A stretch of DNA of 64,000 nt, taken from contig CAWEHK010000050.1 in NCBI GenBank assembly GCA_963808625.1, positions 32,001-96,000 on the forward strand, in the 5' to 3' direction. Origin of the DNA: an uncultured delta proteobacterium (lineage in GTDB: Bacteria > Desulfobacterota > Syntrophobacteria > Syntrophobacterales > Syntrophobacteraceae). Shown one piece after another: positions 1-64,000 of the stretch. The notes beneath the pieces are model-generated. The model was not told the origin of the DNA. It ran no database searches and was given only the letters and a program-made list of their open reading frames with translations. Within the stretch, counting starts at the first letter, position 1. Each line of letters begins with the position of its first letter. A program made the position numbers and the translations under genes.

Positions 1-84
1 CATGAAATAACCCGGGGTGCGATGCAGGGTATCGAGTATTTCCCGACCGGTCATTTGCGGGGTAATCCGTTCGCGCAATGACAT
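1..84 (-). CDS. 5' end of a gene cut by the window edge, probably pyruvate carboxylase subunit B
   Basis: Reads MSLRERITPQMTGREILDTLHRTPGYFM from ATG at 84, with a GAGGAG RBS, directly downstream of the biotin carboxylase gene. Product is inferred from context only. Confidence 0.55.
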   Translation of the reverse strand, partial: MSLRERITPQMTGREILDTLHRTPGYFM

Positions 85-98
85 AAGCAACCTACTCC

Positions 99-1538
99 TC
101 AAGCGTCGGCATGACGGTTATAACCATGAGCATTGATTTCGGCGACAAATCTGGCCAGTTTCTCCAGTTCCGGGACGTCGTCCTGGTAATCGAGCAGGTG
201 AGGATGAGACTCGATGTAGGAGGTGTCGAAACGTTGCTCGATGAAATCAGGGTCATCAACGATTTGTTTATAATAGGGAATGGTGGTCTGGATTCCGGTT
301 ATGACCAGGCTGTTGAGCGTCCGCCGCATCCGGTCCACCGCCTCACGCCAGGTGAAGCCGTAGACGGTGAGTTTGATCAGCATCGAATCATAGTACCGGG
401 GAATCTCGTATCCCTGATAAACCGCTCCATCCACGCGCGTTCCGTGTCCTCCGGGGGACTGATAGATTTGAATGACACCCGGGTTGGCCATAAAATTCTG
501 CTTGGGGTCCTCGGCATTAATCCGCAACTCGATGGCGTACCCTCGAAAATGCACATCGCTTTGCGCAAAAGAGATCGGGGCACCGGCCGCAATGCGGATC
601 TGTTCCCGAACCAGGTCGATGCCGGTGATCATTTCGGTCACCGTGTGCTCTACCTGGATGCGCGTGTTGACCTCGAGAAAATAGAACCGGTCCTGCTCAT
701 CCAGCAAGAACTCCACGGTACCGGCATTGATGTACTTACAGGCCTTGGCCGCTCTCACCGCAGTATCGCAGACGCGGGCCAAAAGTTCCTGGGGAAGCGA
801 GAACGGGGCAATTTCGATGAGCTTTTGATGGCGTCTCTGGATGGAACAATTCCGGGTGCCCAGGTGGATGACGTTGCTCTGTTGGTCGGCGAGAATTTGC
901 ACCTCGAGATGGCGCGTGCGGGTCAAGGCCTTTTCCAGGTAAACCTCGTCGTTTCCGAACGCCATCTGCGCCTCGGAACGGGCCATTTTCAGGCCTTTGA
1001 TCAGTTCCGAGGCATCCTGCACCGAGCGGATGCCACGCCCCCCGCCCCCTGCCACAGCTTTGATCATGATGGGGAAGCCATACTCATCAGCGAACCGGAT
1101 CGCCTCCTCTTCACCGGCTGCTCCAGGGTCCAGGACCTCGGTGCCGGGAATCATGGGAAGCCCCGCATCGATCATGATGCGGCGCGCAATCACCTTGCTG
1201 CCCATGTCCCGGATAACGTTCGGAGGCGGACCGACAAAAACGAGACCCGCATCGGTGCACTCCTTCGAGAAACTCGGGTTTTCGGCGAGAAAGCCGTAGC
1301 CCGGATGAATGGCTTCGGCACCGGTGGTCTTCGCCGCGTGAATAATCCGCTCAATATTCAGGTAGTCTTTGCGCGGACCCGACCCGATGCAGATCGCTTC
1401 ATCGGCCTTCATGATGTGCATCGCGGCCTTGTCGGTTTCCTCATAGATCGCCACCGTTCGAACTCCGAGTTCCTGAGCCGAACGCATGATACGGATGGCA
1501 ATCTCACCCCGATTGGCTACCAGCAATTTCTTAAACAT
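99..1538 (-). CDS. pycA: Biotin carboxylase subunit (pyruvate carboxylase subunit A type)
   Basis: Motifs ANRGEIA, HPGYGFLAEN, GGGGRG, CSIQRRHQK, EVNTRIQVEH, YYDSM; stand-alone 479 aa. Confidence 0.85.
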   Translation of the reverse strand: MFKKLLVANRGEIAIRIMRSAQELGVRTVAIYEETDKAAMHIMKADEAICIGSGPRKDYLNIERIIHAAKTTGAEAIHPGYGFLAENPSFSKECTDAGLVFVGPPPNVIRDMGSKVIARRIMIDAGLPMIPGTEVLDPGAAGEEEAIRFADEYGFPIMIKAVAGGGGRGIRSVQDASELIKGLKMARSEAQMAFGNDEVYLEKALTRTRHLEVQILADQQSNVIHLGTRNCSIQRRHQKLIEIAPFSLPQELLARVCDTAVRAAKACKYINAGTVEFLLDEQDRFYFLEVNTRIQVEHTVTEMITGIDLVREQIRIAAGAPISFAQSDVHFRGYAIELRINAEDPKQNFMANPGVIQIYQSPGGHGTRVDGAVYQGYEIPRYYDSMLIKLTVYGFTWREAVDRMRRTLNSLVITGIQTTIPYYKQIVDDPDFIEQRFDTSYIESHPHLLDYQDDVPELEKLARFVAEINAHGYNRHADA

Positions 1539-1739
1539 CGCTTCCGCTCACCGTCAAAAAGAGTTTACAAACCATTTCACCGCTTGGCAGCAGCCCTTTG
1601 GCCGCTGGCCTGTTAGGCTCATCTCTTAACACAAGAGGAAGGCAAACATCAATGGACGAGGTGTCCTCTCAGAGGACACGGAATGGATAGGACACACCAT
1701 TACCCGGCAGGATAACCCTAGGGCGTGAACGCAATAGTT

Positions 1740-2003
1740 CTAGATCCGGGCGCCCACCACCCGACCGCCAAAACGGCGCTTTCGATTCAAGGCATTGAGG
1801 TACTGACGGTCCATCAGGTTGCACTTGAATGGCTTGAGGATGGCGTTTATTTCCCGCTGCGGCCGGTTCTCGTCCTGCAGGAGATCCTTAATACTGTTCC
1901 ATTGCGCCACGCTGTAATACTCGCAGCCCCGGCCTTCATTGAAAAACTCACAATGCTGCTGACTCACGTACTTATTGTACCTTCGACAATATTTGATCTT
2001 CAT
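1740..2003 (-). CDS. Small hypothetical protein (87 aa, four Cys)
   Basis: ATG at 2003 with GGAGGG RBS; MKIKYCRRYNKYVSQQHCEFFNEGRGCEYY... Confidence 0.6.
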   Translation of the reverse strand: MKIKYCRRYNKYVSQQHCEFFNEGRGCEYYSVAQWNSIKDLLQDENRPQREINAILKPFKCNLMDRQYLNALNRKRRFGGRVVGARI

Positions 2004-2334
2004 TGCATCCCTCCAATTATAGGATATGTTGGCACTAAATTGATTCAGCAAAAATCGAGCCGGTGATGCTGCACGAAGCACTTGAGAACAAAACTCCGTG
2101 GTGGTTTTTGAACGTCAGTGAGTTCGTCAACGCATACAGGGAGAAGTGAGTGCGAACGAACAGAGCTGGGAACGCTTGCTTAGAAAAAAATCACAATGTT
2201 GCATGGTACCGAAAATCAACTAACAGTATTGATCTAATAAGCACAAGTGCCACGGTTTGTCAATGAAGGAATTTACGACCTGAAGGAGTTCGGTACCCAA
2301 TGAGAAGCGCACTACACGAAGCCGGAGATTTTTC

Positions 2335-2363
2335 TTTACATCAACCGGGCAAGTCGTTATAAG
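2335..2363 (+). promoter_or_regulatory. Sigma70-type promoter of tRNA-Trp
   Basis: TTTACA-N17-TATAAG, 12 nt upstream of the tRNA. Confidence 0.65.
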
Positions 2364-2375
2364 ACCCTAAATCGC

Positions 2376-2452
2376 AGGCCAGTAGCTCTAACGGTTAGAG
2401 CACCGGACTCCAAATCCGGGGGCTGGGGGTTCGAATCCCTCCTGGCCTGCCA
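2376..2452 (+). tRNA. tRNA-Trp (CCA)
   Basis: Acceptor AGGCCAG/CTGGCCT, anticodon arm CCGGA-CTCCAAA-TCCGG, TTCGAATC T-loop, encoded CCA end. Confidence 0.97.
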
Positions 2453-2480
2453 CTTTGTGCAACGCCCGCACATTTTTTTG

Positions 2481-2915
2481 TCAGCTCTGCAGCCGTTCCG
2501 GCAGTTCGGATGTTCCTTCTGATCCTTCGCTGTTTCCGTCTTCCGGACGAGTCCTTTCCCGATGTTGGTTGATCAAGATGGCCAATTCCTGGGCCCCGAT
2601 GGCGGCAAGCTGTTCACCCTGGCCATCCTGTATCGACAAAAATACCCCTTCAGCGTTGTTGCTGATGGTGATCCCTCCTTTTCCTTCCGGTGATACGATG
2701 ATCAGGTTTCGCGTGTTGATGGAATCGGAGCCGACAAATCCGGTCTCAAATCCCCAGGAGACCGTGCGGTAAAGAGCCCCGATTTCCCCCGACATGTACC
2801 CTATCCAAAAATAGAGAAGCAGGATCCACAACCACTGCAATGTCTCTTTTTCGAACCACCCCCCTATCCAGCAAGCGATCAGAAAGACGCCAAAAAGAAT
2901 CAGAATGATGCCCAA
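2481..2915 (-). CDS. Hypothetical membrane protein (two N-terminal TM helices)
   Basis: 144-aa ORF with a hydrophobic N-terminus; start uncertain. Confidence 0.55.
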   Translation of the reverse strand: MGIILILFGVFLIACWIGGWFEKETLQWLWILLLYFWIGYMSGEIGALYRTVSWGFETGFVGSDSINTRNLIIVSPEGKGGITISNNAEGVFLSIQDGQGEQLAAIGAQELAILINQHRERTRPEDGNSEGSEGTSELPERLQS

Positions 2916-3073
2916 GACTTCGCTATGTTGTTCTATTCCTCATGCCGTCCCCATCCTTTAAGCTTTAGCTGCAACAAGAAATCCTCGGAATCTCAATAAA
3001 CGACCTCGAACACCGACTATGCGTCGCTGTATCAGCATTATCGAGACATTTTCATCTGTAAGAAAACAACCTG

Positions 3074-3204
3074 GCAACTTCTCAATAAGCATGGATGCAC
3101 GAGCTCTTCTGGAAGCCCTGACTGGATTCCCGCCAGAAGCATGCGGGAATGACGATCTGAGACTCCCACGGTCCCTTGGGTACCTTAGGTTACTGAGAAG
3201 TTGC
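3074..3204. mobile_element. MITE-like element with 15-bp TIRs enclosing a GGATTCCCGC..GCGGGAATGAC hairpin
   Basis: GCAACTTCTCAATAA (3074-3088) and TTACTGAGAAGTTGC (3190-3204) match 14/15 as inverted repeats; a second right-end copy lies at ~3215-3230. Confidence 0.6.
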
Positions 3205-3301
3205 TTAACCTGAGGTTACTGGGAAGTTGCGTAACCCGGCCTTGTGAGCATTCTCCGGTTGAGGAGCATTTCGCGCCATGACAGGAACATCAGGGCGTTC
3301 C

Positions 3302-3840
3302 CTAACCACCAGCGCCCATCCGTCCCCGCAGCGAATGCTCGGGGTTTGACCTCCAAAATTCGCTCAACCTCTTCCTCGCGGCCTTCTTTCGACCACCCAG
3401 CCGACGAAGCGATCTCCCGCGTACAACACATCATTCACGGAGCTATCCACAAAACTCATGCAAGATTCGATCCGACTCCAGGTATCCCGATCAACCCTGG
3501 CACTCAGGGTATACGCATCGATCGTCAATTGGTCACCGTGGGAAAAGACTTTTACCAGGTGAATGTCCGCGAGGTTCTCCCGGTCACGAAGATCTTCCCG
3601 AAGCGCAACGATTGTCAGCCAATCTTTGCGGGGAACCTCGAGGATCTGGCCGTGCGCCAGGATGCCTTCAACCAAGCCGTCCGGGGTCTTCGCAGCGCCC
3701 CAGCCATCGCAAAGAAAGCGCTCTTCCGCTTTGCCGCCAGGCGGGACGAGATAAGCATAGACATGGTGAACCTCATACTTATCACGTTCGATCGTCAAGC
3801 GAACCGCGTTTCCTGATTTCGTCTCTGTCAATAGCTCCAT
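3302..3840 (-). CDS. Hypothetical protein, C-terminus apparently frameshifted
   Basis: MELLTETKSGNAVRL...FVGWVV continues out of frame as KEGREEEVERILEVKP then EHSLRGRMGAGG*. Confidence 0.6.
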
Positions 3841-3916
3841 TTCCGGTTTGTCCTTGATGTTTATGCAAAGCCATGGTAATAAATCGCTCTAAATATTGAG
3901 ATATCCCAGAGGTCAT

Positions 3917-3994
3917 GGTGGGTGTAGCTCAAGCGGTTAGAGCACTGGGTTGTGGCCCCAGAGGTTGCCGGTTCGAGTCCGGTCACTCACCCCA
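3917..3994 (+). tRNA. tRNA-His (GUG)
   Basis: G(-1)GTGGGTG/CACTCAC-C-CCA acceptor, anticodon arm CTGGG-TTGTGGC-CCCAG, TTCGAGTC T-loop. Confidence 0.97.
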
Positions 3995-4273
3995 TTCCAC
4001 AAGGCATCTTTTGCCTTGCCGGAAGCACTGTGCACCCCGGAGAGGGTCCCCTGCCAGCGCTCAAAATCGGTTTTAGCGACCGGGTCAGGGCCTGAGCTGC
4101 CTTCCCGAATCGGCAGTAAGGTACCGACAATTGGAGCATTTCGCAACCGATTTCTGGGCCTCTGCCTCGCTTATCCGATGCCGATTTAAGGCCACATGAG
4201 CGTTACAAGCTTGCCCTCTTTCACCCTTTTCAGCTTACCCCGAGACCTGGAGCTCATCATGGAGGATCGCGCC

Positions 4274-5117
4274 ATGCAGTTGAGACCATTCGGCAAGACC
4301 GGCATTCAAGTTTCCATGGTCGGTCTTGGCGGCGAAGGCATACTGAGAACGTACGATCGGGAAGAGCATGCCACAGCCGTGATCGAGGAGGCCCTGGCGC
4401 AGGGTGTGACCTATTTCGACTGTGCCAGGGCTTATGCCGGAAGCGAAGGGTACTACGGCCGCGTCTGGTCTGCCCATCCGGAGCTTCGAGCCGGTGTCTT
4501 TCAGGCCGGTAAGTCAGCTCAGCGCACCAGGAAGGGCGCCCTTGCCGATCTCGACGGCACGCTCGCCACGATGCAGATCGACCATCTCGATCTCTGGCAA
4601 ATCCATGACGTGCGCACGGAAGACGACCTCCACAGAATTGCCGGACCGGGTGGAGCTCTCGAGGCTTTTCTCGAAGCCAGGGGCGCCGGCAAAACCCGCT
4701 TCATCGGCGTGACGGGTCATCACGATCCCGAAATTCTTACCCGGGCTGTCAGGGAATGGCCTGTTGATTCCGTGCTGCTACCGGTCAACCCGGTGGAGGG
4801 AGTTCTCCGGGGCTTTCTGGACAGGACCCTGCCCGCCGCCCGGGAACGAGGAATTGCGGTAATCGGCATGAAAGTCCTCGGCGCCTCGCATTATCTTTCC
4901 CCGGAGGGCGGCGTGACCGCAGACCTTCTCATCCGATTTGCCCTGTCTCAAGCGGTGGACGTGGTCGTTGTCGGCTGTTCCTCTCGAGACCAGGTCAGGA
5001 CCCTGGCGCACGGCGGCAAACACTTTCGAACCTCTGCCGCGCGAGTCCCAGGAGCAACTGGTGGAGGCCTTTCGACCCTACGCGAAACAGCTTGCCACCT
5101 ATCGCGGCGTATGGTAG
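4274..5117 (+). CDS. Aldo/keto reductase (frameshift near 5020)
   Basis: RPFGKTG..VSMVGLGG, YFDCARAY, DHLDLWQIH, RFIGVTGH, IGMK. GGAGG RBS precedes ATG 4274. A plausible C-terminus EPLPRESQEQLVEAFRPYAKQLATYRGVW* is in another frame. Confidence 0.85.
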
Positions 5118-5197
5118 CAGACGGTGCCGCAATTCCCGGCCCGATGTCCTGCAGCCCGGAAATAAACCATAGATTTTCCCTCAAATAGCTTCAGACT

Positions 5198-5259
5198 CTG
5201 TGGGGTAGGCTTTCCAGCCTGCCAGTTGGCTCAGGCAGGCTGGAAAGCCTGCCCCACAG
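5198..5259. repeat. REP-like doublet family A (GCAGGCTTTCCAGCCTGCC)
   Basis: 26-bp inverted arms; further copies at 28568-28625 and a single arm at 43839-43864. Confidence 0.85.
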
Positions 5260-5542
5260 GATGCAATGTCGTGAAGGCCATTGAGTATTAGTCACCGGGC
5301 CCGCACACGCTCCAGGCGGTAATCTCATGCCGTCCCGGGTATTCAGCTTGTCTGGGACATTGCAGGAGTTGGCCTCGCCAGGTCCCGGCAGACAGGAAAG
5401 TCCGCCCTCCGTGGTGGCACTGTTCTGGCGGGAATGCAGCCACGCCATGGTTCCCTTGCTCCTTGACATCCCTGCATATGTCGCAACCCATGCGCTCGGG
5501 ACAGGGCATGGCCGCCAGCGACTCAAGGCGAGCGGAAAGGCC

Positions 5543-5571
5543 TTGAACTGACGGGATCGTTCTGTTAAGGT
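5543..5571 (+). promoter_or_regulatory. Candidate selB promoter
   Basis: TTGAAC-N17-TAAGGT with TG extended -10. Confidence 0.45.
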
Positions 5572-5640
5572 ACAGGGCGTCTCAAGATTTGTAGCTCGTT
5601 GCCGTTGCTTATCTCATAATCACATGACGAGAGCCCTTGC

Positions 5641-7665
5641 ATGAAACAAGTTATTCTCGGCACCGCCGGCCACATCGACCACGGTAAGACCTCTCTCATC
5701 AGGGCCCTGACCGGTATCGACACCGACCGGCTCAAAGAGGAGAAGCTGCGAGGCATCACCATCGAGCTGGGTTTTGCCTATATGGACCTCCCGGGTGGTG
5801 ACCGGTTGGGCATCGTCGATGTTCCGGGCCACGAACGCTTCGTCAAGCACATGGTCGCCGGCGCCACGGGCATCGACTTCGTCGCCCTGGTGATTGCCGC
5901 CGATGAGGGGGTCATGCCCCAAACCCGGGAACACATGGAGATCTGCGAGTTGCTTCGCGTGAAGCAGGGTTTGGTGGTGCTTACGAAAATCGACCTCGTG
6001 GATGATCCCGATTGGCTGGAGATGGTTCAGGAAGATGTGACCGACTTCTTGAAGGGCACGTTTCTCGAAGGCAAGCCCATCATCAGGGTCTCTGCCGCCA
6101 CCGGGGAAGGCCTCGAGGAACTCAAACAAGCCCTGGCCAGGCTCGTCGTCGAAATTGAGCCGCGCAGCTCTGACGGCCCTTTTCGCCTGCCCGTCGACCG
6201 CGTTTTCAGCATGCGCGGCTTTGGGACGGTGGTAACCGGGACGAGTGTTGCCGGGAAGTTGCGGATCGGTGACCCGGTGATGGTTTACCCGAAGCAGCAG
6301 AAAACCAAGGTCAGAGGTTTGCAGGTTCACAATGATGAGGTGCAGGAGATCCATGCCGGCCAGCGCACAGCGGTCAACCTCCAGGCCATGGAACGAGCCC
6401 TGATCCAGCGCGGCGATGTGGTGGCCACGCCCGGCGCTCTGGCGCCAACGCACCTGATCGATGTGGAGGTGGAGCTGCTCGCCAGCGCCCCACGCCCCTT
6501 GAAAAACCGGGCAAAAATCCGCTTCCACACGGGGACGGCAGAACATCTCGCAACGGCCGTGCTCCTCGATCGGGAGGAGTTGGCTCCCGGTGAAAAGACC
6601 TTCATCCAGGTCCGTCTCGACCAGCCTGTCACCGCCCTGCGCGGGGACCGGTTTGTGCTCCGTTCCTATTCTCCGGTCCAGACCATTGGCGGGGGAACCA
6701 TTCTTCACCCGCTCCCGCGCAAACATAAAGGCCAGGGCAAACGGCAGGCGGCGATAGCCCTGAGCGCCCTGGTGCATGGCACCGACGAGGAAATCATCTT
6801 GTGGCACGTGCTCGATGCCGGTTGGGCTGGGGTGACCGTGGACGAGCTCCAGGTTCGAGCCAATATCTCCCGAGGGCATCTCGAGAAAGCCCTGCAACGC
6901 TTTGCCAGCCAAAGGAAGCTCATTCTTTTCGATAAGGAGAACCAGCGCTTTCTGCACCCTGGCGTACTGGAGAGCATCCAGCAGGCGGTGCTTGAGATCC
7001 TCGAGAGCTACCATCAGCTTCACCCCCTGAAGACCGGGATGGCCAAAGAGGAGCTTTTGGCACAACTCCCCCACCCTCTCGAGGTGAAACTCTACAATTA
7101 TGTGCTGCGCCAGTTGGCGGACCAGGACCGGATTGCGATGGAACTGGAATGGGTGCGACTGGGTTCGCACAAAATCGCTCTTTCCCAGGAGGAAGAGGGC
7201 ATTCGCGAGAAAATTGCGCGGACCTTCGAGGAAACAGGCCTCCAGCCGCCCTTCTTCAAGGACGTGGCCGCGACCCTCCCCGGAACTCCGCGTCAGCATC
7301 AGGATGTGCTCGATTGGATGATTTCCCAGGGAATTCTGATCAAGGTAAAAGAGGACATTTACTTTCATGCGACTGCCATTGAAGAGCTGCAGCAACGCCT
7401 GGTCGCTTTTTTGAAGGAACAAGGTGAGATCTCGACCCCCCAGTTCAAAGATATGACCCAGGCCAGTCGCAAGTACACCATCCCGCTCCTGGAATATTTC
7501 GATACCCAACGAGTGACCATTCGCATTGGCGATGTGCGCCGTTTGCGTGAGACTGAGAAGCGGTTGATTTGTTTTCTTTCAACCACGAAGGACACGAAGA
7601 ACACGAAGCGTGAAAAAGTTGTTTTGGATGGTTTCCTTCGTGGTCTTCGTGCTCTTCGTGGTTAG
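5641..7665 (+). CDS. selB: Selenocysteine-specific elongation factor SelB
   Basis: [46 protein letters not shown] and C-terminal winged helix [13 protein letters not shown]. Confidence 0.95.
7581..7663. repeat. 9-mer-periodic inverted repeat family (ACCACGAAG../ACCGCAGAG..)
   Basis: AACCACGAAGGACACGAAGAACACGAAG ... CTTCGTGGTCTTCGTGCTCTTCGTGGTT. Related arms near 8067-8383, 9609, 12867-12950, 16557, 34405-34560, 44877, 46952, 50928-51010, 51899, 54590 and 61463-61533. Confidence 0.85.
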
Positions 7666-7747
7666 GACAGGAATAGAAACGGGAAACTCAACAAGCCTGC
7701 CATCAGGCATCTCTGCACCACATCAATGAGAGAAGGAGGAGAACAAA

Positions 7748-8038
7748 ATGCTCAAGCACGTGGTCTTCATGAAATTCAACGAAGGGGTGACGGACGCTCA
7801 AATTTCCAGCCTGGAAAACGCGCTCAGTGGGCTTCCTGCCAAAATCCCGGAGATCAAGGGCATGCAGTTTGGCCGGGATGTCGTCCGTTCCGAACGGTCC
7901 TACGACTTCTCTTTGGTCTCGGATTTTGACAACCTCGAAGCCATGAAGCGCTACCAGGTGCACCCCCATCATCTCCCGGTCATCGCCTTGGTGCGCACCC
8001 TCAGCGCCAGCATTCTGGCCGTCGATTTCGAGTATTAA
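7748..8038 (+). CDS. Dabb family stress-responsive alpha/beta barrel protein
   Basis: MLKHVVFMKF...LPAKIPEI...YDFSLVSDFD...YQVHPHH...AVDFE; AGGAGGAG RBS. Confidence 0.9.
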   Translation: MLKHVVFMKFNEGVTDAQISSLENALSGLPAKIPEIKGMQFGRDVVRSERSYDFSLVSDFDNLEAMKRYQVHPHHLPVIALVRTLSASILAVDFEY

Positions 8039-8397
8039 CCGGATAGCGGCCAACATCTGCTTTTCTACCGCAGAGAACACAGCGCGGCGTAGCCGTAACC
8101 AAAAGAATTAACCGCAGAGAGCGCAGAGGACGCAGAGAAACAAAGAGCCAAAGAAAACTCTTGCCTGAATTTTAAGAAACTGAATGTTAGCAGGGCAGAG
8201 TGCACAGCGCGGCGTAGCCGCTCCAAAATTGGGTGGGAATTTTAACGATACCAAGAGGTTCCAAAGAAAATCTTGGCAAAAAAACAAGAAACTCGGCATT
8301 AGTATCACAGAGATCGCAGAGAATAAGGCCTGTCTTCTTTATGTCTGTGGTTTTCTCTGCGTACTCTGCGCTCTCTGCGGTGAAAAAAATGGCTGGC

Positions 8398-9586
8398 TCA
8401 ACCAGGCTGGCCCGGCCCCTGATAATTGGTCAGAAGGTGGGTAAAGAGGCGCACGCCGACGTCGAGGACTCTTTCATCCAGGTCGAAGAAGGGCGAGTGG
8501 AGCCCGTGGAGGGCACCCTGCGTCGGGTTGTGACAGCCCACACGGAGGAGCATGCCGGGAAATTTTTGCAGGAAGAAGGCAAAGTCCTCGGCGCCCATGC
8601 GCGGCGGACCGTGGTGGACAGAATCATCACCCAGCAAAACTCTCGCCTGGCCTTCGACGAATCCCGCGAGGCGAGGGTCGTTTACCAAGAGGGGATAGCC
8701 ACCCGCCGATCTCCAACTCGGCCACGACTCCGTGCGCCATCTCAAGCCCTTTCAACAACTCGTGCACACGTTCCAGGACCCGCTCCCGCACTTCCGGGCT
8801 CAGGGTGCGCAGGGTCCCTTTCAGGATTGCCTCCCGGGGGATAATGTTGCGGGCGGTCCCGGCGTGAAAGCTCCCAATGGTCAGCACGGCGCTCTCCGTG
8901 GCGGCAAGGCTGCGGCTGATGATGGTCTGGAGTTGCATGATCAAGCAGGCGCCGGCGACGATGGGGTCGATGCAGGCCTGCGGTTGGGCCCCGTGGCCGC
9001 CTTTGCCGATGAGGCGGATGTTGATATTGTCGGAGGCGGCGTTGCTGACGCCCGGCGCGAAGGCGATATGACCGACAGGGAGGTCCGGGTGCATGTGACC
9101 GGCAAAGATCGCGGAAATGGGCTCGGCATCGAGCACCCCGCTTTCGAGCATCGCCCGTGCCCCGGCCCCGCCTTCTTCCGCCGGCTGAAAGATGAAAAGG
9201 ATTTTCCCGGCCCCTGTTTCCGGCCAGCCGCTTTCCACCAGGGACTTTGCGACGCCAAGGAGGATGGTCACATGGGCATCGTGGCCGCAGGCGTGCATGA
9301 TGCCGGGGTGCTGGGAGCGATACGGAACGTCGTTTTGTTCATCGAGCGGCAGGGCGTCCATGTCGGCGCGCATGGCTACGGTTGGGCCGGGTTTTGCCGC
9401 GGTGAGACTGGCGACGACACCGGTCTTGCCGATCTGGTCCCGAGCTGAAACACCGACCTGGCGGAGCACTTCGACGATCTTTGCCGCGGTTTTTTCCTCG
9501 CGGTAGGCCAGCTCAGGGAATTGATGGAAGTGCCGGCGCAGAGCGACCAACCAGTTGTGAAAGGGGGTCAATTCAATTTCAGCCAT
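8398..9586 (-). CDS. M20D family amidohydrolase (frameshift near 8710)
   Basis: RRHFHQFPEL, RADMDALP, MHACGHDAH, FQPAEEG, GKGGHGA; second frame has MGAEDFAF and LHSPFFDLDE. Confidence 0.88.
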
Positions 9587-9659
9587 GTAGTTCTCCAAGC
9601 CAGGCGACCTTCGTGTTGTTCGTGTGTTTCGTGGTAGGAAATCACACCCGAGCCAAAAG

Positions 9660-9697
9660 CAAAAGCCCGCTCCCTCAACAAGAGAAAAAGCGGGCTT
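9660..9697 (-). terminator. Probable intrinsic terminator of the carboxyltransferase gene
   Basis: AAGCCCGCT...AGCGGGCTT stem followed by T residues on the minus strand. Confidence 0.5.
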
Positions 9698-9807
9698 CCT
9701 TCTTTACCGGATCACAATACATCAACTTCAGGAATAGCGGAGATCTACGCTAACTTGCTTACCCTTCGGTCGATCCCGACTATCTCAGGTCCTCATCCCC
9801 CGATTTC

Positions 9808-11361
9808 TTACTGAGGAATGTTGCCGTGTTTCTTTGGCGGCAGGGCCTGGCGTTTCCCGGCAAGCATTTCAAAGCATTCAATCAGGATCTTGCGTGTTTC
9901 TGCCGGATAAATAACCCCGTCAATGTACCCGCGGGACGCCGCGATGTAGGGATTGTAGAGGTTCTTCTTGTAATTGTCCATGACCTCCTGGCGCTTGGCC
10001 TTGGGGTCGGGAGCATCGGCGATCTCTTTTCTGAAAATAACGTTGGCTGCGCCTTCCGCGCCCATAACCGCGATTTCTGCGGTCGGCCAGGCGAGGGAGA
10101 TGTCGGCGCCAAGGTCCTTGGAGCACATGGCCAGGTAGGACCCGCCATAATCCTTGCGGACCATCAGGGTGATCTTCGGCACGGTAGCTTCGGAATAGCA
10201 CCACAGCAGCTTGGCGCCGTGACGAATGATGCCGCCCCATTCCTGCTGGGTCCCCGGAAGATAGCCGGGAACATCGGGGATCGTCAGCATCGGGATGTTG
10301 AAGGCATCGCAGCAGCGGATGAAACGGGTCGCTTTGTCCGAGGAATCACAATCCAGGCAGCCGGCCATAACCTTGGGCTGGTTGGCAATGATGCCGATGC
10401 TGCGGCCATTCAACCGGGCATGGCCCACAATGATGTTCGTCGCGTAATGTTCGTGAATTTCGAAGAATTCGCCATCGTCCACGATCGCTCGAATGACATC
10501 CTTCATGTCATAAGCGCCCATGGGGTTCTCGGGAATGATGGCTTCCAGTTCCGGGCAGAGCCGGTTGGGATCGTCCGTCGGAGGCACATACGGAGGATCT
10601 TCCATGTTGTTGTCGGGATAATAGCTGAGCAATTTCTTGATCTGATCGATGGCGTCGGCATCACTTTCACAGGCGAAATGCGAAACACCGCTCTTGGCCG
10701 CATGGGCCATGGCGCCGCCGAGCTCTTCCTGGGTGATGACCTCACCAAGCACGGCCCTGATGACATCGGGACCGGTGATGAACATGTAGCTGGAAAGCTT
10801 AACCATGAAAATATAGTCAGTCATTGCCGGCGAATAGACCGCACCACCAGCGCAGGGACCCATGATCGCCGAAACCTGCGGAATGACACCCGAGGCAATG
10901 GCATTTCGGTAGAAGATCTGACCATACCCCGACAGGGAGTCGACTCCTTCCTGGATGCGCGCGCCGCCAGAGTCGTTGAAGCCAACGAACGGCTTCCCTG
11001 CCTTCAAAGCCATGTCCATGACCTTGGTGATTTTCTTGGCGTGCATCTCACCAAGGCTGCCGGCCCGTGCCGTGAAATCCTGTGCAAAGGCAAATACGTC
11101 ACGACCATTTACCTTACCAAAGCCGGTGATAACACCGTCTGCAGGAATCTCCACCTTATCGATGCCGAACAAGGTCCCTCTGTGCTTCACGAACATGTCT
11201 ATTTCACGGAAGGTACCAGGGTCAAAAAAGAGGTCCAGACGCGCCCGTGCAGTCATTTTTCCGCGTTCGAGCTGCGCGGCTACGGCCTTTGGCCCACCCA
11301 TTGCCTTCATCTTTGCTTCCCGCTCGCGCAGATCCTGAATCTTATCCGCAACTATTCCCAT
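9808..11361 (-). CDS. Acyl-CoA carboxylase beta / methylmalonyl-CoA carboxyltransferase 12S-type subunit
   Basis: DSGGARIQEG, GPCAGGAVYSPA, MFITGPDVI, GIIRHGAK, IAVMGAEGA, KKHGNIP. Confidence 0.92.
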   Translation of the reverse strand: MGIVADKIQDLREREAKMKAMGGPKAVAAQLERGKMTARARLDLFFDPGTFREIDMFVKHRGTLFGIDKVEIPADGVITGFGKVNGRDVFAFAQDFTARAGSLGEMHAKKITKVMDMALKAGKPFVGFNDSGGARIQEGVDSLSGYGQIFYRNAIASGVIPQVSAIMGPCAGGAVYSPAMTDYIFMVKLSSYMFITGPDVIRAVLGEVITQEELGGAMAHAAKSGVSHFACESDADAIDQIKKLLSYYPDNNMEDPPYVPPTDDPNRLCPELEAIIPENPMGAYDMKDVIRAIVDDGEFFEIHEHYATNIIVGHARLNGRSIGIIANQPKVMAGCLDCDSSDKATRFIRCCDAFNIPMLTIPDVPGYLPGTQQEWGGIIRHGAKLLWCYSEATVPKITLMVRKDYGGSYLAMCSKDLGADISLAWPTAEIAVMGAEGAANVIFRKEIADAPDPKAKRQEVMDNYKKNLYNPYIAASRGYIDGVIYPAETRKILIECFEMLAGKRQALPPKKHGNIPQ

Positions 11362-11431
11362 CTCCGCTTCTCCCTCCGTTCCAAGACTTTGATATATTGC
11401 TAGACGGCTTCCACTCTACTGAGTCCTGCCT

Positions 11432-11460
11432 ATTCTATAGGTTTAGCGAGACCTTGTCAA
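11432..11460 (-). promoter_or_regulatory. Sigma70 promoter of the carboxyltransferase gene
   Basis: TTGACA-N17-TAGAAT on the minus strand. Confidence 0.75.
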
Positions 11461-11544
11461 GCGGTTTCCCTCCCACTTTGTAAACTAAATCACAACCACC
11501 CTCAAAAAAATCGGGCCCGACTGCCTCCGTTTCAATGGCAAAAG

Positions 11545-11591
11545 GAAGTGATGGGTGATGAGTGGCCAGTGGGTGAGTGGGAAGTGATGGA
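11545..11591. repeat. Degenerate heptamer tract (GTGATGG-like)
   Basis: About six imperfect 7-mers. Confidence 0.6.
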
Positions 11592-11810
11592 TGTCGCCGC
11601 CTAAAGTGCAGTGGGACAAGCTTTGACAGAGGGTCAAGCCTTTAAGAACCTCGATTCCCGCCAAAAGCAATTGCGGAAATGCGATGCAGTGCTCATTGGG
11701 AAATACGACAAGGCCACTTACCTTGTGTTTTCGACACATTCTGAGCCCCCCTCTTCATTAGTGTCCCGGTGCTCCCGAGTGATTGGTCTGCATCACCATT
11801 GGCCTCTCAG

Positions 11811-12296
11811 CTAAGCCGCTACTTTGGCCCCTGCGAAAACGGCCTTCCTTTGGGTGCATAGGAAATATGGCTTCGCCCGGATCCCCTTCTCCCGCACCGC
11901 CTGCCACAGGGATCGGCTCTCATGGCGTTTTTCCGAATCATCCAGGAGGACAAAATGGACCACCTCCTCGTAGCGTTGCATGAACTCGAGCCCTGCGGGA
12001 CCTTCGCAGATGAGGACCGAAGCACCCTCCACGGTGAGTTCCCCCATGGTAATGATCACCGGCTCGACGGCAGCGCCTGCTTGGTTCGCCGGACAGATAC
12101 GGTGGGGGATGAAGCTCGCCTGGGCAAAGGTCCACAGGAGGTGATCCAGACGCTGGGCCGCCAGGGCTGAACCGGCAAGAATCTGGACCCTCCGGCCCTG
12201 TTCATAGAAGTGTTCCGTCCACTGACACACGGCAAGCGGCTGTTCTTCGGTCTTCGTTTCGATAAAGTGAATGATGGATGATGGTTGATGAGTCAT
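11811..12296 (-). CDS. holC: DNA polymerase III chi subunit
   Basis: AQRLDHLLWTFAQASFIPH motif; same strand as, and just downstream of, dnaE. Confidence 0.8.
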   Translation of the reverse strand: MTHQPSSIIHFIETKTEEQPLAVCQWTEHFYEQGRRVQILAGSALAAQRLDHLLWTFAQASFIPHRICPANQAGAAVEPVIITMGELTVEGASVLICEGPAGLEFMQRYEEVVHFVLLDDSEKRHESRSLWQAVREKGIRAKPYFLCTQRKAVFAGAKVAA

Positions 12297-12390
12297 GGCT
12301 ATGGTTGATAGTTGATGGTTGATGGTTGATGGTTGACTGGTTGATGGGTCTGGTTGATGGTTGATGGTTGATGGTTGATGGTTGATGGTT
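12272..12390. repeat. Heptamer tandem tract (GGTTGAT)n
   Basis: About 15 imperfect units; reverse complement of the tract at 12997-13055. Confidence 0.92.
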
Positions 12391-12408
12391 CGGTCTCGCA
12401 GGTCGCGT

Positions 12409-12753
12409 TCAGCAGGTCAGGTGAAACGCGCCGGCGACTCTCGCGTCACTGTTGCTCAGGCGGTTGAATGTTGCCACCGCTTGCGCTGTGGGCCCTTCGA
12501 TTAACTGGATATGAGCACCAGCCAGGACCGCGCGGAGGGAATCCGACACCTGCATGCGGCCGGGGTCTCCGCGACCAACCACCAGGGCCTCAGGCCTGGC
12601 GGCCAGGATGTCGTCCACGTCCTCCACATCCACAACATGGCCCTCTTTCCGCCACCAGGAAGGGACCACCCTCCCCTCCACGATCTTGAGATCGCTGTGA
12701 TGTTCCCTCTCCCCAATCGTCATGATGCCAAATTGATATCTTTTGATCAACAT
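12409..12753 (-). CDS. Mth938-like (DUF498/DUF598) protein
   Basis: YQFG.MTI, WWRKEGH, LVVGRG..GRM, T.QAV.TFN, AGAFHLTC C-terminus. Confidence 0.85.
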   Translation of the reverse strand: MLIKRYQFGIMTIGEREHHSDLKIVEGRVVPSWWRKEGHVVDVEDVDDILAARPEALVVGRGDPGRMQVSDSLRAVLAGAHIQLIEGPTAQAVATFNRLSNSDARVAGAFHLTC

Positions 12754-12996
12754 TGCCAAGACCCTCTCAAAAAGTGCAGGCGTCAGTTTTTCGGAGCTTT
12801 GTCATTTTATTTCACATTCTTTACTCGTTTGGCCTGCGAGCCCCCATTTTGGCAGACTCAGGGATTCACCGCAGAGCACGCCGAGATCGCAGAGGAATCC
12901 CCTCATTCCAGCGCGAAATCTCGCTCTGCACTCTGCGCTCTCCGGGGTGAAAGAAGGACCTTCGCACCCGTAACGAGTATAACACACCCCTCACAC

Positions 12997-13055
12997 CCAT
13001 CAACCATCAACCATCAACCATCAACCATCAACTATCAACCATCAACCATCAACCA
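12997..13055. repeat. Heptamer tandem tract (CCATCAA)n
   Basis: About eight units overlapping the dnaE stop codon. Confidence 0.92.
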
Positions 13056-16000
13056 CTCTTATAGGATGCCTCGACGCAGTTCATGCCGAAATGCTCGGTC
13101 ATCTCCTCGAAGAAGGACCGGCTCGGTTTTATCTGGAGTTTGGAGCTCAGCGCAATGACCGCTTCCCCCTTGCCCCCGACCGTCAGGTGCAGAAAGGCCC
13201 TGCAATCACCTGGATGATTCAGGAGCAAGTGGCGCAGCCGGGTCAGACCATCCCGGTCCAAACGGTCGGTCTGCAAATGGATGCGGACCGCATCCACGGT
13301 CTGAACCTGGGCTTCGTCCAGGGTCATGATCCGTTCGGCGAGAATTTTGCTCCCCTTCTCGTCGTGCTGCACTTTGCCGATGACCACCAGGGGCTCCTCG
13401 CCCGCCAGGAGTGGTTGGGCATGGATAAAGGTGTCCGCAAAGGAGACGACCTCCAGGATCCCTTCTTTGTCTTCAAGAGTCAGAAAGGCCATGCGATCAC
13501 CCTTCCTGGTGGTCAGTTCTTTGATGATACTGAGCATCCCGCAAAGCGTCGCTTCGCTGCCTTCTCTCTTTTCTTTCACCGACTGGGTATCGGCGGAACA
13601 GATGGCAGCCACCTGATCGGCATAGAAGTCCAGGGGGTGGCCGGAGATATAAAATCCGAGCGTCTCTTTTTCATACTGGATGGTGGTTCGAGCATCCCAG
13701 TCAGGCGCGTCGGGAAGTTCCGGCTGCGGGGTCGCCTTCTTCTGGGACTTCAGGAGTGCAAAGATATTCATCTGCCCCGATTGCCGATCGCGCTGCATGA
13801 TCTGGGCGGCGTCCAGGGCCTTGTCCAGGGCCGCCAGGACCGGGGCCCGCGAGGGATGAACGGAGTCAAACGCACCGCACTTGACGAGCTGCTCCAGGAC
13901 GCGCCGGTTGACGCGCTGGGTATCGACCCGCTGGCAGAATTCGTGGATGGAGCGGAACGGACCCTCTTCGTCGCGGCTCTTGAGGATTGCCTCAACAGCC
14001 GTTTCACCGACGTTTTTGACCGCTGCCAGACCAAAACGGATGCTGCCGCCCACCACGGCAAAGTCCCGGTCGCTGGCATTTACATCCGGGGGCAGGATGG
14101 GGATCGCCTTCTCCCGGCATTCGTTGATCAGCCTTACCACCTGGTCGGAGTTGCTGAGAAAGCTGTTGAGCAGCGCCGCCATGAACTCGACCGGGAAGTG
14201 GGCCTTGAGGTAAGCCGTCTGATAGGCGATAAGGGCATAAGCCGCACTGTGCGACTTGTTGAAACCGTACCCGGCAAATTTCTCCATGAGGTCGAAAATA
14301 TGGTTCGCTTTGGCAACGGCTATGCGATTCTCCTTGGCACCATCGAGGAACCGGTCCCGCTGCGCTTTCATCTGTGCCGGATCTTTCTTTCCCATGGCCC
14401 GGCGCAGAATATCCGCCTCTCCCAGGGTGTAGTTGGCGAGCACGCTGGCGATCTGCATGACCTGCTCCTGGTAGAGAATCACCCCGTAGGTCGGCTTCAG
14501 GATCGGCAACAACTGGTCGAGATCGTAGGCCACCTCGATCTGGCCATTTTTCCTCTGGATGTAGTTTTCCACCATGCCGCTTTCGATGGGACCCGGGCGG
14601 TAGAGGGCCAGCAAAGCGACGATGTCCGCGAAGTTTTCCGGGTGCGAACGCACCAGGATATCTCTCATCCCCGAGCTTTCCAGTTGGAATACCCCCGTCG
14701 TATCGGCGCGGCTGAGGAGCGCGTAAGTGTCCGGATCGTCAAGGGGCAGCTCGTCGATCTCGAGAGCCACGCCGTGGTTCTTGCGAATGAGTGCTGCGGC
14801 ATTATTGATGACGGTGAGATTTCTCAGTCCCAGGAAATCGAACTTGATCAGGCCGGCCTTCTCCACGTACTTCATGGGATACTGGGTGACGACTTCGCCG
14901 GCCTGCCCGCGATAGAGCGGCATGTATTCCACAATCGGCTTATCCCCGATGACCACTCCCGCAGCATGCGTGGAGGCATGGCGGGTCAGCCCCTCGAGGG
15001 CCAGGGCAATTTCGAAAAGCTCCTTCACCTGGGGATCGGCCTCCTGCTGCTCCAGCAGGCGCGGTTCCTGGTCGAAGGCTTTTTGCAGGGTCATTCCCAG
15101 CGAAGGGGGGATGAGCTTGGCGATCCGGTCCACATCGTTGTAGGGCAGAGCGAGGGCGCGCCCGACATCGCGGATCACGGCCCGCGCCTGCATGGTGCCA
15201 AAGGTGGTGATTTGTGCCACCCGGTCTTTTCCGTACTTTTCGCTCACGTATCGGAGAACTTCATCGCGGCCGTTGACGCAGAAGTCGACATCGATATCCG
15301 GCAGGCTGATCCGTTCCACGTTGAGAAAACGCTCGAAAATGAGACCATGTTCGATGGGATCAAGGTCCGTTATGCCCATGACGTAGGCCACCAGGCTGCC
15401 GGCTGCGGAACCGCGCCCGGGACCCACGGGAATGCCGCGATTTTTGGCATAATTGATGAAATCGGCCACAATCAGAAAATAGGCCGAAAACCCCATCTTG
15501 CGGATGACATCCAGCTCATAGCGGAGCCTTTTCCGGTATTCGTCTTCCTCGCCTGCCCCAAATTCCGGACGCTTCCTGCGAATCGTCGCCATGCGCTGCT
15601 CGAAACCTTCCCGCACGGTGCGTTCAAAACACGCCTCGACGCTTTCTTCGGGCGCCAGTGGAAACACGGGAAAGTGGTGGGTCTTCAGATCAATTTCCAG
15701 GTTGCACTGCTCGGCAATGGCCACCGTATTCTGCAGCGCTTCGGGGACATGCGCAAACTCGCGGAACATCTCGTCGGGGGACTTGAAATACAACTGGTCC
15801 GTATGGAACTTCATCCGCTTTTCATCGAGGACCGTCTTGCCGGTCTGGATGCAGAGCAGGATCTCGTGGGCGCGCGCATCGCCTTTGCGCAGGTAGTGGC
15901 AATCGTTGGTGGCAACAAGGGGCAGGTTGAGTTCGCGCCCGAGCTTGATCAGCGCCTGGTTGACAAGGGCCTGCTGCGGAAGGCCGTTGGCCTGAAGCTC

Positions 16001-16540
16001 CAGGTAGAACCCGTCCGCCCCGAAGATGTCGCGGTATTCGAGGGCTACCTTCCTCGCCGCCGGTTCCTGATTGCGCAGAAGGAGGGTCGCGATTTCCCCC
16101 TTGAGGCAGGCGGAGAGCCCGATCAGCCCTTCATGGTAGCGCCGCAGGAGGTCCTTGTCGATCCTTGGTTTGTAATAAAAGCCCTCGAGATAGGAGAACG
16201 TCACCAGCTGCATGAGATTTTTATACCCGGTATGATCTTTTGCCAGCAGCAGCAGATGGTAGTTTCGATCTTCCTCGCCATTCCCGCCGCTCTCAACTTT
16301 CCCGTGACGATCAAAACGGCTCTTCGGGGCCAGGTATACTTCGCAGCCGATGATGGGCTTGATGTCGGACTTTTTGCACAGCTCAAAGAATTCGAGCGCG
16401 CCGAACATGCTGCCATGGTCCGTGATGCTGACCGCAGGCATATTGAAGCTGCGGGCGGTCTTCAGGAGGTCCTGCAGGCGGATGGCGCCATCCAGCAGAC
16501 TGAACTCGGTGTGAACGTGCAAATGAACGAAAGGATTCAT
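13049..16540 (-). CDS. dnaE: DNA polymerase III alpha subunit
   Basis: FVHLHVHTEFSLLDG (PHP), GPGRGSAAGS, PDIDVDF, STHAAGVV, KFDFLGL, YGFNKSH, C-terminal OB fold. Confidence 0.98.
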   Translation of the reverse strand: MNPFVHLHVHTEFSLLDGAIRLQDLLKTARSFNMPAVSITDHGSMFGALEFFELCKKSDIKPIIGCEVYLAPKSRFDRHGKVESGGNGEEDRNYHLLLLAKDHTGYKNLMQLVTFSYLEGFYYKPRIDKDLLRRYHEGLIGLSACLKGEIATLLLRNQEPAARKVALEYRDIFGADGFYLELQANGLPQQALVNQALIKLGRELNLPLVATNDCHYLRKGDARAHEILLCIQTGKTVLDEKRMKFHTDQLYFKSPDEMFREFAHVPEALQNTVAIAEQCNLEIDLKTHHFPVFPLAPEESVEACFERTVREGFEQRMATIRRKRPEFGAGEEDEYRKRLRYELDVIRKMGFSAYFLIVADFINYAKNRGIPVGPGRGSAAGSLVAYVMGITDLDPIEHGLIFERFLNVERISLPDIDVDFCVNGRDEVLRYVSEKYGKDRVAQITTFGTMQARAVIRDVGRALALPYNDVDRIAKLIPPSLGMTLQKAFDQEPRLLEQQEADPQVKELFEIALALEGLTRHASTHAAGVVIGDKPIVEYMPLYRGQAGEVVTQYPMKYVEKAGLIKFDFLGLRNLTVINNAAALIRKNHGVALEIDELPLDDPDTYALLSRADTTGVFQLESSGMRDILVRSHPENFADIVALLALYRPGPIESGMVENYIQRKNGQIEVAYDLDQLLPILKPTYGVILYQEQVMQIASVLANYTLGEADILRRAMGKKDPAQMKAQRDRFLDGAKENRIAVAKANHIFDLMEKFAGYGFNKSHSAAYALIAYQTAYLKAHFPVEFMAALLNSFLSNSDQVVRLINECREKAIPILPPDVNASDRDFAVVGGSIRFGLAAVKNVGETAVEAILKSRDEEGPFRSIHEFCQRVDTQRVNRRVLEQLVKCGAFDSVHPSRAPVLAALDKALDAAQIMQRDRQSGQMNIFALLKSQKKATPQPELPDAPDWDARTTIQYEKETLGFYISGHPLDFYADQVAAICSADTQSVKEKREGSEATLCGMLSIIKELTTRKGDRMAFLTLEDKEGILEVVSFADTFIHAQPLLAGEEPLVVIGKVQHDEKGSKILAERIMTLDEAQVQTVDAVRIHLQTDRLDRDGLTRLRHLLLNHPGDCRAFLHLTVGGKGEAVIALSSKLQIKPSRSFFEEMTEHFGMNCVEASYKSG

Positions 16541-16849
16541 TATGCTCTGTGCCCTCTTTCGTGATTTTCGCGTGTTTCGTGGTTAATAAAGGAAACTTCC
16601 TGCCCTGTCCGGCCATGTTCCGGCACTCGACAAAATCCAGTCTATCACAACAGGGGAGGCTTTGCAGCCTATGAGTGTGATTCGCACCATTCAGCCGCCA
16701 TAACTTCCCTTCATGAGACGATTCTAATCCAGGCTTAATGTTCCTTTAACCTGTACTGTTTACCTTTCACCTCAAGCAACGGGAAGAGTGCTTCGCGTTT
16801 GCGGTGAGTCATTCAAGAATCGCTTCGATAAGAAACAGGAGGAAAATGA

Positions 16850-18319
16850 ATGTTAGCGAAAGTCAGGAACCACTTGAACAACAACCGCCCGGCCGTCAAT
16901 ACGGCTAAGATTGTAGCTCTGACATGGCTCTTGACCGGTCTTTTGTTCTCACCATGGCCCGTCAAGACAGTTTCTGCAGCTCCTGACAACCCCGCTGTTG
17001 TCTCCCCGGGCGTCACCGGGCAAGCGCCGCTGGCCAGTCCTTTCACACCCCTGGTACAGAAACTGGCGCCCTCGGTCGTGAACGTCAAGGTGAGCAAGGT
17101 GGAAAAGGCCGGTTTTCCCCTGCCGCAGATGCCCGGGGGCCCTTTCGGGGAATTCTTCAATCATCCCCAGCGTCCCCAGGACCGACCGGTTCAGGGCGCG
17201 GGATCGGGAGTGATCATCTCCGATGACGGCACCATCCTTACCAACAACCACGTGGTGGAAGGGGCCAAAGAGGTACAGGTCATCCTCGCCGACAAGCGCG
17301 AGATCAAGGCGAAAGTCGTCGGCCGCGACCCCAAAACCGACCTTGCCGTGCTGAAGATCGATGCCGGTAAAAACCTTGCTCCGGCAACCATGGGCGACTC
17401 GTCGCAATTGCAGGTTGGTGACTGGGTGATCGCCATTGGTAATCCCTTTGGTCTGAGCCATACCGTTACCTCGGGCATCGTGAGCGCCAAGGGCAGGGTG
17501 ATCGGTGCCGGACCTTACGATGATTTCATCCAGACCGATGCCTCCATCAACCCGGGCAACTCGGGCGGCCCGCTCTTCAACATGAAAGGCGAAGTCGTCG
17601 GGATCAATACCGCGATTATCCCCAACGGCCAGGGGATCGGCTTTGCCATCCCGATCAACACTGCCAGACCTCTCATCCCGCAACTGGTGTCGACCGGCGA
17701 AGTAACCCGCGGCTACCTCGGTGTCGGCATCCAGTCCCTCAGCCCGGACCTGATTGCAGCCCTCAAGCTGGAGAACGAGAAGGGGGCCCTGGTTGCTGAT
17801 GTAGTGTCGGGAGGACCGGCCGACAAGGCGGGAATCAAGCGGGGTGACGTGATCGTATCCTTCGACGGGAAAGCGATCCAGGACAGCCATGATCTGCCGG
17901 CCGTGGTGGCTGCAACCCCGGTCGGGAAAGAGGTGACCGTTGGCATCGTGCGGGAGGGCAAAGAGCGCCAGGTGAGCGCGAAATTGGCGAAGCTGGAATC
18001 CGATGAAACGGCATCCGAGGAGACCAGGCAGCCGGCCCAGGGAAAGTGGGGCTTGCAGCTTCACGATCTGACCCCGCAGGTCGCCAGGCAGCTTGGGATC
18101 AAAGCTGACCGCGGCGTCGTGGTTGTCGGGGTGCAGCCGGGAAGTCCCGCCGACCAGGCAGCCATTCAGCAGGGAGACATCATTGTCGAGGTCAACCGCC
18201 AGGCGGTGGAATCGGTAAAAGAGGTCAAGGAGAACGTTGCCAAGGCCGGTGACGCCGATTCGCTGGTGCTCCTGGTGAAGGGCGAGCAGGGCAGCCGGTA
18301 CGTGGTTCTGAAGGGATAG
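16850..18319 (+). CDS. Do/DegP (HtrA) family serine protease with two PDZ domains
   Basis: GSGVII, TNNHVV, DLAVLK, QTDASINPGNSGGPL, signal peptide, two PDZ domains. Confidence 0.95.
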   Translation: MLAKVRNHLNNNRPAVNTAKIVALTWLLTGLLFSPWPVKTVSAAPDNPAVVSPGVTGQAPLASPFTPLVQKLAPSVVNVKVSKVEKAGFPLPQMPGGPFGEFFNHPQRPQDRPVQGAGSGVIISDDGTILTNNHVVEGAKEVQVILADKREIKAKVVGRDPKTDLAVLKIDAGKNLAPATMGDSSQLQVGDWVIAIGNPFGLSHTVTSGIVSAKGRVIGAGPYDDFIQTDASINPGNSGGPLFNMKGEVVGINTAIIPNGQGIGFAIPINTARPLIPQLVSTGEVTRGYLGVGIQSLSPDLIAALKLENEKGALVADVVSGGPADKAGIKRGDVIVSFDGKAIQDSHDLPAVVAATPVGKEVTVGIVREGKERQVSAKLAKLESDETASEETRQPAQGKWGLQLHDLTPQVARQLGIKADRGVVVVGVQPGSPADQAAIQQGDIIVEVNRQAVESVKEVKENVAKAGDADSLVLLVKGEQGSRYVVLKG

Positions 18320-18341
18320 TTCGGAACTTGCCCGGAAGCCT

Positions 18342-18374
18342 CAGAAGGATGGCTGACCCCCGGCCATCCTTCTG
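18342..18374 (+). terminator. Hairpin after the protease gene
   Basis: CAGAAGGATGGCTG...CGGCCATCCTTCTG followed by a pyrimidine run. Confidence 0.55.
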
Positions 18375-18502
18375 TCCCTCTTCCTTTGGTCGTGTTTGCA
18401 CGCGGGGTCGAATTAGGTCTTGATCCTCCGAAAGCATGGCATCGAGCCTGATATCGGCGAAGGTATACGATAAAATGACGAACCTAACCGTGAAGGTGAA
18501 TC

Positions 18503-20176
18503 ATGGCTGACAATTCCTCCTCCCCAGCAGTGGGAATGAAGATCCGTTATCCTCTCGCGAGACTCTTCGCCTGGTTTGATGCTCGGGTAATCGCCTTGGT
18601 CCGCGAAATGCGCGTTTCGTATCTACCCCCGCTAATGATTTACATGGCGGCGGGCATCTCCGGCCTGACCGGCATTGTTGGGACTTTTTTCGTCAAGGAC
18701 TATCTTGGGCTGTCAGCGGAGTTCCTCGCCACGCTCGGCTTTTGGGCCGGCATCCCGTGGACACTCAAGATGCCCCTGGGACACCTGGTTGACCTTCTTT
18801 GGAAGTGGAAATCATGGCTGGTGGTCGTGGGGGCGACCTTGCTCGGGACCAGCTTCGCCATCATGTTGGGACTGATCGCTCATGCCCCCCTCATGAGCGA
18901 ATATATGAGCGTCGAAGGATGGTTTGTTGTAGGCATCCTTGTTGCTCCCCTCGGCTATGTCATCCAGGATGTGGTGGCCGATGCCATGACGGTGGAAGCC
19001 GTTCCCCTCGTCGATGACGAAGGTCGTTCCTATGATCCCCAGGCCGTAAAACTCATGCATACGACCATGCAGACCCTCGGGCGGGTCGCCGCTGTCGGCG
19101 GCGGCATCCTGGTCTCCCTGGTGAACGTCTGGATGTTCGATGGGGTGACCGCCATGTCGGCGGCCGAAAAGGTCCATGTTTATAGTAATATTTACCAAAT
19201 GGCGATGGCCATCCCGGTGATCTCGGTGCTCGGGGTTGTCGCTGCGTGGATGCTCAAGAGGCTTCGCGCGAGAAAACTTCGCCGCCTGGGTTTTAACGCA
19301 GAGTACGTCAGGCGAGTCCTCGATCCGCATGGTGAGAACACGCAGGCAAACTGGTGGCTCCTCGGCGGAAGCGTCGTTTTTGTCGCTTTCACCCTGCTGA
19401 TGGGTCTCAATCAGATTCCTTTCGACCAGGAAATCATTTTTGGCGGTTCTTTAGCCATCGTGCTTTTCCTTATGGCAAGGTTGCTGAAAGCATTGGACCC
19501 GACCGCTCGCCGCGCCCTCATTGGGACCGCCGTCATCATTTTCATCTTTCGTGCCCTGCCCGGTCCCGGGGCAGGCGCCTCCTGGTGGCAAATCGACGAG
19601 CTCCACTTTGACGAGCAGTTCCTCTCCAAGCTTTCCCTCATCAGCGGGGGCTTTGCTCTTTTTGGCATGTTCGTCTTTCGCCGATTCATGGCCGAGAAGT
19701 CCATTGCCTACGTGGTCGGTTTTCTCACCATCGTCGGCACCCTCCTGAGTCTCCCGATCATTGGCCTCTATTATGGTCTGCACACCTGGACGTCAGCCTT
19801 GACCGGCGGTATGGTGGATGCACGATTCATCGCCATGATTGACACGGCGCTGGAGTCGCCTCTGGGTCAAGTGGCCATGATCCCCATGCTTGCCTGGATC
19901 GCGCAGAGCGCTCCAACACACCTGAAGGCAACCTATTTTGCGGTCATGGCTTCCTTCACCAACCTGGCCCTGTCACTCAGCACACTTGCCACGAAGTACT
20001 TGAATCACTTCTATGTGATAACCCGGCAGGTCGTCGATCCGCTTACCGGTATCATGAAAACTCCTTCCGATTACAACCAGTTGGGGACGCTGCTCATCAT
20101 GGTCACGGTTATCGGATTGCTGCTGCCGATGCTCACCATCTTCATCATTCAAAAGTCGCCATTACGCAGTAAGTGA
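18503..20176 (+). CDS. BT1 / folate-biopterin-like MFS transporter
   Basis: About 12 TM segments; PWTLK.PLGHLVD, QDVVADAM.VE and ATYFAVMASFTN motifs. Confidence 0.75.
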   Translation: MADNSSSPAVGMKIRYPLARLFAWFDARVIALVREMRVSYLPPLMIYMAAGISGLTGIVGTFFVKDYLGLSAEFLATLGFWAGIPWTLKMPLGHLVDLLWKWKSWLVVVGATLLGTSFAIMLGLIAHAPLMSEYMSVEGWFVVGILVAPLGYVIQDVVADAMTVEAVPLVDDEGRSYDPQAVKLMHTTMQTLGRVAAVGGGILVSLVNVWMFDGVTAMSAAEKVHVYSNIYQMAMAIPVISVLGVVAAWMLKRLRARKLRRLGFNAEYVRRVLDPHGENTQANWWLLGGSVVFVAFTLLMGLNQIPFDQEIIFGGSLAIVLFLMARLLKALDPTARRALIGTAVIIFIFRALPGPGAGASWWQIDELHFDEQFLSKLSLISGGFALFGMFVFRRFMAEKSIAYVVGFLTIVGTLLSLPIIGLYYGLHTWTSALTGGMVDARFIAMIDTALESPLGQVAMIPMLAWIAQSAPTHLKATYFAVMASFTNLALSLSTLATKYLNHFYVITRQVVDPLTGIMKTPSDYNQLGTLLIMVTVIGLLLPMLTIFIIQKSPLRSK

Positions 20177-20459
20177 CGCACGTGAGGAATCTTAGGCCCT
20201 CAGAGGAAGAGGTCGTGCGTCGGTGATAGGTTCATGTGCTGATTTGGTTACCAGCAGGAAGCTCCAGACCTGGGAAGTTGCCCGCAAACTCCCTCTCCTT
20301 AGCTCCTTTTTCCTCCTTTTCGATCCACGGCGTACCCGTGCATGATCGCTTGGTTCATCACGATGAAGAGGCCGAATGTAGTGGCCGGTCCGGCCAGCGG
20401 GCAGAAACTCACCGGGCCGCAGGCTCCGATGCAGTTTTTGGTTCGGTGGTGGATCGGGG

Positions 20460-20759
20460 CTAAGGCATCTTGAGAAGACGTTCGCTTCGCCAAACTCGCA
20501 CAATGCGAACCCGGATGTCATCGAACCGATAAACGATACGAAAAGGTGGGTATAGGATCTCTCTCAAATGAGCAACTCCAAACTCAGGCACAACGCGACC
20601 GCTTTCAGGGAAGTCTGCAAGTCGCTGCACCTGGGAAACCACTTCTCCCAACAATCGTTCGCCCACGTCAGGAACTTGCTGCTCAGCATACCACTCGCGT
20701 ATTTCTTCAAGATCCGTGACTGCCGATGCCGCGAATGTGATTTGGAGTCTCCGAGGCAT
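20460..20759 (-). CDS. RelE/ParE family toxin
   Basis: A.TDLEEI..WY...L.DFPESGRVVPEF...RE....PFRIVY; immediately after the antitoxin. Confidence 0.9.
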   Translation of the reverse strand: MPRRLQITFAASAVTDLEEIREWYAEQQVPDVGERLLGEVVSQVQRLADFPESGRVVPEFGVAHLREILYPPFRIVYRFDDIRVRIVRVWRSERLLKMP

Positions 20760-20763
20760 GATT

Positions 20764-21039
20764 TCAACCCAAGCCGAGATGCTTTTTGACGTCGGAAAGA
20801 TTCATTTCTCGGCCCTCTTCCAGGTCCATCAATCCTTGGACTACGCCACGCAGGAACGCCCGCTCTTCAACTTCCGTTTCGTATTCCTTAAGTGATTGGA
20901 CAACGGCAACGCCTCGCCCCCTGTTGGTCAAGAGCACCGGTCTATGAGTTTTACCGACCTGATTAACAACTCGACCGGGATTAACCTTCATATCGCTCAA
21001 TGGAACGATGTCTTCGGAGAATTTGGTGGATGTTCGCAT
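20764..21039 (-). CDS. Phd/YefM family antitoxin
   Basis: EDIVPLSDMK...RPVLLTNRGRGVAVVQSL.EYE; AAGGAGGAG RBS. Confidence 0.9.
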   Translation of the reverse strand: MRTSTKFSEDIVPLSDMKVNPGRVVNQVGKTHRPVLLTNRGRGVAVVQSLKEYETEVEERAFLRGVVQGLMDLEEGREMNLSDVKKHLGLG

Positions 21040-21239
21040 AACTCCTCCTTAAGAGTCCTTTTTAGAGCGCAAATAATAGCACCTGTTAAATAGCCTGGCA
21101 AGGACTCAACTTACCATACCCATTAAGTGCCACTCTAAGCCTAAAAAAACCGCCCCAGACCGGTCTTTAACTGTAAACGCGCCTAACTTGGGTTGGTCCC
21201 GCCCTGTTCGCCTCCCGAGTGTAACCCCCTGGTTGGGCA

Positions 21240-21660
21240 TGCTGTTGAGACAAAGAGACGCACCTGTGCTACTGGCTGGCCTTGGTTGCCTTGCAGACGG
21301 ACTCGCACGTCCATAGCCCCAACTGTTGGCGGGCGCTCAGCGTCTGTTCCGTGAAAAGGCAATTGCAGTTGCGACGGATTCTTTCGATTCAGTTCTGCGT
21401 CGGAACCGATTTCTTCGAAGCGACTTGTAATATCGTCTACAGGCCCCAGTTTTACTCCAATCCATCGACGCCGTTTGATTTCAGCCACTACGTAGGTGGT
21501 CCCTGAACCACCGAACGGGTCAAAGATGATATCTCCCTCTTCGGAAGCCATCTGCATAATTCTATCGATCAGCTTAACGGGGACAGTTCATTGGAACCTC
21601 TGCGCTTCTTGTATTTGGAATGACGCACAGGAGCGATATCCATCCAGACATCAGTCAATT
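21240..21660 (-). pseudogene. C-terminal fragment of a beta-class amino-methyltransferase (N4/N6)
   Basis: LTDVWMDIAPVRHSKYKKR..NELS, then GDIIFDPFGGSGTT..AE...RRWIG (SAM-binding motif I); catalytic N-terminal half absent; boundaries approximate. Confidence 0.8.
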
Positions 21661-22135
21661 CATCAGTAAGATGTTCATCGCCCTGCCCCGTTGCAGCCCA
21701 TTGCTTATGCCTCACCTCGAAATAGGAATCATCCAACAATTGAATGAACCAATTGATCGTACACTCTTTCGACTTCCAACTCGTGATCACGGCTTTTCTT
21801 GTTCTCCCGGCTATCACGATGGTTAACAGCACAATCAGGACCACAACAGCCATCAGGGCAAACACAGGAACACTCCGCCCTGAAAATGAGGGAATCGCCA
21901 AGATAAATCCCAGAGACGATAGAATGAGACTCAGAAATGCTTTGTTCCGCTGATGCGCAAAATCGGTAATCGCTGAGTGATCGAACAAAGCCCGAATGAC
22001 TCCGGGTTGATCACTCCAAATGCAACTGCTGTTGATTACTGACGTTGGGGCAACACTGAGTACCCCCCAAAGCGCCACGATAGCGCCGAGGGTGATGAAG
22101 CACCTGGAGAGGAACGGATATGAGATCGTGACCAT
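21660..22135 (-). pseudogene. Truncated hypothetical membrane protein fused to the methyltransferase remnant
   Basis: Three hydrophobic segments in ORF 21569-22213, whose last ~30 aa are methyltransferase sequence. Confidence 0.5.
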
Positions 22136-22221
22136 TGGAAAAAGCTCTCCGCCTACAGGTTGGCCCGCGGTTGAACGCTGAGAAGCCCAACAAAGGGAAA
22201 GGTTGCTCATCAATGCTATGT

Positions 22222-22400
22222 TCAGAATAATTTGACGTTTTCCATGGGTGATTCGGTCGGGTGTGGGAAAGTCCCGTGCTGGAATCCATAAACGATGGGT
22301 GCAAGCGCCAGCACCACGATGCCGACGATGACGGTGAGCGGCAGCCCCACTTTGGCAAAATCAATGAAACGGTATCCGCGCGGTCCCTGGACCATCAGAC
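22222..22400 (-). pseudogene. C-terminal fragment of an SLC13/DASS-type permease
   Basis: LMVQGPRGYRFIDFAKVGLPL...LAPIVYGF resembles the family C-terminus; truncated exactly at the 22401 repeat. Confidence 0.7.
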
Positions 22401-22658
22401 GGTCACGGTTATCGCACCGCTGCTGCCCGTGTTTACCATCTTCATCATGCAAAAGTCGCCATTACGCGGTAACTGATGCAGGGGAGAAGATGCCACCCTT
22501 TTTCCTCCTTCTGGAGTGGGTCCAAGCCGCGAACGGAAAATCCCGATGGAATTCCGAACATCAGGGAAGGATTCCGCGAAGCTGGACCAAAAAGGGCGGA
22601 AGAGACTTTGCGTCTTTACCGCCCTGAAGTTGACCGGATGGTTGAGAAAACCGATTCG

Positions 22659-23081
22659 CTACCGCTTGACGATGAGAACAGGAGTCTTGCACTTGCGAAC
22701 CACCTTCTCGGCAGTCGAGCCCATCAGCATTTCAACGATATTGCTCTTCCCATGGGAACCCATGATGAGCAGAGAAAGATCACTCACTTCCTTTTCCATT
22801 TCCAGAATTTCCTTGAACGGGACTCCCACCCGAGTGGTGGTCTGCACCTTAAGTCCAAACCCTTCCAATTCCTTGGCCAGGGCCTCCATGCTGTTCTTGG
22901 ATTCCTCCTCCAACTGGCTCCTGATCGAATCGACATACCCCGCCTCGATCAGAGTCCGGTTATCGATCACATGAAGAGCGATCACCTCCTCAGCGCCACC
23001 CGCTTTCAACTGTTTGAGGTATTCCAGTGCCTTCCTGGAGATTGGCGAAAAGTCCGTAGGGAAAAGAATTTTCTTGAACAT
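22659..23081 (-). CDS. Universal stress protein
   Basis: FKKILFPTDFS, IMGSHGKS....LMGSTAEKVVR...PVLIVK. Confidence 0.95.
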   Translation of the reverse strand: MFKKILFPTDFSPISRKALEYLKQLKAGGAEEVIALHVIDNRTLIEAGYVDSIRSQLEEESKNSMEALAKELEGFGLKVQTTTRVGVPFKEILEMEKEVSDLSLLIMGSHGKSNIVEMLMGSTAEKVVRKCKTPVLIVKR

Positions 23082-23276
23082 CTTTATTCCTCCATTTCTT
23101 TAAAGAAGCAGAACTTGACAGTGGAGATTTCGGCGCATGGAACGCAGGGCTGAATGTGAAACCGAGCGTCTGCACCGTACCTTTGGAAACACAAGTAACA
23201 AGCACTCCGCAGCAGCAGACAAGGGGAACACATGCCTCCCCCCATATTGAGCGGCGGCAACCTTTGCCTTCACGAA

Positions 23277-23675
23277 TCACTCCATGGGTTCGTCAAAGCC
23301 CCACGGGCCCCACATCCCCCAATCCATGTCCATGTTCGTAGTCGTTTGTGCGGAATAGAGTTCTTCCCTGGCGATCTGCTTCTCGAGGGCAAATCTCTGG
23401 AAGCGTTGATAGGCCTTCTCGTTGCCGAGGTACATACATTTGCAGGCGGTCGCATCGGCATACAGGTAAATCATCCTGCCGTTCTTTACACCAGGCATCA
23501 CCTTTTGTTGGGGGAGGCCCTGCAACGCAGCAAGTTTCTCGGGGGTATCGGCGAGTTTCATCCTGAAGCCCGCCGCCGCCAGCATTTGTTCCTTATCCAG
23601 AGTTTCGCCTTTTTGAGTGGTCGCACAACCAATCAGAGTAATGGCTATCATTAAACCAATCGCCATGCTCTTCAT
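23277..23675 (-). CDS. Hypothetical lipoprotein
   Basis: Lipobox LIGC; EQMLAAAGF, CKC.Y.G...AYQRF; GGAG RBS. Confidence 0.75.
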   Translation of the reverse strand: MKSMAIGLMIAITLIGCATTQKGETLDKEQMLAAAGFRMKLADTPEKLAALQGLPQQKVMPGVKNGRMIYLYADATACKCMYLGNEKAYQRFQRFALEKQIAREELYSAQTTTNMDMDWGMWGPWGFDEPME

Positions 23676-23786
23676 AAGACAGTCTCCTTTCACTCACGCC
23701 ACTCCCGTTATCCTGCTCTCATTCCCCCGGCCGGCATGGAAGCAAGTCAGCGCTTCTCGACCGTCGGCCGGGGGTCTCCGTGCGGC

Positions 23787-24320
23787 TCACCTCTCCACGG
23801 GATCGGCCCAGATGGACGTGGGGCTCTCACCCCCTCCGCCGAATACCTGGCCATTGTAAGTAAATGCCATGCAGGTAGCCCGCGGGGGCAGGAGCACCGG
23901 GGTGTTGAAATTTATTGAACTGGAGGAACTCTGATCCGAGGCTGCGGTCAATCCTTGCTGCATCAGAACTCTTCCCTGGGCGTCACCAAGCAGCAAGCCC
24001 AGATCGAAAGAGGCTACGGAATTGAAGTTCATGGTAATGGCAGAACCGAACTGCACCGTTCCGCTCATCTGGAGATTGCCGCCGGACACGGTGTATTGGT
24101 AATTCACCGTAACGTAGCCATCGGAAAACTGCCCGGACTGCGGCCCTGTCTTAACGAGCTTGATCTGAGCCGCCGGCTTGATGGTCTGTCCCTTAGCGCT
24201 GGTAGACAACATGGTTCCCTGACAGCCGGTCAGGAAGACCCCCACCACCAACAGCGCCAGAAGAACGCCACTCAGATGCTTCATCCTGTAAAACTGAATC
24301 GATGCCCTTGGCGACTTCAT
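23787..24320 (-). CDS. Hypothetical lipoprotein
   Basis: Lipobox LTGC, beta-rich body; GGAGG RBS. Confidence 0.7.
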   Translation of the reverse strand: MKSPRASIQFYRMKHLSGVLLALLVVGVFLTGCQGTMLSTSAKGQTIKPAAQIKLVKTGPQSGQFSDGYVTVNYQYTVSGGNLQMSGTVQFGSAITMNFNSVASFDLGLLLGDAQGRVLMQQGLTAASDQSSSSSINFNTPVLLPPRATCMAFTYNGQVFGGGGESPTSIWADPVER

Positions 24321-24449
24321 GTTTCTGCCTCCCTTTGCTGAAATCATCTTATCCTATACCGCATCATCCCGCAATCGCCACCGAGAGCGGGCGGACGGTC
24401 TCACTCTTTCTCAAGGGTACCAAAGCCTCCGGGCAATCTCTGCCCTTCC

Positions 24450-25973
24450 TCACTCCGGGGAGGCCAATGCCTGAGCCAATGGGCTCTTGCGCTCTTTAGG
24501 CGGCTCTTCCATCGCCCCATACGAGGCCGCCGGTGCGGCGTCGAAACTGCCCCCCAGGGCGAGGTGCAGATTGATCCGATTGGCGAGCAGAGATTGCCGC
24601 AGCTTGATCAGCGTCGCCTGGCTCGCAAGCTGAACTTCCTGAAGCTGAAGCACCGACAGCATGTCCATGGAGCCGGCCACGTATTTCAGTCTGGCGATTT
24701 GCACAGCCTCGGTGCGTTCCTTGAAAACCTTTTCGTCGTACGGGAGGCTTTGGGCAAAGAGGTCCTCGTTCATCAATGCGTTTTCCACCTCGCGGAACGC
24801 GATCAGGGCAACGCCGCCGTAATGAGCCACCGCCTGTTCCTGCTGGGCGGTAGCGATCTTGATCTGAGCCACCAACGCCCCGCCCTGGTAAATCGGCACC
24901 GTCATGCCGATGGCGCTGTGGAAAAGCCACGGGTTGAGGAACAGAAGGGAGAGCATGCGGTCGCCCAGGTGCCCTCCCTCCAGGGTGAGCGAGATGTTAG
25001 GAAGGAGCGCCAATTGTGCGGCTTCCTGTGTGCGGAATGCAGCCAACACCTGGCGCTCGGCAGAGACCAGGTCCGGCCGCCGTGCAAGCAGCGAGGAAGG
25101 GAGCCCTGCAGGCACAGGTGGAGGCAGCGGCGCGAAGGTATCACTCACCTCCAGTTCCGCCGCGGGATAACGCCCGACGAGCACCTCCAGGTTGCGTCGT
25201 GCCGCCCCGTACAAACTCTGGGCGAGGCGAAGCCGGCTCTGGGCTTCATTGAGGTTTGCGCTCGCCTCCGCCACATCGAGGTCGGCGACCTTGCCTGCGG
25301 TTCTTCTCACTTTCACCAGGTTGAGAAGCTCAGCATAGATGGCGACGCTCCGCTCAGCGAGTGCAAGGAGTTGGCGAGCTTCGATGGTCAGGTACCAGCT
25401 TTTGGCCGTTGTCGCTGCCAACGATTGGCGGGCGAAAGCATAATCCAGGGCGGTGGCCTGAAAGCTGGCCTCGGCGGCAGCCCGCTGCGCCCTCAGCCGT
25501 CCCCAAAGGTCGATCTCCCAGGAGATCAACCCATATTCCGTGTTGCTATCGGAGCGTTTGCTCTCAGCTGGATCGCGCGTGACGGAGGCGCCGATCACCG
25601 CATTGACCTGCGGCTTCAGTTTGGAGCCGATCACCACGACATTCTGCTGTGCCACCTCCACCTGGCTGGCGGCCTGGCGCAGATTCAGGTTGTTTCTGAT
25701 GGCCTCGGCGGCCACAGCGTCGAGGCCGGGGTCGTTAAAAAACTTCAACCAGTCGTTGGTGACCTCACCATCCGCTCCCGAATCGCTGCTCCAAACCGGG
25801 GGAATCGTGGTCCCCTGGGGCAAGGCTTTGACCACCAGCTCCGCAGACGAGGGCGGCCTGGTGAGGGCACAGCCCGAAAGCGCCGTCGCCAGCGCGCACC
25901 ACACCGCCAGCGCCGACCACCCGGCTGCCAGGATAGCCCATTGTTTGATTTTGCGTTTACGGGATTTCACCAT
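24450..25973 (-). CDS. Outer-membrane efflux factor (NodT/OprM family lipoprotein)
   Basis: LSGC lipobox, SWEIDLWGRLR, GLPSSLL.RRPD, AFREVENAL, LALGG. Confidence 0.92.
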   Translation of the reverse strand: MVKSRKRKIKQWAILAAGWSALAVWCALATALSGCALTRPPSSAELVVKALPQGTTIPPVWSSDSGADGEVTNDWLKFFNDPGLDAVAAEAIRNNLNLRQAASQVEVAQQNVVVIGSKLKPQVNAVIGASVTRDPAESKRSDSNTEYGLISWEIDLWGRLRAQRAAAEASFQATALDYAFARQSLAATTAKSWYLTIEARQLLALAERSVAIYAELLNLVKVRRTAGKVADLDVAEASANLNEAQSRLRLAQSLYGAARRNLEVLVGRYPAAELEVSDTFAPLPPPVPAGLPSSLLARRPDLVSAERQVLAAFRTQEAAQLALLPNISLTLEGGHLGDRMLSLLFLNPWLFHSAIGMTVPIYQGGALVAQIKIATAQQEQAVAHYGGVALIAFREVENALMNEDLFAQSLPYDEKVFKERTEAVQIARLKYVAGSMDMLSVLQLQEVQLASQATLIKLRQSLLANRINLHLALGGSFDAAPAASYGAMEEPPKERKSPLAQALASPE

Positions 25974-26000
25974 TCTCTTCTCGCCACTGCCTCCAGCTCA

Positions 26001-27152
26001 TCAAAAAGGAAGCGGATACAGCCAGTTGAGCCACGAATAGGTGCGGATAACGATCCGGCGAAGACCGGCAAAGCCTCCGCCTTTCGTGTAAATCGCGGCG
26101 GCCCCCTGGGCGCCGATGGGAAACTTGGACTGGTCCAGGTCATCCATCAGGATGGCCACGGCGAAGCGCCCCTGGGGCATTTCCGGCGGCTGCGGTTGGA
26201 ACTTGGGAAGGGAACCGCTCGGCAGCATCTGCCCTGCACCGCTCCCTCGCCAGATGCTCTCCACCTTCCCCTTGAAGATTTGGCCGGGGCAGAGGTTGAG
26301 CGCGATTTCCAGGGGCTGCCCGGCTTTCACGTATTTGAGGCTTTCCTGAGAGTAGGTGGCGAGCAGATATCGGTCGGCGTCGCAGATGAACGAAGCGATC
26401 GCACCGATACGCCAGTCACCCGACACCATTCCCGACCGGACCTGCAGATTGAAGATGCGGCCGTCCTCAGGGGCCACCAGGGTGGTGTTGTCCAGGTAGT
26501 AGAGGGCCTGATCGAGCTGGGCCTGAATTGCGGCCACCGTAGTGTTCACGCCGTCAATCTGAGATTCGTAGCGGAGGCGGGCGCGCTCGACTTCCGCCAG
26601 TGCTTCCTTGACGGCAGCCTCCTGCACCTTCACCTGGGCGGTCCACTTCTGGAGATCTTCTTCAGTGCCGGCGCCCCTCTTCGCCAGATCCCGGGCCAGC
26701 AATTGTTGATAATTCGCATACTCGAGCTCGCTCTTCGCCTTGGCGACCTTCTGCACCGCTACTTCTACATCGGCCTTGAGCACCCGGACGTTTTGTTTGG
26801 CTTCAGCGAGCTTGGCCTCGAGTTGCTTGACCTGGTACTCGTAGGGTCGCCGGTCGAACTGGAAGAGCGGCTGTCCCTTCGTGACCGGGACGTTGGGCTC
26901 AACCAATACCTCGGTGACGAGGGTCGGCTCGGGCAGGCGCGGGACGAGCTGGATGGTGTGCTGGATCATCTTCGCATCCGTCGAGTAGGGCGTCACAAAC
27001 CGCAACCCGATGACAAAGATGAGAAACACATGTATGCCGACGAAGGCCGAAACGAGGCCCCAGAGGATGCTGAACTTGATCAGCTTGAACCGGAAGAAAA
27101 CCAGCCAGACGATGAGAAGGTAGCCAAAGGTTATGAGCAGTGCCAGAACCAT
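26001..27152 (-). CDS. HlyD family periplasmic adaptor (YibH/YiaV-like)
   Basis: Two N-terminal TM helices, V.KGQPLFQ.D..PY lipoyl half, coiled coil, TLVAP.DG.I.NL. Confidence 0.88.
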   Translation of the reverse strand: MVLALLITFGYLLIVWLVFFRFKLIKFSILWGLVSAFVGIHVFLIFVIGLRFVTPYSTDAKMIQHTIQLVPRLPEPTLVTEVLVEPNVPVTKGQPLFQFDRRPYEYQVKQLEAKLAEAKQNVRVLKADVEVAVQKVAKAKSELEYANYQQLLARDLAKRGAGTEEDLQKWTAQVKVQEAAVKEALAEVERARLRYESQIDGVNTTVAAIQAQLDQALYYLDNTTLVAPEDGRIFNLQVRSGMVSGDWRIGAIASFICDADRYLLATYSQESLKYVKAGQPLEIALNLCPGQIFKGKVESIWRGSGAGQMLPSGSLPKFQPQPPEMPQGRFAVAILMDDLDQSKFPIGAQGAAAIYTKGGGFAGLRRIVIRTYSWLNWLYPLPF

Positions 27153-27164
27153 GGCAAGGGTATC

Positions 27165-27545
27165 CTATTTATGCGGTTCATTGCGTGAAGGGGTTGGCGG
27201 ATCTTTGGGCCCCGGTGTTTTTTGCGCTTCAGTCTTGCCGGTGAGCCTGGCGATTTCCTCCTCGATGTTCCGAGCCTCCTCCCTGGGGAAGGAGCGGACG
27301 TCAATGACGTTGGTCGGCTTGAACGCCCAGATCAAGGCCTGGATCCACGGCACGATCGCCAGGAAACCGACCCAGCCCATCAGGTTCACCGCCTCGGCCT
27401 CCGGGTGCCTGCGGGCCAGGGCGATGCGGCCCGGCAAGCCGAGAATGAACACGCCGACGGCCAACACCGCAATCACACAGGCAAAGATCGCCCCAAACGT
27501 GAGGTAATCCCAGATGTCGGGCTGAAAGCCCAGCATAGCCAGCAT
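27165..27545 (-). CDS. DUF3302 (YibI/YiaW-like) membrane protein
   Basis: DY.TF...LPGRIALARRHPEAEAVNLMGWVG...W..ALIWA pattern, upstream of HlyD. Confidence 0.8.
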   Translation of the reverse strand: MLAMLGFQPDIWDYLTFGAIFACVIAVLAVGVFILGLPGRIALARRHPEAEAVNLMGWVGFLAIVPWIQALIWAFKPTNVIDVRSFPREEARNIEEEIARLTGKTEAQKTPGPKDPPTPSRNEPHK

Positions 27546-27597
27546 AGCGTGCTTCTCCTTTCTCCATATCCAAGGGCCCCACGGCGCATCTGCTACT

Positions 27598-27822
27598 TCA
27601 GGGTTTCGATGGCACCGCTGAGCCCTGACTACCGCTTTCCGTCCTGGTCACCGGCACCACCGAATCATCCAGGGTCAGCACGTACATCCCTATTGCCGCC
27701 AGCATCAGGGCGATGACCAACCACGTCCGCCAGTCTTTGTGAAATTCTCCCTTGGCCGAGGTTTCTGGCCCCGAAGAAATCGGTTTCCGGTTCTTTGACT
27801 TTTTGGAGCCTGCTGGAGTCAT
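27598..27822 (-). CDS. Small single-TM protein
   Basis: HKDWRTWLVIALMLAAIGMYVLTLDDS; same strand as the efflux cluster. Confidence 0.6.
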   Translation of the reverse strand: MTPAGSKKSKNRKPISSGPETSAKGEFHKDWRTWLVIALMLAAIGMYVLTLDDSVVPVTRTESGSQGSAVPSKP

Positions 27823-28699
27823 TCCGGGATATCCCCTATCCTTTGAGTTGATGAGAAGTTTCAACGCTCTTACCACCAGTGGGAGGAGACCTGCCATTTC
27901 CCTCCCGACTAGTGTCGAGCTTCAGCCATGGATGTCATCAACCGTCATTCCCGAAAGCTTCTCGTCGGCAACCCAGCTTTTGACCTTTTAAAAGCTGGAT
28001 TCCCGCTCAAAAACCCTGCGGGTTGACAGTTGGTTACAGCCATGGCTGAAGCTCGACACTGATCGGGTCTTTCCATGTCCCCGGCACTCCAGAACACCTC
28101 GATCCTAAAGCGCTCATCAGCTAATGCATTCGGGCCTTCTTGATCCCTGATAAGGCGGATTGGAATCACAGCGGCATGCTCCTGTGGAGTTGATTCGCTT
28201 TGCCTGGTGGTGAAGCATGGATTCAAATCAGGTTCACGAAAAGATTCTGCCATTGATTCAAAAAGGGCTTCTCATGGGGTTATTGAAAGAAAGGCAGAGC
28301 CATTGCTGACCCTGCCCGCTGCAAAAGGTATGGTGTAAAACACTGGCGGCATTAAAAGATGGGCGAGGTTAAAAAAAGGTTAAAATTGCGCAAGCGGCAA
28401 GCTGGCTCCTGGCGTGGCTGAGGGGATCATCCCCGCCGTGAAAAGTTCCAAAAGTTAGAGAAATGATGCGCAACAGGCCGTGTTTTTTTCTGCGGTAGGC
28501 TGCTTAAATGGAGCCCCCTCATGGGACTCGCTAAATACAACAATGCAACCGGAGCACTGAATCATCCTGTGGTGCAGGCTTTCCAGCCTGCCAGTGGGAT
28601 GGCAGGCTGGAAAGCCTGCACCACATAATCAGATGCTGCCTATTTGGGGGCAGCCACTAATCAAAAGAACCGCAAAACCATTTCTATCATCAGCGCGGC

Positions 28700-28768
28700 G
28701 CGCTCCGCACCTCACCCTGCACGCCGCCTGCTACGCTTCGGCGGCGTGCAGGGTGAGGTGCGGAGCGC
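28700..28768. other. Perfect 29-bp-stem hairpin, 11-nt loop
   Basis: GCGCTCCGCACCTCACCCTGCACGCCGCC-TGCTACGCTTC-GGCGGCGTGCAGGGTGAGGTGCGGAGCGC. Confidence 0.95.
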
Positions 28769-28811
28769 CATCCGGTGCGTGGTAAAAAAACGTTGCCAAG
28801 GGTCCAAGGGC

Positions 28812-31737
28812 TCAAGGGCCAAGGGCAACGGACCTGGAGAGGCGAAAGCCCAAGTCGTAGTCGCGGACGCCGGGCGTGCCGTAGCCGCGAAACGCCGACC
28901 GGCAGTACTGCGCATCGTGGTTCCAGCCGCCGCCGCGGAACACCCGGCGGGAGCCCCGTGGGTAATCGGTCCAGGCACGCCCGTCATCAGGCGCCCCGTT
29001 CGTAATTGTCATGCCAGTCATCTTCCGTCCACTCCCAGACATTGCCGTGCATGTCGTGGAGCCCGAAGCCATTCGCCGGAAATGAGCCCACCGGAGCGGT
29101 CTTCTTGCCACCCCACTCACTGCCGCAATCAGAGCAGTTGGCCCAGACCTTGCCGTCCTGATTGACGTCGTCTCCCCACCAGTAATTCGTCGTAGTGCCC
29201 GCGCGCGCCGCATACTCCCACTCGGCCTCGGTCGGGAGCCGAAAGGGTTTCCCCGTCACCCTGGATAGCCATTCAGCATAGGCTTTTGCATCGTCCCAGC
29301 TCACGTTGATCACAGGCCGCGAGCCGCGCCCCCAATTTTGGTCAGATGGAACCTCAAAGCCAACCGAATCCAAAACAAATACCGAGTATTCTTCGAAAGT
29401 TACCTCGTATTTGCCGATCTCAAAGGGTTGGATGGTGACGGAATGTCGCGGGCATTCACTACTTGACGAGCTTCTGGCATCTTTGGCATCACAGTCGGAC
29501 TCCCCCATCTCAAAGGCGCCCCCAGGCAATTTAACCATCGGCGGACCATCATAGAGACTGATTTTGGCAAGCATCCAAATGCGCAGCACGTTCCAGCTCA
29601 TCGCCCGGTTTTGCAGCCAGATGTGCACACTCCCAATGCCGACAACGAGCACAACCAGAGCCAGCAAAGCGCCCCAGAGCCTTTGCCGCCGCACCGCCGC
29701 ACCCATAAAGCGCCCGACGAGCCCGGCATCATCTCCTCGCGAGCAGGTCGGCTGGACCTTACGGTATTGCTTGAGCGTGGCCCGATCCGGCAGATACCTG
29801 AAAGGGGGCGCCCCTGCTTCCTGCCAGTCCGACGCCGCCCGGATCAGCCTGCGGCAGGCTCGAAGCTCTGCGGCGTGCGCCTCAATCCACCGGGAGAGGC
29901 GCTGCCAGGCGCTGAACACGGCCTCGTGCGCCACTTCGAGAGTGGGATTGTCAGCACGGTCCTTGTCCGTTACCAGGATTCTGGCCTCCACCAGCGCATC
30001 CACCAGCCGGGACCTGGCCGCGTCCTTGCGGATCGGGTCGAGGGATGCCCGCCGGCGGGTCGCAACGCCCTGATCATTGACTTCGACCAGGTCCGCGAAC
30101 AGTTCGTGCACTACCCGATCGTCGCTCTGGCCAAGCCGCTGGACCGCCCTTTCCGCCTGCGCTTGAATGGCGCCGGCAACGCCACTCTCGGCGTCATCAC
30201 CGAGCGATTCATAGTCCTGCAGGGTCATCCGCCGGGGATCTTTGCGGCGCTCATAGACCTCGTGGAGGGCAAAAGCCATCAGCGCCAAAGCTCCCGGGCC
30301 ACTGCCGGTATCCTTCAGGACCCGGTCACACAGGTCATCACCGATCTCCAGTCCGGCGGCGTGGGCCGGTCGGCGAATCATCTCGGCAAGCGCCCAGGGA
30401 CCCGGTGCAGAAAGGGAAAAGAACCCGCGTCCGCGAAAAAGCTCGGCCAAAACCGGTATCTCGAGGGCCCTGGCCAGGAACTCCACCCGCATGGTGACCA
30501 GCACCCGGACTTTATGAGTCCTGACAACCGTATCGATGAACTCAATGAACGCTGCTCGCTCAGCGTCGGGAACCAGGGTGAAGAGCTCCTCGAACTGGTC
30601 AATAACCAGCAGCAGTTCTGCGACTGGGGGACGAGCGCTCAGGAGGTTGCCCACGCAGGAAGCGAAACCGTCAGGCTTTGCTCGGAGGTCCTGGGCAAGC
30701 TCGGTCTCGCGCCGGCCGGTCGCGCCAAGCTTGGCTTTAAGAGCATAAGCCAGGGCGAGAAAGGGATCGTTGCCACGCTCACCGGGTTTGAAGGAGATGT
30801 CGACCCAGTGAGCGCTGCCCGGCAAGGCCCCGGCCCGCAGGCACGGGATGAGCCCGGCCGCCACCACCGAGGATTTGCCCGAACCGGATGCGCCGACAAC
30901 GCTGACGAAGCGGATTCCCGGGTCCCGCAGGACCTCCAGGAGTTGGTCGACTTCCTTTCCCCGTCCAAAAAAGATAGGCGCCTGCTCGGGTTTAAACGCT
31001 TCCAGGCCGGGATAGGGCGTTCCCGTCCAACGGAGGCGCTCCTCGATCTCCTGTTCCTGTGGGAGAGCCGATCTTAGTCCAGGGACAGAAGATTCTTCCA
31101 GAAACCTCGTGAGATGGTCCCGCAGGTGCTGCTCGAACTGCCGGCGGAATTCATCGGGCGCCTGGTAGTGGTTGACCCCGCCCGTCAGCGAGCCATCCTC
31201 ACCCATCAGCGTCTGGAAAAAAGACTTGACCTTTTGCCACTGAAGGAGCTTGTCTTCATACTCCGGATCGTCAAAGCTCGGAGCCGGAGTCTGTTTCCGC
31301 CGGTACAGCCAGACCGCAGGCCGCCCGGAGTTCCTTGCCGCCTGGATGGCGTCATGATACTCCCACTCGGTGCCCGAGAGATAGGCGGTGCCATCGGGCT
31401 TCGTATAGTCGGCCGGCAAGGGCGTACCGATTCGCGACCAGAAGATGACCACAACAAGGTCGCATTCGCACGGTTTGGGAAGGCCTCTCTTGATCGCCTC
31501 CTGGGGCGTGAGGCCGGCTTCCATCGCCACCTCGACGCCCGGCTGGTCCCAGGCGATGCACTCCAGGTGGACACGCTCCCGAAAAGCCCGCTCGGCGCGA
31601 ACCTGATCGATGACTTCCCGGGCAAGCATCCGCTCATGCTGAACATCTCCGGGCGAAGCCAGGAAGACTCTGAAGATGATGGGCTGAACGCGCGTCCGTT
31701 CGCCCTCGACAGCCCCATTTATCAGACCTGCAACCAT
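28812..31737 (-). CDS. NLR-like protein: DUF4062/TIR-like + nSTAND1 NTPase + TM + FGE-sulfatase (C-lectin fold) domain; +1 frameshift near 29000
   Basis: FRVFLASPGDV..ER/SGTEWEY; PYPGL..F, FFGR, GASGSGKSS, LLVIDQFEELFT, EVAHEA..W.RL..W; TM; RLPTEAEWEYAAR, GLHDMHGNVWEW; second frame RVFRGGGW...CRSA.R...LGFRL. Start uncertain. Confidence 0.88.
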
Positions 31738-31906
31738 GGTATGTTCTCTGTCAAACTGACCGTTTTGGAAGCTTACTAGTCCATGGACCTGACTACCGAA
31801 ATAACCGCAGTTCCTTGAAGTATCTGTAAATATCGGGTGGGATTTCTTCCTTGTCAAAGAAAAAACAGAGGCAGTCCCTACTTTGCCGCAGAAAGAAGAA
31901 TATTAA

Positions 31907-32037
31907 GAGACCATCTCAAGACTGGCTTACCCCGTCACCCCGGCGGAAGCCTGGGTCCAAAATACCCAGGAAGACCTGGATTCCGGCTTTCGCCGGAATG
32001 ACGATCAGCGGTATTTTGAGCATTTTGAGATAGTCTC
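31907..32037. mobile_element. MITE with 13-bp TIRs, TAA target duplication and internal REP-like doublet
   Basis: TAA|GAGACCATCTCAA ... TTGAGATAGTCTC|TAA (12/13); inside is GTCACCCCGGCGGAAGCCTGGGTCCA...TGGATTCCGGCTTTCGCCGGAATGAC. Confidence 0.7.
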
Positions 32038-32274
32038 TAAGTACTGAGTACTGAACAGCGCTCAGCAGTGAACCGCCATTACCCTGGGCGGCCGTTTCTG
32101 CGAGAAGCTCTTCCGAAGGGGCCTTCTCATGTGTGTGCGGGTTTCCCAAAGGGAAAGAAGGAACGGTGGTGAAGAAATGGAAATTCCTATACAATCAGGC
32201 TATGATTAAAACTGGCGACGCCGTGGCGTCCTCATGGCGAGAACATGAAGAACAACGGGAAGAAGGGATGCACA

Positions 32275-32385
32275 ATGGGAGACAAGGGCAAGAAGGATAA
32301 GGAAAAGGGTCAGAAACAGAACACCGAAAAGAAGCAGCAAAAGGATAAAAAGAAGTTGGATAAGCAGCCGAAAAGAACCCCTTGA
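32275..32385 (+). CDS. Small Lys-rich protein (36 aa)
   Basis: MGDKGKKDKEKGQKQNTEKKQQKDKKKLDKQPKRTP*; purine-rich AAGGGA upstream; below the ORF-track cutoff. Confidence 0.6.
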   Translation: MGDKGKKDKEKGQKQNTEKKQQKDKKKLDKQPKRTP

Positions 32386-32499
32386 GACCGAGCAAGGTGA
32401 GGCGTCCGCCACACCGGTGCGGGCAGCCTCACCTTGTCCTTTGGTCGCGTATCCAGGCGAAATTCAGTGGCAAGGAATCCTTAGCAGGGAAGCCAAATC

Positions 32500-33060
32500 T
32501 TATTCTTTCAGGTCGATGGTGAGGTTCTCCTGATCGCTTTCTTTCACCATGCTCTCGAAAAGCGCCTTTGCTTTTCTCATGTCCCGGGCCAATTCCGGGC
32601 TCGCCAGCGACCCACATCGTTCAAGCAGGTTCGAAGCCTTCGCGTAGGTCTTCCGAGGCACACGCAACTGACCCTCGGGGGCATCGGTTGCTTTGAGCGA
32701 CGGCAAGACCTCAATCACCACCGCAATTGCCTCCCAAAGGAGGTCCTGGTGAGTATTTGCCAGGCGTTTAAGCTCCGTCTTATGCGGGTCAAAAAGCTTG
32801 CCAAAGCGTTTGATCGTCGTCTTTGGAATCGAAATATCACCCACAAGACCACTCAAGAAATCCTGACCAGATGGCCCCAAGGCGCCCGCTTCCTGCCTGG
32901 TCTCCTGGGAAACCCGAGGACCGCCGGACGCCAATTTTTCCGCTGCGCAGAGGGTCTGCGCACCCACCAGGACCAATCCCATGAGGAGGGCGAAAAAGCT
33001 CTTCCATACATGTCTTGTCCGGATTATTCCAAATCTCATTATTCCCAACCTCGTTTTCAT
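32500..33060 (-). CDS. Hypothetical exported protein
   Basis: Signal-peptide-like segment (FFALLMGLVLVGAQTLCA) and helical body; GGAG upstream of ATG. Confidence 0.65.
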   Translation of the reverse strand: MKTRLGIMRFGIIRTRHVWKSFFALLMGLVLVGAQTLCAAEKLASGGPRVSQETRQEAGALGPSGQDFLSGLVGDISIPKTTIKRFGKLFDPHKTELKRLANTHQDLLWEAIAVVIEVLPSLKATDAPEGQLRVPRKTYAKASNLLERCGSLASPELARDMRKAKALFESMVKESDQENLTIDLKE

Positions 33061-33089
33061 CTCCACTCCCGACCTCGCTCCACGCCCCG

Positions 33090-33138
33090 CACTCAGCACT
33101 CAACACCCAGCACTCAGCACTCAGCACCCCGCACAGCA
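33090..33138. repeat. Heptamer tract (CAGCACT/CAGCACC)n
   Basis: About six units; same family at 61066-61104. Confidence 0.85.
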
Positions 33139-33268
33139 CCTTTTTCTATCACGTTCTTCTTTCAATCCTGCTCGAACTTTGGTATTTTTCACTCTCCGAT
33201 TCAACCACATGAGCGCGGGAAAAGCATGAGAGAAAGGGCTTTTCTTGCCCGCTTGAGGAGAAAACGCA

Positions 33269-34318
33269 TTGCCTGCTGGTATGCCTCGTAAACGCTTCCT
33301 ACTCGCCGGAATCCTCGGTCTGTCTATTTTATTCTATACCATAAAGCAAGCCGATCTAAGAAAACTGCTCGAGAACTTTCAGGATATCCACCTGCTCTGG
33401 GCCCCGGTGGTACTCCTGACCAGCGCTCTCAGTTACGTTTGTATCGGCGCCGTCTTGCATCGTCTGCTGAAGAGCATGGGCCACACCCTTCCCTTTGCGT
33501 CTTCATTCCGGATCTCCCTGGTTTCATGCACCCTGAACTATGCCATGGCGATCGGCGGGCTCAGCGGGGTTGCCGCAAAGGTCTACCTGCTGGCCAAGGA
33601 AAAAATCCCCCCCAGCAATACGCTCTCGATCTCCATGGTCCATGGCTTTCTCACCAATACCGTGGCCGTAATCTTCATCTACCTGGGCTTTTTCTTTCTT
33701 TACAGCGAATACAAACTAAGCACCCGCGAGAAGGAAGTCGGGGTCGTTATCCTGCTGATCGCCTTCCTGCTTTCATGGCTCACCATTCAAACCATCATTC
33801 ATGAATCCTTTCGCAAGAAACTCTGGCAACTCTGCCTGCGGGCGGTGCTTTTTATCAGCCGCAAGATCGGTCATCCCCACTGGGTGCACCCAGAAAAGGC
33901 CGAGGCCTTCTTTGAGAATTTCAATGAAAGCTTGAATATTATCATGAGGAATTCCTCGATCCTCCTGAAGCCGGCCATGTATGCTCTGCTCGACTGGGCG
34001 CTGATGTTCTTCTGCCTGAAATGTTCCTTCCTCGCCGTCCGTTACCCGGTTGACAACTGGACCCTGCTGGTCGGTTTCTCCGTGGGGATCTTCATGACGC
34101 TCTTCTCGCTCACTCCGGCGTCCATCGGGGTGATGGAAGGCTCGATGGCCGCATCCTTCTACCTGATGGGCCTGGATTACGATCGTGCCCTTTTGGCCAC
34201 GCTGATCTACCGGTTCGCCTACTTCTTCCTGCCGATCCTGATAAGCCTCTTCTTTTACAAGCAATTTTTTGTGTCAACGCCGAGGGAGATGGAATTGAAA
34301 GAGGACGGAGCAGCATGA
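33269..34318 (+). CDS. Lysylphosphatidylglycerol synthase TM / UPF0104 flippase-like protein
   Basis: About 8 TM segments; TPASIGVMEGSM and A.LATLIYR...F.LP motifs. Confidence 0.85.
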   Translation: MPAGMPRKRFLLAGILGLSILFYTIKQADLRKLLENFQDIHLLWAPVVLLTSALSYVCIGAVLHRLLKSMGHTLPFASSFRISLVSCTLNYAMAIGGLSGVAAKVYLLAKEKIPPSNTLSISMVHGFLTNTVAVIFIYLGFFFLYSEYKLSTREKEVGVVILLIAFLLSWLTIQTIIHESFRKKLWQLCLRAVLFISRKIGHPHWVHPEKAEAFFENFNESLNIIMRNSSILLKPAMYALLDWALMFFCLKCSFLAVRYPVDNWTLLVGFSVGIFMTLFSLTPASIGVMEGSMAASFYLMGLDYDRALLATLIYRFAYFFLPILISLFFYKQFFVSTPREMELKEDGAA

Positions 34319-34621
34319 ACGATACTTCAGACGCGGTCCTGGCTTGGTTGTTGAATTCACCGCGGGACTCACAATGCAGGCAAAGGCCGCAACCAGATAA
34401 AGATTCACCGCAGAGACGCATGTCCCTTCGGGACACCGAAGACACATGAAAAGCTGTACGGTGGCGACCAGACGACTCGGTTTCCAAAACCGAGTCGGTC
34501 TTTGAAGGTGGCCTGCCCACCATGACTTTTCGGAGCAGAGACGCAAGGTCGCAGAGAACACAATAACTTAGAGCGAAATCTTGACAGAATTTCAAGAAAT
34601 CGCAGGTTAGCAGTTCAAAAA

Positions 34622-35426
34622 ATGATGACTGAGCAGCCCCTGGTGTGGCTCCGGGACGAAATCCGAAGCACCCTTGCCGACTGGTGTGAGGAAAAGGAGA
34701 GCGAAAATTACTGGCGCGACCCCCTGGTGGCGGTCGCCGCGGCGAACGACCCGCAGTTCGGGGAGCTCCGCCGGGTCGTCGACCCCGACCACGCCATGCC
34801 CGGGGATATCCTGCCGGGAGCCCGGTCGGTGATCGTCTTTTTCCTTCCTTTTCAGCAATGGCTGGGCAGGGAGAACGACCGAGGCCGGGTCCTACGCGGC
34901 GCGCAGTTGGGCCGAAAGTTACATCGCTACAAACCGGCTCATCCAAACCATCAATGAGCAGCTTGGAAGAAGACTCGAAGAGGCCGGCTACCGGGCTGCG
35001 ATCACCCCGGCAACCCACAATTTCGATGAAAAGAAGCTCGTCAGCCTGTGGTCCCACAAACATCTGGCCTACATCGCAGGATTGGGAACGCTTGGGCGCA
35101 ACCACCTGCTGATCACGGCGGCCGGGTGTTGCGGACGTTTGGGGAGCCTTGCCACCACCATGCCCCTGCCTGCTACCCCGCGCCCTGCTGACGAATGGTG
35201 TTTGGAAAAGGCTGGAAGAGAGTGCTTTGCGTGCGTTGCGAAGTGTTCTTATGAAGCGCTTTTTGAAAACCGGTATGACCGCCGGAAATGCTACGAGCAG
35301 TGCCTGACTAATGACAGCTATTATGCCGATCTCCCGCTGGTTGACGTCTGCGGGAAATGCGCCTGCGAGGTGCCGTGCAGCTACGGCATTCCGACCTCTG
35401 CGACCGGAAGCTCAGAACCGTTATAA
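34622..35426 (+). CDS. Epoxyqueuosine reductase (QueG)-like Fe-S protein (frameshift near 34890)
   Basis: P.D.LPGARSVIVFFLPF; second frame PATHNFDE..L.S.WSHKH.AYIAGLG.LG; C..C...C and VCGKC...VPC clusters. Confidence 0.8.
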
Positions 35427-35553
35427 AACCCTTGTGATTCGGATGTATTTGTGGATTGACGAGGCCACCTGGCGGGTTGGAAAACCCGCCCTCCTTTTGC
35501 TGTCATTCCGATGCACACTGGAGCCGTTCGAAGAAGCCTGGGTGCATGACTGG

Positions 35554-36434
35554 TTATAGCTCGGCAAAGGCCTCTCGAAGGTGGCGCAGCCAGACCTCAA
35601 CGACTTCCGGATATTCGGCCATGCCCGAAAGAACCGCTTCGCAGGTCAATCCCTTTTCCGTCAGGATGGATTTCCAGCTGTCCGGGCCGCTCCCGGCCAT
35701 GTCATTGCGGGCATGATCTCCGGCGACTGCCATAAAGGGGATGAAGTAAACTTTACGGGCTTTCTGTTCGGTGATTTTGGGCAGGAGATCGGCCAGCGAA
35801 GGGTAGCCGTCGACGGTGCCACGAAGACATTGGGGTCCACCCTTCGAAGAGATAATTCATGGCTGCATAGATGGCGTCTGAAGGATGTTTTTCACTGCCG
35901 TGCCCCATGAAGAGCACGATGTCCTCAGGCTTTCTGGCTCGAGGGGACCTTTTTCAGCAACGCCGTGGCCACTTGCTCCATGTCCTCATGGGAAGAGAGC
36001 AAAGGCCGCGCTACGACCACGCGCTCGAGGCCGCCCGCCATCTGCGAAAACAGTTGCGCGTTCCGATGGAGATCATGAAATTCGATTCCGGGAATCACGT
36101 GCAGGGAGAGCACCGCAACGTGGGTAAAGCCTTCATCCATCAACCTGGCGAGGGCCGTTTCCGGAGAATCAAGCTGGGTCCCCTGCCGGGCAAGCTTCGC
36201 TCGGACGATTTTAGAAGTGTAGGCCCAGCGGGCTTCGATTCCCGGGAAAGCCTTCTTCACCATGGCATCAACCTGGTCGTAGGCCTTTTGAGCCTCTGAA
36301 ACCGTCGTTCCGAAGGCAACGAGGAGGATGGCTTTTTTCGGAGGCTTCCTTCCCTCCTCTGCGGCAAAGACGGTCCGCCCGGCAAAAAGACTCAGAATTG
36401 CCAGCACCATTGACAGAACCCATAATCTTTGCAT
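35554..36434 (-). CDS. cbiK: Periplasmic-type sirohydrochlorin cobaltochelatase CbiK (frameshift near 35930)
   Basis: Signal peptide; AILLVAFGTT, SLHVIPG.EF; second frame LFMGHGS..H, PFMAVAGDHARNDMAG...DSWKS; downstream of a B12 riboswitch. Confidence 0.88.
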
Positions 36435-36541
36435 GAATTCCTCCTTCTCACGATGTTTGCTCCGGTCCTCACGGCTTCAATGTCCACCACGAAACACAGC
36501 AACCGGAAACGAACGCCGGAATGAGCCGCATACCAGTTTTT

Positions 36542-36690
36542 TCGACTCCTGCCTTCCGACTTCCGACTCTGACTTCTGTCTTCCGACTCCTGTCTTCTGT
36601 CTTCCGACTTCTGTCTCCTGTCTTCTGTCTTCTGTCTCCTGTCTTCTGTCTTCTGTCTCCTGCCTTCTGTCTTCTGTCTCCTGCCTCCTC
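36542..36690. repeat. Heptamer tract (CTGTCTT/CTGTCTC/CCGACTT)n
   Basis: About 20 units in the cbiK leader. Confidence 0.92.
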
Positions 36691-36924
36691 TCCTGCCTCC
36701 TCCTCCTCAAGGGGGCACCCGGGATGGGGCCCTGGTTCCATCCCGGATGGTAAAAGGGTTAATGGAGGTGTTGAGGAGGGAACCATCCCGCCTTTGAAGG
36801 GGGATGGGTGCACCTGTTCCCAAAAAAAAATCCTCAGAGCGATAACGCCCTAAGGATTGCACCCGGATTTGCTTGGTCCTTCGAGGTCAACACGGCATTT
36901 CCACGTACCGTTCTTCCTCACCAT

Positions 36925-37088
36925 CAGGCAGGTCTTCTGGCTTCCGGATCATCCTACTCTCCGCGCCTTCCCATGACGTCTCCGACGTCTCAGTGGCTTC
37001 CGCAGATTTCGTCCCCGTTTACAGCGGCGGGACCACTCCCGAGTCTCACGGGATTCCCTCTTAAGCCTTGCGGCACCTGACAGTTATC
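36925..37088 (-). ncRNA. Cobalamin riboswitch
   Basis: AGGTGCC...AAGAGGGAATCCCGTGAGACTCGGGAGTGGTCCCGCCGCTGTAA...GCCACTG...TGGGAAGGCG...AAGCCAGAAGACCTGCC (B12 box). Confidence 0.95.
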
Positions 37089-37218
37089 AAAATTATGTGA
37101 CGGATACTCTCTATCAACGATGATACGTTGTTGTCAATGGGTTTTTTCGGGAACCTCTGCCCATTTGCGAACCATGGCTACTCGCCCGCAAAATCCAGGG
37201 CGTGGAAGCGCCCACTTG

Positions 37219-37986
37219 CTATCCGACACCTCCGGCATCCCCGCCGCATCGTGGACATCCCTGCAACCGCAGAGGCTTTTCGAGGTGGCCGGAGTCGAGA
37301 AGTGCCTCATCCTGCAGAATGTCCCACGTGGGGCCATCAGCCAGCACCTGCCCTTCCTTGAGAACGATGGTGCGGGTGCACAGATCGAGGACCATATCCA
37401 GGTCGTGAGTCGCGATAATGATCGTGTGGGTGAAGGTCTTGAGCAGGTGGATGAGTTGGCGACGGGCCTTCGGATCAAGGCTGGAGGTCGGCTCATCCAT
37501 AACCAGAATGCTCGGGGACATGGAGAGAACCGAAGCGATGGCGACGGAGCGCTTCTCCCCTCCCGAAAGCCGGTATGGGGGGCGGTCTTTCAAATGGGTC
37601 GCACCGACGATGGAAAGGGCGTCCTTGACCCGCTCCTCCACATCTTCCGGGGGAAGGCCCAGGTTCAGAGGACCAAACGCCACGTCGTCATGGACCACCG
37701 GCATGAAGAGTTGATCGTCGGGGTCCTGGAAGACCATCCCGACGGTCCGCCGCACATGCGGTAACGTCTTCCTGGTCAGAGGAAAATCGCCAATGCGCAC
37801 CATCCCTGCCTGGGGGATGAGGCACCCGTTAAGATGGAGCAGGAGTGTGGATTTTCCCGCGCCGTTCGCCCCAACCATGGCGACGGTTTCCCCATGAGTG
37901 AGAAGAAAGGAAACGCCGCGCAGGGCTGGGGTGCCATCGGGGTAGGTGTACTGAAGATCTTTGACTTCGATGATGTGATGACTCAT
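37219..37986 (-). CDS. cbiO: ECF Ni/Co transporter ATPase
   Basis: GANGAGKST, VFQDPDDQLF, LSGGEK, DEPT; ATGA overlap with cbiQ. Confidence 0.92.
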   Translation of the reverse strand: MSHHIIEVKDLQYTYPDGTPALRGVSFLLTHGETVAMVGANGAGKSTLLLHLNGCLIPQAGMVRIGDFPLTRKTLPHVRRTVGMVFQDPDDQLFMPVVHDDVAFGPLNLGLPPEDVEERVKDALSIVGATHLKDRPPYRLSGGEKRSVAIASVLSMSPSILVMDEPTSSLDPKARRQLIHLLKTFTHTIIIATHDLDMVLDLCTRTIVLKEGQVLADGPTWDILQDEALLDSGHLEKPLRLQGCPRCGGDAGGVG

Positions 37987-38795
37987 CTCAAGAACCCCGT
38001 AACCATGCTGCCCATCCACTGCGGAATCGGATAGATGCGCATAAGAATAAAAAGGCCGCACCACCCGAGCAGAAAACCAAGGTCAGCCCTCGAGATCTTC
38101 AGCGGCCGGACGATCCGGATTTCACCGTCGAAACCGCGACAGCGCATCGCCTGGTGAATGCGTTTCGCCCGATCCAGGGTACGCAACAGCAACTGCCCGA
38201 TCATGCTGCTATACACCCTGAATCCCAGCCCACGGCTCTCAAAAGTGCGCAAAGACCGCGCTCGCGCCAACCGGGAAGCTTCCTCGGTTAACACAAAAAG
38301 ATAGCGGTAGAGAAACAGCAATTGGACGGCAAGACTCTTGGGGGCGCCCATTTTTTCCAGGGCCATGCACACCGGATTAAAACCGGTGCTGGCGATCAGA
38401 ATGAGCGCGGCGCTCACCGTCAGGAAGAAACGAACCATGATCGAGCCAAAAGAAACCCAGCCACCGGAAAGTTCCAGCGGCCCAAGCTGGACGAGAGCGG
38501 CACGGTCCAGGAACGGATTGAAGATCCCGACAAAGAAAGCGAAAGGGGCGGCCACCAGCACCTTGTGTAAGAGATAGCCGGCCGGGAGGTTTCCGAGAGC
38601 AATGAGGATGATGGGATAGATGACGAAGGGAATGAGCGCCGCTACTTCGTACTTGCCAAAAGAGAGGACGGTCGCAATGTAGAAGAGGGTGGTGAGGAGT
38701 TTGACACGAGGGTCCAGTTGATGGATGAAGGTCGTCTGATACGAGAGGGTATCAAGGTAGCTGATGTCGAAAAAAGATGATCCGATATTTGCCAT
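37983..38795 (-). CDS. cbiQ: ECF Ni/Co transporter T component
   Basis: IHQLDPRVK, FLYRYLFVL.EE, ARSLR, AMRCRGFDG. Confidence 0.92.
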   Translation of the reverse strand: MANIGSSFFDISYLDTLSYQTTFIHQLDPRVKLLTTLFYIATVLSFGKYEVAALIPFVIYPIILIALGNLPAGYLLHKVLVAAPFAFFVGIFNPFLDRAALVQLGPLELSGGWVSFGSIMVRFFLTVSAALILIASTGFNPVCMALEKMGAPKSLAVQLLFLYRYLFVLTEEASRLARARSLRTFESRGLGFRVYSSMIGQLLLRTLDRAKRIHQAMRCRGFDGEIRIVRPLKISRADLGFLLGWCGLFILMRIYPIPQWMGSMVTGFLR

Positions 38796-38861
38796 GTCAT
38801 AAGTTGGCGGCCTCGACAGCCATGGATGAGCGCATCCAAGGATCCCCGGTCCATGACCTGA

Positions 38862-39953
38862 TCATCTGCGATCGGCTTGTAGTACTATCGTCTCTGCCTG
38901 ATATTTTCTCAAGCCGAGGCCGATAAGGCCGGCAACAACCAGTGTCATGAGGCCTCCGACAAGCCCCGAGACGGAAGTTCCGGTGCTGACGGCAGGCCAG
39001 GATTCTTCCCTGGCTGCTTTCCCGTGGGCTTGGTCTTCCCCCTCCCTGGTTGCCTCTTCTGCTACCGGCTTCTTGAAGTCGTAATCCGGCAAGAAGGCGA
39101 TCTTTTCCTGCAGCGCAGCCAGCAGCGCATGCAGTCCTTTCTGTCGGCCCTTCAAGTTCTTCCTTACCGGAAACCCCGAAGATCGACCACTCCAGTCCGT
39201 CCGGATTGGCCGAAGCGAACCACGAGAGCACCCCCGCCGTAAGGACTGAAATAACGAGGAATCCTGCAAGAACATTCCTGATGGCAAGCCGCCGTGCCGG
39301 TTCGGGCACGCCTTGCCGTTGCCAGGATCTCGGGGCGCGCCTTCCAGACGAAAGTCACCACGGCGGCGGTGACCAGCCCTTCAACCACGCCAATGGCCAG
39401 GTGGATCGGCTGCATCAGGAGCAGGAAACCGCCCAGAGGCAGCTCCGAGATGCCGGAGAAGAAGGTTTCGAGGACGACTCCCAGGGCCCCCATCTGCAGC
39501 CCTGCGATGGCTGCCGCAAGCGATCCCACCGCGATGCTGCGCCGCGGTTGGCCGCTCGCCGACAATTTTCCGGTAAAGGAAAGGATAGGCGATGAAACAG
39601 GGGAAGAACCCGAGATTGAAAATATTGCATCCCAAAGCCAGGAGCCCCCCGTCGGCAAAAAACAGGGCCTGGACGGTGAGGATGGATGCCATGGTGAGAA
39701 AGGCCGCATGCGGGCCGAGCAGGATCGCCAGGATCATCCCGCCCCCTAAATGTCCGCTCGAACCCGTGCCCGGAATCGAGAAGTTGATCATCTGGGCGGC
39801 AAAGATGAACGCCCCCAGAACGCCCATGAGCGGTGCCCTGCTGTCGTCGATGTTTTCTTTGAGTTTCTTGGCGCTGTATGCAGTGAGACCGGCAGTAACC
39901 GCCCACATCGTCCCACCGACAGCCGGGGAAATAAGCGCATCCGCCATGTGCAT
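38862..39953 (-). CDS. cbiM: ECF S component CbiM/NikM fused to an N-type (PDGLE) domain; several frameshifts
   Basis: MHMADAL N-terminus, AFIFAAQMINF.IPGTGSSGH, QALFFADGGL, QPIHLAIG..EG, WFAS.NPDGLEWS, spread over four ORF pieces. Confidence 0.88.
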
Positions 39954-40089
39954 GACCGATCCTCCTCAAAAGAAAAGGCAAAAAAAGCTAAGCTTGCCCC
40001 TTCATGGGAACAGCCTCCGGCCTTCATGGCCCGATTGCGCGTGGGGAAAAATCTTGCAGCCAATCGTCAAGAGCTTCTTGCTCTTTTCC

Positions 40090-40122
40090 GGTGACATTAC
40101 TCAAATCCGTTACCCGAGTCAA
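40090..40122 (-). promoter_or_regulatory. cbiM promoter with overlapping NikR-like inverted repeat
   Basis: TTGACT-N17-TAATGT; GGTAAC-N13-GTCACC spans the spacer and -10. Confidence 0.55.
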
Positions 40123-40285
40123 GCTCGGAAACAGCCGCGCACCAGAGATTGTCCACCGCGTCTCTTCCCGGAAAACCGCTTTTGTGATAATGTGCTTATC
40201 TGTTGCAGCCCGAACAAAGGCGAGATTGTGGCAACGCCGTGGGCGTGGCCCAAATAGTCCAAATCCATGTCTCTGAGGTGTATCC

Positions 40286-40522
40286 ATGTTCAGTGTGCCT
40301 GAGGTGGCCGTTATTCTGGTTGTTGTCCTTATCATCTTTGGACCGGGAAAGCTCCCGGACGTCGGATCGGCTCTCGGCAAAGGTCTGAAGAGCTTCAGGA
40401 AGGCCACGGAGGCCGAAGAGCATATTTCCGAAGAAGCCCCTGAATTGCAGAGAATGCCGAGCGTAAAGCCCGAACGGTTGGAAGCAAAGACAAGTTCCCC
40501 CGACCAATTGATTACCAAATAG
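40286..40522 (+). CDS. tatA: Twin-arginine translocase TatA/E
   Basis: E...[29 protein letters not shown]. Confidence 0.92.
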
Positions 40523-40624
40523 GTACCTTCTCAATAAAGGGGGGAATGCCTGCCTGCCCGCAGGGCGGGGCAGGCGGCTTCCGGGGCTGGAGAAAGATCA
40601 GGGGCAACCGGAAGATGGAGGGCG

Positions 40625-40976
40625 TCAGAACCCTGCAAGCTCGATCAAGTTTTTGATGCTCGATTCGTCGAGGGGGTGATCGCCGTTGGTCGTTTTTCGC
40701 TCGCGCATCTTCGCTTTTGCCGCCTCATCCCACTGGGGAATGACCACTGGTCGGCGCGGGTTTTCAAACCAGGCGAATTCGACCAGCTTCCGCGTCTGTC
40801 TGGCCGTGTAACAGTCTTCAGCCCTCGGCGTTACGGTTTTGCACATTTTCCCTTTGAGTGCCTCGTCCCAATAGCAGCAATCCATGAATTCCTCGCCCAG
40901 AGTGTCGTCAGCCATCCATGGAATGCGCATGGGGTTCCTCTGACCTGATCGTTCTGTTAAGGTCTTCGTAAGACAT
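40625..40976 (-). CDS. Hypothetical Cys-containing protein (probable frameshift near 40930)
   Basis: GAAAGGAG RBS then MSYEDLNRTIRSEEP, continuing out of frame as MRIPWMADD...DCCYWD...MCK...DCY; alternative start at 40885. Confidence 0.5.
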
Positions 40977-41341
40977 GGTCGCGTCTCCTTTCCTAAGACT
41001 GTGGTACCCTTCAAACAACCCCACCTGACTTTTGATTCTCATGTAGCACGGCGACGTTGCAGAAAGGTTAAACCTGCCCGGAAGCACCGGCGCAACTCTT
41101 CCTTGACCAGGGATGACAGCTTTGCTAGAAGGTAGGCCGCGCGAGCTCAGCCGGCAGGGGTTGAATTCTGTCATCGTCAGCGATCTTGAAAGCGAGGACA
41201 TACGGAGGTGGACGCGATCCACAGCCCAGGGAATGAAAAGACTATTTGGAAAGGCCGTGGATGCCCGCAGCTATCCACGGCCTTCCTGTTTGCCGCCACC
41301 GGCAGCATGCCGGCCGATGGGATTCGGGCCTGGAGAACAAG

Positions 41342-43191
41342 GTGACAACACGACAGATCCTCCTTGGAAATGAAGCAATCGCCCACGGTCTTCTGGAGTC
41401 CGCCTGCACCATGGCGACCTCCTATCCGGGAACGCCGGCTTCCGAAGTCCTGGGCGCCCTGGTAAAATTGAAGAAGCAACATGATTTGAAGCTTCATCTG
41501 GAATGGTCCGTGAACGAGAAGGTGGCCTTCGAGGTAGCCCTGGCCAACAGCTTCGCGGGCCGACGGTCAGCGGTGATCATGAAACAGGTGGGCCTCAATG
41601 TCGCTGCCGATCCCCTGATGAGCGCCGCCTATACGGGGGTAAAGGGCGGCTTTGTCGTGGTCGTGGCCGACGACCCCGGACCTCATAGCTCACAAACCGA
41701 GCAGGACAGCCGCTTCCTGGCCATGGCCGCCAAGCTGCCCGTGCTCGATCCATCCTCGCCGGCCGAAGCCCGGGATTTCATCGACCGGGCCATGAGGCTC
41801 TCCGAGAAGTACGAAATCCCGGTCATCCTGAGACCGACCACAAGGGTCTGCCATGCGCGTCAAGACATGGAACTGCGCCCCTTTGCCGAAAATGACCAGG
41901 TCCCATTGTTTGAAAAAGATCCGGCGAGATGGGCTGCGACGCCGAAGTTTCGGCTGCTCTTGCACCGCCGGTTGAACGAAAAGCTGGCAAAAGATCGCCC
42001 GCGACCCCGAATTCAGCCCATCCTTGTTGAATCAGGAAGAAATCGCGCCTTCCTTCCAGCCGCAGCCGCGGAGTTGCATCGTGGCTTCCGGTGTGGCCCT
42101 TGCCTACGCCCAGGAAATCCTTCTCGACCTGGGGCTCTGGGACAAGATACCGGTCTACAAGGCGCCCATGCCCTACCCTCTTGCGCCCGCTTTCCGCGAC
42201 GATCTGCTCGCGCTTTATGAGCGGATCCTGGTCCTGGAAGAATCCTATCCGGTGATCGAGCTCCAGTTCCAGGACCGAAAACGCGTGTTTGGCCGCACCA
42301 CGGGAACCGTCCCGGCTTCCGGAGAGCTCCTCCCGGAGGTTGTGGAAGCCGTCCTTCGAGGATTCTTCCAGCTTTCTCCAGCACCACCCATTGCCGCTCC
42401 CGGTTCTCCCGGCCGGCGCCCCACCCTTTGCGCCGGTTGTCCCCATCGCGCCGCGTTTTTCGCGATCAAGAAGGCTTTTCCCAAGGGCGTGTATCCCAGC
42501 GACATCGGCTGTTACACGCTCGGTCTCAACCTCGGGGTCGTGGATACGGTGCTCTGCATGGGCGCCTCCATCAGCCAGGCCTCCGGTTTTTATCATGCCT
42601 ACCAGGCGAACCGTGAGGACGCTCCCGCAATTTGCGCGACCATCGGGGATTCCACCTTCTTCCACGCGGGCATCCCGGCGCTGATCAACGCGGTCGTGCA
42701 GGGGTCTCGATTTGTGCTGGTTATTCTCGATAACAGCACCACCGCCATGACCGGCCATCAACCTACCCCGGCTTCCGGGAAAACGCTCGATGGCGTGCCC
42801 TGTTCCAAAGCTCTCCATCCCGGCCCTCGTTCGCGCCTGCGGCGTCGGCTTCGTGGCCGAAGAAGATCCCTATCGAATGGAAGCGATGATCGCGCTGCTC
42901 AAGAAAGCCAAAAAACACACTCAGGCCAAGAAAGGCGGGATCGCCGTGGTCGTGGCCAAACGTCCCTGCCTGATGGACCGAAGCCAGGCTGAATCCTGGA
43001 CCCGGAAACCGGTCACCGTAACGGCACAATGCAAAGGCTGCGGCTTTTGCATCCAACAGTTCGAATGCCCGGCCCTGCAGTCCCAGGGAAAGAAGCAACC
43101 CATCCGCATCGATCAGGCCCTTTGTTCAGGCTGTGGCCTTTGTGTGGTTGTGTGTCCGCATAAGGGGTTGAAGAGAGTGGCTGGTGGTTAG
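41342..43191 (+). CDS. iorA: Indolepyruvate:ferredoxin oxidoreductase alpha subunit (two frameshifts)
   Basis: LGNEAIA, YPGTPASE, NEKVAFE, MKQVGLNVAADP, SSQTEQD, PTLCAGCPH, DIGCY, IGDSTFFH, DNSTTAMTGHQ, two ferredoxin motifs. Confidence 0.92.
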
Positions 43192-43275
43192 TGATGAGTG
43201 ATGAGTAATGAGTGATGAGTAATGAGTAATGAGTGGATGAGTGATGAGTAACGGGTGAAGAGTAAGAGTGAAGTG
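43178..43275. repeat. Heptamer tract (GATGAGT/AATGAGT)n
   Basis: About 12 units starting at the iorA stop. Confidence 0.88.
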
Positions 43276-43295
43276 AGGGTGGGCTGAGAAACGAG

Positions 43296-43822
43296 GTGAC
43301 AATGCAGCAGATCATCGTAAGTGGGATTGGGGGGCAGGGGGTGCTCTTTGTGACGCGGCTCCTTGCCGAGACCGCTGTGGCGCTGGGGCATTCGGTGCTG
43401 ATTTCCGAGACCCACGGGATGGCGCAGCGCGGGGGCAACGTTATCAGCCATCTCAAGGTGGGGAGCCTCCGTACCGCCAGTCCTCTCATCCGACCCGGTC
43501 GAGCGGATGTCTTTCTTGGTCTCCATCCGGATGCCTTTCAGGTGCACGGGTTTTACCTGAAACCTGGAAGGCAAGGCCTTCTGCAATGCGGCTCAGCAAG
43601 ATTCAGAAGCACACGATCGATGCCATTCGCATCGCTACGGAACTGGGCTCGCCCGTTTCCGCCAACCTCGTGCTGCTGGGATTTGCAGCGTCATCAGGGC
43701 TGCTGTTCTGCAAGCCGGAGGACCTCGAACGACAAATCATGAGCTACGGCGGAAAGCGCCAGGAAATCAACCTCAAGGCGCTGCGTGCAGGAGTCAAAGC
43801 ATACCCGCAAGACCAAGATTAG
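43296..43822 (+). CDS. iorB: Indolepyruvate oxidoreductase beta subunit (frameshift near 43590)
   Basis: SGIGGQG, SETHGMAQRGG.V.SH, SANLVLLG, N.KAL..G. Confidence 0.9.
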
Positions 43823-43871
43823 AGCATGACGGAGAATTTGGCAGGCTGGAAAGCCTGCCCCACATCTTTCA

Positions 43872-43912
43872 ATCACTGACCACTGATCACTAACCACTAG
43901 CTAACCACTGGT
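43872..43912. repeat. Heptamer tract (CACTGAC/CACTAAC)n
   Basis: About five units immediately before the permease start. Confidence 0.8.
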
Positions 43913-43919
43913 TTTACCC

Positions 43920-44801
43920 ATGCTGCTGCGTCTTTTTCCGCAATTCTTTATCTCCGGCATCACCAACGGCAGCATTTATGCGCTCATTGCCCTGGGATAC
44001 TGTCTCATCCAGAATGCCACCGGGCTGGTGAATTTTGCCCAGGGCGATTTTGTCATGATTGGTGCGATGCTGATGATCACCCTCTACCAGGTGGTTCATC
44101 TGCCCATGCCCCTGGCCTTTATCCTTGCCACGGGAACGGTTGCGGTCGTCGGCATGGCGCTCGAACAGGGGCCGCTCAAACATTCCAGAAACCGCGACAT
44201 TCTCTCGCTCGTAATGATCACCATCGGCGCCTCGATATCCTTCCGTGGGGCCTCGATGCTGATCTGGGGGAAGAACGCCCACACCCTCGCGCCCCTTGGA
44301 GGAGACACTCCGATTCTGTTTCTGAACGCGGCCATCCTCCCGCAGTCGCTCTGGATGCTGATTATCTCCCTGATCGTTTTGGGGATACTGTACTTGTTCT
44401 TTCACCGCACCCTCGTGGGCAAAGCCATGCGGGCGGCCGCCGACAACCCCTTCGGCGCCGTTCTTATCGGCATTTCCGTGCGGCGGATTGTCGCCCTGGC
44501 CTTCGCCCTGAGCGGCGCCCTCGGGGCGCTGGCCGGCATCCTGATTGCCCCGATCACCAGTATGAGCTACGACGGCGGCTTGATGCTCGGTCTGAAAGGC
44601 TTCGCCGCCGCCATCCTGGGAGGGTACGGAAGCGTTCTCGGCGCGGTCGTCGGGGGGCTCACCCTCGGCGTCCTGGAAGCCCTCGGGGCCGGTTACATCT
44701 CGTCGGAATCCAAGGATGCCTTTGCCTTTCTCATTCTGCTCTTCGTGCTTTTCGTGAAACCTTCCGGCCTGTTCGGACAGGTCGGCGTGCGCAGGCTTTG
44801 A
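43920..44801 (+). CDS. Branched-chain amino acid (HAAT) ABC permease, LivH-like
   Basis: GSIYALIALG, VNFAQGDF, GKAMRA, LKGFAAAILGG, KPSGLFG. Confidence 0.92.
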   Translation: MLLRLFPQFFISGITNGSIYALIALGYCLIQNATGLVNFAQGDFVMIGAMLMITLYQVVHLPMPLAFILATGTVAVVGMALEQGPLKHSRNRDILSLVMITIGASISFRGASMLIWGKNAHTLAPLGGDTPILFLNAAILPQSLWMLIISLIVLGILYLFFHRTLVGKAMRAAADNPFGAVLIGISVRRIVALAFALSGALGALAGILIAPITSMSYDGGLMLGLKGFAAAILGGYGSVLGAVVGGLTLGVLEALGAGYISSESKDAFAFLILLFVLFVKPSGLFGQVGVRRL

Positions 44802-44994
44802 TGAAGACCGCGCGAAAACAGACTAGGCAACGTCAATACGGCGAATCTTCATGGTGCCGGAATTTACACCATTTTTCCACGAAGAGTCACGGAGATCGCA
44901 AGAAGTATTGGTGGTTTCTCTCTTGGGGTCTCTCTTGCATGTGCATTCTGTGGATGAAGAAGAGACTTCGTGTAAGATATAAATACTGTCAAGA

Positions 44995-46893
44995 TTGCTG
45001 ATTGACGTGGAAACCCTGAGAACAAAATCATCGTCCTCCGAAGAGCACTCCCTCGTCCTCATCCCCAAGGACTGGCGGGCATTGGTTTTGTTGGCCTCGG
45101 CGGTATGGCTCCTTCCGTACCTTCTTCACAACGACTATTTCCTGCTCCTTTTCAATGTCATGGCCCTCAATGCCATGGTGGTGCTCGGGCTCAATCTGCT
45201 CATCGGCTCCACCGGCCAGGTCTCTCTCGGGCATGCGGCATTTTATGGCATGGGGGCCTATCTCTCCGCCATTGCCAGCACGACCTGGCAGTGGCCCCTT
45301 GCTGCGGCGCTTGCCTTCGCCATCCTCGTGGTGGGGGCCACCAGTTTTCTCCTGGCCTTGCCGACCCTCAGGCTGGAAGGCCATTACCTGGTCATGGCCA
45401 CCCTGGGATTCAATATCATCGTGAGCATTCTCCTTGGCCATTTTGAAGGAGTCACGGGCGGGCCTTCGGGGTTTCCCGGCATCCCCAGGCTGCACCTCGG
45501 GTCGCTTACGCTCGCCACCGATCGCAGCTTTTACTATTTCGTCTGGACCCTCTTCCTGGTTGTCTTCGCCCTGACCACCAACCTGACCAACTCGCGCATC
45601 GGCCGGGCGCTGCAATCCATTCACGAAAGGGAATTAACCGCCCAGGCCCTGGGCATTCCATCGCACCGCTACAAGGTCGCCACTTTTGTCCTGAGCGCCC
45701 TCTATGCCGCAGTGGCCGGGTTCTGCTATGCTCATTACGTCACCTTCATCAGTCCCAAGACCTTCGATATCTTTTACTCGGTGCAGATCGTAACCATGGT
45801 GGTTGTGGGAGGCATGGGAAGCATCTGGGGAGGGCTGGCCGGCACGGCGCTGCTTACTGCTCTGCCCGAAGTGCTGCACCGTTTTGAAGACCTCCACGTC
45901 CTCTTTTACGGCCTGATCCTCACGGGGGTCCTGGTCTTCTGCCCGCAGGGGCTGGTCCCGACACTTATGCGCGCAGCGCGCTCCGCAATGCGCGCCAGGG
46001 TGCGGCCCGTTCCGAGAAAAGCGGAGCCATCAAGGGCTGGGCTTTTCGATCAATCCGCTCACAGCTTGGCGCCTTCCGGTCATCCCGGAGGCGCGTCGGG
46101 CGCCTTCTCCAACCCTGAAACCGCCCCACCGTTGCTGACCGTCGAAGAGGTTTCCATGAATTTTGGGGGCCTGCAGGCGCTCCACGATATCAGCCTGAGC
46201 GTCCATCCGGGTGAGATCGTGGCCCTCATCGGTCCGAACGGTGCCGGCAAAACCACGCTTCTTAACATCATTTCGGGACTGCTCAGGCCCCAGGAAGGGA
46301 GTGTTGTGTTGCAGGGGGCGGCGCTCACGAGACTCGCGCCTCACCAGATTGCCGCCGCCGGTATTGGCCGCACCTTCCAGGCAACCCAGATTTATCAGCA
46401 TTTTAATGTGCTCGAAAACGTGCTTCTGGGGCTCCATGGGCATGGTCGGTCCGGTATTTTCGCGGCGTATTTTCACACCCCGGGGGAGCGCCGGGAGGAA
46501 CGCGAGCTCCGGACGCGGGCCCTGGGCCTTCTTGAAGCATTCAAGATGGCCGACAAGGCGCTCTTGCCGTCCCAGGAACTCAGTCTCTTCGAGCACAAGC
46601 TGCTCGAGTTGGCGCGGGCCCTGGCGCTCTCCCCCCGGGTGCTGCTCCTGGATGAGCCGGTGGGCGGCCTGAACCCGAGGGAGAGCGAAGCGCTGGTCGC
46701 GTATGTCTCAGGCCTGCGCCGGGATGGTCTCGGGATCATTCTGGTCGAACACGATATGAACGTGGTCATGAGCCTTGCCGATCGCGTGGTGGTGCTCCAG
46801 AATGGCTGCAAGATCGCCTCGGGAACACCCCGGGAAATTCAGCAAGACCCGAAGGTCATTGCTGCTTACCTGGGAAACAGGAGGCGCAGGTAA
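44995..46893 (+). CDS. Fused LivM permease-LivG ATPase
   Basis: GQVSLGHAAF, RLEGHYL.MATL, VVGGMGS; GPNGAGKTT, RTFQ, LLDEP, VEHDM; start approximate. Confidence 0.9.
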   Translation: MLIDVETLRTKSSSSEEHSLVLIPKDWRALVLLASAVWLLPYLLHNDYFLLLFNVMALNAMVVLGLNLLIGSTGQVSLGHAAFYGMGAYLSAIASTTWQWPLAAALAFAILVVGATSFLLALPTLRLEGHYLVMATLGFNIIVSILLGHFEGVTGGPSGFPGIPRLHLGSLTLATDRSFYYFVWTLFLVVFALTTNLTNSRIGRALQSIHERELTAQALGIPSHRYKVATFVLSALYAAVAGFCYAHYVTFISPKTFDIFYSVQIVTMVVVGGMGSIWGGLAGTALLTALPEVLHRFEDLHVLFYGLILTGVLVFCPQGLVPTLMRAARSAMRARVRPVPRKAEPSRAGLFDQSAHSLAPSGHPGGASGAFSNPETAPPLLTVEEVSMNFGGLQALHDISLSVHPGEIVALIGPNGAGKTTLLNIISGLLRPQEGSVVLQGAALTRLAPHQIAAAGIGRTFQATQIYQHFNVLENVLLGLHGHGRSGIFAAYFHTPGERREERELRTRALGLLEAFKMADKALLPSQELSLFEHKLLELARALALSPRVLLLDEPVGGLNPRESEALVAYVSGLRRDGLGIILVEHDMNVVMSLADRVVVLQNGCKIASGTPREIQQDPKVIAAYLGNRRRR

Positions 46894-47041
46894 CAACCAG
46901 GATATGATCGTGGCCTTTTTCATGCTTCTCATGCTTTTAATGTTTTTGATCTTTTCCGTGTTTTCCGTGTTGTTCCGTGGTGAAAAAGAGAACTGTTCGC
47001 CACCCCTGGAATCGAACTGATGTGCGGAGGGCTGTAGACAT

Positions 47042-47767
47042 TTGCTAAGAGTTCAAGGGCTGTCGGCTCGATACGGGACCATCCAGGTTTTGCGCCGCGT
47101 GACTTTCCACGTCGCACCGGGGGAAGTGGTCGCCCTGATCGGCTCCAATGGCGCCGGGAAGAGCACCCTGCTGCGGGTCATAAGCGGGCTCCACCGGCCG
47201 TCGGAAGGGGCGGTCGAATTCAGCGGAGCTCCCATCCACCAGACGGCGCCGGAACGCATCGTCCACCTGGGGCTCGTGCAGGTCCCGGAAGCGAGGCAGC
47301 TCTTCCCGAACCTTACCGTTCTCGAAAACCTCGAGCTGGGTGGCTACCTTTTCGGCCGCAAGCACATTGCCGAACATCGGGAAAAAATGTTTGCACTCTT
47401 TCCGATCCTTGCCGACCGGCAGCGGCAAAAGGCCGGGACGCTGAGCGGCGGCGAACAGCAGATGCTTTCCATTGCCCGCGCCCTCATGGCCAAACCACGC
47501 CTTCTGCTTCTGGACGAACCATCCCTCGGGCTTGCTCCGCTTGTGGTTGAGGAAATCTACCGCACGCTTCAGGCACTCCATGCGCAGGGGACGACAATCC
47601 TGCTGGTGGAGCAAAACGCCATGGGGGCCCTGGAAATTGCGGAACGCGCATACGTTTTGGAAACCGGCCGCATCGTCCTTTCCGGCAAAGCGAGTGAACT
47701 GATGGAGCATGACGATGTGCAGAGGGCCTACCTGGGAAGAGACTACCAGTATAAATGGGAACGATAG
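47042..47767 (+). CDS. HAAT ABC ATPase, LivF-like
   Basis: GSNGAGKST, VPEARQLF, LSGGEQQM, DEPSLGLAP, VEQNA. Confidence 0.93.
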   Translation: MLRVQGLSARYGTIQVLRRVTFHVAPGEVVALIGSNGAGKSTLLRVISGLHRPSEGAVEFSGAPIHQTAPERIVHLGLVQVPEARQLFPNLTVLENLELGGYLFGRKHIAEHREKMFALFPILADRQRQKAGTLSGGEQQMLSIARALMAKPRLLLLDEPSLGLAPLVVEEIYRTLQALHAQGTTILLVEQNAMGALEIAERAYVLETGRIVLSGKASELMEHDDVQRAYLGRDYQYKWER

Positions 47768-47822
47768 AGGGTAATGTTATTGAATTGTTAATTCAACAGC
47801 ATTGACGATAGAGGGAGACCCC

Positions 47823-49140
47823 ATGGCGCAAGGATGGAGCGGTTACCGGTCACGCGAGGAGACCCGCCGGCTGCAGATGGAACAGTTGCAGATGACGCTT
47901 AACCGGGCCTATTTCAACGTCGACTTCTACCGCCGACGCATGGACGGCCTCGGCCTTCTGCCCGAGGATGTGGCGACCGCCGACGAGCTCAGCCGCTTTC
48001 CCTTCACCACGCGGCAGGACCTGGCGGAACACTACCCCTATGGGCTTTTTGCCGAGCCGTTGAAGAGCATCGTCCGCCTGAAAATCAGCAACCCGGCGTG
48101 GCTCGATCAGCACCGGCCCATCGTCGATCGGCTTTACCCGCCATGACGCGGCCATGTGGCAAGCGCTGATGGTACGGCTCTATCAGCAACTGGGGATGAC
48201 CGAGCGGGACATTGTGCAGGTAGCCTTCAATTTCAGTCTCTTTCCAGGGGCCTTCACGTTCAATCACGCCGCCGAAAGCCTCGGGGCGACGCTGGCGCCT
48301 TCGGCCACCATTTCGGCCACGCTGCAGTTGCAGATCATGCAGGACTTTCGCTCGACAGTCCTGGCCACGACGGCGGCCTTTGCGCTGCACCTGGCCGAAA
48401 CCATGGAACGCCAGAGTTTAGAAGCCTCGAGCCTGTACTTGCGGCATATTCTGCTGGGGCCGGACCCCCTCGCTGAAGACACCCGCCAACGACTCGAATC
48501 CGCGTTCCAGATCCCGGTGTATGGGCTCTACGGGGTAAGCGAGATGGTAGAACCGGGGGTGGCTGGGGAGTGCCCTGCCAAAGAGGGGCTGCACCTTGCC
48601 GAAGATCAATTCCTCGCCGAGCTCGTCCATCCGACGACCGGTGAACCGGTCGCGCCGGGCCACGAAGGCGAGCTCGTGCTCACGACCCTCACCACCGAGG
48701 CCTATCCGCTCATCCGCTATCGGACCGGGGACATTACCGTACTCAGGGAGGCACCCTGCGCCTGCGGGCGCACTTCAGCGCGGCTCGCCCCGATTCTTCG
48801 CCGCACCGACAATCGCATCTCGATCCGCGGCATTCCGCTCTACCCGGAACAGGTCGAAGCCCTGTTGCGCGCCATTGATCCCCTGCTTGAGGATTTTCGA
48901 CTGGTTGTCTACACGAGTCACGGTATCGGCGAGCAGCTCGAGATTTTCCTGGTGAGGCCTGCAAGTCAGGATTTTCCCGGCGGCAGCCGTTCGCAGTATC
49001 TGGATCTGGCGCGAAGCCACATTCGGCGCGCCTTGGGCCTTGGCGCCCGCGTCCAGATTGTTGACGCCGAGCACCTGCCCAAAGAGGGATTGACTTACAA
49101 GACCGTGTTCAGGAGCACCGCGTCGGTTCACCAGCCGTGA
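47823..49140 (+). CDS. Phenylacetate-CoA ligase-like protein (frameshift near 48126)
   Basis: PFTTRQDL..YPYGLFA, YGVSE..PGVAGEC, GELVLTTLT.EA.PLIRYRTGD, C.CGRT. Confidence 0.82.
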
Positions 49141-49369
49141 GCCATAAACGCAACATACGAGCATGTCTAGAACATGGGACTTCCTCATACTCAGACCTCC
49201 CGGTGGAGCGCCTCATTGCCATCACTGTCTCTCTGGAATCACTGTTTTTATACAATTGCATCCGCAATCCTGACGGGATATTGCGGGTCGGGGGTTCACC
49301 TAAACCAGGATACACTCCCACCTGGCGTTTCCACCGCGATGCTTCCGATGCATCTCAACAATTCTACCC

Positions 49370-49412
49370 TTGCCATGACAAGCCTTCAGCCATATAATCT
49401 TACTGGTAAGAT
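49370..49412 (+). promoter_or_regulatory. TA promoter and operator
   Basis: TTGCCA-N17-TATAAT with overlapping palindrome ATCTTAC-TG-GTAAGAT. Confidence 0.8.
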
Positions 49413-49436
49413 AAATCTGCCATCAAGGAGAACAAC

Positions 49437-49700
49437 ATGCCAAACTTAGCTACCACTAAGATGTCTTCTAAAGGCCAAGTCGTTATTCCGGAAAGCATTC
49501 GCCATCGTCTAAAGTTGAAAGCCGGGTCACAATTTGTCGTCGTGGGTGAAAATGATGTAGTAATTCTCAAAGCTATTGCACCCCCATCAATGGAAGAGTT
49601 CGATGCCCTGATTGCCGAAGCCCGCAGTCAAGCCAGACAGGCTCGTTTGAGGAGAACGGATATAGCTGCTGCCGTCGCGAAAGTTCGGGGTCAGAAGTGA
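49437..49700 (+). CDS. AbrB/MazE/SpoVT family antitoxin
   Basis: TTKMSSKGQVVIPE.IR..L.L..G; AAGGAG RBS. Confidence 0.92.
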   Translation: MPNLATTKMSSKGQVVIPESIRHRLKLKAGSQFVVVGENDVVILKAIAPPSMEEFDALIAEARSQARQARLRRTDIAAAVAKVRGQK

Positions 49701-50128
49701 GAGTGGTGCTTGACACGAACGTCTTCATCTCAGGCGTCTTCTTTACCGGTCCTCCCTTTCGCATTCTCCAGGCATGGCGCGACGGCTTGCTGCAATTGGC
49801 AATCTCACCCGAAATACTCGATGAGTACCGACGTGTAGGCGAGGACCTGGCCAAGCAGTTCCCGGCAATTGACTTGCGGCCGATGATGGATTTCGTGACA
49901 GTTAAGGCAAAGATGTTCCCCGATAAGAAATTGAGTGCACCGGTTTGCCATGACCCCGATGATGACAAATTCATAGCCTGCGCACTTGCCAGCAAAAGCA
50001 AACTGATCGTAAGCGGGGACAAGCACTTATTGAAGGTATCAGGTTTTCGAGGAGTACGGGTCCTGAAGCCACGGGAATTTGTAGATACCTGCCTTGCCAA
50101 GAGCGATAAAGACGAACCAACGAAATAA
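49697..50128 (+). CDS. PIN-domain toxin
   Basis: RVVLDTNV.IS, DPDDDKFIACA, IVSGDKHLL; GTGA overlap with the antitoxin. Confidence 0.92.
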   Translation: MRVVLDTNVFISGVFFTGPPFRILQAWRDGLLQLAISPEILDEYRRVGEDLAKQFPAIDLRPMMDFVTVKAKMFPDKKLSAPVCHDPDDDKFIACALASKSKLIVSGDKHLLKVSGFRGVRVLKPREFVDTCLAKSDKDEPTK

Positions 50129-50442
50129 ATACTGAGGAAATCATCGGGGCTTATCCCTACGCGGAGCAGACAGACATTCGGCAAGCCCTTCAATATGCTG
50201 CATGGCTGACCGAAGAGACTCTTCATCCGCTTGAGTTGCCTTCAGCATGAAGTTCTTGGCAGCTCCGGGCATTTCACCAAAGTCGGTTGTCTTCCTTTAA
50301 CCCACTTCAGCCAAAAGCCGCTGCACTGTAGCGGAAGAACAACACCGATGCCTCGTTTCCTGTGCACAATCCTGGCATCGGTCTGCAGGGACGTGAGTGC
50401 ACCGGACCCTGTACGGTGTTTCTTCGGCGGAACTTCTTCGGC

Positions 50443-50459
50443 TTGGCCGCAAATTTGCA
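50443..50459 (+). promoter_or_regulatory. Candidate sigma54 promoter
   Basis: TTGGCCGCAAATTTGCA (GG-N10-GC), about 85 nt upstream of the ORF at 50543. Confidence 0.55.
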
Positions 50460-50542
50460 AATTAAGAATCTTCCTGGGCCGTTTCCAGGCTCGGCTAATG
50501 GCCGGAAAAGCTTCCGCTCGGCTTGCGCAGCTGGAGGAGGAA

Positions 50543-50920
50543 ATGGAAATCAATGATTGCCTAAAGAATGAAGATATCATCGATACCGTCATCAGTTTGG
50601 CGCGTCATGTCGAAATCTGCCACCATATCCCGGGCAGAATCCGCCTGAAAATCTCCCCTTTCGCTCTCAACCTGATTGACAGAGCTGATATCGCTCGGAC
50701 AATTCATGCAATTCCAGGAGTGATGGACCAACGGATGAGTCCTCATGCCAGATCGATCGCCATCGAATATGACCGGAAACGCATGCCTTTTGATCTGTGG
50801 GAATTGCTGGGGCAGGTCAGACAGAGGCCTGAACTGGCAGCGGTGGCCGCCAGTCTCATGCGCTTTCTGTGGCACCACGAAGAACTCGGAGAACTTCGCT
50901 TCCCACCACCCGCTACGTAA
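50543..50920 (+). CDS. HMA2-like domain protein
   Basis: HHIPGRIRLK...PGV...R....ARSI.IEYD; GGAGGAGG RBS. Confidence 0.75.
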   Translation: MEINDCLKNEDIIDTVISLARHVEICHHIPGRIRLKISPFALNLIDRADIARTIHAIPGVMDQRMSPHARSIAIEYDRKRMPFDLWELLGQVRQRPELAAVAASLMRFLWHHEELGELRFPPPAT

Positions 50921-51232
50921 AGAACATCACCGCAGGGCGCGCCGGGGTCGCCGAGGAGCCCTCCTCAATAAACTATTACTGCGGTAAGTCCTGGGTGACC
51001 CCCGCGGTGAAAAGAAATACCTTTAATCTCAGGCATGAAGTCGCTTTGACCTGCTGTTTCCGGCTTTTCTCTGATCACTATTCTCTAGGTAAATGCATGC
51101 CCGTTATTCGGAATCGCAAGCAAAAGAGCTGTTTTGGGGCCCTTGAACTTGTTCGTTGCCCATCAAAGTTATTGACAAAACATAATCGATCGTGATACTC
51201 TATTCCCATAAATTCTCGATGGAGATTTTGAC

Positions 51233-51352
51233 ATGCTCACAATTACTGTATCCCCTACATACCAAGCCGTTATACCAAAAGCGAGAAGACAGGCATTGAA
51301 TCTTCGTCCTGGTCAAAAAATGCAGATTAATGAATATGGAGGGAAAAGCTAA
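51233..51352 (+). pseudogene. Truncated AbrB/MazE-type antitoxin (39 aa)
   Basis: MLTITVSPTYQAVIPKARRQALNLRPGQKMQINEYGGKS*; GGAG RBS; upstream TTGACA-N16-GATACT. Confidence 0.7.
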
Positions 51353-51870
51353 TGGAGAGGACTGAAAGCGTTGTAATTCAAGTCGCCCCTGATTATGAGA
51401 ATGATAAAATTCGAGAAATGCAAATGTTTGGATGGAACCTTCAGAGCCGTCAAGAGATGCATGAGGAAGGAGATGCATACGGAAGACCAAGTATTACTGG
51501 GGGAAGCTACAAGGTAACTACAAAAGTTTTCAAGTACGTTAAACTTCACTTTGTCAGAAGCTTAGATTTACCTAACCTAAATAGAATAAAACAAATTGAA
51601 GATGAATTTTATAAATTACCATTTCCTAACACCCCATCATTTATTGGACCTCTAATTGTGATTGGTTTGGGTATTGTTGGATTCCTTTCTTCTATAAATA
51701 AACAAGGATCGGGTTTTGCTGAATTCGTAGTGTTTCCGCTAATACTAGTGGTACCAGGAGGCTTTTGGCTATTCTCCAGGATAAAGAAAAGGCAATCAAC
51801 TAGTAACATTTGCTCTGAGAGTTTAAAGAGACAGCAAGAACTAATAAATGATTTGCAATCATTGGCTTAG
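51352..51870 (+). CDS. AT-rich hypothetical membrane protein (two C-terminal TM helices)
   Basis: 172-aa ORF with A/T-ending codons unlike its neighbours; GGAGG RBS. Confidence 0.8.
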   Translation: MERTESVVIQVAPDYENDKIREMQMFGWNLQSRQEMHEEGDAYGRPSITGGSYKVTTKVFKYVKLHFVRSLDLPNLNRIKQIEDEFYKLPFPNTPSFIGPLIVIGLGIVGFLSSINKQGSGFAEFVVFPLILVVPGGFWLFSRIKKRQSTSNICSESLKRQQELINDLQSLA

Positions 51871-51952
51871 CAATAGTAACCGTTCACCACCTCTTGGCTA
51901 CTAAGGCACAAAGTCACAAAGATAACGATACTCCCCTGAATGGTTACACGGC

Positions 51953-53347
51953 TCACATACAGGGCCATAGGGGTTTGCCCGAAAATTGATCCGGGCCTGC
52001 TTTTGCATAAAGATCATCGATGAATCCGGTATCCAGATCGCCGTCCAGGTATTTCGGACTGCTCAAAATCAACAGGTTTGCAGGAATGGTTGTCTTAATC
52101 CCCTCGACGTGAAACTCAGACAGCGCTCTTACCAGCTTATCGACGGCATCCCGACGGGTCTCACCCCAGGCGATCACCTTCGCCAGCAGGGGATCATAAT
52201 AGGGGGGGACGGCCGCGCCGGCCTCCATGGCGTGGTCAATCCTGAGATAGGCGGGGTCGGTGGCGGGAAACCGCAGACTGCTGATCGTCCCCGGCGACGG
52301 GCAAAACGTCAGCGGGTCTTCAGCGTAGATCCTCGCCTCAATGGCATGCCCGCGCAAGCGGACATCCGCCTGCTGCAATTCCAGCCTCTCCCCCGAAGCG
52401 ATTCGCAGTTGCCGTTCCACGATGTCAATACCCGTCAGGAACTCCGTCACCGGGTGTTCCACCTGCAGCCTGGCATTGACCTCCATGAAGTAGAACTGTC
52501 CCTCAGCGGCACGCAGAAACTCCATGGTGCCCGCTCCCTGGTATCCCATGGCTCTGGCCAGCTTCGCGGTGCAATCGAAGAGCATCGCCCGATCCTTTTC
52601 ATCGACCACCGGTGAAGGCGATTCTTCGATGATTTTCTGATACCGCCTCTGGATGGAACATTCCCTTTCGCCCAGGCAAACACAATTGCCAAAGCCATCG
52701 GCAAGAAACTGGATTTCGATATGCCTGGGGTTGATCACTTCCTTTTCGAGGTAGCTTTCCGGATGACCAAAAGCCAGCATGCCGATTCGAGAGAGCCTCT
52801 CGAAAGCCTCCTTCGCCTGCACGGTCCTCCCGGACGACTTCAATGCCTTTGCCGCCACCTCCTTTGTCAAGCTTGAGCACGAGCGGGTAACCGTGTTCGG
52901 AAGCATAGCGGCAAATATCATCCGCGCCCGAGATGGTATCGATGGTTCCGGGTATGACCGGAACGCCTGCGTCCGTGGCAATTTTCCTGCAATAGCACTT
53001 GGAATCAATCGCCCTCAGGACGGCAGGCGGCGGCCCTACCCAGGTAATCCCATTGGCTGACAACCGCATCGGCAAACAAAGAATTCTCCGAAAGAAAACC
53101 GTATCCCGGGTGGATGGCGTCAGCTCCGGACTGCTTTCGCCGCATCAAGGATCGCCTCGATGTTGAGGTAGCTCTTGATCGGGTTTGAAGGGCCGATATG
53201 GAAAGCCTCGTCCGCCTCTTTCAGATAGAACATGTTGCGGTCGGCATCGGAGTAGACGGCAACGGTTTTGATGCCCAGTTTGCGGCACGTCTTCATGACC
53301 CGGACGACGATTTCCCCCCGGTTGGCAATAAGCAATTTCCTGATCAC
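51953..53347 (-). CDS. Biotin carboxylase (multiple frameshifts)
   Basis: KLLIANRGEI, HPGYGFLSEN, KGGGGKG, ECSIQRRYQK, EVNARLQVEH, YYDPL across several frames. Confidence 0.88.
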
Positions 53348-53431
53348 TATCGCCTCTTCCTGTTGGGTTTCAAAACGGCTGTCATCGGCCTCGGCAAAAC
53401 CTGAAGATCCGTGAGCTCGAATCACGGACTA

Positions 53432-53660
53432 CTATTTGTGATCGACATCCATGATGATCATCGGGTTGCCGATTTCCATTTCATCCCATTCTTTGACGAG
53501 AATACTCTTGACGACTGCCATCATCGTCAGCACGAACGGAAAGCTCGGTCTTCATGCAATTGATGACCGCAACCTCCTGTCCCTTGGCAACCTTATCCCC
53601 TTCGTTAACCACCACGCGGGCAACAAGCCCCGGCATATGTGCATTTACTGATACTTCCAT
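53432..53660 (-). CDS. Biotin carboxyl carrier protein (two apparent +1 indels)
   Basis: Reconstructed MEVSVNAHMPGLVARVVVNEGDKVAKGQEVAVINCMKTELSVRADDDGVVKSILVKEWDEMEIGNPMIIMDVDHK; GGAG RBS. Confidence 0.8.
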
Positions 53661-53676
53661 GATATTCTCCCCTAAA

Positions 53677-53748
53677 ATAGTGATTAGTGACTAGTGGCTA
53701 GTGGTTAGTTGACTAGTGACTAGTGACTAGTGACTAGTGGTTAGTGGC
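53677..53748. repeat. Heptamer tract (TAGTGAC/TAGTGGT)n
   Basis: About ten units between pxpA and BCCP; same family at 62955-62990. Confidence 0.9.
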
Positions 53749-53762
53749 TCTGGGTCGCATGG

Positions 53763-54517
53763 TTATCGCATCTCGGCCAGTTTCTTCAACGGTATCCCGA
53801 CCCCTTCCAAGCCCGCCTTAACCGTCTTGACGACCTCGGCGGCATTGGGCGAGTCGCCGTGACAGCAAATGGTGTCGCCTTCGGCGCTGATCCGTCTTGC
53901 CGCTGATGGTCGTGATCTGTTTGTCCCTGGCCACCATGATCGCCCGTTCCGCAACTTCTTCCGGAGAGCGGGCCTTCTTGGTGCGCTCCAAAACCCAATT
54001 CCCCTCATCGTCGTAGCTGAGATCAATCAGGATTTCAGCCGCCATCTTCAGGCCCAATTCCCTGCCGCGCTTCCAGATGAGCGTATCCCTCGGGATCATG
54101 ATGAAAAGCTCACGATCAAAGAGCGCCACGGCCTCGAGAAAGGCTTCAGCATAGCGGGGATCGTCTGAAACCATGCGGTAGAGGATCCCGTGGGGTTTGA
54201 CGTGCTGCATCTTCATGCCGTTCACCCGCAGCATGGCCTCGAGCGCCCCCAGCTGATAGAGGGTATCGCACTTCAACTCATCGGGCGTGATTTCCATGCG
54301 CCTTCGCCCGAAGCCCCTGAGGTCCTGAAGACCGGTATGGGCCCCCACGGCGACGTCATACTTTTTGGCGAGCTGGACGGTTTCCTGCATCACCAGCGGG
54401 ATCGCCCGCATGAAACCCGCAGGCGACGTTGGCGGAGGTAATATACTTCATCACCTCTTCGTCATTCCCCAGCTTGTACCTCCCGAAGCTCTCACCCATG
54501 TCAACATTGAGGTCCAT
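53763..54517 (-). CDS. pxpA: LamB/YcsF (PxpA-like) protein (two frameshifts)
   Basis: [56 protein letters not shown]. Confidence 0.88.
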
Positions 54518-54656
54518 CGTCGTATCCTCCCTCTACTACCAACGTTCAAATTGTCTAAATTTTACCAAGATTTTTCCCTAAATCCTTGTTTTCTCTGCGA
54601 CCTCTGCGTCTCTGCGGTGATTCTTTTGGTTACGGCCGTCGCCTGCCCTGCGAAAG

Positions 54657-55641
54657 CTACGCCAGTGACTTTTCACTCAACCACTCGCGCTGTTGCTTGC
54701 GCGCTTGCGTGGCTTCGTCCTGGGTGCAATAGGCAAATCGCATAAAGTCCCGGCCCGGGGTGCCCTGGCCGATTTTCCACAAATCCGCGTTGATTACCGT
54801 CAGTGCGCACATATATCCGCCGAGGGTCGGACCGTCGGCAATCAGAAGGATCGGGGTATTGCCGCAGATATTTAAGCGCTCCGCGAATCGCATAGGCATG
54901 ATCGAGGACATTGGAAGGATGGCTTCCGGCGACCCCGCCGTCTTTTCGCGCAAAAGCCAGGTCTTTGGCTTCCGCCAGGCGATAGGCGGAGCGATTGGAA
55001 CTGTGCTGGACCCGGAAGGAATTGGAGAAAAGAAAGTCCATCCCTTCTTTGGTCAGGTAGTCGGGCGAAGCGTTCGGACCGGGGATGGCGCGCAGCACCC
55101 ATTCTCTGCCGTATTCCGGCATCGCTCCGGCCTTCACTTTGCGGCCCTTCAGACTGTTCAGCTCCCGGGACGGCTTGCCGAACTTCAGCACGTCCCCTTC
55201 CTGCAGCTTCCGGCCTTCAAACCCGCCATAGCTTCCGAAGAGGCAGGTCGACTTGCTGCCCAGATAAACGGGAACATCAATGCCACCGGCAACGCCGAGA
55301 TAAGACCGAAACCCGAACTCGCCAAAATGAGAAACCTTGATCACATCGCCCTTGCTCACGGCCACCGCTTCCCACATGGGAATGGGCTGACCATTGACGG
55401 TGGGCTTCATGTCCGTCCCGGTAAAACTGATGACCGTATCGGCCCCGAATTCCGCCTCGAAATAGCCGCCCGCAATCTCGATGCCGGCTTCCCCCGGAGG
55501 GTTCCCCACCAGCAGGTTGGCAAACCCCAGGGCAACATTATCAAAGGCCCCGGAAGAAGCCATTCCATTGTCCAGGTAGCCGATTCTTCCCGGCCAGTCT
55601 TCAACGACCGTCTCAATCCCACCATTGATGACTTTCAACAT
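54657..55641 (-). CDS. PxpC/KipA-like (carboxyltransferase domain AB) protein (frameshift near 54875)
   Basis: ED.PGR.GY...G.ASSGAFD, ANLLVGN, GFRSYLGVAGG, YLGSKST, SNR; second frame PILLIADGPTLGGY. Confidence 0.85.
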
Positions 55642-55666
55642 GGCTGTTTCCTCCTAACCAGATAAT

Positions 55667-56653
55667 TTATACCTTGGGCGCAATCTTGGTGCCGGCTTCC
55701 TGCTTGGCGAGGAGCTCCTTCACTTCTTTCTGAACCCCACCGGAATTGTAGAAATCCAGCCAATCCTTGACGACAAATTTCCCGGGCTTGATGTCATAGT
55801 CATAGTCGCCAAGCTCATGGACGCGTCGATGGATCTCGAGGATTTCCGGTTCGCTCACCTCATGGAACTTGATCCGGTCGCCGGCTTTGAAGAAGGTCGG
55901 ACTTTCTTTGAAGAGGGGATGTTTTTGAGCGAACTGGAAGATGGGGATGGTTCTGCCAAAGAGCTGGTAGCCTCCTCCGGTCGGCGTCGGATAGACATAG
56001 AGGCAGGGTCCCCCGATGCCCACGGTGGACTCCGGCGTCCACGTCCTGGGCGGATTATACTTGGGAACCACAATGGCGCACCGCGGATCGAGCGGCCAGA
56101 AGAAGCCGCCGCCCGGCCAAAAGCCGTTGCCGCTGTTATACCATTCGGTCCCGCACACCATCTGCTTGATGCCGTCCACCGAAACCCCGTTGCACAGGGC
56201 CATGTATTCGATGTTGTAGCCATTGATGACATTGGGCGCCTCGGGCCTCACTTCCTTCACGTACTTGGCCACAGCCTTTTTGGTTTCGCTGTCCTCGAAG
56301 GCGATGGGAAGAGAAATGAGGCGGGATTCAAACTCGATGTCTTCGACATGGGCCAGTTTCTCTTCTTCCTCTTCGATGGCGGCGATCAATTTGGGAAATG
56401 ACAGCACTTCGGGGTCAAAATGGAAGAGATTGGTCCTGATGCCCGGTACGGTCTCGTACAATCCCCTTATCTTCTTGGCCTTAACGGCATCATTGATGGT
56501 TAGCGTGCGAAATGAGTCGACCAGGTTAAATCGCGGCACCGAGCCATATTCAACCTGGAGGAAGCCATCCCCGGCTTGCCTGAACAGAACCTCCGGTCGT
56601 GAGTCAGCTTCGGGTAAACGATCCAAAATAACATCATAATGCTTCTGATCCAT
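55667..56653 (-). CDS. PxpB/KipI-like (carboxyltransferase domain CD) protein, urea-carboxylase-like long form
   Basis: RQAGD..L.VEYG, R.I.LP.AFED, GFWPG, PLDPR...VVPKYNPPRTWTP...VGIGG, GGYQLFGRT. Confidence 0.85.
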   Translation of the reverse strand: MDQKHYDVILDRLPEADSRPEVLFRQAGDGFLQVEYGSVPRFNLVDSFRTLTINDAVKAKKIRGLYETVPGIRTNLFHFDPEVLSFPKLIAAIEEEEEKLAHVEDIEFESRLISLPIAFEDSETKKAVAKYVKEVRPEAPNVINGYNIEYMALCNGVSVDGIKQMVCGTEWYNSGNGFWPGGGFFWPLDPRCAIVVPKYNPPRTWTPESTVGIGGPCLYVYPTPTGGGYQLFGRTIPIFQFAQKHPLFKESPTFFKAGDRIKFHEVSEPEILEIHRRVHELGDYDYDIKPGKFVVKDWLDFYNSGGVQKEVKELLAKQEAGTKIAPKV

Positions 56654-56955
56654 AATGCAGTACCTCCCACTCGAGTGGACGTTAGTGCTGCCAAGCCATG
56701 TGGCCACTGCCCCTCATGACGCCTGACAGCAGTGACCTGCCCTGCACCTGCTTTCCTTTAGGCTGATTCCTCCTCTTCGCAGTTAGGCCAGCTCAAAACT
56801 CCTTTCCACACTTCAAATCTCCTAACAACTATCTGGTATTTTTCAGGTTTTGTCCGTGACATCAAATCGGAAGGATGTTAATTATGTACTTTAAAATGAT
56901 TCGCTACGTTTTTGCAATTGTTAAAGTGCAATTGTTTTGGATTGGCTGAAGACAA

Positions 56956-58707
56956 GTGAAAACTACCATAAGCGGCGATGAGATCCTCAATGCCAGCAGC
57001 CACGGCGTGATCGCGACCGACTCCCGGGGGATTATCCTTTTTGCAAACGCCCAGGTCGAGAAGTTTTTTGGCCTTCACTCCGGGGACATTTTGGGGACTG
57101 ACATCAGCGAGGTCCTCCCAAGCTCAGCTCCCCTCGTGATGACATCGCTCGCCTCGGGAACTCCGCAACTGGGGCGCTATGTCCACGGAAAAGACCGGGA
57201 ACTCCTGCTCAACATTACCTTGATTCGGGGATCGGACGGGACCAAAGGGGCGGTGTGCAGCTTTCAGGAAATGGAGCAGCTTGAGTTTTCGGCGCGGAAG
57301 CTCGAATCCTATAAACACCTCAACCGGCAGTTGCACGCCATTTTTCAATCGTCTTCGGATGGCATCTGGGTTTGCGACGGTCAGGGCAAGGTCATCAATG
57401 TCAATGAAGCGTCCGAAAAGCTGAACGGTATCAAGGCTGCTGACGTCATTGGAAGGACGGTTTCGGAGATCCTTGCCAAAAGGTGGTTTGACCGCTCGGT
57501 CACCCTTGAAGTGCTTGAAACCAAGCGCCAGGTCAGCATCATCCAGCACTTGAAACGGACTCAGAAGATCCTGCTGGTGACCGGCACCCCGGTGTTCGAC
57601 GAGACCGGAAACATTTCCATGGTGGTGGTCAATGAACGGGACATGACCCAGCTCAATGCCATCCGGGAACAATTGGAACAGTCCCGCCTGGTAACGGAGA
57701 AATATCAGGAAGAACTGGCTGAGCTGAGCCTCCTGGAACTGAAAAAGCAGGAGATCATCGCCAGCAGCAGCCAGATGCGGCAGGTCCTGAGGATCGGCCT
57801 GAAACTGGCCCACCTGGAAGCCTCCAACATTCTGATCCTGGGCGAATCGGGAACCGGCAAGGGGCTTTTGGCAAAGTTCATCCACAAGAACAGCAAACGA
57901 GAACACAAGCCCTTTGTGCAGATCAATTGCGCGGCCCTGCCCGAAAATCTCCTGGAGGCGGAACTGTTCGGCTACGAGCGGGGGGCGTTTACCGGCGCCC
58001 GCGAACAGGGGAAAATCGGCCTCTTCGAACTGGCCCACGACGGCACCCTCTTTCTCGATGAAATTGGCGACCTTCCCTTTTCGGTCCAGGCCAAGCTCCT
58101 AAAATACCTCGACGACCAGGAAATCATGCGGCTGGGCAGCCTGAAGCCGAGGAGGATCAACTGCACGGTCATCGCCGCGACCAACCACGACCTCGAAGAT
58201 CTGACGCGGCGCAATCAGTTCCGCCAGGACCTCTTCTACCGCCTGAATACTTTTACCATCCGCATCCCTCCCCTGCGCGAACGGCCCGAGGACGTGTTCG
58301 AACTGGTGAATTATTTCTTACGCAAGTACAACCGCGCTTATCACCTCAAGCGGCGGGTCTCTCCGGAAGCGCTCAAGATCTTGCAATCCCACCCCTTTCC
58401 CGGAAACGTGCGAGAGCTGAAAAACATTCTGAAAACGGCGGTTTTGATGGGTGAACAGGAGGTCGTGGATGATTTTGTCATCAGCGGTCTGGGGGTTAGA
58501 GTCGAGAAACCGGCGGCACCAAAGAAGGTGTTAAAAGACAACGCCTCCCTCAACGACGAGATCGGAGCGCTGGAAAAAGAGATTCTGGAGAAGGCCCTCG
58601 TCCAGTTCAAAACGACCAGAGAATTGGCGCGGCAGCTCGGCATCAGTCAACCGACCGTGGTGCGCAAGCTCAAGAAATACGCTCTCTCCTCGCGTGTGAT
58701 TCATTAG
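56956..58707 (+). CDS. Sigma54-dependent activator (PAS-PAS-AAA+-HTH)
   Basis: GESGTGKG, ELFGYERGAFTGA, LFLDEIGD, FRQDLFYRLN, PGNVREL, C-terminal HTH. Confidence 0.95.
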   Translation: MKTTISGDEILNASSHGVIATDSRGIILFANAQVEKFFGLHSGDILGTDISEVLPSSAPLVMTSLASGTPQLGRYVHGKDRELLLNITLIRGSDGTKGAVCSFQEMEQLEFSARKLESYKHLNRQLHAIFQSSSDGIWVCDGQGKVINVNEASEKLNGIKAADVIGRTVSEILAKRWFDRSVTLEVLETKRQVSIIQHLKRTQKILLVTGTPVFDETGNISMVVVNERDMTQLNAIREQLEQSRLVTEKYQEELAELSLLELKKQEIIASSSQMRQVLRIGLKLAHLEASNILILGESGTGKGLLAKFIHKNSKREHKPFVQINCAALPENLLEAELFGYERGAFTGAREQGKIGLFELAHDGTLFLDEIGDLPFSVQAKLLKYLDDQEIMRLGSLKPRRINCTVIAATNHDLEDLTRRNQFRQDLFYRLNTFTIRIPPLRERPEDVFELVNYFLRKYNRAYHLKRRVSPEALKILQSHPFPGNVRELKNILKTAVLMGEQEVVDDFVISGLGVRVEKPAAPKKVLKDNASLNDEIGALEKEILEKALVQFKTTRELARQLGISQPTVVRKLKKYALSSRVIH

Positions 58708-58860
58708 TAAATCACCCTGCCTACCACCATATAATCAATGAAGCGAAGCCGCTACAAGATATTTTGATCCATTAATGAATCATGTCAGACGACTCACTTC
58801 GTTGCGTTTTGGTGTGGGTCTGTCTTGAGTTCGGTTTTAAACCGCCATTCATCATGCCTG

Positions 58861-58998
58861 GTACACGTGGGCGGAAATCGGTAGCCAGTTCCGGTGGGCA
58901 CGGTGAAGCTGTGCCCACCCTACAGTGTTTCCGGTTCCGTAGGGTGGGCAGTCTTTTTTGCCCACCGGAAACATGCACTAATTTATGCCGGTGTGTAC
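58861..58998. repeat. GTAG-type REP doublet (GTAGGGTGGGCA..TGCCCACC) within GTACAC..GTGTAC ends
   Basis: Two opposed palindromes at 58889-58970. Confidence 0.75.
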
Positions 58999-59035
58999 TA
59001 GGAGGTTGCTGAAAAAGTGTCGCAAGGCCCCCCTC

Positions 59036-59106
59036 CGTCATTCCGGTGAAAACCGGAATCCAGGCTCTGCAGGGTTTTCTGGACCCCGGCTTCCGCCGGG
59101 GTGACG
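59036..59106. repeat. REP-like doublet family B (GTCATTCCGG..GGAATCCAG)
   Basis: Inverse copy of 31933-32003; half copies at 3122-3154 and 27995-28027. Confidence 0.85.
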
Positions 59107-59256
59107 TTGGGAGAGGATCTTTCAACTCCGGCGAGGATTTGCAACATCGGAAGACCCCCGCTTTGATTCATAGATGCATCGATAACGGCTTTCCACCACC
59201 ACCTTGCATGGTATCGTCGCCGTTCCCTGTCTTACGTTGTCTTACCGCACAACACT

Positions 59257-59272
59257 TGGCACGACATTTGCC
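59257..59272 (+). promoter_or_regulatory. Sigma54 promoter of the aminotransferase gene
   Basis: TGGCACGACATTTGCC, near-consensus -24/-12. Confidence 0.88.
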
Positions 59273-59338
59273 CAAGAAGGCTACGGCACTCTCGCCGGGC
59301 ATCGAGAAGAAGATTCAACTGAAACAACAGGAGTGGTT

Positions 59339-60649
59339 ATGAGTAGTTCCAAATCCAGTGCGCTCTTGGCAGAGCTGCGGGCAAACTTTGTCCCGCAGGG
59401 TCCCTTCAATGTTACGCCCTACTTTGTCGAGAGGGCAAAAGGGGCCGTCGTTTATGATGTCGACGGCCGCGAACTGATTGACTTTGCCGGCGGCATCGGC
59501 GTCATGAATGTCGGCCACAGTCACCCGAAAGTGGTCGCAGCCATCAAAGAGCAGGTTGAGAAGTTTACCCACACCTGCTTTCACATCGTCATGTATGAGC
59601 CCTACCTCAAGCTGGCGGAAAAACTGTGCGCCCTGACGCCGGGATCGTTCCCCAAGATGGCCCTGTTTGCCAACAGCGGCGCCGAAGCCGTGGAAAATGC
59701 GGTAAAGATCTCGCGGCATTACACCAAACGGCAGGGTATTATCTGCTTTGATAACGGGTTTCACGGCCGCACTTACATGGCCATGACCCTCACGAGCAAA
59801 GTCAAGCCCTACAAGTTTGGGTTCGGCCCCTTCATGTCCGACGTCTACCGCATGCCTTGCGCTTACTGCTACCGCTGTCCTTTCGGTCTCACCTACCCCG
59901 CTTGCGATGTGGCCTGCGCCGACTATCTGAAGGACTTTTTTATCGGTCATGTCGCAGCCGAGAGCACGGCCGCATTGATTGTCGAGCCCGTCATGGGGGA
60001 AGGCGGCTTCATTACCCCGCCGCCCGAGTATTTTCCCAAGTTGATCAAAATCTGCCAGGACAACGGCATTGTTTTTGTGGCCGACGAGATTCAAAGTGGT
60101 GTTGGGCGCACCGGGACGATGTTTGCCATGGAACACTGGGGCATCGAACCCGACCTCCTGCTCACCGCCAAGAGCATGGCTGCCGGCATGCCGTTGAGCG
60201 CCGTAGTGGGCCGAGCGGAAATGATGAACGCACCGCAGGTTGGCGGATTGGGTGGCACCTATGGCGGCAACCCTGTTTGCTGCAGCGCCGCCCTGGCAGT
60301 TCTGGAAATCTTTGAAGAAGAAAAGCTTTTGGAAAAGTCCCAGGCTCTTGGCAAGAAACTTCGGGAACGTTTCGAAGCGATGCAGAAGCGGTTGGAGATC
60401 ATCGGCGATGTCCGCGGCATTGGCCCCATGCTCGCCCTGGAACTCGTCAAGGATCGCGTAACCAAAGAACCGGCCGCCGACGTGGCCAAAGCCCTGGTGA
60501 AATTCTGCTATGAGAAGGGGCTGGTGATCCTCTCCTGCGGCAACTTCAGCAACGTTATTCGGACCCTCATGCCGCTCGTCATTACCGACGAGCAACTGGA
60601 GCGCGGCCTGGCGATCATGGAAGAAGGGTTAACGACCCTTTCGAAGTGA
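59339..60649 (+). CDS. gabT: 4-aminobutyrate/5-aminovalerate aminotransferase (class III PLP)
   Basis: DFAGGIGV.NVGHSHP, HTCF, NSGAEAVENAVK, FHGRT, KVKPYK.GFGPF, EPVMGEGGF, DEIQSG.GRTG, AKSMA.G.PLS, GGLGGTYGGNP. Confidence 0.92.
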   Translation: MSSSKSSALLAELRANFVPQGPFNVTPYFVERAKGAVVYDVDGRELIDFAGGIGVMNVGHSHPKVVAAIKEQVEKFTHTCFHIVMYEPYLKLAEKLCALTPGSFPKMALFANSGAEAVENAVKISRHYTKRQGIICFDNGFHGRTYMAMTLTSKVKPYKFGFGPFMSDVYRMPCAYCYRCPFGLTYPACDVACADYLKDFFIGHVAAESTAALIVEPVMGEGGFITPPPEYFPKLIKICQDNGIVFVADEIQSGVGRTGTMFAMEHWGIEPDLLLTAKSMAAGMPLSAVVGRAEMMNAPQVGGLGGTYGGNPVCCSAALAVLEIFEEEKLLEKSQALGKKLRERFEAMQKRLEIIGDVRGIGPMLALELVKDRVTKEPAADVAKALVKFCYEKGLVILSCGNFSNVIRTLMPLVITDEQLERGLAIMEEGLTTLSK

Positions 60650-60862
60650 TTTCGGATGGTGGATGGCGGATTTCGGATTCGGATTTCGGATTTCGGATGG
60701 TGGATGGTGGATGGTGGATGGCGGATTTCGGATTTCGGATGTCGGATTTCGGATGGTGGATGGCGGATGGCGGATTTCGGATTCGGATGGTGGATGGTGG
60801 ATGGCGGATGTCGGATTTCGGATGGTGGATTGCGGATGTCGGATTTCGGATGGCGGATGGCG
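60648..60862. repeat. Long mosaic tract of GGATTTC/GGATGGT/GGATGGC heptamers
   Basis: About 30 units starting at the gabT stop; same family at 63971-64000. Confidence 0.95.
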
Positions 60863-61113
60863 GAAGGAAGAGCAATGGGTCCTTCGAAATGGAAATTTCC
60901 CAGGCGTCAGGCCCTGGGGGTAAGGCGGGGAGGCATCTAGCGCACGGCGAGGGGCGTATCTGTTGAAAGAATAGGCCTCCCGACGCGGTCGTAACGGTTG
61001 CCGTTCGTTGTCGACCGTCGACAAAATTGGATATTGCGGATGCTGAGGGTAAAGGTAACTGACCTCACTCAGCACCCAGCACCCAGAACTCAGCACTCAG
61101 CACTGTTTTTCGA

Positions 61114-61434
61114 ATGACCGCTGCAACGAAAGCCGATTCGCTCACTTTTGAAAAGATCAAACAGGGGCTGGACCCGGCCCACAGTTATATGGTCTTTGAG
61201 CGGCTCACCGTGGAGAAAGCGGAAAGCGCTTTCCAGGAGGTTTTCAAGGCCCTCGCGCGCATGGATTTTGGCTTTTACGAACGGCAGGTGCTCCATGACC
61301 AAGCCAGGGGGCGCCTGCTCCTGGTGGTAAAATTCGGTCCTGGCCGGATTGACAGCATTATGCAGGAGTTTTTGAATATCGGGCTGCCGGAAGACATAAC
61401 TTTTTATGCGTATGGCAGCCACAGCGCTGGTTAG
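61114..61434 (+). CDS. Hypothetical protein
   Basis: 106-aa ORF co-oriented between gabT and the ABC binding protein. Confidence 0.65.
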   Translation: MTAATKADSLTFEKIKQGLDPAHSYMVFERLTVEKAESAFQEVFKALARMDFGFYERQVLHDQARGRLLLVVKFGPGRIDSIMQEFLNIGLPEDITFYAYGSHSAG

Positions 61435-61697
61435 GAATTGTCCAAAAATGAGACATCTTTTTACCACGAAGGACCCGAAGAGCACCGAAGAAGAGGAAGT
61501 AATTTCTTCGTGCTCTTCGGGTCCTTCGTGGTTTGAGAGAGGGTCCGGGTGAGAGCAAGTTGTTTTTGGACGAGCCTTTAGAGTTGCCCGGTGGGAGATG
61601 ATCTTTTTACAGTTCTCCGAGCTGTCCAGTAGGGCCGGGCGCGTTGGCTATGGGAAGAGCAGCATCAGGTATAACGTTATTTCAAGGGAGGAACCGT

Positions 61698-62957
61698 ATG
61701 AGGAAGGACCTGGCAATGGGAAAGAAGATTCTGGTATTGGCAGCAGTTTTCACGGTGCTGGGGATGCTGGGAAGCGCCCCGACATCCTTTGCGGCCGATA
61801 AGGTGGTCAAGGTGGGAAACATTGAACCCCTCTCCGGGCCGTCGGCATCGGTCGGTCAACAGGGCAAATGCGCTCGTGACCTGGCGGTGGAAGAGATCAA
61901 CGCCGCCGGCGGCATCAAGTCTCTCGGCGGCGCCAAAATCGAGATGATCTATGCCGATTCGGAATCCAAACCCGAGAAGGGCGTGGCCGAGGCCGAACGC
62001 CTGATCAACACCGAGAAGGTGAACGTTCTGACCGGCTGTTGGAACTCGGCGGTTACCTATCCCACCACCGCAGTGGCGGAACGCTACGGCATCCCCTTTG
62101 TCGTACCGGTGTCGGTGGCCGATAAGATCACTGAACAGGGCTTCAAAACCGTTTTCCGGATTGCAGCGAAGGATGGCTGGTGGACCCGCGACCAATTCGC
62201 CTTCTTGAAAGACATGGCGAAAGAGACCAATACCAAGCTGGAAACGGTCGCCTTCGTATATGAGAACGGCGACTGGGGAAAAGGTTTTGCCGAACAATGG
62301 AAGAAGCTGGCCGAGAAGGAAGGCTTCAAGGTTGTCCTGGATGAGCCCTACCCCTCCACCGCAACCGATCTCAGCCCGGTGGTGCAGAAAATCAAGCGCG
62401 CCAACCCGGACGTCCTGCTCCTGGTATCCAATGCCGCCGATGCCATTCTCCTGACCAACACCCTCGCCGAATACAAGGTTAGACCGAAGGCGATCGTCGG
62501 CAGTGGCGGCGGTCATGCCGATCCATCCTTTCTGAAGGCAGCCGGGAAGAATGCCCAGTATGTCTTTGACATCGTGGAATGGGAAACCGATGTCGGCAAG
62601 CCCATGGTCCCGGCATTCAACGAGAAATTCAAGGCCAAGTGTGGTTACAACCCCGCTGGCGAGTCGGTGGATGCTTACGTTGCCATGTATGTGCTGGCCG
62701 ATGCTCTTGAACGTGCCGCATCGCTCGATCCCAAAGCAATTCGCGACGCCCTGGCAGCAACCAAACTGAGCAGCGGACCGGCGATGGTTGCATCCTACGA
62801 TGCCATCGAGTTTGATGAGACCGGGCAGAACAAGAACGCCGCTCTGTGCATCGTGCAGATCAACGATATGGGAAAAGGGCTGGAGCGCCTCACCGTGTGG
62901 CCAAAGAGCGCGCGCCATGCCGGTTACACGCCGGTTTTTCCGGCGCCGCAGCAATAG
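61698..62957 (+). CDS. HAAT (Liv-type) ABC substrate-binding protein
   Basis: Signal peptide, VKVG.I.PLSG, EEINAAGGIKSLGGAK, AERLI, ADALERA; GGGAGG RBS. Confidence 0.92.
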   Translation: MRKDLAMGKKILVLAAVFTVLGMLGSAPTSFAADKVVKVGNIEPLSGPSASVGQQGKCARDLAVEEINAAGGIKSLGGAKIEMIYADSESKPEKGVAEAERLINTEKVNVLTGCWNSAVTYPTTAVAERYGIPFVVPVSVADKITEQGFKTVFRIAAKDGWWTRDQFAFLKDMAKETNTKLETVAFVYENGDWGKGFAEQWKKLAEKEGFKVVLDEPYPSTATDLSPVVQKIKRANPDVLLLVSNAADAILLTNTLAEYKVRPKAIVGSGGGHADPSFLKAAGKNAQYVFDIVEWETDVGKPMVPAFNEKFKAKCGYNPAGESVDAYVAMYVLADALERAASLDPKAIRDALAATKLSSGPAMVASYDAIEFDETGQNKNAALCIVQINDMGKGLERLTVWPKSARHAGYTPVFPAPQQ

Positions 62958-63077
62958 TGGTTAGTGGTTAGTGGCTAGTGGTTAGTGGTTAAGGACTAGT
63001 TCCGGCGAGGGGGGCGCTCACACCTGCTGTGACGCTCCCCCAGCAACGCTTCAGTCTGCGGCCGTTCGGAGACGTTT

Positions 63078-63965
63078 ATGCTCTATGTTCTCGAAGACGC
63101 AATCAATGGCATCCTCATCGGATCGATCTACGGTTTGACCGCCATGGGGCTTACCGTGATCTTTGGCGTGCTTAAGGTCATCAATTTTGCCCACGGTTCG
63201 ATGCTCATGGTTGGCATGTACGCAGCCTACTGGGCCGTGACGTTGACCGGCATCCATCCCTATCTCGCTCTGATCATTGTGGCCCCGGTGATGTACCTGT
63301 TCGGCTATTATCTCCAGGACATCATCATCAAACCCATATTCAAAGCCGAAAAGGACGTTCGTGAACCGATCACGGTGATCATTGTCACCACCGGTGTCTG
63401 GTACGTCCTCGACAACCTGTCGTTGCTCATCTTTGGGCCCCAGTACCGCAGCCTTCAGGACAATCCCCTGCGCGGCAAAATGTTTGAATTTGGGGGAATG
63501 ATGCTTTCCGTGCCAAAATTCTGGGGATTCGTGATCGCCCTGGTCACGGCCGCCGGCGTCTACTGGTTTTTTCAGAAAACCCGCATGGGCCGGGCGATCC
63601 GTGCCACCAGCCTGGATCGGGAATCGGCCAGCCTGATGGGCATCAACCAGTATCGCATCTATAACGTTGCTTTTGGTATCGGCGCCGCCATCTCCGGCAT
63701 CGCCGGCGCGGTCCTCGTGCCGTTCAACAATGTCTATCCCAGCGTCGGTGTGCTTTTTGATATCAAGGGTTTCATCATTGTCGTCCTGGGCGGGCTTGGC
63801 AGCCTCTGGGGGGCCCTCCTGGGCGGCATCATCGTCGGTATGATCGAATCGGTCGGCCCTCAGTTCATGGCAGCCACGTGGACCGAGGCCATTGTCTATG
63901 CGCTCTTCCTGGTGGTCCTTTTCGTCAAGCCGTCAGGACTGTTCGGTGAGAAGTATGACTGGTAG
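63078..63965 (+). CDS. HAAT ABC permease, LivH-like
   Basis: GLTVIFGV..VINFAHG, GRAIRA, IVVLGGLGS, KPSGLFG. Confidence 0.93.
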   Translation: MLYVLEDAINGILIGSIYGLTAMGLTVIFGVLKVINFAHGSMLMVGMYAAYWAVTLTGIHPYLALIIVAPVMYLFGYYLQDIIIKPIFKAEKDVREPITVIIVTTGVWYVLDNLSLLIFGPQYRSLQDNPLRGKMFEFGGMMLSVPKFWGFVIALVTAAGVYWFFQKTRMGRAIRATSLDRESASLMGINQYRIYNVAFGIGAAISGIAGAVLVPFNNVYPSVGVLFDIKGFIIVVLGGLGSLWGALLGGIIVGMIESVGPQFMAATWTEAIVYALFLVVLFVKPSGLFGEKYDW

Positions 63966-64000
63966 AGTGAAGGATTTCGGATTTCGGATTTCGGATTTCG

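Follow-up and report, generated by a model that had tools for sequence, protein, structure and literature searches.

On the evidence of its sequence, a gene on the minus strand of the window (the whole 64,000-nucleotide stretch of DNA analysed here) is a remote target of a diversity-generating retroelement (DGR), and it belongs to a catalogued class of such targets; the last 41 codons of its lectin were rewritten at template adenines. The initial annotation had proposed this origin for the tip, and we now regard it as nearly certain, given the adenine pattern, the invariant 3′ end with its hairpin and the fit of an orthologous template from a relative. The cassette that served the gene has probably been lost from the assembled strain.

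Architecture of the target protein

The gene and its protein-coding features are as follows.
28812..31737, minus strand: target gene encoding DUF4062/TIR-like, nSTAND1, transmembrane and FGE-type C-lectin parts, split in the assembly by a +1 frameshift
31087..31680, minus strand: DUF4062-like effector domain of TIR/NDT fold (Pfam E=5.6e-4, below cut-off; model pLDDT 87)
31366-31368, minus strand: Glu124, invariant in 114/114 aligned homologues
29809..31017, minus strand: nSTAND1 NTPase (PF20703, E=2e-100)
30868-30894, minus strand: Walker A, in 118/120 homologues
30586-30615, minus strand: Walker B, in 118/120 homologues
29614..29682, minus strand: single transmembrane helix (residues about 686-708, hydropathy 2.47), with basic residues on its N-terminal side
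28815..29544, minus strand: FGE-type C-lectin domain (PF03781, FGE-sulfatase, E=1e-48), in two frames in the assembly
about 29001, minus strand: extra base after which the variable region is out of frame, absent in 5/5 paralogs

All four parts had been read from the DNA at the outset and were recovered here, the DUF4062 match staying under its cut-off. The order of domains expected for 28812-31737 is likewise correct, but the span is not one reading frame. A homologue search returned 3337 proteins with E<=1e-30 among 8000 scored; the best 120 of the 3337 were examined, most of them full length. Sister clusters carry the same STAND-FGE core with TIR_2, SIR2 or kinase heads.

The DUF4062 profile (PF13271) gives the window protein 20.5 bits against a cut-off of 24.7, and the homologue P0117 reaches 25.2. 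As determined by structural comparison, the N-terminal model matches a TIR domain best (Z 9.9, rmsd 3.7 over 139 residues), with the NDT-family enzymes MilB and RCL close behind (Z 9.0); Foldseek returned weak flavodoxin-like matches only. From the motif around it, we infer that Glu124 is the equivalent of the catalytic Glu. The sole PADLOC match is a candidate system and covers the N-terminal part of the protein.

A helix of the kind seen here is present in 83 of the 92 top homologues with a recognisable tip, and Lys and Arg are richer before than after it in 105 of 108 helix-bearing homologues. Because basic residues cluster N-terminal of the helix, the lectin is predicted to lie outside the cytoplasm, as the initial annotation had placed it; this topology, N inside and C outside, is a prediction from hydropathy and charge only. 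The structure model contains a second short helix right after the first. The C-terminal fold, taken from a model of the ortholog P0004, matches PvdO, FGE and TvpA (2y3c). True FGE holds an active-site cysteine pair in its C-terminal core. This pair is not present here: P0121, the other member of the 90% cluster of the window protein, has one Cys where FGE has two, inside the variable tip, and the tip of the window protein likewise has one.

The target gene is solitary, with transport and cofactor genes around it; its neighbours within the window, judged from their translations, do not resemble a defence island. It lies at least 60 kb from both ends of its contig (C50) and is therefore a remote DGR target in any case. 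Elsewhere in the window, translations point to a small putative toxin-antitoxin-like pair (20460-21039) and to fragmented genes for a putative cobalt chelatase and transport-like proteins (35.9-40 kb).

A tip that varies at first and second codon positions

The variable region forms the 3′ end of the C-lectin gene and is followed by two further elements.
28834-28955, minus strand: variable region (VR), 122 nt with 19 variable codons, whose 3′ end is an invariant GC-rich, IMH-like segment (28834-28850)
28795..28833, minus strand: conserved 3′ tail specific to the targets, which contains short pyrimidine-rich repeats and runs across the stop codon
28700..28768, no strand assigned: perfect, GC-rich 29-bp inverted repeat with an 11-nt loop, downstream of the VR

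The codons quoted in the initial annotation were found at 28834-28955 on the minus strand. Its statement that every non-scaffold position reads NNC or NNT holds for the variable codons of the window copy, all of which end in C or T, with the exception of one NNG and of scaffold-type codons.

As determined by BLASTN and a motif scan, six genes of this genome share the same 3′ end, namely those on C50, C30 and C37 and three on C43. Their translations show heads that resemble DUF4062 or TIR, and an NTPase that is nSTAND1, of NACHT type or missing altogether. The 3′ tail hardly differs between the six targets, or between them and relatives. The core motif of the hairpin occurs at 5 places in the genome, each behind a target of this family, and in its outer stems the sequence differs between copies while pairing is kept. 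IMH and inverted-repeat features of DGR targets are described in parts of PMC5758913. An 18-nt REP-like palindrome (window 28560-28620) has 104 matches over both strands and also follows several targets.

Of the 122 columns, 32 vary among the six tips: first codon positions account for 16, second positions for 15 and third positions for 1. Indels occur in two of these tips, and the bases inserted there were left out of the columns. Third positions thus differ among the paralogs at 1 of 40 sites in the tip versus 29 of 35 in the 105 nt directly upstream. When each of the five paralogs is compared with the window copy, 199/200 third positions agree in the tip, against 101/175 upstream. The initial annotation had cautioned that high GC3 also favours NNC. 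This bias does not explain the tip, because third positions are frozen there and not upstream, and because only 491 of 916 codons across the whole ORF end in C or T.

In agreement with an expectation that variability among orthologs concentrates in the tip, P0121 differs from the window protein at 17 of 41 VR residues versus 58 of 911 elsewhere, and 16 of these 17 fall within the 19 variable codons. In the P0121 tip, one fixed codon departs from the scaffold of this genome and two others hold residues that this scaffold cannot give, which suggests that the tip was written by a different template allele. Counted on the four indel-free copies, the variable codons allow about 3.7e17 possible tips.

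An orthologous cassette in a relative

A search of the whole assembly for a near-copy template beside RT or avd genes, which the initial annotation had put forward, returned the six VRs and no matching template or RT. Similarly, a scaffold scan of all 54 contigs at 80% gave only VRs and no cognate template, and no cognate RT or Avd was found in this assembly, where only a truncated HRDC gene is left. Four RT matches occur in the genome. Two of them lie in DGR cassettes, on C38 and at C43:93-96 kb; these RTs are 41% and 46% identical to that of the relative G048, and each has its own template. As sources of the window tip, both templates are ruled out by non-A mismatches at 31/105 and 35/92 positions; as a positive control, the C43 template differs from its own two targets at 1/90 and 0/90 non-A positions.

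Wider searches for the cognate template were also negative. A pattern scan of genome contigs found only 2 overlapping loci, both from the target of one unrelated ternary system, and the 1 locus from a metagenome scan belongs to another DGR, whose 3′ end is not the same. Viral contigs yielded 0 loci and plasmids no match. Among 400 genomes of the phylum, 6 have similar tips, with no template in those loci; within the same family, a similar tip occurs in 6 of 80 other genomes. None of the public sequencing runs contained half of the query words. Four public runs from other samples, covered as contigs, include a close ortholog (in X2, with 139 differences over 3115 nt). Short contigs that reach into the tip were left out, as they are not assignable among paralogs. 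Sequence at the contig ends gives no support for a cassette just past the ends of C37 or C43. Two loci met in this work are of separate interest: a MoxR-type ternary locus (L019) whose target has two VR-like lectin tips, and a complete HRDC-RT-template DGR on a metagenome contig (L028), flanked by two NTPase/FGE targets.

An intact HRDC-avd-RT-template cassette aimed at the same tip is present in G048, one of the six other family genomes with a similar tip and 99% complete. Three G048 targets have the same tail, one adjacent to the cassette, a second about 460 kb from it within the same contig and a third on a separate contig, and they differ from the G048 template at 3, 5 and 3 of 93 non-A positions, in that order. 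When this template serves as a proxy, the six tips of our genome vary at 26 of its 29 adenines and at 6 of 93 other bases (p=1e-17). The window VR itself departs from it at 19/29 A and 9/93 other bases (p=7e-9). At 5 fixed non-A sites and 2 A sites, none of the six tips agrees with the G048 template, which also diverges in the conserved 3′ tail; judged by these differences, this template is an orthologous proxy and not the cognate template of the six tips. Because the assembly has no matching template, adenine specificity here rests on the template of a relative.

A probable cassette remnant between two targets

The truncated HRDC gene lies on C43 between two of the six targets (C43:61207-61632; region 61126-61632 with the palindrome). 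It is 59% identical to the G048 HRDC gene, a type with homologues in 2 of 81 family genomes, and it ends at an 85-nt palindrome of which the genome has about ten other copies. Between this remnant and the next target, some 300 nt on, there is no avd, RT or template. These observations strongly indicate that a cognate HRDC-avd-RT-TR cassette served at least six genes and was deleted in the assembled strain, and that the six tips are recent frozen variants. The sensor described as hypervariable in the initial annotation is accordingly one whose tip was diversified by a DGR, but whose cassette appears to have been deleted down to the truncated HRDC gene.

Because the scaffolds of the six tips are barely decayed, with 1 third-position change, unlike the orphan tips of the relative G007 with several, the loss is probably recent or has affected only some of the population. 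Such tips, with no Avd over the cut-off, also occur in four relatives that are 92-100% complete (G007, G018, G051 and G053), from which we conclude that orphan targets are common; G007 and G018 also have no close RT, their RTs being about 30% identical to that of G048, and G053 has RT hits. A DUF4062-like/NACHT gene at C17:17.8-19.9 kb shares 71% DNA identity with the target that adjoins the G048 cassette, but no longer has the lectin end.

The target might instead still be diversifying, with an intact cassette located in the 15% of the genome missing from the assembly or carried by some of the population. Since the assembly is 84.6% complete, a second copy of the cassette could be missing from it, and the nearly undecayed scaffolds are in line with continued writing. 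Intact and degraded versions of one DGR locus are known to coexist in one population (PMC10907252, in part), and indels in two of six tips are what a mixed consensus might give. We nevertheless consider continued diversification unlikely, albeit the most serious of the alternatives, as the C43 contig runs without a break through the site where avd-RT-TR is missing, orphan targets are frequent among near-complete relatives, and the other two templates of the genome misfit the tip.

Other retroelements of the genome are listed here for completeness. An intact-looking DGR with avd, template and RT spans C43:89.5-100.5 kb (L002) between two flanking FGE targets, in which 16/29 and 17/29 adenines of the template are changed versus 1/90 and 0/90 other bases; a copy of the 85-nt palindrome lies between its avd gene and template. 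The second DGR, at C38:13.6-23.3 kb (L003), comprises HRDC, a frameshifted RT and a template. Its local targets are two DUF4062-like/NTPase/FGE genes, and three genes on C37, C12 and C33 may be remote targets. The template may have drifted, because even the local targets depart from it at 8-9 non-A positions. Beside this template, at C38:19.1-19.9 kb, lies a gene that we take to resemble a REP-associated tyrosine transposase. Two non-DGR reverse transcriptases were found at C54:90.5-92 kb (L004) and C36:54.8-56.4 kb (L001); one of them resembles a group II intron protein and the other is a long, fragmented RT.

Comparison with known systems

The class to which the gene belongs is already catalogued (Kaur 2021, Dore 2024); the gene is a real new example of it, and the existence of the class is not new. 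NTPase-FGS conflict systems of the DrHyd+nSTAND1+FGS type, as set out in parts of Kaur et al. 2021 (PMC8195603), have the same effector, nSTAND1 NTPase and FGS lectin as the window gene, with DGR components that lie close by or at another place in the genome, as here. An N-terminal effector, a central STAND NTPase, a C-terminal FGS and several copies with differing NTPases or heads were all found in the present genome. 'DrHyd+nSTAND1+FGS' occurs 68 times in the supplement of PMC8195603, including deltaproteobacteria and entries named DUF4062. The window gene differs in the membrane helix between NTPase and lectin, whereas the main text of PMC8195603 calls FGS sensors intracellular; in 12 of its 13 supplementary files, nSTAND1+TM+FGS is given for two proteins and the string 'DrHyd+nSTAND1+TM' is absent.

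The targets of DGR 3 and DGR 6 (clade 5D) of Thiohalocapsa PB-PSB1 likewise consist of STAND plus C-lectin, as portions of Dore et al. 2024 (PMC10907252) describe. That genome, like ours, has several DGR classes, targets served in trans and cassettes degraded by repeat elements, and some of its lectins are predicted to be periplasmic, as is the lectin of the window gene. Its targets use an EAD8 adaptor, whereas the DUF4062 effector is fused in the window gene. Unlike in PB-PSB1, six targets on four contigs share one tip here.

The HRDC-type DGR of Treponema denticola with its target TvpA (Wu et al. 2018, PMC5758913, in part) similarly shows an FGE-type lectin, an HRDC accessory gene and up to seven non-adjacent targets, and the window lectin matches TvpA (PDB 2y3c) in both fold and sequence. 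Unlike the window protein, TvpA is described in sections of PMC10907252 as a surface lipoprotein without NTPase or effector. The DUF4062 TIR-like NADases Swarozyc, Evangelion and TEP1 (partial texts of 10.64898/2026.05.01.722283 and 10.64898/2026.06.25.731849) share with the window protein a TIR-like fold, an N-terminal aromatic motif and a conserved Glu; TEP1 also joins DUF4062 to a STAND ATPase. In the same portions of these texts, the three proteins are cytoplasmic and without a DGR-varied lectin; the window domain, for its part, scores under the Pfam cut-off. FGE domains are listed among STAND sensors in part of PMC13581612, and DGR targets with NTPase domains and extracellular parts are reported in part of PMC10686091. 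The literature searches turned up no paper devoted to the membrane-spanning DUF4062 form, and the supplements of the two DUF4062 preprints may list such proteins.

A proposed mechanism

By analogy with these systems, we propose that the lectin would face the periplasm and bind a foreign molecule there. Ligand binding would cluster the receptor and switch the STAND domain into an oligomer, and the oligomer may in turn activate the DUF4062 domains, upon which NAD+ would be consumed and the cell arrested or killed. Anchored in the inner membrane, the protein would expose its lectin to the periplasm; the likely ligands would therefore be things that reach this compartment, and we suggest phage ejection proteins as an example. 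DUF4062 proteins are described, in the parts available of 10.64898/2026.05.01.722283 and 10.64898/2026.06.25.731849, as NADases activated by oligomerisation in anti-phage systems. The STAND-lectin DGR class has been proposed to act as invader sensors (PMC8195603 and PMC10907252, each in part), and according to sections of PMC10907252 no STAND-lectin protein has been experimentally tested. We lean towards the account as a whole, in which a DGR-written tip has lost its cassette, a periplasmic lectin would drive STAND oligomerisation and NAD+ consumption by DUF4062, and the frameshift is an assembly error.

With the same DGR origin and topology, the protein could alternatively be a recognition or signalling receptor, whose lectin reads ligands of partners, kin or the envelope and whose DUF4062 domain makes a nucleotide signal. 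The solitary position of the gene among transport and cofactor genes would suit this role, the fold is common to the non-killing NDT-family enzymes MilB and RCL, and cyanobacterial targets have been argued to function in signalling, as cited in part of PMC10907252. We judge this role improbable, since the bacterial DUF4062 proteins that were tested deplete NAD+ in abortive infection (partial texts of 10.64898/2026.05.01.722283 and 10.64898/2026.06.25.731849), and since the exchange of TIR_2, SIR2 and kinase heads on one STAND-FGE core amounts to the effector swapping typical of conflict systems.

The split reading frame

In the assembly, the long ORF stops at 28987 and the VR sits in another frame. 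An assembly error is the probable source of the extra base at about 29001, given that rpoB, too, is spread over several frames in this assembly and that P0121, with 853 of 911 body residues identical (94%), is intact at 974 aa. Two contigs from another source (X3) are one base shorter across the site, which is a weak hint in the same direction. Frameshifts are common in essential genes of this genome, such as rpoB and rpsA, the latter (named from its translation) being split as well; hence, other findings of broken genes from it call for caution.

Were the frameshift real, the gene would be a decaying, non-functional relic that has lost its cassette. This view would accommodate an ORF that ends ahead of the tip, the fragmentation of several paralogs, the deleted cassette and the C17 paralog without its lectin end. 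We find it very doubtful, as rpoB and rpsA are multi-frame here too, of 9 further proteins of relatives, 3 fall on split frames in this assembly, P0121 is whole and the catalytic motifs are intact. That no DGR was involved, and that GC-rich codon use or ordinary gene conversion among paralogs made the pattern, is hardly credible despite the GC-rich genome and the absence of a cognate template from the assembly, given that positions 1 and 2 vary while the third is frozen (the reverse of the upstream control), that variation follows the template adenines of the orthologous G048 cassette and that a hairpin and an invariant tail stand behind the tip.

Implications

Rather tentatively, and as something that we hold possible but short of probable, the protein may represent a widespread bacterial NLR family whose single chain spans the membrane. 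In such a family, a DGR-randomised lectin with some 10^17 possible tips would watch the periplasm, and its signal would pass through the inner membrane to a STAND switch in the cytoplasm and the TIR-like NADase fused to it; loss of the cassette would fix the six selected tips as a heritable record. If this is true, the sensor would stand on the far side of the membrane with the switch and a now-assayable NADase in one chain, which would allow a direct test with loss of NAD+ as the readout. Such a test would bear on the question, raised by Kaur 2021 and Dore 2024, of whether DGR-diversified STAND-lectin proteins are true antigen receptors. The locus also shows targets that outlive their cassette, and DGR searches anchored on cassettes therefore miss such genes.
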